From the NCBI GenBank assembly GCA_020891255.1, contig BQFW01000002.1, forward strand, positions 1,240,001-1,304,000: 64,000 nucleotides of DNA. The letters run 5' to 3'. The notes under the pieces were generated by a model. The model was not told the DNA's origin, made no database searches, and saw only the letters and a program-made list of their open reading frames with translations. The position numbers and the translations under genes were made by a program. Every line of letters starts with the position of its first letter. Position 1 is the first letter of the stretch. This document shows positions 1-64,000 of the stretch, one piece after another. The DNA comes from Entomortierella parvispora E1425 (lineage: Eukaryota; Fungi; Mortierellomycota).

Positions 1-96
1 TAGTTGGGCCATTAAACAGTTCTTGAGCTAAAGCTAGGTGAAAGCACATGCGGAGAGTAACTCCTGCCCAGCGTAACTCCTGGTCCTCAATCTCAC

Positions 97-425
97 CAGA
101 TGCTTTTGCTCCAGTGGCAATTCACAAATGATCCTGCCTTTGGACGCGGATACGAGCTTCAGCTATTGTAGTTAGAATATCAATAGCGGTTACATGAGCC
201 GGGATAGAGATGAAAAGATCATAGATGATACACAACCCTCAAATAAAAACCGTACTCCGGACAGGGCTTGCGCATCGAATCCGCCACAGGACAAAAAGTT
301 TGTCCTATCGAATGATAACGCGTTTACTTAGGGAAAGGATCGGTGCGATATCAGATCCAAGTGTTTACGCGATACCATGTACGGGTGACTTACCAGACCT
401 TCTTGCAATGGTTGAGCATGGGCAT
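97..425 (-). CDS. Acyl-CoA thioesterase 13 / PaaI hotdog-fold thioesterase, 5' part (3' end beyond the left window edge)
   Basis: Exons 425-394, 304-256 and 162-97 are joined by GT-AG introns (gtaagt, gtacgg, gtgaga donors) with matching phases. They give MPMLNHCKKVWTNFLSCGGFDAQALSGLKLVSASKGRIICELPLEQKHL, resembling the N-terminus of ACOT13/THEM2. A pyrimidine-rich 5' leader lies upstream. Confidence 0.75.
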
Positions 426-925
426 GGGTGAAGATTAGCTTTTTTTTTGATGAGTGAATGAATGAAAAGGAAGGAAGGAATGAAAGGATGAATGACGCCA
501 AAGTGGATCGGGTAAAGTGAGCAAAATAAAGAACCGATAATGACAGATTCTTGGATCTCCATATCTTCTGTGTATGACGAGCGGAACCATCGAGGACGAC
601 ATCCGGGGCCAGAAGGCGAGTCTAGGATGACCTGCCCCTCTTCCTAGCTCTGCGGTGGATCTCCTACCAGCCTGGCCTAGGAACGCGTCCATCGATCGAC
701 TTTCCCTTCCCCGCAACTCCAAAAAAAACCCCCCCAGCGTGACGTGAGCGGGGGAGAGCAGCACCCCTTAACAGCCATCTCGAGGTGATCAGACCACAGT
801 CATGATGTCGACAATGAGGGATGAATGCGTCGCGCTTACCTTGAATTAATTCGCCCCCGCTCGTACCTCTTCCCCCTTCTTCATCACATTCGCTACTCCC
901 CCCTACTCACACACAACCCCACCCC

Positions 926-3256
926 ATGGATCCCCGTCTCTCCTCCAGGGAAGCCAGCGTGCTCCATGCCGCAGCTGTCACCCGCAACTACTCGATCGAG
1001 CCTCGTCTCGGTAATGCCTCGCTCGCTCTCTCGCTCTCTTTTGCTCACTTGTCCCCTTCCTCCTTCACATGTCTGTGTGTTCATGGAACCAATTGGGTCC
1101 ATGACATCCACTCTTTTTCTTGCTTTTAAGGCCATATGTGCCCCACCTTCGCTCCATCTTTTGTTCTCTCCTTTGCTAATGGAATCAAAACTGGCTTCTT
1201 GTGCTAATCCTGCTCCTGTCTTGCGTGTTATACTCAACCTTGCTCTTCCCACGACACTCTTTCAGACTACCGCACCGTCGCAGGAATCAACGGACCCCTG
1301 GTGATGCTCGACAATGTCAAGTTCCCAAAGTTCTCAGAGATCGTTGAGCTGACTTTGCCCGACGGCACCAAGCGCGCCGGTCAGGTCCTCGAAGTCCAGG
1401 GCAAGAGAGCTGTCGTTCAGGTACGTGAGCTACTCGTGTTCTTTTTAGTGCCTTGCACTATCAGCAGGGTCATTATTGGGTCATGATCATGCTGACCATC
1501 CCCTATCTTGACCTCTTTGTATTTTTATCAATGACAGGTCTTTGAGGGCACTTCCAGCATTGACGCTAAACAAACACACGTCGAGTTCTCTGGCGATGTC
1601 CTCAAGATGCCAGTGTCCGAGGACATGTTGGGACGCATCTACAACGGATCTGGAAAGAGTATCGACCAGGGACCCAAGGTCTTTGCTGAAGATTACCTGG
1701 ATATCCAAGGTAACCATCACGATGCATGTTTGCTTATACATAGGAACAGGAAAGGCCCAATGCCATTTGCAATGCTTGTTGCGTAAAGTCTAATTTCTGA
1801 GAACACTCGTTTTTTTCGACCCTAGGCTCACCCATCAACCCCTACTCTCGTATCTACCCCGAGGAGATGATCCAGACTGGTATCTCGGCTATCGACACCA
1901 TGAACTCGATCGCCCGTGGTCAAAAGATTCCCATCTTCTCAGCTTCCGGATTGCCTCACAACGAGGTATGGAGGATCGAGTGTCTTCTTTTCTGAATTGA
2001 TAGCAGCAACATTTTCTAATCTCACATTGTCTTTGTTTCCTTTCATCACCTCCTGCGAAATAGATTGCTGCCCAGATTTGCAGACAGGCTGGTTTGGTCA
2101 AGAAGACAAAGGGCGTATTTGATGACCATGAGGACAACTTCGCCATTGTGTTCGCTGCTATGGGTGTGAACATGGAGACTGCTCGCTACTTCAAGCAGGA
2201 TTTCGAGGAGGATGGCTCCATCGAGCGTGTCACATTGTTCCTCAACTTGGCCAACGACCCTACTATCGAGCGTATTATCACTCCTCGTTTGGCTTTGACC
2301 ACTGCAGAGTACTACGCTTACCAATTGGAGAAGCACGTCTTGGTTATTCTTACTGATATGAGTTCATACGCCGATGCCTTGCGTGAGGTCTCTGCTGCTC
2401 GCGAGGAGGTGCCCGGTCGTCGTGGATACCCCGGTTACATGTACACGGATTTGTCCACCATCTATGAGCGTGCTGGTCGTGTCGAGGGCAGAAACGGATC
2501 GATTACCCAAATCCCTATTTTGACCATGCCCAACGATGGTAAGAAGGAGGCATTCTTGTTTAGCTCCACAGTGAAGACAGGACTTTGCCGTGAAGATTCT
2601 AACTACTTTTCATGGTGATGTATTAGATATTACCCATCCTATTCCTGATTTGACTGGCTTCATTACCGAGGGTCAGATTTTCGTCGACAGACAGATGTAC
2701 AACCGTCAAATTTACCCACCAATCAATGTCTTGCCCTCGCTGTCGCGTCTTATGAAGTCTGCCATCGGTGAGAAGCTGACTCGCAAGGATCACGGTGATG
2801 TTTCCAACCAGCTCTACGCCAAGTATGCCATCGGTCGTGACGCTGCTGCCATGAAGGCTGTCGTCGGAGAGGAGGCATTGAACCAGGAAGATAAGCTTTC
2901 TCTGGAGTTCTTGGAGAAGTTCGAGAAGACCTATATCGCTCAAGGTAATACTTCAACTGTGCGACACTTGTTGTATCAATTGATCCTGTCTTTGGGCATT
3001 TACCACTCACACTCTTGTCCTTTTTTTTTATCATTCTTTTTCTTGCTCAGGAAACTACGAGTCTCGCACAGTGTTTGAGTCCTTGGATCAGGCTTGGTCT
3101 TTGCTTCGTATCTTCCCCAAGGAGATGCTTAACCGTATTCCCCAGAAGCTCCTTGCCGAGTTCTACCAGCGTGACCGTAAGGGACGTGGCCGCCACAGCA
3201 GCAGAGACGATGGCACGTCAGCGCCCAACGAGGATGAAGGTGATGATGATAACTAG
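926..3256 (+). CDS. VMA2: Vacuolar H+-ATPase V1 subunit B (516 aa, 7 exons)
   Basis: Exons 926-1010, 1266-1420, 1538-1709, 1826-1965, 2064-2538, 2627-2944 and 3051-3256 sum to 1551 nt. Hallmark peptides: [68 protein letters not shown]. Confidence 0.98.
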
Positions 3257-4024
3257 AGAGCACACATCCTCTGACATAAGGGATAGCCAGAGAGGACAGA
3301 AGAATTGCAACTATTGCAAAAAATCTGGGCCTCAAACGGAAGATGAACAAAAGAGTATGGTCGAGGACCTATTACACGACAAGCCGGTGAGAGACCGCAA
3401 TAAAACATCCATTATCTTTGAACGCGCGTCCCTGTGAGGAAAGAAGTCAGCACAGCAGAAGCAAAGGCCGAGACGCGCTTGCCAAGGCATGGACCGACCG
3501 TAGGATGACTTCAATTCGAGGTCAAACAGTGACAGTGATTATTTCACATGTCAAGAGAGCACTTTCATTATTTGGTGGGTCAAGGACCGTTCCCACAAGC
3601 AGATGCCGCGTGCGCTGGTTGCTGACAAGCAGCCAAACAGCAAATGCTGCAACCAGTCGACCGACAGAGAGAGAAGGAAAGAGGAAAAGACAGGTAGGAG
3701 GAGAGGGAAGGACACGAGCCACAGTCGGATGGGACAGCCAAGACCTTCCACCGCATGCGGTTCCTGAAGGGCACAAAGGGTGATGATAATATGCTCTCGC
3801 ACGCGCTTCTTTTTTACACTTTGCCTGCCTTTGTCACTCTGCCCCCAACGACCTTTCTGCCTCCTTTCTTTCCTTCATTCATTCCTTCAGCGCACTGTCC
3901 ATCTTCGCATTCCCTTTCTCTTCTTCATCCCACCCAGGAATCCCCTTCCTCCTTTTCCTGCCCTCGTTTATTCATTCATTTATTCATTCTCTCTCACACT
4001 CATCAACCGCACTCTCAAAGGCTC

Positions 4025-6357
4025 ATGACACTCTTTGAGGCAAGGAACAGGAATCCACTCTTCTCCGACGAGACTCTCAGTCCCCTTGGTCTCCCTTCTC
4101 TTTGTCCGACATTGTCCATTTCTAATGAAGGTCATTGTTACTCGACTGTAGATTCTCTCCTTCTTCATCACACCGCTGCTGGGTCTCCTCGAGCCCTATG
4201 TGCAGCAAGTGATTCAGACCCTAACCTCCTCGGCTTTGCACCGCAAGATTATAAAGTTCTTCATTGGTCTCGCTGTCTTGGCCCTGTTGGTCGGCGTATC
4301 GGTGGCTGCCTATCTCAGCTTCTACTGGGTTTACATCCCTCAACGCGGCCATGTTGGCCAGGTTCATTTGCAGTACGACCGACCCACGTAAGTACAATCG
4401 CCTGTGGATATTGTTGTTGATATTGTCGTCGATATTGTTGGGTTGGGCTAATGGCTGGTGACTTGAGCTTGATCACGCTCTTGGATCAACTGTAGCAACG
4501 CTTTCAAGCTATATCCCTCTGCTGACAAAACCTGCCTTTTTATATGTAGTGTCCCTGGAGTCATCGGCCATGGCCCCTCCGCTGAGGTCGACTTTTCTCG
4601 AGGAGGACGATATGGACAGGTATGAGTTACAGGACTGATGAAGACTCGCCACAGCTGCTGGGCCATGCATAGGGCACATGCTGACCAGGCTCTTTCCCTC
4701 AATTAGTTTTTGCGCGGAGACCAAGCATATGATATCTCTGTTAATCTACATGTGCCGACCTCTGAGAAGAACGTGGCCATCGGCAACTTCATGGTAGTGG
4801 TCACTCTGCTGACATCCGAGGGCAAGACCATCATGACGTCCAGCAGACCCGTAAGGCACTTTTACCCTGGACAGAGTTAATATCTCGGTTGAACTAGTAC
4901 TTATTGCTTCTGTATTATGTAGGCCATTCTCACTTATCAGTCGACCCCGTTGAGATTGATGCGTACCGCTTGGAAAGCCGTGCCTCTAGTGTTGGACTGG
5001 TCCAAGGAGGATCAGGTTTTGAAAGTGCCATTGATTGAGAACTACATTGAAGACACTGCCAACCCTGTCTCTCGAGCCTACGTGGAGATCTCGACTCCAG
5101 ACCTTCAGGTTTACAAAAGCTCTATCCATTTGGATGCTCACTTCCACGGCCTCAGGTATATTACCGTGATAGCAGAATGATCAACAGTGTAAACAGCCAT
5201 GGCAAGGTGTATCACTGGAACTAATGCGACGACTCTCTAGGTTCTTCATGTACTACTATAAGATTTCAACGGCTTTGGTGTTCATCGCTGTCTTTATCTT
5301 TTGGGAGATCATCTTCTCGGTCGTTACATGGCAGGTACTGGCAGGCTGGTTCGGAAGCGACGCGGAAGCGCTGGCAATTGCTCATCAGATCCGTCCTACT
5401 CCTGAAGGGTCTGGAGGGCGCCATAATCAACTCAGAGCACCCACCACGTACGCCGCTGCACCTATTGCCTCTCAAGCTCAAGCGTCTTCAGCTGGACCTT
5501 CGCCTCGTCAGCCACAGTTCCAAGAGGATGGCTCAAGACAACCGCGCTCAGGAGTACCTCCCCCCAATGATTCGGACAGTGAGTTTGAGGAAGAACCTAT
5601 GACGAGTAGATCGCACACTCAAGGAGACCTTCTCTTTGATCACGACAAACTCGATGAGGACGACGAGGACGACGAGGATCATGAAATTCAGCAATTAGGC
5701 CCACAAGGACGTCGTTCACCTTTCAGGGACGATGCTGTGGTTCCAGACCGACCTTCTACACCCTCCAACTCCCAGCGTCGTGCCGCCAGAGAGTCTGAGC
5801 TCACGCATCGCACCTCCGCCACCAATCTGTCATCAGGAACGAATACCCCACGACGCCGCACCAATCACCAGAGCACCGTCTCGACTGATGATGGAGCGTC
5901 TACTTCTGGAACCACTACCTCTGCGTCCAGCAGTCGCCAAGCAGGAACAACAGGCGCCCAAGACTTTTCAATGACTTCTTCTCCTGGACTTCGACCTTTC
6001 CCTCCACCTCCACCACCCTCTGTCCGATCTGAACGATCGTCCGATATTCAAATGTCTCAACAAGCGGGACGTGGACAACTTCGCACAGAGGTGGAATCTG
6101 AGTACACCGAGGAGGATGACGAGTACCTTGAAGGCGTGGACGACGACGATGATGATGACGATGATGATGATGACGAGGAAGGCGAGGTCACTTTTGGTGA
6201 AGAAGATTTTGCTGATGCATCCCACTTATCACGCCCACTCACCTCCTCCACCTCCAACACCGCAAGTTTGGCTCGTCCTAGACGGGGAGGATCCCCAAGC
6301 GGAGCAACTGGCGTCTCAAATTCAACAGACACTGGTCGAAGCACAGCACGATCATAA
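4025..6357 (+). CDS. SEI1: Seipin (lipid droplet biogenesis protein) with a long acidic, disordered C-terminal tail
   Basis: Exons 4025-4039, 4152-4387, 4550-4619, 4707-4850, 4923-5155 and 5241-6357. Two TM segments flank a luminal domain containing FLRGDQAYDISVNLHVPTSEKNVAIGNFMV and LQVYKSSIHLDAHFHGLRFFMYYY. Confidence 0.9.
4040..4151 (+). other. Non-canonical GC-AG intron (seipin intron 1)
   Basis: GAG|gcaagg donor after a 15-nt ATG exon, CTAAT branch site at 4122-4126, and ctgtag acceptor. Splicing restores the frame, while the exon 2 frame has a TAG immediately upstream. Confidence 0.7.
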
Positions 6358-6879
6358 TCAGTCAGAGGGCAAAAAGACCAAGGTCCAATTCAAGATACAA
6401 TAATCTTTTGTTTTTGACGAACAAACCAATACCGCCCCATTCCCTTTGCGTGATCGCACGCCACAATGCATATACTCCCGCCTTATCTGGCAATAAACGC
6501 CATCCAATACGTAAACATGTTTATTTTTATCGACCCTTGACCACCATTTTTTTTTTCTTGTCAAAGGGTCCCTCGCGCCAGGCACGGGGTTTATTGTCTG
6601 TTAATTGTAAGTACACATACGCAGGTGCGCCTGCTCCACCCAAAGGAAACTGACTAAAGAAAATGCCTTTGCATTGCACGACCCGTCTATGACGGCCCAT
6701 ATACCCTGGTTTCGTAACACGGCGACCATAGTCTCCGATGTGATGGTTTTTGACGCCACCAAAATTGTACTGTCGATCACGTGATTCACCGCCAAAGTCA
6801 TTAATGTGCACGTGACCTTATTTATTTCTGAATATAGATGTCTGAAAATCTTTCTAGATATCAACAAGTCAACGGCCTA

Positions 6880-6952
6880 GCCCGGTTAGCTCAATCGGTA
6901 GAGCGTCAGACTCTTAATCTGAAGGTTGTGGGTTCGACCCCCACATTGGGCG
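6880..6952 (+). tRNA. tRNA-Lys (CTT)
   Basis: 73 nt with acceptor stem GCCCGGT/ATTGGGC, anticodon arm TCAGA-CTCTTAA-TCTGA, T-loop GGTTCGAC, and a T-rich Pol III terminator downstream. Confidence 0.98.
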
Positions 6953-7856
6953 CTTTCTTTTTGCCTCTTTTCTCCAGGCCAGTATCTCCAAGACGACATT
7001 GCATGGAAGAGAAGGGACTTGACAACTCTTGCAGTTCTCTTTTTTTGAGTCTGTCGACATGACAGCACTCTATCTATACATTTTTTCCAGATTAGGAACA
7101 AAGTGAGAATATTGGTCCAACAAGACCATGTTGAAGGTCTAAAGTGAATATGACAACTACAGTACAGAGTGTTCAACCACAAGATGTGCTGACGCGAGTT
7201 GATTTCCACCCCAACAACCCCTCCTCGGAGCGAAATGATCCTCTTCTTGTGACACTAAGCACGTTATTCGCGTCGTCAGAATGGTCACTGGCTAATTGGG
7301 AAAAGATCATCTCGCCCCAGCAATTGTTTGCGCTAGAGAAGGAAAAAACCCCCAAGCAGACGCCCTGCGACCATGCTCCCTTTCCCCACGGGCAACATTC
7401 CTGACGGACAGAGCGGGATACACAGCAGACAAGCAGACAGACAAGGGTTCCTTCACGTGGAGAGCCGTGGCGGGATGAGGGGAACAAAGCGTAAAAGAGC
7501 AAACTCTGTTCGCGGGGATCTTTTTTTTTTTTGTTTGTTTGCTGTGATGTAGATATCTCACCTTTACTTCATTGTTCATTGTTCATACCCTCTCCTGTTC
7601 CTTGCTCCTTCTTTTCTCTTCCTCCCTTTCTCTCCCTAGTATCCAACACACTGACGCCCTCATCACTTCCTCCACTCACTCCTCATTCTCTCTACTCATT
7701 CACATCATCTCTTTTTCTTTGCATCCTTCCAGTTGTCGTTGCTCCAACAAACAAAACGCCGGATTTGTTTCACCACACAGACACGTCGTTCGTTGCACCC
7801 TGCCCCTCTTCTCCTGATCCCTAGATCGACTTCCGACCTACTTCTTTCCTCTCGGG

Positions 7857-10195
7857 ATGATTTTCGATCATGTCCTCACGAGAGGCGCTGCACGTTCTCT
7901 AGGCGTGCTCGCTATCGCCGTCCCCGTGGTGGCGACTTTTTTCTTCGTCTACCTGCTCGCGTACCGGGAGACACCTCTGGATACCCTCGTAAACAACTTC
8001 CCACTCTTTCTTCAACTTCTTCAGTCAAATATCTCGATACCCACTTCTGCAGCCTTCTCAATACCCACAGCAACGACCACAAAACTCCTCGATGTTGCAC
8101 CACACAACATCATGGCAGCATCTCCACTACCAGCACAGTCTCTCCTAAACACGTACAATGATGAGCACAATCTGCATGAATCTGACATCAGCAACTTCAC
8201 TCTACCTCCACTGGTCAATGGCCTGCTTAAAGTCGCAATGTTCTTGGAGAGGCGCGGTTATGGTGTCACGGCGACCCAGATTCCAGGATATTCGTCCCTG
8301 GTGGTTTTATTCCAGTCCCTTGAGCGGACCCTTCTGGGTCCAATATTCTATCTCCTGGCCACTCGCCAGACCTTGAGTTGGATCGTGTCCGCGATCCATC
8401 TATGGATGGCCTCTGAACTCGTCTTTTACGTCTATTTTTGGAGGCGTCTTGCTCATCTTCAGCACGTTGGTGGTATGATGCAGGGCCCTAAGTCCTCCAA
8501 GGACCGTAAAGAGCTTTTCCAGCGGTGTATGGAGACAGTATCGCCGGGGGAGGGCGCCAGAAAGTGGGTGGAAACCTGGTTCGACACTGGCAGGACAGCA
8601 GAGCCGGCCAAATTTGACCAAGTCGGACGATCGAATATGATGCACTGGTAGGTTGTTTGTTGCGCATTCCAATGATGATGGATTACCAAGCGCAGATCTT
8701 CGGCAGTTCTTCGGTTAGACCATTCTCCCTCTCTTCTTCCTTCATGTTTCCTTCATGTTTACTTGAACTACATCATTCATGGGGCTGAAGAATTGTTCCT
8801 TTGCTCCCCCCCTCTTTTTTTAACATCCGAAGCTGGGAACCTGGGAACTGTCCGTCAAGAAGGAGGGCTCTCCGTTATCCAGGATGGCGGCGGTCCTTCC
8901 CTTTTTTTCTGGGGACGTCTATTTACCGTCGTATGATTGCCCTATAATATAGGCTGGCATGGTCTTTCTGGGCGGCTTCAGTCGACGAAATCTTTGAATC
9001 GCCATCCGGGATGATGGAGCTCAATGCGATGGTCGACACGATTGAACGTACAAAAGACATCCGGTTTGCAAAGGGATTCAACCCAGAGATTGAGTGTATC
9101 CGCCTTTCCCAGGACCCTGTCATTGCCTCGTATCGTCCGCTCATTCACTACGGCGTAGGTGGACTCCCTCTGCTATGCTATGACGTTATGACGTATTGTT
9201 GATTCTAATCTCGCTTCGCCCATTTTTTTTTCTCCGGCTTCCGGCCACAGTTAATCTGGTGCGTCAACGTTATTGCCGGTGTTGTCTTCCGGCTTGTCGG
9301 CTTTGTTCGGCACGAGAGCAAAGCCACGCGTTCGTCAGACATGCTTTACGCAAGCAGCTCCAGCGCCTTTGACCCGCGCACGGACCTGGCTTATTGGCAT
9401 CGGTCGCCCGTCGATCCTGAAAATAAGGTCCCTCTAGTGTTTATCCATGGCATTGGTATCGGCCTGGCACAGTATTTTCATTGGGTCTTGGCCCTGACGA
9501 CCATATCCCGACCGATCATCCTGATCGAGGTGTCCTATGCCTCCAGCAACTTTTTTCTGCGCGAGAGCATGACTCCAGACGAGATGTACTGTGCAGTGGA
9601 GAGAATTCTGAAGGAACAAGAGTACGCGAAGGCGACATTCATGGGTCATTCCCTCGGAACTATCGTGTGTGCTGCAATCTGTCGCGCTAGTCCCGCCTCT
9701 TCGCCTATATCCATCATATCGGGCCTAATCCTGGCAGACCCTATTTGTTTTTTCACCCTTCATTCTATTGCCCGCAATTTCGCCTACAGGACCCCATCCA
9801 CGGCTAGCGAGTTGATTATGGGCCACTTTGCGGCGCGTGAGATTGGAACATCCTGGTACATCATGCGTCGTTTCTGTTGGCATCAATGCGTCATGTTCCC
9901 TGTCGCCTGGAAACATCGAGATGAATCCGTGTCCAAGTCCTTTAATGTTTCCAGTGATACCTTTTCCTCCATTCGGGGACGATTGTCTCCCGTGCTGCCA
10001 AAACAGACGAGGGTGTTCTTGTCCGAGAAGGATAATCTGTTGGACATGGGCCTGGTTGCCGAGTACCTTCGCGATCAAGTCGGGCTAAAGGAGGAAAAGG
10101 AAGAGCTGGTGGTCATGAAGGGCATGGAGCACGCCCAATTCCTGTTGCATCCGAGCTGGTTTTTGAAAATGCTGAAAGCAGCCCTGGAGTGCTGA
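7857..10195 (+). CDS. Membrane-anchored alpha/beta-hydrolase fold protein (putative lipase/esterase)
   Basis: Exons 7857-8647, 8953-9154 and 9251-10195 are in frame. N-terminal TM helices, oxyanion region VFIHGIGIG, nucleophile motif GHSLG, and candidate Asp (SEKD) and His (MEHAQF). Confidence 0.85.
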
Positions 10196-10668
10196 CGAAA
10201 GAAAGAGTGCTGACGAAAGAAAGAAAAAAAAAAGTCTCCTTCATACCATGTCGTCATTGTAGGTAGAAATAGTCTGGACCTATCATGTATTAGACCCTGT
10301 AAAGTACCCTCAATTCACTAACATCTTTTGCCGACCCTCTTATCAAATGTTCAGTTGCATGAATGAGAGACGTTCTTGGGCCGCCTTGACCCACTTTTCC
10401 TTCTTCCCCCCTCTCTCCATTTCGCACATGTCTGTGCGACAATGCAAAAAGAGAAAAAAAGAAAAAGAAAAAAGCCCCCAAGTGAACATGAGAAGCGACT
10501 AAAACAATGAGAACGTGGACGTGTTCTACCCGAAAGAGGTGAATATTTTTATTCCGCTGGATAATTCGCGATTGCGCTATTCTTCCTTTTCGCGTGAGAA
10601 AAAGTAGTAACAGAGGAGAGAGATAGAGTGAGAAGGGAGAGAGAAAGAGGACAGATTGCTCCCTCTTT

Positions 10669-11147
10669 CTAGTTGGCGTATTGCTCGTCGTAGAGCTTCT
10701 CGGCCTCCTTCTTGGCCTGGTGCTTGGCCTTCTCACGGTCGAGGAAATCCAAACCCTTGGTCTCGAAGAGCTTGTCGGCCTCGGCACCAGCCAAACCGGC
10801 CAAGAGCTCCTTGGTCAAGGTGTGCTTTTTTTCGTGGGAAATAAGACCAGATAAAGCAGAAGGAAAGAAAATGAGTCAATTGAACACGCACCTTCAAGAT
10901 AAGAATAAAGAGTGATGCCTTCCTTCCATTTTCTTCAAAGAGCAAGAGGAACAAGAACACAGGGGAAAGGAGGGCTATTCTCTAGAAGGAAATAAAACAG
11001 TCTTACCTTGCCACCGGGATGAGACGCCTCATAGGCCTTGGCAGCCTGGAAAGCGGCAGCGCCTGCAATCAATTCGTGAGACCAGTGGGACTCGTGCTTG
11101 GCGTTATCGCCATAGACTTGTTCATGAGCGTCGCCGAAACCGAACAT
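10669..11147 (-). CDS. CipC-like (DUF3759) small stress/antibiotic-response protein, copy 1 (98 aa)
   Basis: Exons 11147-11007 and 10824-10669: MFGFGDAHEQVYG...HELIAGAAAFQAAKAYE...KELLAGLAGAEADKLFETKGLDFLDREKAKHQAK. This matches the CipC family pattern. Confidence 0.88.
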
Positions 11148-11827
11148 TGTTTTTGGATTGGTATTGGGTGTGGAAAAGAGGTGGGAAGGAGATTTTGTTG
11201 AGAGAACTGAAAAGAAAGAAAGAAGAGAAAGGTGAACAATGGCCGAATCTATTTGAACGGCCCAAAAAAAAAAGGCCCAATTCACCCCTCTCTGAAAACC
11301 TGTTGGACCAGGTACCCTGGAGGATATCAATCATCAACTCGATGGGCGATATCGCCATCGCCTCTGCGATGAGCAAACAGCAAAGTCAAGAGACGAGACG
11401 CGTCCTTGCTTTTCTCATCGGCTCGCGATTCCTGCCTGAGCACACAGACCACAAAAATGAGACACAGAGAGAGACGAGAGAGTTTTTTGTGACGCAAAGG
11501 AGGAGTAAAGCACCATTACCTAGTCTCATGGTTTGCTTTCTATCGCGTGTGAATTTGCGCTTCGACCGACGATGGGCGCCCGCTATGGCCCTTCCCTCTC
11601 TTTTTTGCTTGTTCAGATGGTATTGACTGTATTTTTATTTTTCGCTGTCAAGACCACAATCGCTCGAGCGATTAGGACTCAGAATTTTTTTTGGTTATAT
11701 ACAAGTCCAAGGGACAACATCGCTCCTGAAGAGAGAATGTTGAGTCCTTTAGACGGCTTTTGTTTTGGTCTTGACGAGTAAATATGGATATACACGAGAC
11801 TGGCACGACATAAAAAGTTTCCACTCT

Positions 11828-12252
11828 TTAGTTGGCGTATTGCTCGTCATAGAGTCTCTCAGCCTCCTTCTTGGCCTGGTGCTTGGCCTTCTCACGGTCG
11901 AGGAAATCCAAACCCTTGGTCTCGAAGAGCTTGTCAGCCTCGGCACCGGCCATACCAGCGAGGATCTCCTTGGACAAAGAGTGCTACATGCAGGACAATG
12001 GCAAGTGAGGACGGTTAGCTTGTTGACGACATTTATGGAGGGAGGAATGGATGGAGGAAGAGGAGGCAAGGAATCCATTGATTGGAGGGAGACAGGGAAG
12101 GAGTTGCTTACCTTGTCACCGGGGTGCTGCTGCTCGTACAACTTGGCAGCCTGGAAAGCGGCAGCGCCGGCAATCAATTCGTGGGTCCAGTGGGACTCGT
12201 GCTTGGCATCCTGGCCATAGACATCGTTGTGAGCATCGCCGAAACCGAACAT
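11828..12252 (-). CDS. CipC-like (DUF3759) protein, copy 2 (98 aa)
   Basis: Exons 12252-12112 and 11983-11828, with the same exon lengths and intron position as copy 1. Confidence 0.88.
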
Positions 12253-13543
12253 GTTGATAAGTTTTGAAGTGGGTGTGGAGGTTGGGGAAAGGGAAAGGGA
12301 AAGTGGAAAGGATGAGAGAAGAAAGGGAAAAAGAGAAAACCATCGAGGTGCTGTCTCCCTTTTATACCTTGTTCGAATCGATCTTGAGAAAGACAACGAG
12401 CCAAGTCGCGCGAGCGTGGGCAATTGGGCGGGAAGCAAGCCTGAGGGCATGCCGAGGCAATGCGACACGTACAGCAAACGTCAATGCCAACCTAACAGCT
12501 GACATGTACAAAGAGTTCAAGGGGTGCATGAGGGATGCCTCGACAGACTTTTGTCTTCTTTGGCCTGGGGCTCTGGTCTAGTTCACGTACACGAGCGTTA
12601 CCCTTTCTTTTTTGGATGTTTGGCCTGTTTGCTTACGCTTCAAGATGACCACCACAGGAACAACCACCGATAGCCTGTTCTCAAACCTGATTGGGTGTAA
12701 GCGACGTTGCGGCAATATGTTTATTGGAGTCCAAGCCAAAAAAAAAAAAGAAATGCCCCAAAAGAGCAGAAAATCACTTTTGTCTTTGGGTCTATTCTAT
12801 TTCCGCTCATCCACAGTGCCATAGCGGTTCTGTGGATGGACACAAAGGGGCCGCATTTGTCCTAGTCTCTGCATGAATTTTCCTTTCGTTTCCATTTGCT
12901 TTGTTTGCAAGGGTTGAACCTTACTTCTGCGCGCGCAATTAGTATGCTTCAGGACCCGCGATGTCATATCTTTTTCTTTTTTGGAGGATCATGTCATTAT
13001 TGAAAGTGCTCACATGGTAGAAAAACGTAGAAACCTGCTTTTCAAAACTGATGATGACCATGCCCCCTCCTTCCTTCTTTTGCTATGGGTATATCTTCTT
13101 CCATGACATACATGCCTGTTTCCTCGCAGAGCTCTCCCTTCTTCCCCTACAGCCTTCGTCGGGAGCTCCTCTCCCGTGCCGTGAATTTTTTTTTTGTTGG
13201 CCAGTTGACCAGCAACCAGAACCGAACTTTGCAATCAACCAGGAAACACAATGCTCTCCACCATTATACATGACATGAGGTTTCTGGTGGATAAATGATT
13301 GTGATCAGGGTGTCCAGCCAAGGTTTGATATTTTCTTCGCTCCTCTGCTTATCACACCTTCGTAGCCGCTGTAGCCACGATTGTTCGAGTTGTCCCGAAG
13401 AGAAGTTGGACAGCGTTATAGCGTTATACCCTCAACCCAGCGCGCCATACCACAGCCACGAATCAAGGCAATGTCCACATAGAAGACCACCTAGAAAGGA
13501 AAGAAAGGGGGGGGGGGGGGGAAGGTGATCGGTCGACGTGTTC

Positions 13544-13595
13544 CGTATAGAGTCTCTTGACCAGAGCGTTTCGTATAGAGTCTCTTGAACAGAGC
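13544..13595. repeat. Tandem direct repeat, 2 x 24 bp (period 28), just after a G15 run
   Basis: cgtatagagtctcttga(c/a)cagagc at 13544-13567 and 13572-13595; poly-G at 13507-13521. Confidence 0.85.
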
Positions 13596-14332
13596 CTGTT
13601 ACTTTTCCGTGAGATAGGTGGAAGCTCCGGGTCTTGGGCCTAGATGGTCCTGTGGGTCCCGGCGCACAAGTATGGGTTTAGGAAAGTGCCATTGGTCAAG
13701 CTGTGCTTGGCAATAAAGGTAGACAGGAACCACATATTAAACTTAATAGAAGAGGATGGACCAATTGACGCGTATTCTACGCGTTACGATACCTTTATCG
13801 GCCATAGAGTAGAAGGGGCGGGGAGGCTGTAGAAGGGTATGGGGTTAATCTTGATGAAGATAATGAGGTCCATGCAGTCAGGAAGCAACTTTCTGGGGGA
13901 CCTTTGTGGCCTTGGATATATCAGTGGTGTTGTCAAAGCTCAATAAGAAAAAAAAAGAATGAATCTAATCTAACTGATGATGTTCACTGCTTTTCCATCG
14001 AAAGTAGAAGGATAAAATGAACAACACACGATTGGGGCAAGTACGAAGTATATAAAAGTGAAATAGACGTTCATTGTCCGTTGTTCGTAGGCGATGAGCG
14101 TTGCCGGTGTTCCATTGATGGCAAAGTCCTATCGTTGTCCGCTGGAACCAGTCTACTCAACAACGAGCGGCGTGTGACAATCGACGGGCGTGATGAAAGG
14201 AAGGCCAGTGAAAGAAGCAGTGCTGTGGCATGCAAAAAGAGACGAGTGTATCAAACGAAAAAGTCGGCGGAAAGACGACATGGTTGTTGGCCAGATTCCC
14301 AAAAAATTGCGGACCACCAAAACAAAAGAAAG

Positions 14333-14405
14333 CGCCCAATGTGGGGGTCGAACCCACAACCTTCAGATTAAGAGTCTGACGCTCTACCGATTGAGCTAAC
14401 CGGGC
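14333..14405 (-). tRNA. tRNA-Lys (CTT), identical to the copy at 6880-6952
   Basis: The reverse complement matches 6880-6952 base for base, with a T-rich terminator. Confidence 0.98.
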
Positions 14406-14566
14406 TAGCTGTTATCCTTTTGATATCTACCAGAATTTTCAGACATCTATATTTAGATAATCCAAGACGAATTCACGTGACAACTGAGGCTTGGACGTTG
14501 AATCACGTGATCTCCGTTGAAGGCATTTCGATCCAACAATTTCTTGAAAACAACAAGAAACAGCTC

Positions 14567-14639
14567 GCTCGTTTAGCTTAGTCGGTAGAGCGTCGTGCTA
14601 ATAACGCGAAGGCCGCAGGTTCGATCCCTGCAATGAGCA
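14567..14639 (+). tRNA. tRNA-Ile (AAT)
   Basis: Acceptor stem GCTCGTT/AATGAGC, anticodon arm TCGTG-CTAATAA-CGCGA, T-loop GGTTCGAT, and a T-run downstream. Confidence 0.97.
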
Positions 14640-14854
14640 TTTCCTTTTGCTTTTGGCATCTGTTCCTTTTCTGCTAGCGAACAGTGGTCGCCTATTCGTT
14701 TTCGACCATGAGACCTCATCGCATCTCTGTGGAAGCTTTGAGTGACGACTTAGTGATGAGGGTTTATTGTGTAGGTCCATGGCGCAAGAAGGTATTGAGA
14801 AATATTGAAAAAGGGGTACAGTAATAGGTATGGTTGGGAGACCAAATTTGGCAT

Positions 14855-16378
14855 CTAAAAGCCAGTAAGAGCATCGCGGAAGTGGTATTCCTTTCGCTCA
14901 GGCTCAGAGGATACAAGAAGGATTCTCTTGAACTCAGTCATGAACCGCTGGGCGCTCTCCTTAGACTTGAACGTGGCCCTCTGCCAGGTACTGGTCACCG
15001 TCAAGATACCATTTGCAGTCGCCGCATTTAAGGTAAACGGAGAACTGATAGTACTCGCGTCTTGAGAAAAGACAGAGTGCAAGACCTTGAACGCGATGGG
15101 GGTTGCTTCGGTCGCAGTTTGATCCCAGGCTTTGCCAATGTTGGAGAGCTTGAGAGTCGTTTGGCGTCCATGCTGCTCTTTCTTGATGTGTCCCTTCATA
15201 AAGTCATCCCAGGAATCCTTGGGAATGAACTCCAACAAACCGGTGTATTCGAGAAGATGGCGAACTCCTTTGCGAGTTGTGGTCCCTTTGACAATTTCCT
15301 TGCGGTACTTTTGAGCCAAGACCCAAAACTCAGTGTCCAGCCGCACGCGAATATTCTTGGTCGTAATCTCGGACGTGTAGCTGCCTTGGTCATTGCGTGC
15401 AATTGGAGGTTGGACCAAAGAGCGCAATGACACGGGGGTTCCAAAAGTGAGGATGTCTTTCGTGGTCGTGACAATGTTCTTTTCCTTGTCCACCTTGGAC
15501 AGGTAAACCGCCTTGGTGGCGAAGACCGAAGCAGCAAAGAGAATAGCCTGGACAGTGGTATTTCGAGCCTTTGCTGCTTTTGCCATAAGCGAGGTCTCCT
15601 CTTGAGTGAGGAACCAAATGTCCACTTCGGTTTCGTGCGGAGCCTCTAAAGTCGCGTCGATTTCTCCGGCCCAGTATTTCTGCTCGATCGCTTTTTTCAA
15701 AAAGCCAGGCAAGAGTAGGCCCGTGGTTGCCTCCTTGATTAACAAGGTGTAGCTCGGTTGGCAATTCACGCGCGCCTCCATGTTTAGCGGCAGCTCGTGC
15801 GTCGGCGAGGTCACAACGGTTGAAGAAAGGGGTCTGTCCGTTCCATGCAGGGCGGCGTCTAGGTTGATCTGCTCCACCAACTGCTCCGTCAGAGCCATTG
15901 CGGACCGACCATCACCGATAGCGTGTTGAAAGTTGTAGAGGATGTAAAATGTGTCGTCTTCTTGGACTTGAACCACTATGATGCGCCAGAGAGGCACCTC
16001 AACATCCAAGTAGTCGAACATGACTCGATGCTCTTCCGCTAGGACCTCTGAAACATCTGCAGGGCAGCGCACCGTTGCCACTCGGATGACTTTGTTCAAA
16101 TCAACCGAGGGCATTCGCAGAAATTTCGGATGAGGCGAAAGATGATCACCCACAACAACAGAAAGGACAGAGTGTTGCTGAATGAGGTTGGTGAGAGGTC
16201 TGGCTAGAAATTGGAGCCACCCGCTATGGTCTTGAGGCAGAGGTGGCGCAGCCTTGCCCTCGAGGGGCTGAATCTGCAACCGTGTGCCGACAATGACATT
16301 GCTATAGACGCCAGCATTAGCACGGGCAAGACTGTATCGCTCAAGGTTCGCAACGTCGCGAACAAATGGTAGTGACAT
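14855..16378 (-). CDS. Alcohol acetyltransferase / condensation-like acyltransferase (HxxxD), intronless
   Basis: A single open frame from the probable start MSLPFVRDVANLERY at 16378, with motif FQHAIGDGRS and C-terminal TTLKLSNIG, typical of the ATF1-like AATase family. Confidence 0.82.
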   Translation of the reverse strand: MSLPFVRDVANLERYSLARANAGVYSNVIVGTRLQIQPLEGKAAPPLPQDHSGWLQFLARPLTNLIQQHSVLSVVVGDHLSPHPKFLRMPSVDLNKVIRVATVRCPADVSEVLAEEHRVMFDYLDVEVPLWRIIVVQVQEDDTFYILYNFQHAIGDGRSAMALTEQLVEQINLDAALHGTDRPLSSTVVTSPTHELPLNMEARVNCQPSYTLLIKEATTGLLLPGFLKKAIEQKYWAGEIDATLEAPHETEVDIWFLTQEETSLMAKAAKARNTTVQAILFAASVFATKAVYLSKVDKEKNIVTTTKDILTFGTPVSLRSLVQPPIARNDQGSYTSEITTKNIRVRLDTEFWVLAQKYRKEIVKGTTTRKGVRHLLEYTGLLEFIPKDSWDDFMKGHIKKEQHGRQTTLKLSNIGKAWDQTATEATPIAFKVLHSVFSQDASTISSPFTLNAATANGILTVTSTWQRATFKSKESAQRFMTEFKRILLVSSEPERKEYHFRDALTGF

Positions 16379-16803
16379 GAAAGGAGAAAGGGGGGATGGG
16401 GTGAATGAAGGAAAGAGGGATGGGGTGAATGAAGGAAAGAGAGATGGTGATGGGCTGATCCTGTTGGTTGAAGCTTTATTCGCCAAGGGTGAGGTTTGGG
16501 GGATTCCCGGGCTTTTCTGGGCTTGCGGGCTGGAGCCGCTCCGCAGCTTTGGTTAAAAATACGTAGTTATTTAACAGGTTTCGTTATTTTTTATGAATGG
16601 CTTTCAGTGGTGTGATATGGGTTCGTCTCCTCTTCCCGCCGTCCATGTACCGGTCTGCAAAGGGCGCTAAGCTGTGGTAGGCACCCTACATACAAACGCA
16701 GGAAGGAAGACACCAAGGTGGACGAAACTGAAAAAAAGAAAAAAAAAAACTACAAATTGAAAACGTGGGATTGGGATGTGCGGGTGCAGATGAACGGACA
16801 GTC

Positions 16804-18730
16804 TTAGACAGCAGAATCAGTCGCCTTGTCTTCCTTGTTTTCCTGCTCTTCCTTGCCTTCCTTGTCCTCCTCATCCTCCTTGCTCTCCTTAGTAACTTCT
16901 TCCACTGACTCTTTAGGTGTTGTTGAGTTGGTAGAGGACTCAGCAGTCTCCTTGAGCGTTTCGGGGTCCTCGTCACCGTTGGGTCTGGCTTTGGAATCTG
17001 CAGGTCCGAGACGAACAGCTACACGCGAGGTGATCAACTCGTACCACTCTTCCAATGTCTTGCCGTTCAAGATAGCCACGATGACCATAGTCATGTTATC
17101 GCAGCCGATACCAGTCATTCCGCTATCCGAGGCCAGGCAATGATCCATGGCCATCTCGCAGATTGTCTCCAATGGGATTTGCTCAGCAACATGCTTGCGA
17201 ACATATGTAACAGCCTCCTGCGAGGACATGCAGTCCCAAATACCTAAATATTCAGTTTGGTCAAAAAAAAATAAAAAAAAATGAGATGACTGAAGTCCTG
17301 ACCAGGTTGTGCAAGGCTGAAGATTACTGCATTATCATGTGTCGTTACCATCGCACGCCAAAATGAGGAACTCGTCGTCAGAGGTAATCTTATGTTCGAC
17401 AATAACGGGGTTGGCTAAAGACAGAGTGCAGAGAAGCAATCAGTAAACTGTTCTGTAACAACACGTAGCAACATATATCTTGAGACTTCTTTCCTACCAG
17501 TAACTATTTGATCGTCAGGACCAAGTGTGGCGTTCGTCTTGAACTCGAAATCGCCCAAAGCACGCGAAAGAGCAAGATTGCCATTGACACGGCCATACTC
17601 GACAAAGCCTCCAGCAGCAACAATACGCCTCGTCTCCTCTGTGACAGACATTATAAAACAGGTCAGGCCTTGGAAAATCGGAAAATAAGCTTATCGAGGG
17701 TGATAGTTCTGTCGTACCTGCGTTCACGGGCTTGTGATCGTTTGACAAAGCGATACCTGCACCATCGGTACTGAGGACGGCGCGCGAATCACCGGCATTT
17801 CCCTAACATGGACAGGATTATACGACATTAGTATGAGCCACGTTTCAGTTTTTCAAAACCACAGAGTCCAAGTTGTCAATTCGACATCATCTACGGATCA
17901 GCATGCATGACATCGTCAGATTCCTGGAAAGGTTATTCCAAACTTACGACATAAAGAACATCCTTGTTGGTGAAGGTTGCAGTGATAGCGGTGCATCCCG
18001 ACATGTCGTTGCCATATTCTGGATCTGTAAACGGCAATATTGATTAGCAGAAGTTTTTCATCATCGGTGCTCGCAGGGTGGGTTCCACTGTCTGCTGTTG
18101 TGTACCATAGCGAAGAGCTCGATCCATCTCCAGGAAACCGCCCTTGATGGCGGCAAAGTAGTCGCCTTTGGCAAATGCCTTATCTGCAACAATCCTCTTG
18201 TGAAGTCCATCGCCACTGTATTTCGCAACATTGGGGCCTATGATGGAGGAAGACGTCAGGATCAGATACGAAGTTTGGCGAGTCAGCCATTTCTGGCGTT
18301 TGATCTATATTTGTTCGTCGAGCTTACCTCCGTGGCCATCGTAGACGGCAAAGAATGCGGTTCCTTCAGCACCCTCTACTTCGAGCAGGGTTGTATGGGC
18401 ATCTTCCATACCTATTGGATTGAAAATGATATAATTCACAATGACAAGGGTCAAGGGGGCAATAGCGCAGACCTGAAGTGCTGCAATGGTACAGGGGAAG
18501 ACTTTTTGCAAAAAAAACAAGCAATGCAACAGAACAGAGCATGATTATGACCAAAAAGACAGCAAAAAAACAGAAAGGATAATAACAATGTCACGCAGTA
18601 ATGACAAAATGGGCACGAGATAGATACTGATTCGCCATCCTTGCATAGCGGAGGCTCCATATGCGAAGCGCTTGTCATGACCAGAAGACGAATGCTTCTC
18701 AGTGATTGGTGCTGAAAGAGTCTGACCCAT
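16804..18730 (-). CDS. PTC2: Protein phosphatase 2C, Ptc2/Ptc3 type (8 exons)
   Basis: [12 protein letters not shown] (myristoylation-type start), [54 protein letters not shown] and GCDNMT. The introns are phase-consistent GT-AG. Confidence 0.95.
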
Positions 18731-20500
18731 GTCGTTCGATGCTGGTGGCGGTTAGATGGGGTCGGCGGGAGGGGTAAGGAAGGGAGGATTGCGATTGAGC
18801 TGGACTGGAGGAATAGAGAAGAAAGAAGGGTGTTTAGAGATAGATTCAGGGAAGGTAAAGAACAAAAAGAGGGTCTGGGAGACGCAGAGGGTCCAATTTG
18901 GAAAAGAGCGCGTCCTGCTTCGTTCGCCTGGCCTGGTCTGGTGGGGATGGCGATTCAATCGTCTGTTTTGCCACCAGATTGAGAGACTTTGTCTGTCAAT
19001 CATGAGTCAAGCAACCATATGTTCGTTCATCCATCCATCCATCCATCTATTCATCCATGCAGTGATGCAGTGGACCTCTATCGCCACTGTCGCCGCTCCA
19101 TTCGTCACATAGATGAAAATGCAGTATGTCTAGTCTGAAATTGTCGCATGCGTTTATCTTCCTGTGGCATGGTGCTGTGACAGTGACAGACCCATTCAGC
19201 AGAGGCAGAGAATCGAGACGACACACATAGGTTGGGCTTCAAGCTCGAGTGACCCTCACGCAAGATCTTTTTTTTTTTTTGGTCGTGTTCAACTCTTGGC
19301 TCTTTCACTCAGACATCTCGCCGTGTGCTCTTTACCAGGACCGTTTACCGCACTTCGCCCAGCCCACAGTAAGGAAAGGAGGGAAAAAAAGGGCAGCATG
19401 AAAGCGGAAAGCATCCACCAGAGGGATGACTCGGACACGAGGAAGTGTTCTTACATTGAAATGCGGTTTGATGACGAGTGCGGACCAGAGATGAGTGCAG
19501 AGATGATGAACAAATGCGCTTCTGCTGTCTCCGTCCCTGCCGCTCGTGACCAATCTCGCTTATTGTGACTACCAGAGAAAATTAAAAAAAAGTAATTGAC
19601 GAGACATGAAGCTTGCTGAGAATACTTACATAAGTTGAGAGAGAACTCAATTCCTAACATGGGATCGACTCGCGATACATTTGGAAGGTTTTGATCCAGT
19701 CCTAAGGGGATGGTGTTCGTTCGGGGGTGCGACCAAAGAATGGTGCCTGTTCGCAAAAAATATACGCAAGATCTAAAGTGGGTGACAGGTTGAGGGTGGA
19801 AGTTAGCTTTTGGATCAACATGTGCCCATCCAACAAAAAGACTTGTGTTAGTGCAGAGAGACCGCATCACGCGTGTCTCGGATGGAGCCTAGATGACGAC
19901 AGCCATGAAAAGCGAACGTTGAGTGCCCTTCGCTACAGCATCGATACAAAAGCCAAGGTCTAACGACCAGGCGTTCCATAGCGAGGTACTGCCTTTGTCT
20001 TCCAAAGCTTTTACACGAACCTGACGGTTATATAAGGAGGCAAAGAATTCGAGACTCGAATAAAGTCAGTATAGATGTTCTAGACGTTACAACTTTCAGA
20101 GAGAGCAGAACATTTACCTTTTCATCCTCCTTTCCTCTCGTCGACCTCCTCCAGTTACTTGTATGGGCGTAGGTGTGTGTCTGTATATAAGTGTGGTGGT
20201 TGTTGTGGGATAGGTTTTGGGAGGAAAGAAAGGTGGGTGAGTTGAGAAAGAAAGAAAGGAGAACGAACAGCTGGCCACGGCAGGCAGTTTTTGAAGATTG
20301 ATCGGCTATTTTATCCTCATGAAATTAAACAAAGAAGCCGTGCGGTGTCCCTGAGCAAAAAGTTTTTCGTTGTTTTCCGAGTCAGCCCAGTTCGACTTTC
20401 ATTCATCCTGTTCTTCATTCAAATTGCTCCTTCATCCGATCCTGCTTCCTCCCTTCCTTCCATCCCATTTTATCGATCTCATTTGTCGATTGTTATAATC

Positions 20501-21057
20501 ATGCGTTTCCTCTTATTCATCCTGACCTGCTTTGTTGTTCTGGGGCTTGTTGCTGCCCAGCAGGGATCGACGTGTGGTCCAGACTCTGGCTCCTGCTCGG
20601 AAGGGAACTGTTGCTCCTCCGCGGTATGTCTTTGCTCCATGACCGACTTTCGTAATTCATGAACATGGTTCGCTCATCTTTTCCTTTCATTCTTTATCAG
20701 GGTTTCTGTGGCAACACACCTCTTTATTGCGGCCAAGGTTGTCAGGCTGAATATGGAACCTGCTCGGGGGGAGTTTCGGCAACCCCTTCAGTGTCTGCAA
20801 CAACGGCATCCCCTGTCGCCTCCCCAACTTCTTTCTCCCCTTCAGCGTCGCCTTCGCCCATGACTACTACCGAATCGACCACTACAAGCACCAGAACCAG
20901 ACATAATCAGGACCCCTCACCTACCCAGACCACCAAAGGCACCTTTCAACTCCAACCAACAGGAAAGCCCAGCGCCGCCATCTCGGCCCAGGACAAAGGT
21001 GTTCGCTCTACAGTCGCCCTTGTGGTTGTCTTTATCGCCGGGTTGATGATGGCATAG
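20501..21057 (+). CDS. Secreted chitin-binding type-1 (hevein/CBM18) protein with S/T stalk and GPI-like C-terminus
   Basis: Exons 20501-20623 and 20701-21057. Signal peptide, then CGPDSGSCSEGNCCSSAGFCGNTPLYCGQGCQAEYGTC (8 Cys), an S/T/P-rich linker and a hydrophobic tail VALVVVFIAGLMMA. Confidence 0.88.
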
Positions 21058-21322
21058 AAGCATGGATGACAGGAAAGCCAGTTTTGATATAGACCGAAAC
21101 ATCATTCTCACTTTTGCATAGTATACCACTTACTTATCTCTAATATACACACCCTTCATCCTTCACGGAAGGAATATTCAATCACCGAATCCCCTTTGCA
21201 ATAATGATTGTATTGGCGGTGGCTGACACACTCAACTAGAATTTGCGCACTGACCGATTTTTGTTCCTGAAAAATGTGATCTGTCGCCCCGTCACCACAA
21301 GCTGCTTCTTGACTTGTTTGTA

Positions 21323-22649
21323 TCAAAGCAGGCTCAAGATCTGGCTGCCTTGCCAAGAGTCACCAGCAGCCAAGGCGAGGAATTCGGCAACCTGGCCAGC
21401 CTCTACACAAATCATTCGATGGAACTCCTCGTTTCCAAAATCCGCCATGCCCGCGGCCTTTTCTGCCCAGGGGTTCCAGACCACAATATCCTTCAGTCCA
21501 TTCTTGTGCAATTGGACTCCTCCTGCAGCCCGGTTATCACCAAACTGGATCTCAATGTTGGTCGCGGCCAAATTAGCATATACAGAATCAACTTCTCCAC
21601 GGATCACAGCATCTCCCTCTTGTCTTGCAGTCGTCTGCAGAACTTTGTCAGTGTAATCCACCCCGCTCAGACCAATGACCCTGACCTTAGTGGCATCCTG
21701 TAAGGTAAGAGTACATATTTGTTAGTAAGCTAGTAGCCGACATGGAACACGGAGCAAGGACGACTTACAGGGATCAAGAAGTAGGTGTGAAGCAGTGTAT
21801 TGAAGTCAAAAGCCTGGTTGCCAATGTTGTGGACACGCAGCTGAGTCTCAATGGTTTCTGCAGACAACTTGACGGTGTATACCAGCGAGAAATCGAAAGG
21901 CCACATAGCACGATGCTCCTCCGAGATCATGGAGTGGTCAAGACCTAGGCGAGGAATATAACGCATCAGATTCTCAGACTGACCAAGGACCCTCAAGACA
22001 TTATTAAATCAGCGGACTTATTTTTTCTTACCAAACTCGGCAACGACAGAGTTAGAGTCTTCGTGCGAGTTGACAAGCTTCCAGCGGGAGATACGGGCAA
22101 AGCCTGCAGAATATCAAAAAGAGGAGGAACGCGATCAGCGAAAGGCAGCAGGCAATCGATGTTTGGTTTACGTCACAGGCAAAAATTAAAAATATACCAT
22201 GCTGAGGAAGACTCGCAGTGACATGAGGGGCCTTTCCTTTGCCAAAGACGGGAAAGACGAGAGGGATTCTACGGCAAATGCATAGTTGGACAGTCAATGT
22301 TAGCTTATTGGCAAGAGTGAGCGGTCTGGACTGTACTCCATCCACTATAGCCAAGAATAGTACCCGCCGCGGATAGCCTTCGAGCCATCAAGGACAGCCT
22401 TTTCACTAGAAATAAAATATTTTATATAAGACCAGAGTAAAGGAACGCGTGGTGAGTATTGGTGCTTCGATGTCATTGCGTATCTTGAAGAGGTTTCTCG
22501 ATAGGAGATGGCTTATACCTGAGGAAGATACGCTCCTCGCCTTTGACCTTCCAGGACGTTAGGGTCGCGCCAAAAAGGTAGACCTCAGCGCCTGCGCCAG
22601 AGGCAGGATGGGTCAAGATGGTCTTGTCGCTGTGCTGGGAGACGGGCAT
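21323..22649 (-). CDS. Glucose-6-phosphate 1-epimerase (aldose 1-epimerase family, Ymr099c-like)
   Basis: Spliced ORF containing AEVYLFGATLTSWK, PLVFPVFG, LPQHGFAR, LHTYF, VVWNPW and MICVEAG. Confidence 0.92.
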
Positions 22650-23067
22650 GGGAATGGGAGAGATTGCACAAAGAGGAGGAGAGGGAATGAAGAAAAGAGA
22701 AGGATGATGTGCATGATGTGCATCATTGACATTCCGTCTCGTCTCGCACATGTTCTCACGAAGGACTGCGTTCTCTTGTCGATCTTGCGATTTGGTGGCG
22801 TGCGGGATGCATGAGCCCGTTTCTCTCTTTTCTTTTTCTCTTTGTTTCCTCTCCCTGTCCACAGCATCCACCCGAGTCTGCTGCCTCGCTCAGCCTCCTT
22901 CTTCCTCTTCCCCATCCCAATAGGTTCATTGGACTTAAAGCAGCCTGGAAGACAAGGCCAACCCGACATGAGTGGATTTGGTACATATTATGGACCGTTC
23001 ATTTCTCGCATTAATTCCATTAATTGCCTCTGCTGACAATTCATTCATTCACTCACACTACCTAGAC

Positions 23068-25602
23068 ATGAGAAGGCAGCATCGTCCCTCTCACCCTGGC
23101 TGGAATGGAACCGAGGAAGAAAATAATTTCTGGGGACTCGGAGTAAATACGGAACAACGTCGCACATCCCAGGGATGGATCTCCCACGACGACGGAGCCA
23201 GCAACAGCGGGCGCGATAGCTTCGACGATGGTTGGTTTACAAATGACAGACTGGCTCCTAGCCGCGAGCAACTTGGTGATAAAAACTCTTTGGACGATCG
23301 AGGGTAGGACCAATGAGGAAATGCCGGCAGTACTTCCTACAACATGCATACTTTGAAGATGACCACTAATTGCCGCATCGACAATAGAGGCTCGGAGGAT
23401 CAGCGGATTGTAGTTCGGGAGCAACCTTGGACCTCAATCATGCCTGAGATGAATACCCCTGGACAACAGCATGGAGAGGAGGATATGACCAGATACTGGT
23501 TGAACGATGATGCAAGGAGTATGATATTTGGTCCCAAGGAACCCAAGAGACTCTTTTCAGCGCCTCAGACTGAGGAGCATAGCATCGACAGCCATGGCTG
23601 GGGAAGCCCTTCTGAGAACGTTGATCGATACCATGGCGATTTCAATGATATTATCAAGGAGCAACAGCAAACATCATTCTGGAAAAAGCGTGGTGGCGAA
23701 TGGGTGCTGCTTACTGTGAATGCCCCGTCAGCTCGGCCTAGACCGGGCTTGCCCGTCTCTGGAAATCGGCCTGGGATTCAACAGGGCTACGATGCTGACA
23801 AGGACGATTCCGAAGGTGATAGTGGCGACACGGATTGCAACTTTTTTAGTACTGCTCGACCTCAAAAACAGCACCGCCAGAAAACCGACCTTCGCCATCT
23901 AGGCTCGTTTCCACGACCAGATACTTTAGCACGGCGGGATAGTGCTAGACAAAGCTGGCTACCAGAGGATCAGTGGAAGAGGCTTAAGCAAGAGCATTTG
24001 AAAGAAGACGCCATGCAGTCGAAGCCCCAGCCCATTGTTCAGAAGGTTGAGCCAATTATCGAACTTTGGTCGCCCGATTCAGACTCGTCAGAGTCCAGCC
24101 ATAGCAGAACATCCAAAAAGGGGAAAGAATCGTCTGCGAATCTCCTGGATCTCGATTTTGACACTGAGGGCGATGGAGGTATTTTAATGGCCGAAGACTC
24201 ACTACGCGGTCGAAACTCAGTAGCTGCTCTTGTGAGTCTTGATGCAGCAGGGGCGCCCGAGGTTCCTGCATTTGTGAGAGACTCTTCAATAATCGAATCC
24301 TTGCAAGGACTGATGTTCAACGGAGAAGATCCGCTGGTGGAGACTTTGATAACCCAAGACACCCGCCCTGATCTCACAGGACCAGGAAGCATGACTTCCG
24401 TTCTTGAATCTTGTAAGGATATGGATGGGCTATCTGTGAAGACTTCGGAGGCACCATTTATCGGCTCGGACTTGACAAGAACCAGGCCCGGCCCTTTCGT
24501 CGAATCTTTGCTGACTTTTAACGAGGAGGCCACTTCCACTGGTTCACTGGAGGTCGTTGCTGAAGACAAATCTACTAGTCTGCAGAGCGACATTATGGTA
24601 GCTTCCACTACGCAGGTGCTTTCACAGACTTCAGAAAGCTCAAGAGAGCTTACAGATGGGGTTGCTGCTGGTGTTTTTCATGATGGGTTCTCGATATTCG
24701 ACTCACTGCAAAGGAATACGCAAGAAGTCCCAGTTATTCGCAGCGATATGGCGCCACTAGTGGATCTCTCATTCGAGCCCAGTAAGTATTCTGAGATGGA
24801 TCGACAATCTCCGGATATACTCGGGCTCATCGACACGCACTCGCCTGAAGACCCCCCGTTGGCGAAGGAAGTCTTACTGCTAGATCTGGATTTACCACCC
24901 AAGACAGGAACCGCATCGACAAACACGAGCGTCACTTGGGGGGGCGAATACAATACCGCAGCCAAGACTGCCACAACTCTGTCTCAGCCCGACCCGACAT
25001 TACGGAATGAGCGGACTTCTCAATTTGCAGGCTATGAATTCGCAAGTCCTCACGAATGGCTTGCCCAGATCGCTAATGATAACCGGAGACAGTTCAGCGA
25101 AAGCCGCGCTGAGAATAGGGAACAGTGGAAGTCGCTCATGGCTAAGCAAGAAGAGGATTCGAGAAAGATTGAGGAGTTCATTCAGATGACAACGATATCC
25201 AAGCCGGAACAGGACTCGAGAGAGACTGAAGAGCTCACTCGAAAGACGACAATGGCCAAAGAAAGGCCATCAGTGAAGACTAATGGAGATACAGGGGGGG
25301 AGCCTTTCTCGGTTAAATTGACGATCGAAACTCGAAATAATGGACTCCAGATTATACATGCGACGGAGGTAGGCGACTGTTTACTTATCATGATAGACAT
25401 TTGTTATTTCCTTCGTTTTATTCCATGCGATTGACTCACCCCCTTTCCTCTTTATTAGAAGGACGACCTCAGGGCCGTTGTTGAAGAGTTTTGTGGTAGA
25501 TTCGACATGGTGGGATATGATATGGCCCTTTGGGTCATGATGGCCGCCGCCATCAACGATAAGAAAGAGATAAAACGGTCAAAAGTCAAGGACACGGCCT
25601 GA
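23068..25602 (+). CDS. Hypothetical protein (786 aa), mostly disordered, with a small folded C-terminal domain
   Basis: Exons 23068-23303, 23388-25368 and 25459-25602 total 2361 nt and are phase-consistent. No family recognised. Confidence 0.7.
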
Positions 25603-28600
25603 AGAAGGTTGGCCAAACTGGCAGGCACCACTCCTGCAGGCAAACAATACCAGGCTACCTAATCGCTGCCCTGCTGGAATATATCCCGCCATCTCTCCTT
25701 CGGCTTGCCCAATTCAGAGTCAGTTTATTGTTTGTTCCCAGTCCTTCTCTGGCCGCAATATAACGTATTATGACCACAAAAGAAGAAAGGACGTGTAGAT
25801 GCATATCGGCGGTCAAGGATACTCTTCACTGACTGGGTCCTGGGAGGCAGTGTATGTGTTTAAGCGGACAATACCCCGTTTTCCATGAAATCTTGTGCAT
25901 GCATCGCACCGTCGCCCTGCGTGCACGAACCACCAGCCTGCGTGATCCCTTTCAATTGTTCAATCGAGCAACAAAAAGGAAAGAGGACAAACTGAGAAAC
26001 ACGCGATTCAGTCTTTCATGTTGTCCACAGACAAACGTTTTTGGACGCAGGAAGGAACTGTCCCGTCCATTGCTATGGTTTTTTTTTGTTTGTTCACTGC
26101 GGAGGTGCATCTACCTCTGCAGGTCATGCACGTAGGCTCAAGCTTTGGAACCCAGAACGCGAAGCCATCAGAGGCAAGAATGTTCCAAGCTGGAAAGGTG
26201 AGAGAAAACAAAGGAGAGGGGCAAGGACGGGACAACAATAAAACAGAATGATATTGGCTTTGTCCAAGCTGTCTGGACACAAGAAAAAAAGGAAAAGAAA
26301 AAAGAGATGAGGCGCAGATTCGGGTCAACTTCTGTGTTTGCTCACAGCTTTTCTTCTTTTTTTTTTTCAAAGAACCACCAACCACCAAAGCAACAAAGGT
26401 ATCAGAGGGCACGATCAAAGCCATTTCGACTCAGCCCTGCTTTCGTCAGCAACGAACCATTTGCATGCCAGTTTTGTTCACCCTTCCCCTCCAATGTCCA
26501 ATGATGATGTTTTTTTTTTTTTAAAAAAAAATCTTTTTGGGTTCCACGAAGACAAGGCATGAGTAGTGCTTTTTCTTCTGTTTCGATGCGGCTTGCATTG
26601 TTCATGCACAAGGAAGATAAGTGCGAGTTAGTTCAGCCCTGTCTATTCCAGATCAAAACCGGCGCTATCTCTGCAGATGGTAAGAATAAAGAGGCGGGCC
26701 GAGGCGCACTCAGGAACAAAAAGGTGGGCAAACGGCTGCAATAACATGCCTTCTAGATCATTTCGTTGGGATCACCGAAATTTTCATTCTCACTTTCACG
26801 CATTGCCTTTCCTGCTTTCCACTTCCCGTTGGAAAGTTTTAGCAGGAGCTCAGATTGATGCAAGCTGCCGACAAACGGGAGAGTGCCAGTAATCTAGGAT
26901 GGTTACCCGCCTTTGCAAATCCACGTCTGCTTCTAATGTGCAAACTCCTTACCTAAGAGGAGGGAGAAAGGTAGGAGATTTGACGGTTGGAGATCTAGAA
27001 ACAATTAGATGTTCGAAACGTGGTCATTGACCCTGTCTTCCTATTTTGGAGTCTTGAGATTGGCTAGTACAAAGAATGACCAAGTTCCCAATAAAGAAAG
27101 TTTCGAGAAGCAAGGAGGCTGAGGTGGCCAACGCGTATCCCTGGATGTTTGTGAGTACAGCAGATAGCGTCATTGATGACACGCGTCGCGAGTTTTCGCG
27201 TGCTGTTGAAAAACCAAGCCCGATCCCTCTCTTTTTGATGCAGTGTTGGCCGCAGCAAAATCTTCACCACCACCTTGCACAAAGCTGTTGACTCCTCTCC
27301 AGTTCCAGTTTTTAGTTTTTCCATTTTTCCGGGGAGCTTTTTTTTTTGTCATTGTGGCCAGAGGGGCTCATCTCTAGCGCACTGCTCAGCCATCAAGGCG
27401 ATGACCCTGAACCACTGAATAGAAGCGCCTGTTATGTCATTGTACGCGGTTTTTAGGCCACTTTGGAGGGAGGGTATCAACATTGTTGGTCGGCTTTGAT
27501 AGCAAGCAGCCACTGAGCTGCTTTTGACACAGAACCGAAGAGGTGCCCTGAATACATTGGTCAGAACAAAACTGCGACTTGTCCTTTCTCTAAAAACAAA
27601 AACTCAAAAAACCCCTCCTTTGACTGGGTGAACATATAGTTTTCTTTATCCTTCCCACTATTCAGCACAACATGAACGCACCGGCCAATGGAGATTCGCG
27701 TAAGAGAACGCCCAAACATCTTGTTTTTTTTTTGTTTTTTTTTTGTTTTTTTGTTTCGCGTTTCGTGACTATTCTGCATGAGGTCATCTTTGAAGACCAC
27801 GAATACAAACGTTGAGGCTTGGAGTGAAATGACTGAAGCAAGGTCGTCCGTGTCCTTTTCAACTTCATCACACTATTCACTCCACCCCTATGACCGAACA
27901 CACCACATTTTTTGAACTTTTAACCTCAAGGCCTGGTTCATATGAGAGCCTCAGCCGGAGACATGCAAAGAGCGTGGTTAGGAAGAAAAGGAGAGGGGAA
28001 AAAAGGAGACTAAGCGAAAGTCCCGATGGCCTTTCGAAGGACCAATAGTGGAGTGCCAGAGGGGAGGACAAAGAGGAAGAAAGAAAGAGAGGAGGGAAGG
28101 TTGATACCTCTCCGTTCCGTGCTTGGGACGATTAGCCGCTGTGACCCCGAGATCGGACAAACCTTATCTGGGTCAGAGGCCGATGGGGATGGGAGCTTGA
28201 GAGCGCTCTGCGTATCTCTCGGCAAAGAGCCATTTCCCTCTCCCTTTTACTCCTTGTTCCACTCGAGACCGAGACAACTCCGCACCGCATCATAGATTGA
28301 TTACCATCGGGTACCTTCTTTGTCTAGATCTTGTACACGTACTGTACATGCAAACTCGAAGACAGGGCAGTTATCACCAGTGGGATGGTGAGAGATATAG
28401 AGTCGCAATCGCAAGCTAGCACCGTCGCAATCGTACCAAGTGTTCGGGCACAAGCGTGATAGCTTGAGCTCGCCCCGTATCGCAGTTGTTCCAGCCTTCC
28501 CTCTTTAGCATCGTGTGACATGAAGGCTAGCCTTTTATGAAAAACAATCGAAGTAGAGAAAGGAGAATGGAAGATCTTCTACCATGGCATGGTTAAATGG

Positions 28601-31600
28601 AAAGCATTGACAGCAAGATCCATAAACGAGATCTGTTTGAGTACAAAAGACACCGAGGACATCTTTTTGTAACTGGCAATCACTAACCCAGAGTGCCAGC
28701 CCCTTCTCGAACTATGAACTGCCTTTTCGTCGTCATGGCTAAGACACGAGGAATATGAACGAGTTGAGATATTTGCCTTGTTCTTGATGGTGCCAAGTAT
28801 TAGTAAGACCAAGGGTGGTGTTCGTCCCGCAAGAAGAGGCAATGGGTTGGTACAGCAGCACAATGACGGGGGCAAAGACAAACAAGCAGCCAAGATAACT
28901 TAAACAAAGCTCGTGTAACGTTCCTCGGTCTAAAACGATCATCACCACTGCCGACGATCCCCTCTTCAAGTCCCAAAAGGAAAGTGTCTCCCCACATGCG
29001 ACGCAGGTACGCTAACAGAGCGAGAAAGACGAAATCCTGCTACTGTACCTTCCATTGATATCGGATAGTATCCGTAGAGTACTATCGCCACAAGTGCGGA
29101 GCGGCAGAGAGGTATATATTTGCAATTCCGATCCTTCACGAACATTGATCGATCGAGGTCCATAGCAAAAAGAGCACCTTTCAGTCTAGAGAGAGACCGT
29201 GTTTCCCTTGGGACCGGCCAAAAGGCTATGTTCCCAGATTTCGCCGGCGCAGCCGACGTCAACGTGCAGAAAGATACCGAAGTTGTTGGACAACATGGCG
29301 CCATCTGAAGCGCGTTTTTTCTCTATTTTTTCATCCTCTCTCTCTCTAAAAAAAACAGGCCGCTGCGTGGCTTGTGTGACAATGCACAGGGCAATGGCCA
29401 TAGTCCCAAAGCTGATGAGACAAGGCATATCCATGTCCCCGACTCTTGGGCGCTCTCATCTCTGGTTAGTCCAGCGCGCAGGTGGCCGTCCCGTCCATTG
29501 AACGCCGTGAGTACGGCCGCCAAAAAAAAAAAAAAAAAGGAAAAATGAACTGGGTCATCTGCTTCATGTGCTTTGACGCCCTTTTTTCTTTACTTTTGTT
29601 ACGCCTGTGCCATGACGCGATCCAGCCTTTATGGGTCACTATCCGTGGTGGCGAAGACAAACGAATGACTGCGGTATCTCAGGAGACAACATATTCCCGT
29701 ACCCAACATCAATTTAATTTTTTTTTGCCGCCGGTGTCCGTCCTTCGTTGCAGAGAGAAAAAAAGGGGGATCCATACCGCAATTGGATAAAGGATTTTGT
29801 CGTGATGTTTGTGATGGGCTGTGTGTTGTTTACATGACAGGATCAGGGCAGGTGCAAGGGACGAGGCGCGTGTTCACAAACTTCATTTCCGTGAGGACAC
29901 CCGAAGTTTTAGTCGTCGCCCCATGCTCTTGGTTGTTGTTTGGTCATATTACCTTAACATCCCTTCCCACCCCAGCCTCAAGGATGAAAAAATGGTAGGG
30001 CTAAGGCGATTTTCGACCACTCTCTCATGTTCTTTCGAATTTAAGGACTCAAAACAAAATTGACGATAGACATGAACAATCAATTTGGACAAGACATCCT
30101 GCGGGATCTCTATAGAGTTGTAGCTGTTAGACGACTTGACGATGTTTTGCGGCTGGTAGCGTCAGTGAAATCACTTCCTCTAATAGACGGGTTTCAACCA
30201 TTTTGGGGTATTGGGGAAAGTAGGGTGGTGTCTTTGCTTGAATGTTAAAAAAGGTTTAATCCTTGAAATGACCTGTTGGAAGCCTTGCCAAGATGAAAAG
30301 GTGCAAGTGTCCCTGGATAGAAAGTTCTGGGATGGAACAGAGAGAAAAACAAGGTAATTGGGTGTTAGGATATTCCATCAAGGCCTTGAGGGAAATGATT
30401 CGAACAAGGTGCAGGGAATGGAGCCGCGTGCGCGCGCGAGTCGGGTGCAGTCCAGAGAGGACAAAATCTATTTTTTTCCCCAACGACGCGTTTTTTTTTG
30501 TGCCTGATCTAGAGCTGGAAAGAATTACTGCCTTTTCGCGTATCCTATGGTGGTCCCGAAATAATTGATCGCCGTTTATGACCACCAAGCAGCCGGACTG
30601 GAGGCAAGGAATCGACGAGGCAGGAAGGTAAGGCTGCATGGAACCAAAGAGGGACCTTCCATTGGGCACGAATTTCCTGCCTCGCGTCGTTTCAGATCCC
30701 AAATCCCAAAGATTCCCAAAGATAAGCTTTCGTTCGTTCCAGGGTCTTGTTTCAATGGCCGACCTCGTGGCGGAATGGGGACGGCTCGGCTCATCACAAT
30801 GCACCGGCATTGCATTTCCATTGAAAGACCATTTCTTCCGCCTTCTCATTCCGTACCTTGCACCTTCCGTGCTTTCCTTGTGGTATGTCATTACAGGGGC
30901 TCATCAACCTAATCGCCTAGAAAGAAGGAGAACGGATGAAAAAAATAAAAAACCCAATCAGTCGTGGACCGCGCCCTGGGTCACTCTGAGAAGAGCGGCG
31001 GAGGGGTGGCGAGGATGAACTCCTGAAAGCGTGAGAGAAGAGGGGGCAAGGGCGATCAGTCTTGTTTGAGTTTTTCTTTCCATGCATCTCTTTTGTTTTC
31101 TACCATCAAGGTTTGCTCCCGAGATGGGTCAAGTCCCCTTCATTTTTTTTGCACTATCCGCGGCAGTTCATGCCAAACAACAATCAAAGAAAAGGAGACG
31201 AAGCGCATGTGTATCCCTGCTCTAGGGTTGACTTTCCAGAGTGAAAGCCCTTGAACTCTTTCGTTTCTGCTATTCATAATCAGGCAACACCCTCAGAAAA
31301 CAAAACCAAAAAAAAAAAAAAAAAAAAAGAAGGGAAGGTTCTCTTCTGCTATGCAAGTCAGAGCCTTGTAGACTTGCACATCATTCTTTCTGTCCAAGGG
31401 GCGGGAAATGCTCGTCGCTTCATACTCTTGTCATAGCATCATTTTACTAGACTCTCTGGTGTCGGCCTGGGCGGTGAAAGAGGGGGCAGACTTTTACTGG
31501 AAATGATGTACCCTTATCTCTTTGGGAAGAAAATTGTCAGAAATTGTTTCTGTTTCTCACAGCTCCGACTGAGCGTGAGTGTTCCCGACAAATCTGTTGT

Positions 31601-34600
31601 CCACAGAAGAAAACTAAAAGGAACAAGAAAAGCGCTCTCATCGGAGAACAGGTGCATACAACTGGTCAACTGACCCTTCCTCCCGATGGAGGGGAGTTGG
31701 CCTCAAGGCTCTTGGGCCCTGGCAAGAATGGAGCAATAATAATAATAAAAAAATCATGGAAAACTCTGACCAAAACGTGATAGAGGCTGAGAGATCAGAG
31801 GGCCTGGAACTTGACAGAGTACGCCTCTGCAGTCCTCGTGCTCTCTGACTTTTAGGGTTATGGTGTATTCCCACTCCTCTTGCACAAGAAAAAAGAATAG
31901 GCGGAAATATGACTCCGCATGCATAGTTTCGAACAGTTGTCCAACGAAGGAGTTCAATTGAGACGAGCTACGAGTAATCGTCATCCGGTGCCGTTTAAAG
32001 TTGTTGGCAAGTTCAAGGGGTGGAAAAAAAAATAATGGCCAAAGGGAAACGAGGAGCTTGGCTAACCGATTACAAAAAACCACCGAGGATCAAAAAGATT
32101 GAGAGGCTTCTCACCCCTGCTTTGCTGTAAAGGCGATCAGTCATCGTATAGCCGGTGGCAAAACAACGTCGGATGGTCCATTGCCCCAATCGTTGTCGTC
32201 GCATTGACTCTTAATCAGGAGTAAAGGATCCCACAAATAATTGAAAGGTGAAGTGGGGAGATCACCTGGTGCGTTCAACCCCGAGCGATTTCGTTTTGAT
32301 ATCATCACAATAGCAAAGAGCAACCAGAGGTTTCCAAGTGTTTTATTTTAATGTCAGGGACCCCGTGGCCACTTGTAGCAGGGCTCCCCAGAAGACACCA
32401 TAGAAACCCCTCACTCGGTTCGTGATCATTATTCTCTATCTCACGGCTGTTATATCAAGCGCACGATCCACTGTGCAGGCCCCTGTGGGAGCTTCTCATT
32501 TATGAAGCGGGCACCCTGACCTATGTTTAACTGCAGCTCACGTCATCTGTCTATCTCCGAACCCATTTTTGTTGTTTGTTTTGCCTTGATCGACAAGTAG
32601 ATTAGCAGGGTCAGGTCCAAAGGGCACTCCATAGCTGAAAACCACAAGCAAGGATTTCGATGTTTGGAGACGCCCTGATGCAACTCAGTCAGTATTGCCC
32701 AATCGCCTCAAAACAAATAAAAAAGAGTAAACATCAATACCACGTTTCTGCTGTCGTCGACTCATTCGAAAACGGACTACAGCGCTCACCATAATTTTAA
32801 CAAAAAAAAAAAAAAAAAATGGCACAGTCGGTCTCGGGAAACTCATTTCGAGGAAATTGGATAGTCCTTTTGGAAGAAACACAAGATGCCACAATGTCGA
32901 TCTATTCGTAAGGCTTCAGGAGCAGATTCTCGAGATATATTTGTAATGAATGATCAGCAGTTGAAAGAGCTGACGACTTGATCGCAATGGCGATGAGGGT
33001 GGAGAAAATACAACGGTATTGTAAACTAAAGATCAGACGATACCACTGAATCTTCGAAGTCTGTATTGTTCTTCTCTCAACCGTCATGGTACCAAGGAAA
33101 TAAAAAAAAAATGATCGCACTCTGTACACCTTCATACTATGATCTACGAAAAAAAAAAAAGGCAGCGGCGGCGCCTTGAGCCTATGTTTCGTCCGAGTAA
33201 TGTACCTTAATGCAGTGAGGGGGGGAAAATGTATCGTTAGGGCTACTCCTTTGCAGAAAAAATGTATCCCGAGACGTATTCCAGCTCTTCTGCCGCTTTT
33301 GGCTTAGGAACTTTTGAACTATCCGAACAACTTCAAGTGATAAAAGATGGAACCATTGTCCGCGCCGGCGAGTTTTGTCATTTCAAAGACGCTGGCCCCC
33401 TACTCGTTCTCCTTCTGATTTACTTGGATATCCAAAAGTTCTAATGGAGAGGTTTCTTCTGTGGATAGGGCTTATACATATGAGTGGCAAGATAGAGCAT
33501 CGTGTCGTGTCTAGAAAAGCGAACTTATTCCCTTATTCCTTTCCATTCATCCACGAGTTGACGCGTGGTGTTCTTGAGAAACCTCTCTTCAGCCTATTAT
33601 GAAGACTCTGCGCTCCTCCATCAACATACTGCGAGTCTCCACATTCCCGTTTCTGAGTAATTTGTTTTTGTAGACGCGCCTTCTGTTACGAGCTACATTT
33701 TTTTTTTAAATCCTCATTCCCCCGCGGATGGATTGGATGCTGTCCCTTGATACACGCTAGGGGCTGTGTTGAATGAGGGATGCCCTGATTTCCTGTCAAG
33801 CTAAATTCTAAGTCCCCTGCCTAGCAACTGTTCATAGCGGTGTTCGGGACAAAGCACACCGCCCGCCATGCGCCCTCCTCCATCCATTCATTTCACTAGA
33901 TTCAGCAGCTTCCACAGAGACTACCCCTTCAGTACATGAAGAAATTTGCAATTTATCGCGTTTCCAGATTGAAATCAGCGTGAGATCAGCGTGAGAGCGT
34001 ACCCACAGATTCAGTGGTTGCCTTTGACTTGTTCTCCAATTAGCGGGCGATTCTGCCTTTGCTTTAGCATAGAAACACAGTGGTCTCCGGGAAGGACATG
34101 CAGCAGGCCGCTTTATACTTTGTACCACCATGCCGAGTCATGGTTGCTTGCTAAAAATATGACACATCCCTCAGGGAAGTTCATTTCGCGCATTCGATGG
34201 GTCGGGTTGAGGATGTTCCCGTCTCCTGGTTTGGCGCCAGCCACCATATAGTGATATGTTGAGCTGTTCATACCCCCATGGCTTCTATGTGAGAGGGATA
34301 GCACTTGCAATGTCGGTCGGGGGGATTCTATGCCAAAGGCAGTCTTTGCATGCCTATGGCCACGCAGGGGTAACACCATGCCATCACTCGAAGCACTTTT
34401 TGAGATCAGTTGTGGGCGGTGCATTTTGCGTTTTGAAGATTTACCTTAAAACGCCGGTGTAACTTAACTCGCTGCCCAATCCATTATTTTGTTCAGGCTG
34501 CTCTCTGACCGCCAGTTGGACCGGAAAGGGAGTATCATGCGACCTTCGAGCCGCATTGTCGTTCAAGGACGCTGTGAGTTTTTTTTCATCACTAATTCCG

Positions 34601-37155
34601 ATCGCACGTCATCCTTGGCTGAACAAAGCCAGTCGGACAGTCTGGATGCTGTGTGAAAGATACAAGCGTGGGCTACAAATTGAGCTGCACTTTCTGGAAA
34701 AGAGCAATTGGGAAAGCGGCAACGTCGCATGCGCCATGGAGTGTCCATGGGGGCGATCAATTGATATGACTCGTCGTCCCACCTCATCTCAAACAGCGAG
34801 AGCTGTTGCAGTGTTTCCGTGGCAGTCAAGGATGGTTGCGCGCTTCCGTCCCAGGCGGGGTGGACGCACTAGTCCACATCTGAGTCCCACAAATGCAACC
34901 CGGGGCAGCCGCGACTAACCAGCATTCTTTACCGTTTCATATTGATTGCGTTCAACAGTCCAACGCAAGAAGGATGGATGCACAAAGTTCGAGCACGGTA
35001 CTCTTAGTCAATTCAATTGTTCACCTAATCCCCTCCCTGATCAATACAGTCTTTTCTTTACATGCACTCTGTGCCACGATTTCCTCGCATGCAAAAACAC
35101 ACACACAAACTGACGGACAACAACAAACGGAAAACAAAACACTTGGGTGTGCGTGCGTGCGTGCGTGCGAGTGGTCTGTCCTTCCTCTTGGCCCCTTTCT
35201 CTCTGCCCTTCACCGTGGGCGGAGGACTCTGCGATGTAATGATGTGTGCAACCGTCCCTCCCAGTCAATCGAGGAAGGATTTCCATAAAGACCATCGTCC
35301 AGGGTTGTTTTGTTCTTTCTTGCTTTCGTTCGCCTTTTTTTTTTTTTTTTCAAAAACTTCCATTCTCGAATCTCAAACCCTTCGTTCGCTCTCCAGGCAG
35401 CCCAGCCCTCTTGCACATTTGCTTAATCAACCACCCTTGTGCAAGCCCTTCACAATACATACCCTTGCTTCATCGCACGCCCTTAGTACTGATATCTCAA
35501 CACCTATCCGACTTTTGTTGTTTCGAGCCCTTTTCAAAGGGCCGCATCGCTCAAATCGACTCTGACTGTACTCCATCATCACATCTGCCGTTTCAAGAAG
35601 GGACACAGAGGCTCAATTGCATGCAAAAAGGGTCCTCGTCTAGTCCTGGCCACTTCATAATCGGTTTCTCTTGGGCTTTCAGCTGTTCCTGTCCATACAT
35701 CCATCCCAATCCTTGTCGACAAACTGCTGCCTTTAGAGTTTCCCTCTCTTTCCTCCGCGATCCATCCGTCATAAGCTTCACACGACGCGGCTTGCGGTAA
35801 GTCAAATGAAGAGATGAAAAAAAAAAAGACATCTTCTGCATCCTCTCGGTGGGAATATGGTTAACATCGGCACGACCTGTTCGGCCCGGAAAAAAAAAGC
35901 TTTTTTCTCCTTGGATTTTGTCTCATACATCCTCTGCACCCTTCGACCCAGCCTACTTCTGCTTTGATCCTGTTCGTTCTTCAACATCCACCCAGCAATA
36001 GCCCAAGCGGGTGATAGCCTTTCACTACCTTGTTTTTACCTCTCCCTTCGTTTCCAATGCACCAATGCGCGATGCTCTCGAAGACATCGCATCGCGTCTT
36101 CTCAAACATACTCTTGGGTCTTTTCCTTTTTTTTTTTTTTTTTTTTTTTGCAATTACGGTTCTCAAGCCCCAGGTTGTGTGATCTTCGGTGCTTCATCCA
36201 CCTTGTTTTGTTCATCCACATTATCCTCCTCAACTGCAGCTTTCAGTTGGTGGTAGTCTCATAGTTCTGTGTCAAGTGTTGGGCGAGCCCACCCTCCTTC
36301 ACTCGTGCTCAGTTCTCGCAAAGATTTTTTTCTGTTCAGTCACTCGGCACCATTCTGAACCTGATTATACCTTCAGTTCTTAGTTTAATTATCTATTTGG
36401 TTCGTACGCATGCTTTGGTTCTCCCCCCCTCAACTGAATCTTTATATTCGGTTCTTCCCAATCACGAAAACGTTACGGAGCCAATTGGTTCTGGAACTTT
36501 TTTTTTCTCTCCAGTGATCCCTCCCCCCTGTGCCTCCTGAGCCTTTGGGCGTGTTGCTCCTTCTGCTCCTTTGCCCTCAACTCCTCCCACTTTTACCCGC
36601 CGTGTTCTTCCCACCACTCTTTTATTCGCTCTCGACATTGTTCCTCGCATTAATCAAAAAAGTGTACTTGCGTGCGTCGGCACAGCTTTCCCAGCCTCGA
36701 GCTGTTCGCGCCATTGGAGTGTTCTTCCTTCACTCTTGATGTCTTTATCTGTTCCATGTCCGACAGAAAAATGACAACATGACTAACTGACTATTTTTCT
36801 GTTGTTCCTGTTTGACTTGTCCCCCCCCTCCGTCTCCTGGATTCCTTCTAGTGACGAGAAGACTTTGTAATCGCGACCCAATTGGTGTTCTCCGACCCGA
36901 GCCCCCTCTCCCTCGACCTGGCTGCTCACTCTTTCGCAATTCCTGTGATCGCGCATTTTTTTTTCAACTCTTTGCCCACCAGCCTTCCTCATCTTTATAT
37001 TCTTGCTGCAACCGATTCGTCCGCTCGCGTCAATTGACTGTACCCGCGCTGGTATTCCACTCAATTTCAGTTAATTTTTACAATAATTTTTTCCTGTTTG
37101 GCCGATTTGCTTTTTTTCTTCCCCTTCCACATCCTTCTCCTCCCTCCACCCAAAT

Positions 37156-37713
37156 ATGGCTCTATTTGATTCTCACACACAATCCTCGACAAATCCTTCC
37201 TTGACTACGACCGCGTTGATCTCTAGCAGCGAGACTTCCCTTCCTCCTCCTCCAACTATGACTGCAGCACCCTTGTATTGTCGATCCATGTCGGCGCCTT
37301 CCCGCAGTCTTCAGTTCTCAGAGTTTGGCCGGGATGTCTTTCTGCCTGCTGCTCCACCGAGTCCAGCCATGATGGCGACTACGACCATGATTCACCAGGT
37401 CGGACACCGAGATTCCGGTTTTAGCGTCGGCAACGGCGAAGGCAATAACAATAGCAGTGGGGCCATCGACAAGGAGAACACAAACAATATCAACCAAGGG
37501 AGAGTTGTGCCGATGCTGATCAATCCGCAACAACAACAGTATCACGCGGTATCAATGTCCCCCTCCGTACCCGACCTCCAATTGAGCATGCCCCTCGAAA
37601 CACAAACTCAATTGCTGCAGCAACATCGTCAGCAACAGCAACAACAACAACAACAACAACAACAGCAGCAACGGCATCAGCATCAGCAACAGCAACAGCA
37701 ACAGCAACGGCAT

Positions 37714-37754
<41 letters not shown>

Positions 37755-39570
37755 TCAGCAACAACAGCAGCAACAACAGCAGCAACATATCCAACATATC
37801 CAGCAGATGCAACAGCAAGTGCCGCAACATCCACACTCACATCAGGTGCAACAACAAGCAGTGGTGAATGTGCATCCAGTGACTAATACGAACTACACAT
37901 ATCAGCCATTACATCCACTGCAGCAGCAACAACGGTCGATTCACCCTTTCCAGATGGACATACTCCATTCGTCGCTTGAGGCAAGTGTCCCAGATAGCTA
38001 CAACACAGCATCCCCGAATGCCAGGTTTGAGTTCATGGGTGAAGCGTCGGGAGTAGATCAGCAATTTCAAAAGCAACATCAGCAGCAACAACAGCAACAG
38101 AGCCAATTGAACTCGCAACCACAATCTCAACCACAACAACTCTCCCACCTTCACCCTCTGCAGCCACTGACGCACCAGCCATTGCAGCATCAACAGTCTT
38201 TCCAACCGTCGCTCCAACAGCTGCACCACTCACATCACCAGCAGCAACTACAGCAGCAGAATGTTGATCAGGGAGGTCACCTCACAAAAGATTCATTCCC
38301 AGCGACGACCTGCTCTCCTTCAATGCCTTCAATGTCGTCGCCTTCCTCCGCAACTTCCTTCGCTAGTGGTGTGACATCAATGCTTTCAGAAAGTTCAATG
38401 TCGTTATCCTCCCAAGATCGGTCCTCCATTTCATCTACCTCGACCACTCTTTCTTCCTCGTCCTGCAGTCCAACCGCTTTTTCAAATGGGTTCGGAGACA
38501 CCTGTTTCTCTTCCTCTCCAACGACCCTCAGTCATGGACAGCATTTGGTCCGAGCGCCATCCTTACCGTTTTACAACAGCAACAACAACAACAATCATCC
38601 AGATTTTCCGTCACAATTGGACGTCATGTCACCTGCAGAGGAAAGGACCCTTTGTGCTGCCGCTAACGGGTTCCCACGCCATGGATCCGTGGGTTCACTC
38701 TACCCTCTGACTCATTCACACGAGCTGTTGGATCACTCTCCAGCATCTTCAGCCGTGATGATGCGAGCTTCATTTTCATCCGCCTCGGACTCGTCTTCCT
38801 CATCTGTAGGAGGCATGGTCGGAATTGGTGGCGGTAGCGGGTCCGGAAATCGTGCATTTGAGCCAGGAACGGCCATGGTCCCTTCGTTGTCTTCGACCTC
38901 GATCTCTTCGACTTCGTCCCTGTCAGCGAACATTGGAAGTCGAAGAAGACCTTCGTCCACTCGGGCCTCCTCCATCACATTCCCACCCAGTGCCACCGGT
39001 GGTGGGGTCGCTGGTGGTGTTGGTAACCAAAAGAGTGGGCTGACAAAGCCACGACGCAACTCTGAGAGCCCTGATTCTCCGACAAAGCTCTATCTCTGCA
39101 CACACCTGGATTGCGCCCAACAGTTTAAGCGTAATGAGCACATGAAGCGCCATGTCAAGTCTGTTCACACCCCCGAGAAACGTAAGTGGTTCTCATTGTT
39201 GTTGTTTTTGTTTTTTGTTTGTTATCGCAAGTTCAAAAAAAAAATACCCGATATTTTTTACATCACAGTCTTGCCTTCTGTCCGTTGAGAAAAAAAAAAA
39301 AAAAAAAAGATGCAATTTAACCTTTTGGCCCTTTTTTGACCTTCTCCCTTCTCGCCTTCTCGCCCTCTCTTCTATTTCTCTTTAGCCTACTTGTGCCCTT
39401 TCCCGGACTGCCTCAAGAGATTCGCAAGGAGCGACAACTTGCATCAACACACGCGGATCCATCGCCATGACAAGGAAAAGTTCCCACACCTCATGTATAC
39501 AAACTTTAACAACACTGTGAGTACCAGCGGAGGGCCTACTCGGCGCAAGGTATCGTCTACCGGATTGTAA
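37156..39570 (+). CDS. Msn2/Msn4-like (MsnA/Seb1-type) C2H2 zinc-finger transcription factor with polyQ (736 aa)
   Basis: Exons 37156-39181 and 39386-39570. The fingers CTHLDCAQQFKRNEHMKRHVKSVH and CPFPDCLKRFARSDNLHQHTRIH resemble the Msn2/4 KRSEHLKRH and RSDNL signatures. Confidence 0.85.
37621..37815 (+). repeat. CAG/CAA trinucleotide repeat encoding a His/Arg-interrupted polyglutamine tract
   Basis: About 60 consecutive codons dominated by CAA/CAG, with CAT/CGG interruptions. Confidence 0.95.
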
Positions 39571-40274
39571 GGAACGAAGCTACGAATGGATCGGCTCCTT
39601 CCTCTCTCTCCTTCTCTTTCGCGATCTCATCCATTGCGCCGATCTCCCTTTTTTCTCTTCTCTTGAACTTGTCTCACCCCAACTTTTGGAGACCCGCGGA
39701 CTCGACCGGAAGGATGAAGAGAGGAAATGGCCCTTTTCTACACTTTCGTCTGTGTGCTCTTCGTGCCTCCGGTTTGGGAGGGAGTGGAAACGGGCAGCTG
39801 ACAGTGTGGTTCCAACAGAGTCAACCAAAGCTAACATGTCAGCAAATCCAAAGAGAGAAACATCGCAGCATCGCAACTCCAGTTACTCCGAGTCCTTTAT
39901 AGTCAGTTTTTTTTCCCACCCTCTCCTCTCTCCTTGTGCTTTTTTTTTTCAGCTCTCTCTCTTTCTCAAGCATCTTATACTTTTGATATACCACCACCAC
40001 CACAGCCAAGTGGTGCCGATACCCAAAATATTCTTGTTGCACAGATAAAAAAAAAGTGGCATGGGTAGCGGTGCAGATCCTACTGATGCCGGTTCTTGTA
40101 CATGTACATAGTCTTTTTTACCTTTACCTTCTCTTTGCCCTTTTGCCATTATCCCGCATCAATAATGTTCATAAAATCAACTCAAACAATCCATTGACTA
40201 CTGCGAAAAGAAAAAAAAAAAGGGTGAAAAAGACGCGTGGCAGATACAATCGAATCGGGGTACTTTTACTTCAA

Positions 40275-42200
40275 TCAAAAACATTCTTCGAGCATGGCCA
40301 AAAGATCTTGTTGATCTAAGCCGAAAGAAGAAGCCTCAGAAACAAGAGCTTTGAGGGCACGAAGGATCCGAATCATGTCTGAAGAGCGGCTCTCTGGGTT
40401 TTCAGAGTCTGAGGTGAGCGCACTTGTAAACTCGGATTCCGATACGCAGGGAGATGAACGCTGAGGTGGTGAGTCTAAGGGCGTGATACTCTCGAGAGTT
40501 GTAGTTGCGGCGGTAGCAGCAGTGGCTGTGGTGGCTGTTGTTGATTTTGAACATACTAGGCTCTCATGAGATTTGTCAAGGGTTGGAGACATTCCGATGC
40601 CGTCCTTGATAACGTTCGGTACCGACGATGAACAGGAGGCAGGGTCGTCGTCCATGATTGTCGGTGGACTGAGCAAAGGCTCACTTTGTTGACATGAAAA
40701 AGAACCCTCCTCTTGCTGAGCCTCAGTCGCAATCGGTGCGTTTTCCTGATGGTAGCAGTCGTTCATTTCGTGATAGCCTTCGGATTGTTGATACTTAAGC
40801 ACTAGCTCCTGTTTTTGAGATGTGGACGTTGATAACGATTGTGTTCCCAAGGAGACCGATCGAGAGCAGGCGGAGACAACGTTGTTGGACCAGTTTCCTT
40901 TTCTCGGTCGAAATTCCCCCACAGTGCGCCTGAGAGTGGTTTGATATATATCGTTATCATCTTCATCGTCATCGCCATCTAGATAGTAACAGTCTCGAGA
41001 GTTATCTTGCCCCACAGTTGTCGCCACCCCTGCCAGTTGCTCCAGAAGCATGGTTAGTGTCGTCGGGTCCACAGGGCAGGTCAGGCCGTCATCCAGCGGG
41101 TTGGGCACGACGCAGTTCCTATCGATTGTATTGTTGGCATGCTCTGCGCGATTGTCAATGCTTGTCGCCACCAGAATCCTCCGTGTCTCTATCGACCCGA
41201 AAGACGACGGTGACTTTGAGCTATAGGTTTCGTAGGCACTGTCCATGAGATCTCCATCGCCCTCTTCTGAATGTTGCTCCGAGTCCTTTAGGGTAGAGGG
41301 TTGTTGCTGTTCCTCTTGGTATTCGGTGTATTTGCGCCAGTACTCTTCTTCCTCTGCATCCACTTCTTGTTCGACTGTTAAGGAAGAAGTTGTCGCTCCG
41401 AATCCTAAGGCAGCCGAAGACGGTTCTATTGCAGATGGAGAGGCTGCTTCTGGTTTACCGTACTGTTGCCAGTAGTCATCGTCATCATCGTCCTCGTCGT
41501 CGTCGTTCTCATAGATCTGCTCAGGTCTCCTTCCATAAATCAGCGAGGGCCTAGGAGGATGAGTCTGAAGGGGAGAGAGGCGAGGTGATGAGGACGTAGC
41601 TGTTGTCGTCTCTGGTATGAGCTTCCATCCTTCAGCGACCAAGCGATGCTCCTGAGAAAGAGCCAACCCGTGGTACTTCCAGTCTGCGTCCTGGTTGTCA
41701 AGGGTGTCTTCGGTCACCAATGCTACCGACAGATATTCCTGAGGCGTGAATCGGCCAAGAGGGACGAGTACATGATGCAAGTGTGCTTCGATCACTCTGT
41801 GATAAACTGGAAGGGTTGTTTCGCTCAAAGAATCAGACAATCCAGATGTGCATTGGTGCAAAAACTGGTGAATCTGCTCAACGGTTGGAGAGGACGTCTC
41901 TTGCAGGTCGCGGTGCCGACTCTGTTGTGGATCCCAAAGACCCAGGAGTTCCTTCAGATTTGCTCCGTCAGCGGATCGCAAGAAATGGACCCGTTGCTTG
42001 AGCGGTTCGGAGGCCCACGAGAGCAAGTCATAGTAGTTTTGGCACAACTGGGCATCGAGAATAGCCCGAGACTGCGGACGTTCACGTGTAGAAGGGTGAA
42101 GTCAGACAACGCATGAACAAAGGAAACATCCATTGAGGAAAGTACGGTCAGTCCTAGTCAGTCCTACCTTGACCCTGGCATTCTCTATGGCGGGGTTCAT
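40275..42200 (-). CDS. Hypothetical acidic protein (609 aa)
   Basis: Exon 42200-42168 (MNPAIENARVK, gtagga donor) is spliced to 42071-40275 in frame. No family recognised. Confidence 0.75.
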
Positions 42201-43128
42201 AGGTCGAGGTTTGCAATGAGACGGAAAGGGTGACGGTGCAATGTGCAATGGGCAATGTGAATGAGAAAAGCAAAAGAGAAGGAAGGACAAAAGAGTTGCC
42301 TCGAGTTTGAATTTGGCCTGGAGGTCGAGACTTTATTAGTTGTGTGCACAATCGAATGGGTCGAGCTACGATTCGCTACAAGCGTGTGGGGAAAGAGAAG
42401 GGGGGAAGGAGGGCAGGCCAGAAATGGGAGCGCGTGCCTGTGCCGTGCCAGGGAAGTACAAACGTGAAGGGGGGAAGAAACAAGGTGCGCGTGCGAACGA
42501 ATGAACTGAACGAACAAAAAGAAACGAACGCACAAAACAGACGAGAGCACAGGCGCGTGCAGCGGAGTGATGAGAAAGAGAAGGGCAGGAAAATAACAAA
42601 AACAGCAGTCGACTGACGCGTTGGTTCCCAGCTCCTGGATGAGAGTCCGCTTCCCCCCCAGTATCAGCCTTGTCCCGTCATGTCTGGCTCTGTCACACAC
42701 CTTGGGTAAAGTGCCCGCCAGGATTTATTTTTAAGGCTGCAATGACAATCGCCCAGGAGGAGGAGCGGGCGAGCGAGAGAGCCCTTTGTTGTTCGAGCAT
42801 GTGGTGGCAGAGGATAAAACATCGAAGAGAGTGAGAGAGAGAGTAAGAGAGAGAAGAGAGCCACACGCCCAGCAAGTAAAGAAGCATAACAGCAATTTAT
42901 TTTTCATCTCGTTCGTATTGGACGGACGTGTGCTGTGTGTTCTTCTGTCTGGTGTGCGTGCGTGTGATATGACCGGTGAACATTCTACTTTTGCAGATTA
43001 GACCTTTCTCGTCCTTTTGCTCTCCTTTCCATCATCTTCATCTTTCTTTCTCATCCTCTCCATCAACCACTCCATCCATTCCATCCTCCTAACTGCCTTC
43101 ATCCACTCACCGCAAAAACACATCCGAC

Positions 43129-44506
43129 ATGTCCATCGAACTCGAACCTTCCAGCCAATTGGCCTTCCGCCGTAAGCATGACACATCCACATTGATGTGA
43201 AAATCTCTTCAATTTACCTCGGTTCAATCTTACTAAACAGCCCCATACCCAATTCCCTTTTTTTTATACCATGTCTCTCTAGGGCCTTTGACTGAGCCTA
43301 TCAAGGAGACTCTCCTTATCCGTAATCGTTCTGACCTGCCTATTGCCTTCAAGGTGAAGACGACAGCACCCAAGCAGTACTGCGTTCGCCCCAACGCTGG
43401 CCGCATCGAGCCAGGCGCTGAGCTTGAGGTCCAAGGTAAAGCAGCAGGATGGGATGGCAGGGAAGGATAGATGGACAGGATGGACCTACTCTGTGCTCTC
43501 TACATGGCACCCACCGTTCGATTAATGACGACAGGGATGGCCAAATGAATGAACCAACAGGGAGGCACTGTATCCTTTCGCGATGGTAAAGGCACAAGTT
43601 ACTCAACCCCTATTTTTTTTTCGTTTGCTTTTGTTGTTCTCCTATGGCTCTACTTCAACAGTTCAGATGCAGGCCATGAGAGAGGAGCCTCCAGTGGATT
43701 TCAAATGCAAGGACAAGTTCTTGGTTCAGAGCGTGGCCATCACCCCTGAGCGCGAGCATCTGTCAGCACAGGACTTGGTAAATGACTGAGGCACTGTGGG
43801 GCACCGATCTCTCCCTCTTTCTTTATTTTATTCGGAGCGCGACTTTGACATCCTCGAGGACACCCACACTGACTTGTTTTTTATTAATAATCTGACTCGG
43901 TATCATAGTGGCCTACTGTCGAGAGAGAACCCAAGGATCAGATTAAGGAAAAGAAGATTCGTTGCGTGTTCTTGCCCCCAGTGGGACATGCTATTCACCA
44001 GATCAAGGAAGAGGAGGTCGAATCGGCTTCCCAGCACTCGTCGGCCTCCCAAAGCACCCATAACACATACAATGCCAACACGGTTCCTGCCCCTGCCTCC
44101 CCTGTTCAGCCTGTTTCATCATCAGCACCAGCAGTTGCCGCCGTCGCAGGAGCAGGAGTGGATGTGGATGTCATGAAGCGTGAGTTGGAGACCGCACAGG
44201 AGAAGATTCAGACACTCCAGAGCACGCTCCAAAAACTCGAGTCGGAGGCCAGCACTGTATGTCATACAAGGACTTTTCCTTGACAGGTCTTTTTGGGCTG
44301 TTTTATGTATTTGTCACGGCTGAAGTACTCACCTCGTTATTCTTTTACCGCTCTCTTAGCTTCGTCAGCGCAGACCAGATGCCAGCTCATCAGCACCCAC
44401 AATGACCGCAGTGCACTTGAAGCAACAGCAGCCGGAAGGATACCCCATCACCTACATTGCAGCAGCCGCCTTGATCTCCTTCCTCTTTGCTTACCTCTTT
44501 TTCTAA
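43129..44506 (+). CDS. SCS2: VAMP-associated protein (VAP/Scs2): MSP domain, coiled coil, C-terminal TM
   Basis: Exons 43129-43171, 43283-43435, 43662-43777, 43909-44256 and 44360-44506. Contains the VAP signature FKVKTTAPKQYCVRPNAG, CKDKFLVQS and a tail anchor IAAAALISFLFAYLFF. Confidence 0.95.
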
Positions 44507-44944
44507 AAGACAGTACCCTCAGTCGAGTGCGTGTATTATTTCTTTTTTTGTTTCCGTCTTCCTCGTTTATGTCCGCAGACGTTTGAGAGGCGAAAAAGAA
44601 GAAGGAGAAAATAGTTGACAATGACACCACTTCTGCCTTGACCTGGTTTTTATTCTCTTTTGGTCTCTGAGCGGCCGACAGCAGACAGTGTAATGCAGAT
44701 ATGCTTTTTGTCTCTTTTTTTCTTCTCTCTTTTCTTTTACTCAATTCTCTTGCGACCTTTTTATATCATTTTCAATGCCCTCTCATGACCCAAACTGCCT
44801 CACAGTGTCTTTATAGCCTCTTGGAGACACATAATAGAACGACCCTTTCAATATTTTGATATGAAATTAATATGTTTGTGTGGGAGAGGGGTATATCAAA
44901 AGTTTTTAATGGTTTTGTTCGCGTCAAGTTCTATGGAGAGTGAA

Positions 44945-46973
44945 TTAGCAAGGTCGAGAAACCCAGCCATTGCGGACGCCGTCGGTCGATCCATCCTTGA
45001 CCCTCAAGCCGATCGTCCGAGCCATGATATCGTGTAATTCTACATTTTCAAACGCCTGCAGTGGTTCAGGTCCCTGATGAGGAAATGCGGGTCCTTGGGC
45101 TGCAAAAACAGCACGCATGTCTTGCATCTGATTATCCCATCCATGAACACCCACGACTGAAAGTCCCATATCACGCCGGGTCATCACGTAGCCTGGGTCT
45201 GCTATCACAACCAACGGAGCGATCCGAGGGTTGTCAGCGTAATGAAATCGGGCAGGCACATCTTCACGCCAATAAACTTGAAAGGGCAGCTTCTTCTTGG
45301 CCTGCACCTGCTTCAAGGTCTTGTACAGGGACACAAGTCGTTTCGTGTTCAGAGTACGAATGCCTAGATGAGGCTGTAATGATTCCTCCAGCAACAAGTC
45401 CGAAGTGTCGATGTAGTCGTCGTAGTAGATGGATTTTTCAGGTGTCACATAGGACATGCCGTGGTCACTGACCACCATCAAGTTGACTACCTGGTCCAAG
45501 TTTCGAGCTTTCAGGCCCTCAAGTAGTGCTCCCAGAGCATTGTCGACCTCACTTAGAGCCTTTTGACCTACAGACAAAAATGGAAAAGAACCTTGTCGTC
45601 AATAAAAGGAACATGCTGGTGAAATAGCACATGTTGAAGAAGTGTTTTGAAAACGTTCTTACATCGTCTACCGTCTGGTCCAAAGTTGTGGCCTTCCGTG
45701 TCGACTTCTGAGATGTAAACGTTCATCAGCGTTGGGCGTTCTTCCCGAGGTTTGTCCAACCATTCCAGTAAAGTTCCCATTTTCTCGGCCGCTGCAACGT
45801 TAGATCGATATCGGACATGATAGGTAGGGCGAACCGGGCGTAGAGACTCTCCACCTGGCCACATGATAACGCCAGACCTTTGTTTTTGTCGGACAGCTGC
45901 CTCCCAGATCTAACTCGGTAAAAAGTTGAAATAAGTCAATCAGGCCAAGCTTGTCGTGATATGTACACAAATATCCAAGTAGCACGTACAGGTTCACCAC
46001 CCCACCACTTGGGGTCCCAGCTCTTGTCCGGTATCCGATAATTAAAGTCGTCTTTGAGTTCTGGGTCGTAAAACATATTGGCAACAATACCGTGGTTGGA
46101 AGGGTAGAGTCCAGTGACCATCGAGTAGTGGTTCGGGAATGTAAGTGTTGGGAAGGACGATTGCATGTACTCTGCTGCAATACCATTAGCGCCTACAATA
46201 TAACAAGAGTCGATCTTGTTAATTGCGACCAAAAAAAGGCTCATAATAATAACCTTCGTTGTTCATGCAAGGTCATCAGAAAAAACATATAACCTTACCA
46301 ACACTATTGATATTGGGAGTCAGTCCTCTTGTCAGATATTCCGCTCGCATTCCATCGAAAGAGACCACGATTAGAGTGGGATCAAAGGAGTGGGTGCCGT
46401 TGGAGAGGATCTTGGGCGGTAGGGGCAGGGCGTGTGTTATCCTTGGATCGCAGACAATGCTCTTGGCCCGTGCCTGCCTTGAGTCTGTCCTGCCTGACTG
46501 AAATCGGTGACCCAGATGTGAGACCGGAGCCGATCCCAGGTACCAGACCATACAGAGACAGGTGAATCCGCTCATGAGTGTCAACGCAAGCCGCAGTGTC
46601 CTTGGCTGTCTTCTCCATTGGCGCCTTAGCTTTGGTGCAGACCACGCCTGTGTATGTTGAAAAGGTCAACGGTAAGTTCACTGGTCCAATTTAGGAAGCA
46701 AACAAACATGCACAGACTCTGTCCCAAATATATTACCTGGCGACTTTTGCCAACAAACAGACCGTCCTTGAGGTCTATCGTTGCAGGCATATTGACAAAG
46801 GATGAACGGGACTTTGGTTGGTTGTCGAACCCTGACCGGAGTCGCCCATGGTCTGAGGCAGTGGTGGGATGTGACAGTTGGGTCCAGATGGCAGATCCAG
46901 GACGAAGGGATCTCGGTCGGGGAGGAGAGGGGGTAGAAGAGTGCTCGTCGAATGAGCGACGGGGAGACTGCAT
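44945..46973 (-). CDS. NPP1: Nucleotide pyrophosphatase/phosphodiesterase (NPP1-like), type II membrane protein
   Basis: Spliced ORF with VSFDGMR, FPTLTFPNHYSMVTGLYPSNHGIVAN, WWGGEPIW, MWPG, DTEGH, SDHGM and HGWDN. An N-terminal TM helix follows the cytosolic leader. Confidence 0.93.
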
Positions 46974-47088
46974 GGAGGCAGACAGAGACAATGAGACAAT
47001 GAGACAATGAATAGGGATGGTGGCAACGAAGAGAATGAGAGAGTAAGAGAGCAGAGGAGCCAGACTCGTCCAAAGAGCAGACGAGAGG

Positions 47089-47385
47089 AGAAGGAAGCAG
47101 AAAGGGAAGGCAAGGGAAGGGAAGGGAAGGGGAGGAAAGGGGAGGAAAGGGGAGGAAAGGGGAGGACAAAGGCACACAGCAAAGAGCCATTGTTGGTCTT
47201 TGTCCACAGGGACACCTTTTTTCGCAGATAAAGTGAAACCTCGGATAAACACACGTGACGATAATTATCAATTATGCGAGACATTCAGCTAGTCCAAGTC
47301 AGTCAGTCAGTCAGTCAGTCGATCAACATCAACGATCCTTCCCTTCCTGTCCTTCCCTTCCCTTCCTGTCCTTCCTGTCCTGACT
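47089..47385. repeat. Polypurine/polypyrimidine short tandem repeats in a bidirectional promoter
   Basis: (GGGAA)n and (GGGGAGGAAA)x3 at about 47100-47165, (AGTC)n at about 47298-47320, and (CCTTCCTGT)-type repeats at about 47338-47380, between the divergent starts 46973 and 47460. Confidence 0.8.
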
Positions 47386-47459
47386 GACTCTCTCTCCTCC
47401 CATCTCTCTTCCTTCTTCCTCTCTTCTTTTCACTACCTTCCACTCCACCACTTGTGGCC

Positions 47460-50400
47460 ATGGAAACCGGCTACTTCAATTCCAGGCCACCGCGCCCTGA
47501 TCCGCCTCAACGGCCCAGCTCTACTCCAACCACACCTGCTCCTGTCACCTCGCCACTCCACACAGAGGCCACACCTATACCCATCGTTGCATCTACGACG
47601 CCTCTTCCCCAGTCGGAGCATCCACTCTCCTTTGCATCATCTTCACCCTCCTACCCTGTTTCATCCTACTCAGCCTCCCCCCCACACCCTTCCTCCGTAG
47701 GCTCCGATATCTTATTTCAGCCATCACTCTCTCCTGCCCCGCTCACTGTACCGTTACTCCCAATCCCAGAACAAGCCTTGCATCCAACAGAAATACCAGA
47801 AACTGAAGATGCCCTTTCCTTTTCCTCAAATGCTCCTTCATCGTCGATGCCAATCTCAGACCCCATCCCTGCATCCAGAGAAGGGCCACAGACAGTGAGC
47901 TTTGCTCCTGATCCTCCCCATCCAGGCCCTTCTTTGCCAGCGCAGCCTCCGCTCGTTGCCATCAATACAAATGCCTCCGAACTCGCACTCAAAAATGCAG
48001 TCGCCGGAGGTTTAATGAGTTCGTCCACTTCAGTGCCTCCGGCTACTCATGTCTACAAGATGCTCAACTCTGCTCCCTCATCCTCAATTTCTTCACCTTT
48101 GCGTACACATAACAACAACATCAGCAACAGTGGTGGCAGTGGAGGTCATCATGGACCTCCCAGGCGGTCTTCAATGAAGCGATCTAGTATCAGCACTGCT
48201 TCGGGACGTTCAGGTCATTCGTCCACGGCTAAAGGCGTGTCAGCTCTTTCTGCGATAGTTGCCGCAGAGAAGGCTCATAACACTGCCATTGTGGCGGCCG
48301 CTACCAGCAGCCATAAACCAAAGAGACCTGATATGCGGTCCTATCATTATTCACAATATTCATTCGGCAACTTGGGGATGATTTATCCGCCCTCACGCTC
48401 CGTATCCTATGCGGGGTCTTCGACCACAGGCCGGTCCTTGAGCGACTTGGCAGCGCAATCAGTAGCCAGTACTGGTGGCGATGGTGCAGTCCAGAATAGA
48501 GGGGAATCTCACCATGAATCTCAACAGTCTCAACAACCTCAGCAGCAACAAAGTCCACAGCAGCAGGATCTGCCCGGGCTGCGCAAGAGTTTGAGTGTCG
48601 GCAAGACCGGGAAACGAGGGTTTGCCACTCGACTCCGGAAACTTCGTCAGCGGAGAGGATCAGCCTCTCACGGGGTCACAAGTGGTGAAAGTGATGCAGA
48701 AAGTCCTTCCATCGGTAAGGGTTCTTTTTATTCCTTTTTTTTTTGTCTTTCGCAGGACAGGACAATATGCACATATGAACAAACAGAGAGAGAAAGTCTG
48801 ACAGAGGGTCTGTTGGACAAGGGGAGGAAAGCTATCATGACAGATATCGAAATGAGCCTCACTCTGACGCGTTGTTTTGATTCTGTGACCCGAGAGTAGG
48901 TTACACACAAAAGTCTTCATCCTTTGGCAAGCCCAGTCGGACAGGACAAGTGGATCCGAGCTTGCCACCGCCCCCACCAATGCGTGTCAACTCTGGACCA
49001 AGTAAGGACACATCAGTGGTGTCACCTACCTATGCAATACCCTATGGATTCGGAAATATGGGCGTGGCCCCTCTCACGATTGTCACAAAGTCAGTACCGA
49101 AGAATAACTCAGCGCCGCCGTCATCCGAGGGAGGGCTGGTCCTTCCACCTGCAACAGGATCGAGTGATCTGAAAGAATCCTCTTCAACCGCACGATTTAA
49201 GCAGATGATCAAGAGGAATGTCGGTCTTTCGTCTGCAGCACCATCTCCCACTGCTTCTACAACCACGCTGACTCCTGGAGGCTATTTGGGATCACCCTCT
49301 CCGACGATCAGGCCATCGACTTCTTGGAATGGCTCAAACGACTTTTTGCCTCTGGACGACCAATATTTCCCTCCTATAAACAGTCGAGTATCGAGACTCG
49401 CCGGAACAGGAAGGAGAGCGCGGCTGGCCCGAAAACTAATTCCTGGATACGGACTACCTTCAGATGGCGAGGACAATGATAGCACAGTCGGACCGCTGTT
49501 GACCATGCGGGTGCACCAACATCGACATCAATCGTTTCTACCACATTTGCATACCCACCGTCGAAAAAGTCGGGATCATGACCAAAGCGGCGGTGAAATT
49601 GGGGGTCAGCTTCCACAGCCGCCGGTGATAACAGTGCCTTCGTCACCAAGAGAATCCGGAGAGCGGGATTACATTGCCCCGGGTGTCTCCAAGGCCCTCA
49701 AAGAGGCGCGTCAAGCAAACCAAGAGGCCAACGTGCTGCTGGCAGAAGTGAGACCTTTACCGCAAAGTTTCGTTGAGGCATATACGGCCATGCAGGCCCC
49801 TTCCAAGAAGAAGACGCCTGTGACACGACAAGTCAGCACACAACGCTCTGCCACCCCGCTTCCGTCACAGCAGCAACAGCTACAGCAGCAGCAATTTCTT
49901 CAACAGCAGCAAAAAGCAGGTGTGTCTCTCAATGCAGCTGCCTCTTTAGGACAAGGAGGCAATATCTCGATTCTGCCGATCATGACTACACCGTTGCTCC
50001 GGACTCAACGGATAGTAACAACCACCAACATGGCATCGGGAACAGCCTCTGCGCGAAACACACCACCGCCACCACCGCCTCCACGAATCATTGATCCACT
50101 TGGGACAAAATCGTTTCTTTTCAAATCTTATCAGAATTCAAGATTCCAGGGACATTACATCTTTCGGGTCTTGGGAGACAAGGTTCAGTACTGCAAATTG
50201 CCCGTGGGAGTGGAGCAGGCCTGCTGTCAATATTTTCGAGAAGCCGATGTCACATATCGGTCGATTGAATTCAAATCCAAAGAGTGGCGAGAACAGAAAC
50301 GGATAGCTATGGAGAAACGGGAAAAAGAGTTCCGGGAGGCTCAAGCATCGAGACTTTGGATCACCCCTCTGGATATCCGGCCAAGACCTCGACTTTCTCA

Positions 50401-51830
50401 AACGTCGCACTCTGATCCGCTACAACAGCAGGCTAAAACCCGACTAAGAGAGGATGGTGGTGCCCTAGATGTGAAAGGATCAGGGCTGCTGACCAAAAGC
50501 GCAGATATGATGGGCGGCGACGACGAGATAACCCTTGAAAACACCCTTCACAACGCATCTGTCGATGTCGCCACACTATCCAGTCAGGAAGATGAGAAGG
50601 ACGATTCATCGTTTCCATTGCGTGGCTACGGATATGAGCGCTCCAATAGTGATCCTACAGGTATTCTGAGTGACGAACTTCGACGTGACCTGGAGGCAGC
50701 TTCTGGAGTGGCCATTTCTTCAGCCACTTCTATCCACGGAGATGATGACGATCCGGCCTTGGCCTTTGAGCAATCTTCGAATCAACCACGACTTTCGTTT
50801 TCGTCTCTGACGTCTAAAACTGCAGATGAGAGTGCATTGATCTTGTTTCAGCATGAAGAGGAACGCTGGGCGCGCTTCAAGGAACAGCAGCAACTGGAGC
50901 AGATTCAAAGATCTTTTGATCATGCTTATTGGCTCGAAATTGAGCAACAGAATTGTAAGGCGGCAAAAGAGGCGTACTATGGACTTGAGCTCTACCTGCA
51001 CGAACTTCTCAGGATTGCCCAAGTAGAATACGAAACCTTTGATCTCTTGACAGAGGTCAGCATTCGGAACGAAAACAGTAAGTGCTTTCACACCCAGCAA
51101 GTCAGGCATCTTTGTGGTCATTGCCAAAAGAGAGACCCTACATCTAGATTTTGAGACTGTGACTAACCGACGGACCCTTTCGCTCACTTTCTGGACTTTA
51201 GAGGATTCATCACTGCTGACTGTTGTCAATGGCGACAAGACAAATGTTATGTCATTGGAGTCCCCTTCTTTGAGACAGAAGTATGAATTCCTGAACTGGG
51301 TGTCTATTTGTCTTATGGACCATGGAGGTAAGCACAAAGGAGCAAATCTATATCTCTCAACTCTGCCACCGTTCAGGTTCGAGTACTTATATCGGCTTAT
51401 ATGTCACACCACTATAGAAATATTTGAACCTGACCCAACACAGACAGTGTCGATCAAAAAGCAACGCGATCGCTTGGATGGTCACCCAAATTCGGCGTCC
51501 GAGAAGCCCAACTATGATCGTGGCATTGTTGTTAAAAAGGGAGAATTCGGCGCTCAGGGAAGTGGAGATAGCAACCTGAACTTTCTACTGGGGGCGTCGC
51601 CTTTGGACAAGGGGACAGATGATAGCCTTTTGGACCTTTCGACTGTGAGGTTGGCGTTGATGCAGGCAGAGATTCAATCTAAACGAGAGCATGTCGCAGT
51701 GCAGATGAAGGGTATTGAGGACGCATTAGATCAACTGGAAAAACTGGATGACAGTGCAAGGGTAAGGGTCTATTTACATGTTTTCTTCAAGATAGAAGAC
51801 GAGAGATGGTGCTAATCGATATCTTTGACG

Positions 51831-51864
<34 letters not shown>

Positions 51865-52688
51865 ACAGAGACTTTTGGTGACGCTGCAACGGGCCATTGA
51901 AGGACAAGAAGTCCAGTCAGCGCTTCGTCCAGCGCCTTCAACGGGGTTGACTCTTGCTGAAACTGTGGAACAAAAAATCAAGGATGTCAACGATCGAATC
52001 ATTGTCTGTACCCGCATCATGTGTGCAGCACGACTTAATGTAAGGAAGTCCTATCCGGAAGAGAATGCCTGACATGCCCTTTTTGACATCTTTCATTTTC
52101 TAACCTTGACCCTTTCCCATCTTGGCAATCCAACAGCTTAACCGACTCAAATACGAGATTGAGCTCGAGCAACGATCCATGCGACTGTTTCGACAGTACA
52201 AAATTGCGATTGCCGTCATATCAGTCCTTCTTCTCGCCCTTGGTTATTTCCTTTACCATCAAAGGGTCGAACAAAGACTTCAAGAGAAACTCCTTTACAT
52301 TCAGCAACAGCATCAAATCCGACAACAGCAATTCCACAGTTTTCTCGGTACTGTGGATCCCAAGACTGGCAGGAAGGAAAGCATCTCTCCAAAGTCCCCT
52401 CTACAGGTGATCCTCCTGGGCGGACCAGATGCGGCTGATTTGCCGCCACCAGAGACCACCTCGCCCTTTTTCGATCACCCAGTTCAGAACCCGTTTGGCT
52501 TCCTAGAAAAGTTCCATGGTGGCTGCAAAGACTGCAAGAAGGACAAGAAGAAGCGAGCTGGAAACACGAAGGCCAAGAAACGCTGGCCCTTCTTTTCTTT
52601 GAAAGAGCCGGTAGATTTGGATAAGGCCCAGTGGGATGAGCTTGGGATGTGTCCTGCTCAGAAATCTAAACATGGTAATAAAGCCTAG
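47460..52688 (+). CDS. Large hypothetical protein (1541 aa) with disordered N-terminus, coiled coil and one C-proximal TM helix
   Basis: Exons 47460-48714, 48900-51077, 51202-51327, 51418-51761, 51869-52039 and 52137-52688 total 4626 nt. All junctions are GT-AG and phase-consistent. TM segment IAIAVISVLLLALGYFLY. Confidence 0.78.
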
Positions 52689-52765
52689 GTAGATTTCGTC
52701 CAGCAAAATCGATCCATTGAGTGGTCACTACACAAGATCATTGTTCATGGTGTCTTTCATCTACC

Positions 52766-52796
<31 letters not shown>

Positions 52797-53198
52797 GATC
52801 CACTCAGTTTTTGGTGTTATTACAGTGCTTTTTTAATATTTGAGGAGGAAATTTACAAATCTTCAATGGCATTGGGAAGCATGCCGATAAAGTGGGGGAG
52901 AGGAGGAAAGGAAGGAAGGTGGGTGGTAGTGGTAACGGATACTTGCAAAAAATATAACACAGAACAAATCTTCTAACTTACTAGTGACCAACAAGAATTG
53001 AGAAGGAAAGATAGAAAGAAATAAAAGAGAAAAAGAAATGGTACAGAGGGAATAATTAATGTGACAAAGAGAGAAAGAGATAGAGTGAAAACGACAAGGT
53101 AACCGGGGGGAAAGACTGGGGTGGCGAGTTGGTGAGAATTTGGGTAATGGGTCGATCAGTCGGTTGGTCGGTCGGTTGGTGAGGAGACGCATTCTTCT

Positions 53199-55780
53199 TC
53201 AAGAAAGAATGGGCAAGAAGTTGCCAACGATCGCGAGGGGGATATCAAAGATATCTCTCTTGATCGTGAAGCAGAACGTGCAGGGGACAACCCTGTTGGT
53301 GGGGCTGAGCAGGATGCAGGTGGTCATAACGGTCTGTTCTGTGTTCTCGAACGCGTGGGTTGAAAACTTTTCCCAGTACTCGACCGCAGATTGATTGTCC
53401 ATGAGCTCATAAATATAAGTCTTCTTGTTCAAAAGCTGTTCCCGCGACCATTGCGTCAGCAACGAAAACTCCTTGCCCACCAATGCAATCTCGCCTGTTC
53501 GACGCCACACCACCGTGGGAGTGCCCGAAAAACTGATGAGCTTTTCAAATTCCTGTTCAGAAAAAAATCGTTATGAAAAATTAGCGTCTGGACATATCCC
53601 TCGCAATTAAAAGTTAGCACGGTTTACAAACAGCACTTACAAGGACGGTACGCTGGAAACACGTCTCCATAAAGATGAGGTCCTCAGGTGTGAGGTTCAT
53701 GATCAGCGCGATAAACGAAGGGCGAAACATGGCCATTGCCCGACACACTCGCATCATCTCCTCCTTGTCCATTCTATAATTGGAAGGGCGATAAAAGGAA
53801 AAATTGAGGTCAACAGGGCTGATCCACTGATTTCGCGAGACAGGCATGCAGAGCCGACGAAAAAGCTCGTTTTTTTCTTACCTCTCACGAACATAACGGA
53901 GCAAGTAGTGAAAGCCATCCGTGTAGTTGAAGGGTTGCTTCGTGTTGGCATAAACGTTCTCTGGAGTGTTGCTGGGGAACTTGCGCTTGCTGACCCTGCC
54001 TCCAGAAGAAGATCCACTGTTTGCGTTGTTGGTGTTGAAGCTGTTGTCGGATGATGCCTGATTATTGGTGTTGTTGTTGTTGTTGTGTGACAAAGACGAC
54101 TTCAACTGTCCAGAGAGATGGTGTGGGTGATGATGGTGACTGTGCTGCAGCGAGTTGGCCATAGCCTCAATAGCTCCCTGACGCTGCCAGTTTTCGACCA
54201 TCGACAGCTCTGAGGTCATGGAGGACAGCTCTGAGGTGGGGGAAGACAACATGGTGGAGAGGATAGAGTATTCCAGGTTCACAGCTTCAGATTCAAATCC
54301 GTGGTCAGGCGTCAGACGTGGAGAAGAGGTGGTCGAAGACGAGAGAGAAATGGGGCTGAGCGGTAAGGTGATGGTCGACTTCAGTGGAAGGGAAGTGGTG
54401 ATGATGGCGGATAAAGACGACGGCGACGTGGACGAAGAGACGTTCGGGAAGTTGTACAGCGCCTGGGCATCGCTCAAGGGGGATTCTGAAAAAACAGAGG
54501 AGAGAGGCAGAGGAGAGAGAGAAGGTGTAAACTGTTAGTTGAAAACAAAGATGATGAAGAAATAGGGGCGTGGAGAGAGAAGAGAAAGAGAGGGGCCAGA
54601 CCGAACCACGGGGAAAAGAACAGCAGACGAGCTGGCCAGTGCTTTGGGTTTGCTTGGGTTGATTGATGGAGAAAGAAAGAAAGAAAAAGAAAAAAAGTCG
54701 GTGGGAAAGGGGACAAAGACCAGGAGACCAGTGTGGGGTATTGCCTCTTTAGTCTCCTTGATGTTTGATCGCGCGCACTGTTCGCAGTGCCCCTGCTGTG
54801 CCCATTCCCATATGCCATCGCAGGTCTGTGGTTGTGGTGGAAGTGGAGGAGGAGGTGGAGGAGGAGGTGGTGTCAACAGAGGGAGCGGGGCTTCTTCTTA
54901 GGATATCTTACCCTCACTGTTGGCGCGCTTGTTCTGCTCCTGTGCCTCTTGGTCCAGACGGGCCTGCTCAGCAGCCCGCTGCTGAGCCTCGACTGTACCC
55001 TGGAGATACTTGGCCTTCTTACGAATGCCATCCGCACAGGATCCCGCAAGGTCACGCTTGACGCATCGTTGACACGGGCGGGCTGAAAAGCGTCAGAGGA
55101 AATAGATGGAAATAAAAAGAAAAGAAAAATGGCAATGGCCAGACGTGAGCAAAGAGGTCCAAGAAGGAGATCCGAATCGAGAATAACGACCGATGCCATC
55201 GCATTTTGAGAGCTAGTCGCTTCGCTCCCTGGCAAGTGCACACAAAAAAACGCGGCAATGATGTCGTCTTTGATGTTGGCGGTTTGGAATCCACGCCCTA
55301 AAATCCTGCATATCAATTTCTCTCCTGCAGGGCTGTCCGCTTGTTGGGTCTTCTTCAGAATCCTCATACAAATGTCGCAGCCGCTTGCTTTCTTTATCTT
55401 GACCAACTCTTCTGCAATGGTCACTTACAGTCGTCGCAGGTGAGATGCGCTTTTTGGCAGTGGGAGCATCTATGGGAGGAACAACGATGCGAAGAGGTGA
55501 GCACCTTGTCTGCACCCAAGCAGTAAAACAGCTTGATTGCGCCACCAAAAAAAAAAAAAAAAAAAAAAAAACGCCGAGCAACTTACGCTCTGCTGGCCTT
55601 CTTCTTGCGCGATTGTGTTTGGTTGTTGGAGCAATCGTCAGAGGAGACCTGGCCGCCATAGTTGTTTTGACCCTGCGCAGGCAAAGCCTGGCGGTGCAAC
55701 ACCAAGTTGATTGTGTCGATCGTCTCAAGCTTGGGACGGTCTGCGATCAATGGCGCGGCACTAGATTGCAGGCAGAGCAT
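53199..55780 (-). CDS. ERT1: Zn2Cys6 transcription factor with C-terminal PAS-like domain, Ert1/AcuK type (498 aa)
   Basis: Exons 55780-55587, 55469-55429, 55082-54912, 54485-53882, 53773-53641 and 53552-53199. Zinc cluster [42 protein letters not shown]; C-terminus [49 protein letters not shown]. Confidence 0.9.
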
Positions 55781-56479
55781 AGATATACATGGTCAGTGAC
55801 AAGAACCCGGTTGTGATCGACCAACAGCGGGGCCGCTTACTGGGCGGAATATAGAAAAAGGATGGGGAGGTATTGCATGAAGGATTAGACGACAAACAAA
55901 GGAGCTTCTGAAGGTGGGGAAATGAGGGAATAGAACGAAAGCGGAACGGAGAGTGTGGAAGACACAGGAACGACACGGCCCGCATTGGAGCGATTGAAGG
56001 AAAAGACTGAACCCCGCAACGGAAATACATAAACAAGTTGTCCGGCCGTTGGGAGAACATGCCCGTGGGGCAGTGGGGGGGAAAAAATGAGCAAATCTAC
56101 TGCACACAAAGAAAAACAGAAAAAAAGAAAAACAAAAACAAAAACAAAAACAAAAATACAATAGAAGAAATATGGGCGAAAGGACTGAGGCCAAGGACCC
56201 CGACACACGAGGCTGATATGCCTGTTGCCAATGGCTCCGCTCATGCACAAGCACCCAAAAAACTAATGGAAAGAAGGGGGACACACAATCTATCCCAACA
56301 AAGCAAAGTCCCTCATTGCTTGTAATAATGCCAAAGAACCAAAAAGAAATCACACGCTTTCAAAACAAGTTGGTCTCCTCCGCAAGAGCCACGCTGATCC
56401 ACCTTCCCAATCTCTCCCGCAACAATTGAGTGTTTGCCAGATAATGGCACAGGGCAAGAGAGAGAAAAAGGAAACTCAC

Positions 56480-57315
56480 ATGGTAGCAGCATTGGTCTGT
56501 CGGATATCTTCCATCGCACGAGCCCGAATGACCGCTGGCGAACAATCCTCCATATCAAGGTCCATCTCTGGATCTGAGGACTGATCAGAGTCATAGAGCT
56601 CAGGATGGTTATCAAAGAAGTCATGGTAAAGATCTGGCAACAGTGTCGTTGGGCTCAGCGTCAAAATATTCGCTGGTGGTTGAGGTGCGTTGATCATGTC
56701 ATCAAAGAATGTCGTAGCCTCGCCAGATCGGGAGGTTGCAGGGGCAGCAGGGATAGGAGCCTGTTTGGAAACAATAGGCTTAGCTGTCGCTGCTGCCGTC
56801 GTTGTCATTGCTGTTGCAGCAGCAGCAGTGGGGGCTGTCGCCTTTGGGTGACCAGCACCCGTGTTTGCTGCAGGCGTAACTTTTGTTGACGTCGTGGCTG
56901 CAACTGAGATTGTCTTTGATACAACAGGGCTGGCGGGCAAGCTGGCCTTGACAGAAGAAACCTGAACTGAAGCACTGGGTCTGGCTGTAAATAATGCAGT
57001 AGGTGCGACTGCCACAACGGGACTGGGACTGGGACTGGGAGTGGCAAGAGCGGCCGCCGTGGTTGCGGTGGCGGCGGAGTTTGGGGTTACTGCAGTCGAG
57101 ACGGCCTTGGATGCGGACGAGCTGGCGTTCAAAAGAGGTTTGGAGGTTGCAGAGTTGGTGGTGTGGCCTGGAAGGCTGGCAGGGCTGACACTGCTAGCCA
57201 ATTCTGGACTAGGAGGAGGCGAGCACAGGGGTCCAGCGGCACCAACGAGGTTCATGGTCGATCTGCCCACCACAGGATGCGTCTTCGAAGTCGAGATCGT
57301 CGCTGTGGCAGCCAT
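56480..57315 (-). CDS. Hypothetical A/S/T/P-rich protein, exon 1 (second exon unresolved)
   Basis: 278-codon ATG-initiated ORF ending at a gtgagt donor (56479). Several downstream acceptors give only short C-termini. Confidence 0.55.
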
Positions 57316-59452
57316 GATGGATTTTCAAGGTGTATCAAGCAGCCAGTGAGGTCAAAAAAAACAAACGAGGTCTTTTGATCGTGCAGTGGTTTAAAAACGA
57401 GTAGTAAAAAAGGATTGGGAAAAAGGAGACCAAGAATTTTGCTTTGGAGATGGATATTCGAACAAGGAAGCAAGAACAAGGGACGTGGATGTAGATCGGC
57501 GATTGGATCAAAAGACGCAAGGGGGGAGCTGGGCGAAGACAAAGGTCAGGGTCGTGCTTGCGGTGGAATGTCAACGAGGGTGCTGGTCAGGAATGGGCTG
57601 AATGAGCCAAGTTGGGCAAAGCAAATGTAGTTTGGAAAAAAGCAGACGAAGAAAAGAAGGGCAAGTCAGAGAAAAAAATTGGGCATAGATTGTACAGTTG
57701 ATGGCAGGGTGGATAGAAGAAGAAGAAGAAGAAAAGGTCGCCGGAGAAGTGGGAGGATCGAATAGAAAAAACAAGGGAAAAAAGGTCAAGACGAAGTGGT
57801 GACGGCAAGGGTGGTACAAGTGAGATACAAGCAAGCGAGTGAAAGGGCTGGTTCCCAAGGGTAGGTGTGGTGGGTGTTGTTTGTTGTTTTTAGCTGGGAG
57901 GATAGGATTTTGGGTCCAAGGGTAAGTCAAGGGAGGAATCAAGGCAGGAGGAGGCGGAAGAGCAGGAGGGAGATAGATGAACGAGGAGGAGTGAGGAAAG
58001 AACAATGGACAAAAGGGAGAAAGACAAGAAGAAGCACACCACCGCCCGCTGGCAGTCAGCCCAACCAACCAAGGCGAATCCAAACCCAGACCACGAGTGT
58101 GTGAACATGGCGACTTCTCCCCCCCAAGTCCGAGCATGGACAGCCAGCTGAGGCCGACACTAGAAGGCATGCGACAGGGGCCACGGCAGAAACCCGTTTT
58201 GAAATTGGGATGAATCACCTAACGAAAATCCAATCAATCAATCGCCCCGCTTTCTTGCTCTGGCACCTTTATTCACTTCCGAGCGGTTCAATTGAATGCT
58301 AAAGTGGGCAACCACTCAGCAGAGCGTGTGTGAGTGGGCGATCGCCCGTTGCAAAATCGCTCCGATCTGGATTCCTGACTGAATTTCCTTTCAGGGGCCA
58401 ACGTAAGTCACACTCCACAGGCGAGACACCTCACGAGGTTCCGCTCGTCCCCCATGTTGGATCCATACTGAGGCAGCCCTTGACCGAACACGACCCTGGG
58501 CATGGTCCCCATAGAGCAGAGCACTCGTGAGTGGGCTAGGGGAGGAAGAGGAAGAGAAGGAAGGTTTGGTATGGTGGCAGAGGGGACATGCCCCAGAGTG
58601 GCGGGACCAGATCTTCAGGAAGGAAAAAGAATAATTTTTTTTGAGGGACATTCGGTCGGACTGAGTTTCGGCACTTCCTCTTTCGTCCAACAATTCTGGT
58701 TTGTTGGTCCGTTCCAGGGCGTGCGCTCGCCGAGTGCGCAATTTTTGTGCATCTTTTGTATTGAGCGCAGGTGTCTAGTCGCCCTGTGCATGCTGCGAGT
58801 CTACGCCCACAACGGTCCGATGGAGGTGGGGAAGCGGCATTCCGGGCCCTCTGGGCGAAACACTGCAGATCTTGTGTTTTCTTCGGCCTCCGGAGGAGAA
58901 GAGCCACAACACTGATTCAGTGCAACGTGGTTGTTCAATATGGTTTCTACGCCCGTAAAGTGTTGGTCATGCCATGTTTCTGGTCTCTCAGAAAAGAAGG
59001 GCAAGAACATAAAGTCGTCCCGGAGTCACTTTGGAGTCGTGGCGCTCGTCATCTTCAACCGTGGCAAAAAGCTGCGGCCGCAATTTTGTGACGCTGAATA
59101 CAAGTTGGGCCAAAACGCCCTTTTTTTTTTTTTTTTGCAGAAAGCAAAGGACAGCAGAATGGACCAGGTCGAGATCTCAAAAAGTCCTGCTGGCCTCTGA
59201 CCAAGGAGGAGAGGGCAGTCAACTGTGCTTGAACCTTGTTCCTGGAAAATGACTCCTTCTCTCTTCCAACGTTGCTCTCGCGTGGGTCGAGCCCAACGGT
59301 TCTCGTAATATTATCCGCTCGCTGGAAGATTGGTAGTTCCTTAGACCCCGCCCTTTTTTACTTTATGGTTTTCTTTCTTCCCCAGAGTCTGATGAATGGG
59401 TGCTGAAGCCGCACCCCTTTTTTCTTGCTATTGCTAAGGAAGGAAACCTTTG

Positions 59453-59723
59453 ACCTGACGACAACCGAGGATTGACTTCCCTTTGGGGGTCGCTCATGCA
59501 GCTGCACAACTTTGTGCCCTTGTTTATCGGTGGGTCCTATTTTCAGTTTGGTGATAGCCCTCACTCGGCGAAAGTTGCTTGGCCCACGGAGACAACCCAA
59601 CCTACGACATTCTCAAACCTTGACATCAAAATAGGAGCAGCCCGAAGTTCGGCGTGTTGCGTGAAAGGCTCTCTTGCATTTCTGTATCTGCAAATGCAAT
59701 CTTCAATAAATGTCGTCAGGTTG
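59453..59723. repeat. Cluster of inverted repeats just downstream of the Fanzor stop
   Basis: acctgacgaca (59453-59463) / tgtcgtcaggt (59711-59721) is a perfect 11-bp pair; caacct-acgacatt (59598-59611) pairs 14/15 with 59709-59723; tcctatttt (59535-59543) / aaaatagga (59628-59636); and an 8-bp ttgcattt/aaatgcaa hairpin near 59675-59700. Confidence 0.75.
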
Positions 59724-59792
59724 CTTTTTCTCGTGTTTGCTTGGACTGTCACCTGCTGGCTTTGTGGGCCACATTAGAGAATACCAAGAATA

Positions 59793-62700
59793 TCAGATGT
59801 CGCTCGCAGCAGAGTTCACAACCTTGTCAAATACGAGCTTGGACTTCAGAAATACAGCGTCTGACTGTAGCCTCGTTCGAGGAGCAGCACTTGATCCGCC
59901 TCGGATTGTGCTACGTGTTTGGTGGGGTCCAGAAGCTGGCTGGTGTTGATCGAATTTTTTTTCTGGTACAAGATATGGGCGGAATGGCGCCAAGGGGATC
60001 CTGTCGTCATCCTTGATCGCAGAATATCCTGATATTCCTATGCATACACAGGCTTGTGTGTCTCGCGGCCGAGTCGTGTAGCCGTTCTTGTAGGCAGGAC
60101 ATGCCGTGTTGAAACAGACTTTGGATCCATTCACTGTTACTGTGTTGATGGTCCTGCCCTTTTCTGACCCCACAATTCGCCTTGAACGCGCCGAGTGGGT
60201 TTTCTCCAAGCAGAAGCAGCACCGCTGCGTTGACATGTACTCATCCGTGACTACAACAGTCCCGACCTGACGATGTTGCTTCCTGATGTTCTTACCACCT
60301 AGGCGATAATGGCCACCAATCCTGGATCCAACACCAGTGCCAGCTGCACCCATAAATATCACATGGCGGACGACTGGGGTTGTCTTGACACAATGCGTAG
60401 GATGCTTATATGGAGCCGCGATGCTGGACTTGGATATCTCGATGCAACAACAATTGGAGCAATAACCAGAAGCTGTGTCCACGCTTGGTTCACCACGTTT
60501 GTCTTCGGCCAATTTGTTGATGGTGTACTCCGCAGATTTTGCTCGCAAATTGCTTGCGACTTTGGCCCAGGCCCGTTTGGTCCGATGCCTACAGGTACGA
60601 CGGAGTTTCACAAGATCACGATCCCTGTTCAGCTCTCGTAGGCTGTTGTTTTCAGCAACCGAGTCGCGGATCTTGATGGCAATCTGGACGGATTCGATGG
60701 TTGAGGCCGTAGCAAGAGATGCATCTGGATCCAAAAGTTTCTCCAGATCCGCCTTGGCTTGTTTGTACTTGTCGGTCTCGAGCAAGCGCTCCCGTTTCCG
60801 ACGAAGTTTGCGGCCAAAAGAAATGTCCTCTACTTGACGTGCTGTTATTCGATGAGCCTTCGGGAGTTTCATCTCTTGTGTGGCTTTTTTTGCTTGAATG
60901 CGCCTCTCCTTCGTCCAAGGTTCAGTAGTAATGTCAACCAGTTCCTCCTCTTGCTTAGAATAGTGCTCCTCCGGCGCAGCATGTTCAGTAGGCAAAAAAA
61001 GCTCCTCCGTTGTATCAAGATCTACATGCAGGACATGAAAGATAGTTATTAGCATCAGGATTAACAATGTGTCAAAAACATTTGGACTACGGCTAATAAT
61101 TTTGTAGAACTTACCTGCAAGAACTTGGAAACGGTTCATTGACTTTTCAATTCCCTCAACTGTCAAAAAGACGTTCTCCGACATCACTCGTACGCCAGGG
61201 TCCTCGCTACATATCGCCACAACCTGGATCCGTTTGGACCCTGGTAATGGTTTGAGATGTTGGTCAAATATTGGCTTGAGGTCCAATCGTTGCGGGATGT
61301 CCTCTGCTTGCGGCCATTCCCAAGAAGGAGAGGTATGGGAGGGGTCCGTTTTTCTTGCCTTCAATTTCTTCTTCGGGTTATCCTTTGGCGCCTTTCGCTT
61401 TGCTATGGCCAGCAGTCGGTTCCAATAGTAGAGATCTTTTTTGGCACGATCCCAGGCCATATCCAGCTGACTAAACCTCCTTTCCTTGATCCTAAGTATT
61501 GCCTGTTGTGCCTTGAGTTCAGACATTTGTTGTTTTTTCAAGGTGATGTTGCTCTCATTGTTGCTGATGGTCCAAGGGATTGCCCTGATGCCACTATTCA
61601 ACGCGTTGCATTCTTTCCGAAGAGCAGCAAGCTCCTTGCGAGGGCCTTCCCGTTCCTTTGCCGTAAGCTCAACTTGTTTCGTGGCCAGTTCAACCTGATG
61701 CTCGACATCGTCCTTGGACATGCCTCTGCTTTCGAATTCCTTCCGCCAATGTGCATTTCTTCCGTTTTTTAAGCCTGAGCCCGCCTTCTTGCTTTCTTCG
61801 AACGCGCTATGGACAGGATGACGGGTATCGGACTTGGTCGTCTGCGGTCCCGATAAGTTGAGAGTATACTGGTCCACAAAGGTCATCCTACACAGTTTTT
61901 CAGATACGGACATCAGCTTTTTTTCCTCGTCTAAACTCAATTGTTGCTCATAACAGTGCATGAGGTGTGTACATACCGCATGCCAAACGTAAACCCATGT
62001 CTCTTGCATATGCCTTCAATTTTCTCGATGTCGAAAATGTTTGCAAACACTACCCGCTTTGCATTGAATGACGCAGTGCAGTCAGCAACGTTGGTCATGA
62101 TGCCGGTTGCACCATGTAGGTCATATCGGCCGGCGCTCTCTCCACTTAGCACTTGGTAGAGATGACCAGCGCCCAGCTGTAAACCGTGGATCTTTCCCGA
62201 GGAGATAGAGGGAGAGAGTCGTCTGGTGAACTCCGTTTGGCCCAACAACCGCAGCACCGCGTTGGAGATGAGTACAATTGGAGCGCGCAGGACAATGTGT
62301 GGGGTATGATGACGATAATCCTCATCTTCAGCATCCCTCCAGCGGCGAGGAACATAGGGTCGCAGAAAATTAATGATCTTCTGTGCGACAAGGAGTTGCC
62401 GTTCAGTAAAGGAGGTTCCTTTGTATAACGAGTCCTTGATGTGATCCATGCTGAACGTTGGGGTCGGTAACGGGGACTCGAGCAACGTCCTGACGACGGT
62501 CTGCAGACGCCGAAGGGTCTTTCGACTCGGTTCCTTCTCCTTAAGGTCAGAGTTGAGAGTAATCGGACTACTTTGACTTGCATCATCTACATCCATGACC
62601 CACTCCGTATCGAGTTCGTCCGCGAAGGCTTGACTCTCAAGGAGGCACATATCGAGATCATCGTCTGAAGAATCCTCCTCCGAGAACACGTCTTCCATAC

Positions 62701-64000
62701 TCTCATCATAGGCCAGGTCAATATCCGACGCTGAAAGTCCAGCCTCAGAGATCCTCTGAAATGACTTTTTGGATTCTTTGTCAGCTTCTGGCGGCTTTGT
62801 ATCGTAGAGGGCCTGGAGCGGAGCAACAAAGTGATGAAGCTGATCGGTGCGACCACTCGAGTAATATTTCGCAACTTTGTTCAGAAGCTTGCTCATGGAG
62901 TGACGCCAGTGCGATCGACTTGGTTTGTCCGAGCTGGAGTCTTTGGTGGCTTTTTGCTCGTTCTTTTTCTTGACTGCACTTGACTTCCGCTCCTTATGTG
63001 CCGCCATTCGATCCGGGGCCAACCAAGCCGATAAAAGATAGCGCAGGAGATAATCAAGAGCTTTTTCATAAATCTTCCCTTCCCACAAGTTACTGATGGC
63101 GGTTGCGCATTGACGAGTATGAGCCTCGACAACTTTGGAGTACCTGTCTTTGTGGGGGGCGATCAGACCCGGGACCTTACTGTCGATGGTCTTTGCCAAC
63201 TCTAGCCATTTCGTATGATTGCCAGACTCCTTCTCTAGCCAAGTTTTTCTGCGAGCTATTGGATCCTTTTTGAACTGTGTGTAGAGTTGGCTCAGGTGGT
63301 TTTGTGATAGAACGTTGCGGATGTCGCTATGGAGACTAGAGTTCTTGTTTTCGATGTCACTCTGCAGTGCGACTATTGGTGCCACGTTAAGTATCCTTTG
63401 TTCAGGCGGGATGATGCATTCTGATGGTAAAATATCGCCCAGGCATAGGGTACCCTGTTGCCCTGAGAAGACACCGCCTGCTATCTGCAATTCAATAACA
63501 GATGAAGAGTATCAGCATCAACTTCGATATATGTAGTACAGTGCTACAACGTCAGACTCTGACATCCAGATTCAACTCACCAGGATCGTTCCAACTTGTG
63601 CCAGGAGGTAAAGCGACTGTTCAACGTCCGTTAAGTGATCCTGTGCTTCTTGAAGAAGACTAATAATTCTGCTAAAGTCTTCGTGGTTCGAAAGACCGGG
63701 ATGAAGGGCTTGCTTCATTGTGACCGTACATGTTCGCCATTCCTCAGTGTTCTCGTCATCGTCCGCAGTGTTGGGCTCAGGTTCCCTTCCTTCATCTGGA
63801 CCACATTCCTTTCTCTTCTTTCCTTTTTCAGCCTGAAGTTGGTTGTCTGCCAGACTCTGCTCGGAATTTGTCCAGATTTCGTCAAACTGTCTTTGAACAA
63901 CCTCGCACCAAACACGAAGATTGTTGTTGCTGGTAGCTGCAGTGATGTCGCTGACGACCTGCATACGCGTCAAAGACTGGTTCCTTTGTTCGATGTATAA
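59793..64000 (-). CDS. Fanzor1-like (eukaryotic TnpB family) RuvC nuclease, at least 1309 aa, 5'-truncated by the window
   Basis: Exons 64000-63581, 63484-61977, 61887-61115 and 61021-59793 total 3930 nt with no internal stop. RuvC-I ICSEDPG (D at 61200-61202), the motif VIFMGAAGTGVGSRIGGH, RuvC-II VVTDEYMSTQRCCFC (E at 60240-60242), Zn finger partner CFNTAC, and RuvC-III RPRDTQACVCI (D at 60060-60062). Confidence 0.88.
59853..59935 (-). ncRNA. Candidate Fanzor omegaRNA scaffold overlapping the 3' end of the ORF
   Basis: Consecutive stem-loops downstream of RuvC-III: GTAGCAC-a-ATCCG-agg-CGGAT-caa-GTGCTGC, CCTC-GAAC-GAGG and TACAG-7nt-CTGTA. The location matches where TnpB/Fanzor omegaRNAs usually lie. 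Boundaries are unproven. Confidence 0.45.

Follow-up and report, generated by a model that had tools for sequence, protein, structure and literature searches.

The right end of the window, by which we mean the whole 64,000-nt stretch of DNA that was analysed, raises the question of what is encoded by the long spliced frame on the minus strand between positions 64,000 and 59,793. The first-pass annotation had proposed a giant, intron-containing and apparently intact Fanzor1-like nuclease with greatly expanded REC/WED regions, and had considered domestication as one origin. The reading that we favour, and that is probably correct, is that 4.1 kb from the 3' part of a mobile element are seen here; the element has at least 5.5 kb, exists in about 4-5 near-identical copies in a soil fungus of the Mortierellaceae, and encodes a spliced Fanzor1-type protein of about 1560-1600 aa that would be RNA-guided.

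All three introns first proposed for the locus follow the GT-AG rule on the minus strand, and their removal joins four exons into 3930 nt. The resulting frame has 1309 codons and meets no stop before the TGA at its end (59793-59795), against 39 and 65 stops in the two alternative frames. The first exon in view (63581-64000; visible codons 1-140) is still open where the window ends. It is followed by intron 1 (63485-63580, 96 nt), across whose junction two annotated homologues, P0003 and P0002, run gap-free; at this position, E. parvispora has an intron that contains a stop. Exon 2 (61977-63484, codons 141-643) holds an N-terminal region without domain assignment, an acidic stretch (62651-62680), and, from about 62440, the beginning of the Fanzor-like core. 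Intron 2 (61888-61976, 89 nt) matches the position of an 85-nt gap in E. parvispora. Exon 3 (61115-61887) carries a coiled-coil insertion, the basic motif PKKKLKARK, and the RuvC-I strand, and exon 4 (59793-61021) encodes RuvC-II/III and the zinc ribbon, its last 20 codons and TGA (59793-59855) being flanking DNA that is read through.

Intron 3 (61022-61114, 93 nt) is in frame and stop-free, so its sequence by itself is no proof of an intron, and the support is comparative. Its 31 residues are missing from homologues, and annotated homologues cross all three exon junctions without gaps. A copy that is about 10% diverged, from another strain (X4), has a 1-nt deletion at 61074 within intron 3 and a 3-nt indel in intron 2, and its exon indels (3, 3, 3, and 9 nt) are all multiples of three, a pattern that refers to the listed indels only, as 25 more exist. 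Spliced residues 27-1237 are collinear with residues 279-1468 of the 1587-residue Mortierella alpina protein KAF9576093 (P0003; E = 7e-276), a match well beyond chance. Contigs from four sequencing runs that were compared with the window showed no splice joints. Splicing of the four exons as modelled is thus supported by comparison, and the first-pass model of a single stop-free frame of at least 1309 codons, open at base 64000, is borne out.

The alignment to P0003 places the N-terminus outside the window, about 270 residues past base 64000, and the source-strain contig extends 1388 nt beyond the window edge at unchanged depth. Full-length relatives measure 1445-1823 aa. Counting the part past the window, the full protein would be about 1560-1600 aa, over double the ordinary Fanzor1 length and larger still than first estimated. 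Fanzor1 proteins usually have 600-700 aa and reach about 800 aa (PMC11423790, PMC10711439), and the visible part alone, at least 1309 aa, falls outside the usual range.

The catalytic residues were found in the places where they had been noted at first reading. The RuvC-I aspartate D872 (61200-61202, minus strand, as are all protein features given here) lies in EDPG and is an aspartate in 51 of 52 family sequences. The glutamate E1161 (60240-60242), in DEYMST, is conserved in 33 of 35, and the RuvC-III aspartate D1221 (60060-60062), in RPRD, in 30 of 32. A CCCC zinc ribbon (TNB/NUC; 60099-60221) is formed by C1168, C1171, C1203, and C1208; E1161 and the first two cysteines all fall within DEYMSTQRCCFC, and the last two within CFNTAC. 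The three acids and four cysteines are near-invariant across the family. In Fanzor proteins, the glutamate is missing from the canonical RuvC-II position of TnpB and has been relocated to the loop that connects the final RuvC strand to the TNB domain (PMC11423790, PMC10530073). E1161 occupies this Fanzor1-type site directly before the zinc ribbon, and the preceding strand, VIFMGAAGTGVGSR, has no glutamate. HMM alignment places the family DEY glutamate on E541 of SpuFz1, and D1221 aligns with D606 of the same protein, whose catalytic residues have been described (PMC10432273, PMC11423790). The elements of the Fanzor motif of Bao & Jurka, D-X(125,275)-[TS][TS]-X-X-C4 zinc finger-X(5,50)-RD (PMC3627910), occur in order (D872; S1164-T1165; C1168, C1171, C1203, C1208; an 11-residue spacer; R1220-D1221), but the distance from D872 to [TS][TS], 291 residues, slightly exceeds the published 125-275.

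A C-terminal family profile searched against 177,635 PDB sequences matched only SpuFz1 (8gkh, E = 1.1e-3) and PpFz1 (9cf0, E = 0.018), across the DEYxTSxxCxxC ... C.N..C ... RD block, and matched no TnpB or Cas12 sequence. The Pfam family PF07282 (OrfB_Zn_ribbon / Cas12f1-like TNB) was matched by 14 of the 32 family members (best E = 9.8e-7). Exon 4 of the window did not match PF07282 even at E <= 1, the window's exons alone matched nothing in Pfam, NCBIfam, or the PDB (phmmer), and a three-sequence profile had no match in the PDB; it is the profiles, together with the modelled structure of an orthologue with 70% identity, that place the window protein in the family. Protein-language-model features in the Atlas linked the family to PF07282-bearing clusters from Mucoromycota with a score of 0.96. 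A profile search of a 5.8-billion-protein set returned members of the giant Fanzor family only and no canonical Fanzor1.

Structure prediction agrees with the profiles. An initial AlphaFold model from a three-sequence alignment reached a pLDDT of 45 and was set aside. The AF2 model of the orthologue P0001, which is 70.6% identical to the window protein, had a pLDDT of 83.7 and a pTM of 0.81, and the strands and helices of its split, RNase H-like RuvC fold follow the expected order. In a Foldseek search of the PDB, the top seven matches were all Fanzor1 (SpuFz, PpFz, and GtFz; E = 1.8e-4 to 1.4e-2; probability 0.87-1.00, at least 0.99 for six of the seven), and Cas12 proteins came next; AlphaFold DB matches included proteins named Cas12f1-like TNB. 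VIA-align superposition on Fanzor1 structures gave Z = 10.3-10.9 over 375-405 residues, covering SpuFz1 159-633, and TM scores were low (0.2-0.3) because of insertions. Mapped from the P0001 model, the equivalent Fanzor1-like core comprises spliced residues 489-1250 of the window protein (59973-62440), with part of REC, WED, RuvC, and TNB. The conclusion that the C-terminal approximately 800 residues are those of a TnpB-superfamily protein of Fanzor1 type, with its catalytic triad intact, holds on these profiles and the predicted structure, and the proposed RuvC and zinc-ribbon homology stands with it.

Where the additional length lies bears on a further claim. The region that matches SpuFz1 159-633 takes up about 760 aa here, in part because about 105 aa (spliced residues 701-806; 61398-61715), inserted upstream of RuvC-I, form an antiparallel coiled-coil hairpin, which is modelled in P0001 as helices 214-257 and 268-320 with pLDDT above 90. 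N-terminal to the core are about 760 residues versus about 158 in SpuFz1, or roughly 600 extra. The proposed expansion of REC/WED thus applies to the enlarged core, and the roughly 600 extra residues upstream match nothing. No recognisable domain was found in the latter against Pfam and the PDB. Specifically, XPG_N/XPG_I or OTU domains were absent at Pfam E <= 0.1 from 16 family N-terminal regions, XPG or OTU Pfam families were absent at E <= 0.01 from six full-length members, and an N-terminal profile retrieved no FEN1, XPG, or OTU structure from the PDB at E <= 10. A DDE_3 match in one family member scored 16.9 bits versus a cut-off of 28.6 bits and was taken to be noise or a gene-model artefact. 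An Atlas match of the N-terminal region to DUF8286 clusters, with a top score of 0.82, was too weak for use. In exon 3, PKKKLKARK (61350-61376) is a candidate nuclear localisation signal. Possible roles of the coiled coil and the N-terminal residues are oligomerisation, partner binding, or nuclear/chromatin targeting.

Such an addition could also mean that an active RuvC domain has been repurposed, with protein-protein or protein-DNA targeting, or another mobility mechanism, in place of a programmable guide RNA. We consider this improbable. The extra N-terminal residues and the coiled coil are conserved across Mortierellaceae, as repurposing would lead one to expect, and a 7.3-kb element of Mortierella sp. 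GBAus27b, in which neither a transposase ORF nor terminal inverted repeats were seen, fits it as well. Against this, no column of the N-terminal alignment is invariant for an acidic residue, His, Cys, Ser, or Tyr, as would be expected of a second active site, and neither Pfam nor the PDB offers a match, whereas the model contains each of the regions with which SpuFz1 contacts its guide RNA (WED, RuvC, and TNB). Moreover, the triad is intact here, and all characterised superfamily members that have kept it are RNA-guided (PMC10432273, PMC10530073). By analogy with these members, the protein encoded by the element would be guided by RNA.

The gene is carried by a mobile element, and its family has moved recently in at least two Mortierellaceae genomes. 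In the source strain (X1), the assembler unitig depth is 342 for the element and 74 for its flank, a ratio of about 4.6, and the copies are over 99.6% identical; the copy number of about 4-5 is derived from assembler word depth. In strain X6, which goes under the same species name, the element is missing from the site, and the contig matches 58001-59848 and then diverges. Zero of the element's sampled sequence words were present in five runs with this species label. The DNA at 58001-59855 is single-copy flank by its depth in X1 and its presence in the element-free X6, and breakpoints between repeat and flank place the 3' boundary of the element at about 59856-59871. A downstream block (59453-59723) was considered as part of the element and rejected, as it is single-copy flank that is present in X6. 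In Mortierella sp. GBAus27b, at least eight near-identical paralogues lie on separate contigs, in the 7.3-kb element, whose ends are sharp; target-site duplications there are inconsistent, with 6 bp, 3-4 bp, and none in one copy each. Within the window, searches found neither a second copy nor repeats, inverted or direct, around the element boundary; nor were a transposase, terminal inverted repeats, or a target-site duplication found for the element, whose 5' end is beyond the window. The lack of a visible transposase in the elements examined raises the question of how such elements move.

These data bear directly on the suggestion that a Fanzor has been domesticated here as a host gene in single copy. 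Such an origin would suit the introns, the conservation of the catalytic residues, and the length of the intact frame, and E. parvispora apparently has one copy that is packed tightly between host genes. However, the depth of about 4.6 times that of the flank, the near-identity of the copies, and the missing element at the X6 site and in the five runs speak against it, as do the dispersed GBAus27b paralogues and a neighbourhood that differs in every species examined, with no synteny to the loci of either E. parvispora or M. alpina. Domestication is therefore very unlikely, and this part of the first-pass annotation falls away.

The 3' end of the element requires a separate assessment. In the window copy, the ancestral stop codon at the element end has been lost and 20 codons of flank are read, so the description of the gene as apparently intact stands for the 1309-codon frame and the catalytic residues and fails for the native stop; the N-terminus is out of the window. 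The window copy could accordingly be a defective offshoot of a family that is otherwise active, in which case, with its stop gone and some 3' sequence of the sister copies maybe missing, the correct guide RNA or protein is perhaps not made. We give this a modest chance. The sister copies in X1 and the copy in X4 share AATAGTTTTATYCTAA... past 59864-59871, which the window lacks, and they stop after 2-6 further codons versus 25 in the window copy; another copy ends abruptly at 60055. This shared downstream sequence may, however, simply be DNA that flanks an orthologous insertion of greater age, and the X4 copy is homologous to the window until about 59855, where the X6 flank starts, which fits a complete 3' end. 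In addition, the window copy differs from the majority copy at 13 positions (7 synonymous and 6 nonsynonymous), while its long frame and all catalytic residues are kept.

The terminal 80 nt of the element (59856-59935, minus strand) contain two hairpins and are a candidate for the end of a guide-RNA scaffold. Hairpin 1 has a nested stem, GUAGCAC/GUGCUGC around AUCCG-AGG-CGGAU, and hairpin 2 is CCUCG-AA-CGAGG (59871-59882). RNA folding at the 3' end of the window copy gives weak z-scores (-1.3 and, for the terminal 80 nt, -1.9), and the 165-nt 3' tail of a relative is strongly structured (z = -3.0). The terminal stems are kept in E. parvispora with three two-sided changes, in a comparison of two sequences only that 73 of 500 shuffles also reach and that is not significant. 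A wider covariation test failed because the C-terminal tail aligns with E. parvispora only; in relatives at 50-58% protein identity, similarity ends after the RuvC-III helix. Rfam contained no match for a cognate omegaRNA.

Under the favoured reading of a mobile element with a giant Fanzor1-type protein, the sole visible gene of the element, with at least four exons, would produce a protein that binds RNA transcribed from the 3' end of the element, as SpuFz1 does. Here, the end of the reading frame is also the 3' end of the element, as in bacterial TnpB. Guide nucleotides derived from the flank would direct cutting of matching double-stranded DNA beside a short adjacent motif, and such cleavage may aid the persistence or spread of the element.

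At 50% identity, the public sequences of the giant Fanzor family fall into 833 clusters, and all family records checked are annotated as "hypothetical protein". Six family accessions that were checked are absent from the supplementary catalogues of two major Fanzor surveys, and the literature searched included no paper that links Fanzor to Mortierellaceae or describes the giant family. An intact Fanzor1 catalytic core is kept inside proteins of 1450-1820 aa, versus a published ceiling near 800 aa. If these proteins are RNA-guided, eukaryotic descendants of TnpB have been enlarged much like the prokaryotic Cas12 proteins, and the family would represent a new clade of programmable nucleases with new accessory modules. 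As a long shot, giant Fanzors might even be a distinct class of self-sufficient eukaryotic elements, in which the N-terminal module and coiled coil supply mobility, integration, or chromatin targeting and the approximately 1600-aa protein makes up, together with an RNA from the 3' end of its gene, an RNA-guided element that is autonomous and has no separate transposase.

Among known systems, SpuFz1 of Spizellomyces punctatus (PDB 8GKH, 9CEU-9CEZ) is the best profile match and one of the best structural matches. Both proteins share the order of part of REC, WED, RuvC-I, a helical RuvC insert, RuvC-II, the CCCC zinc ribbon, and RuvC-III, the glutamate directly before the ribbon (E541 = E1161), and the aspartate of RD (D606 = D1221), and both come from multi-copy elements in fungal hosts. 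In contrast, SpuFz1 is a protein of 637 aa from a single-exon gene and has 30-nt terminal inverted repeats, whereas the protein described here has about 1560-1600 aa and at least three introns, no such repeats were found, and identity in the aligned core is 12-14%. RuvC-I reads D-P-G here, and in SpuFz1, N385, two residues past D383, also coordinates metal.

PpFz1 from Parasitella parasitica (PDB 9CF0-9CF3), a zygomycete-grade fungus of the Mucorales, is the second PDB profile match, through the DE[FY]RTSxxCxxC ... hG..C.N..C block, and aligns structurally with the P0001 model over 375-381 residues. It has been enlarged by a lineage-specific FRI domain of about 100 aa (PMC11423790). This extra domain lies within RuvC and binds cyclophilin, whereas in the giant protein the coiled coil precedes RuvC-I and the N-terminus is greatly extended; at 722-726 residues, the modelled PpFz1 chain is also much the shorter. 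Bacterial and archaeal TnpB (e.g. ISDra2) and the compact Cas12 proteins (Cas12f, Cas12j/CasPhi) have the RuvC and zinc-ribbon core in common with the giant protein, and the structural matches include Cas12j and Cas12f (Z of at most 11.1 over about 250 residues). Unlike the giant protein, TnpB has about 400 aa, a canonical RuvC-II glutamate, no introns, and an associated TnpA; as in IS200/IS605 TnpB, the frame described here reaches essentially to the 3' terminus of its element.

The gene under study lies on the minus strand at 59793-64000, and its model is based on comparative evidence. Removal of three introns that begin with GT and end with AG (intron 1, 63485-63580; intron 2, 61888-61976; intron 3, 61022-61114; all on the minus strand) joins four exons into one 1309-codon frame, which is still open at base 64000 and free of stops up to its closing TGA (59793-59795). 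Residues 27-1237 of the spliced protein are collinear with residues 279-1468 of a 1587-aa Mortierella alpina protein (E = 7e-276), and three annotated homologues cross all three exon junctions without a gap. The sequence and these homologues confirm the first-pass annotation, which had joined separate ORFs into a stop-free frame of at least 1309 aa. At the position of intron 1, Entomortierella parvispora carries an intron that includes a stop, and at that of intron 2 it shows an 85-nt gap. Intron 3, being in frame and stop-free, could in principle be coding; the 31 residues it would encode are missing from the homologues. In the approximately 10% diverged copy of another strain (X4), the indels listed comprise one of 1 nt in intron 3, one of 3 nt in intron 2 and four of 3, 3, 3 and 9 nt in exons, with 25 further indels outside this listing. 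The spliced model was accepted as the predicted gene structure. The window edge cuts off approximately 270 N-terminal residues, and the source-strain contig extends 1388 nt beyond base 64000.

At an E. parvispora locus (L006, from BQFW01000010.1; 7450-12522 of that locus), adjacent annotated genes of 595 aa (7552-9525) and 785 aa (EMPS_07264, 10001-12522) are together collinear with one giant-Fanzor homologue, and probably represent a single gene split by annotation. Elsewhere in the window, a 543-aa minus-strand ORF (14855-16486) matches alcohol acetyltransferase or wax-ester synthase-type acyltransferase domains (PF07247, E = 1.6e-20), and seven other long ORFs tested there had no Pfam match at E <= 1e-5.

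Searched by themselves, the exons in the window had no match in Pfam, NCBIfam or the PDB. An exhaustive HMMER search gathered a family with 833 representatives at E <= 1e-3, of which 125 also reached E <= 1e-30. Every record checked was annotated as a hypothetical protein and came from Mortierellaceae (Mortierella, Actinomortierella, Linnemannia, Gryganskiella, and Entomortierella), apart from one Umbelopsis fragment. Searched against 177,635 PDB sequences, a C-terminal profile of 32 family sequences gave exactly two matches, SpuFz1 (E = 1.1e-3) and Parasitella Fanzor1 (E = 0.018), in an alignment spanning DEYxTSxxCxxC ... hG..C.N..C ... RD. PF07282 was matched by 14 of the 32 members, and protein-language-model features also indicated this family. 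An AlphaFold2 model of the 70.6%-identical E. parvispora orthologue, built from a 72-sequence alignment over the part equivalent to window residues 486-1284, reached a pLDDT of 83.7 and a pTM of 0.81. The best seven Foldseek matches of this model in the PDB were all Fanzor1 structures (SpuFz, PpFz, and GtFz; Foldseek probability 0.87-1.00), followed by Cas12 proteins. VIA-align placed model residues 4-751 onto SpuFz1 159-633 with Z = 10.3-10.9 and 375-405 residues aligned. Profile, Pfam, language model and predicted orthologue structure are independent tests that tie the C-terminal region to Fanzor1, in support of the Fanzor1-like RuvC/zinc-finger assignment made initially from the window.

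The motifs previously read from the sequence (EDPG, DEYxSTQxCxxC, CxNxxC, and RD) were all found in the correct order, as EDPG (D872), DEYMSTQRCCFC (E1161, C1168, and C1171), CFNTAC (C1203 and C1208) and RPRD (D1221), complete with the D, E, D acids. In the HMM alignment, E1161 and D1221 fall on SpuFz1 E541 and D606, two of its metal-coordinating residues (PMC10432273). As in the Fanzor-type layout, E1161 sits shortly ahead of the zinc ribbon (PMC11423790, PMC10530073). Among family members, the catalytic D, E and D are retained in 51/52, 33/35 and 30/32 sequences, respectively, and the four zinc-ribbon cysteines are nearly invariant.

The protein was initially described as roughly double-sized through expanded REC/WED regions. 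Its giant size holds, as full-length family members measure 1445-1823 aa, but the extra length is partly a coiled-coil hairpin together with N-terminal sequence. The window segment equivalent to SpuFz1 159-633 comprises approximately 760 aa, in part because of an antiparallel coiled-coil hairpin of about 105 aa just upstream of RuvC-I (residues 701-806; 61398-61715, minus strand). N-terminal to the modelled part are 488 visible residues and the approximately 270 beyond the window; SpuFz1 has only about 158 residues in this position, so roughly 600 are extra. This region contains an acidic stretch and conserved helices in the family and has no Pfam or PDB match; in its alignment, no column is invariant for an acidic residue, His, Cys, Ser or Tyr. 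XPG/FEN1 and OTU domains gave no signal in the family. One M. alpina member (KAF9947605) has a sub-threshold match to DDE_3, a Tc1/mariner-type transposase domain, at residues 180-224, scoring 16.9 bits where the cut-off is 28.6. The match may come from part of a nested element, from an artefact of the gene model or from chance.

The window gene is a mobile-element gene. Source-strain contig depth is 74 in the flank (58038-59915) versus 342 across the gene (60099 to beyond 64000), and therefore indicates about 4.6 copies, collapsed into a single 5.3-kb unitig with 13 differences from the window, 7 of them synonymous. A contig from X6, another strain under the same species label but without the element here, follows the flank as far as about 59848-59855 before diverging; five runs carrying this label contain none of the sequence words sampled from the gene. 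The genomic surroundings of the homologues in E. parvispora and M. alpina bear no relation to the window. Mortierella sp. GBAus27b carries at least eight paralogues, over 90% identical, on different contigs. The alternative of a domesticated gene, entertained in the first-pass annotation, is contradicted by the elevated depth, the X6 site, the unrelated neighbourhoods and these paralogues.

The GBAus27b paralogues lie inside a repeat unit of 7344 bp (8002-15345 of locus L002, with matching units in L003-L005), which is about 98% identical between copies and encodes a 1582-aa family member. Its ends are sharp, reading TAATAAGGAGCAAGTAGG at the 5' end and ...CCCGTGAGCAATCACGGGCTTTCAGCTAGTT at the 3' end. 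Some 2 kb at the 5' side appears to be non-coding, the 165-nt 3' tail is strongly structured (z = -3.0), and a subterminal hairpin lies 13 nt short of the 3' end. The unit has neither terminal inverted repeats nor a second long ORF.

At the window locus, the 3' breakpoints lie at 59871 for sister copies, at 59864 for the X4 copy (residual homology to 59855) and at about 59855 for the X6 flank, which places the element end at about 59856-59871. An inverted-repeat block at 59453-59723 was rejected as part of the element, as it is single-copy flank also present in X6. Homology to E. parvispora DNA stops at 59866, four bases ahead of the stop codon of that sequence, and the X4 copy has a TAA within its last ten bases; the ancestral frame thus reached the element's terminus. 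In the window copy this stop is gone, and the frame runs 20 codons into the flank. Downstream sequence common to the sister copies and X4 is missing from the window: either it flanks an older orthologous insertion, or the window copy is truncated at its 3' end. The last 80 nt of the element are predicted to fold into two hairpins (z = -1.9). Both persist in E. parvispora, where three changes are two-sided, a comparison of only two sequences that is not significant; more distant relatives do not align here.

These data show the homology, the fold, the intact catalytic residues and the mobility. In the best reading, the window protein would be a Fanzor1-type, omegaRNA-guided, RuvC-dependent DNA endonuclease on a recently active element, its RNA guidance and DNA cleavage being inferred. 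Six family accessions were absent from the supplementary catalogues searched for two Fanzor surveys, and no paper linking Fanzor to Mortierellaceae was found in the literature searched. Lengths published for Fanzor1 mostly fall at 600-700 aa (PMC11423790) and extend to about 800 aa (PMC10711439). The searched catalogues do include a canonical 677-aa Fanzor of Mortierella sp. AD094 (KAF9348689.1), in supplementary file 3 of Saito et al. 2023, and ordinary and giant forms therefore both occur in Mortierellaceae. In extending to the end of its element, the ancestral reading frame resembles that of bacterial TnpB.
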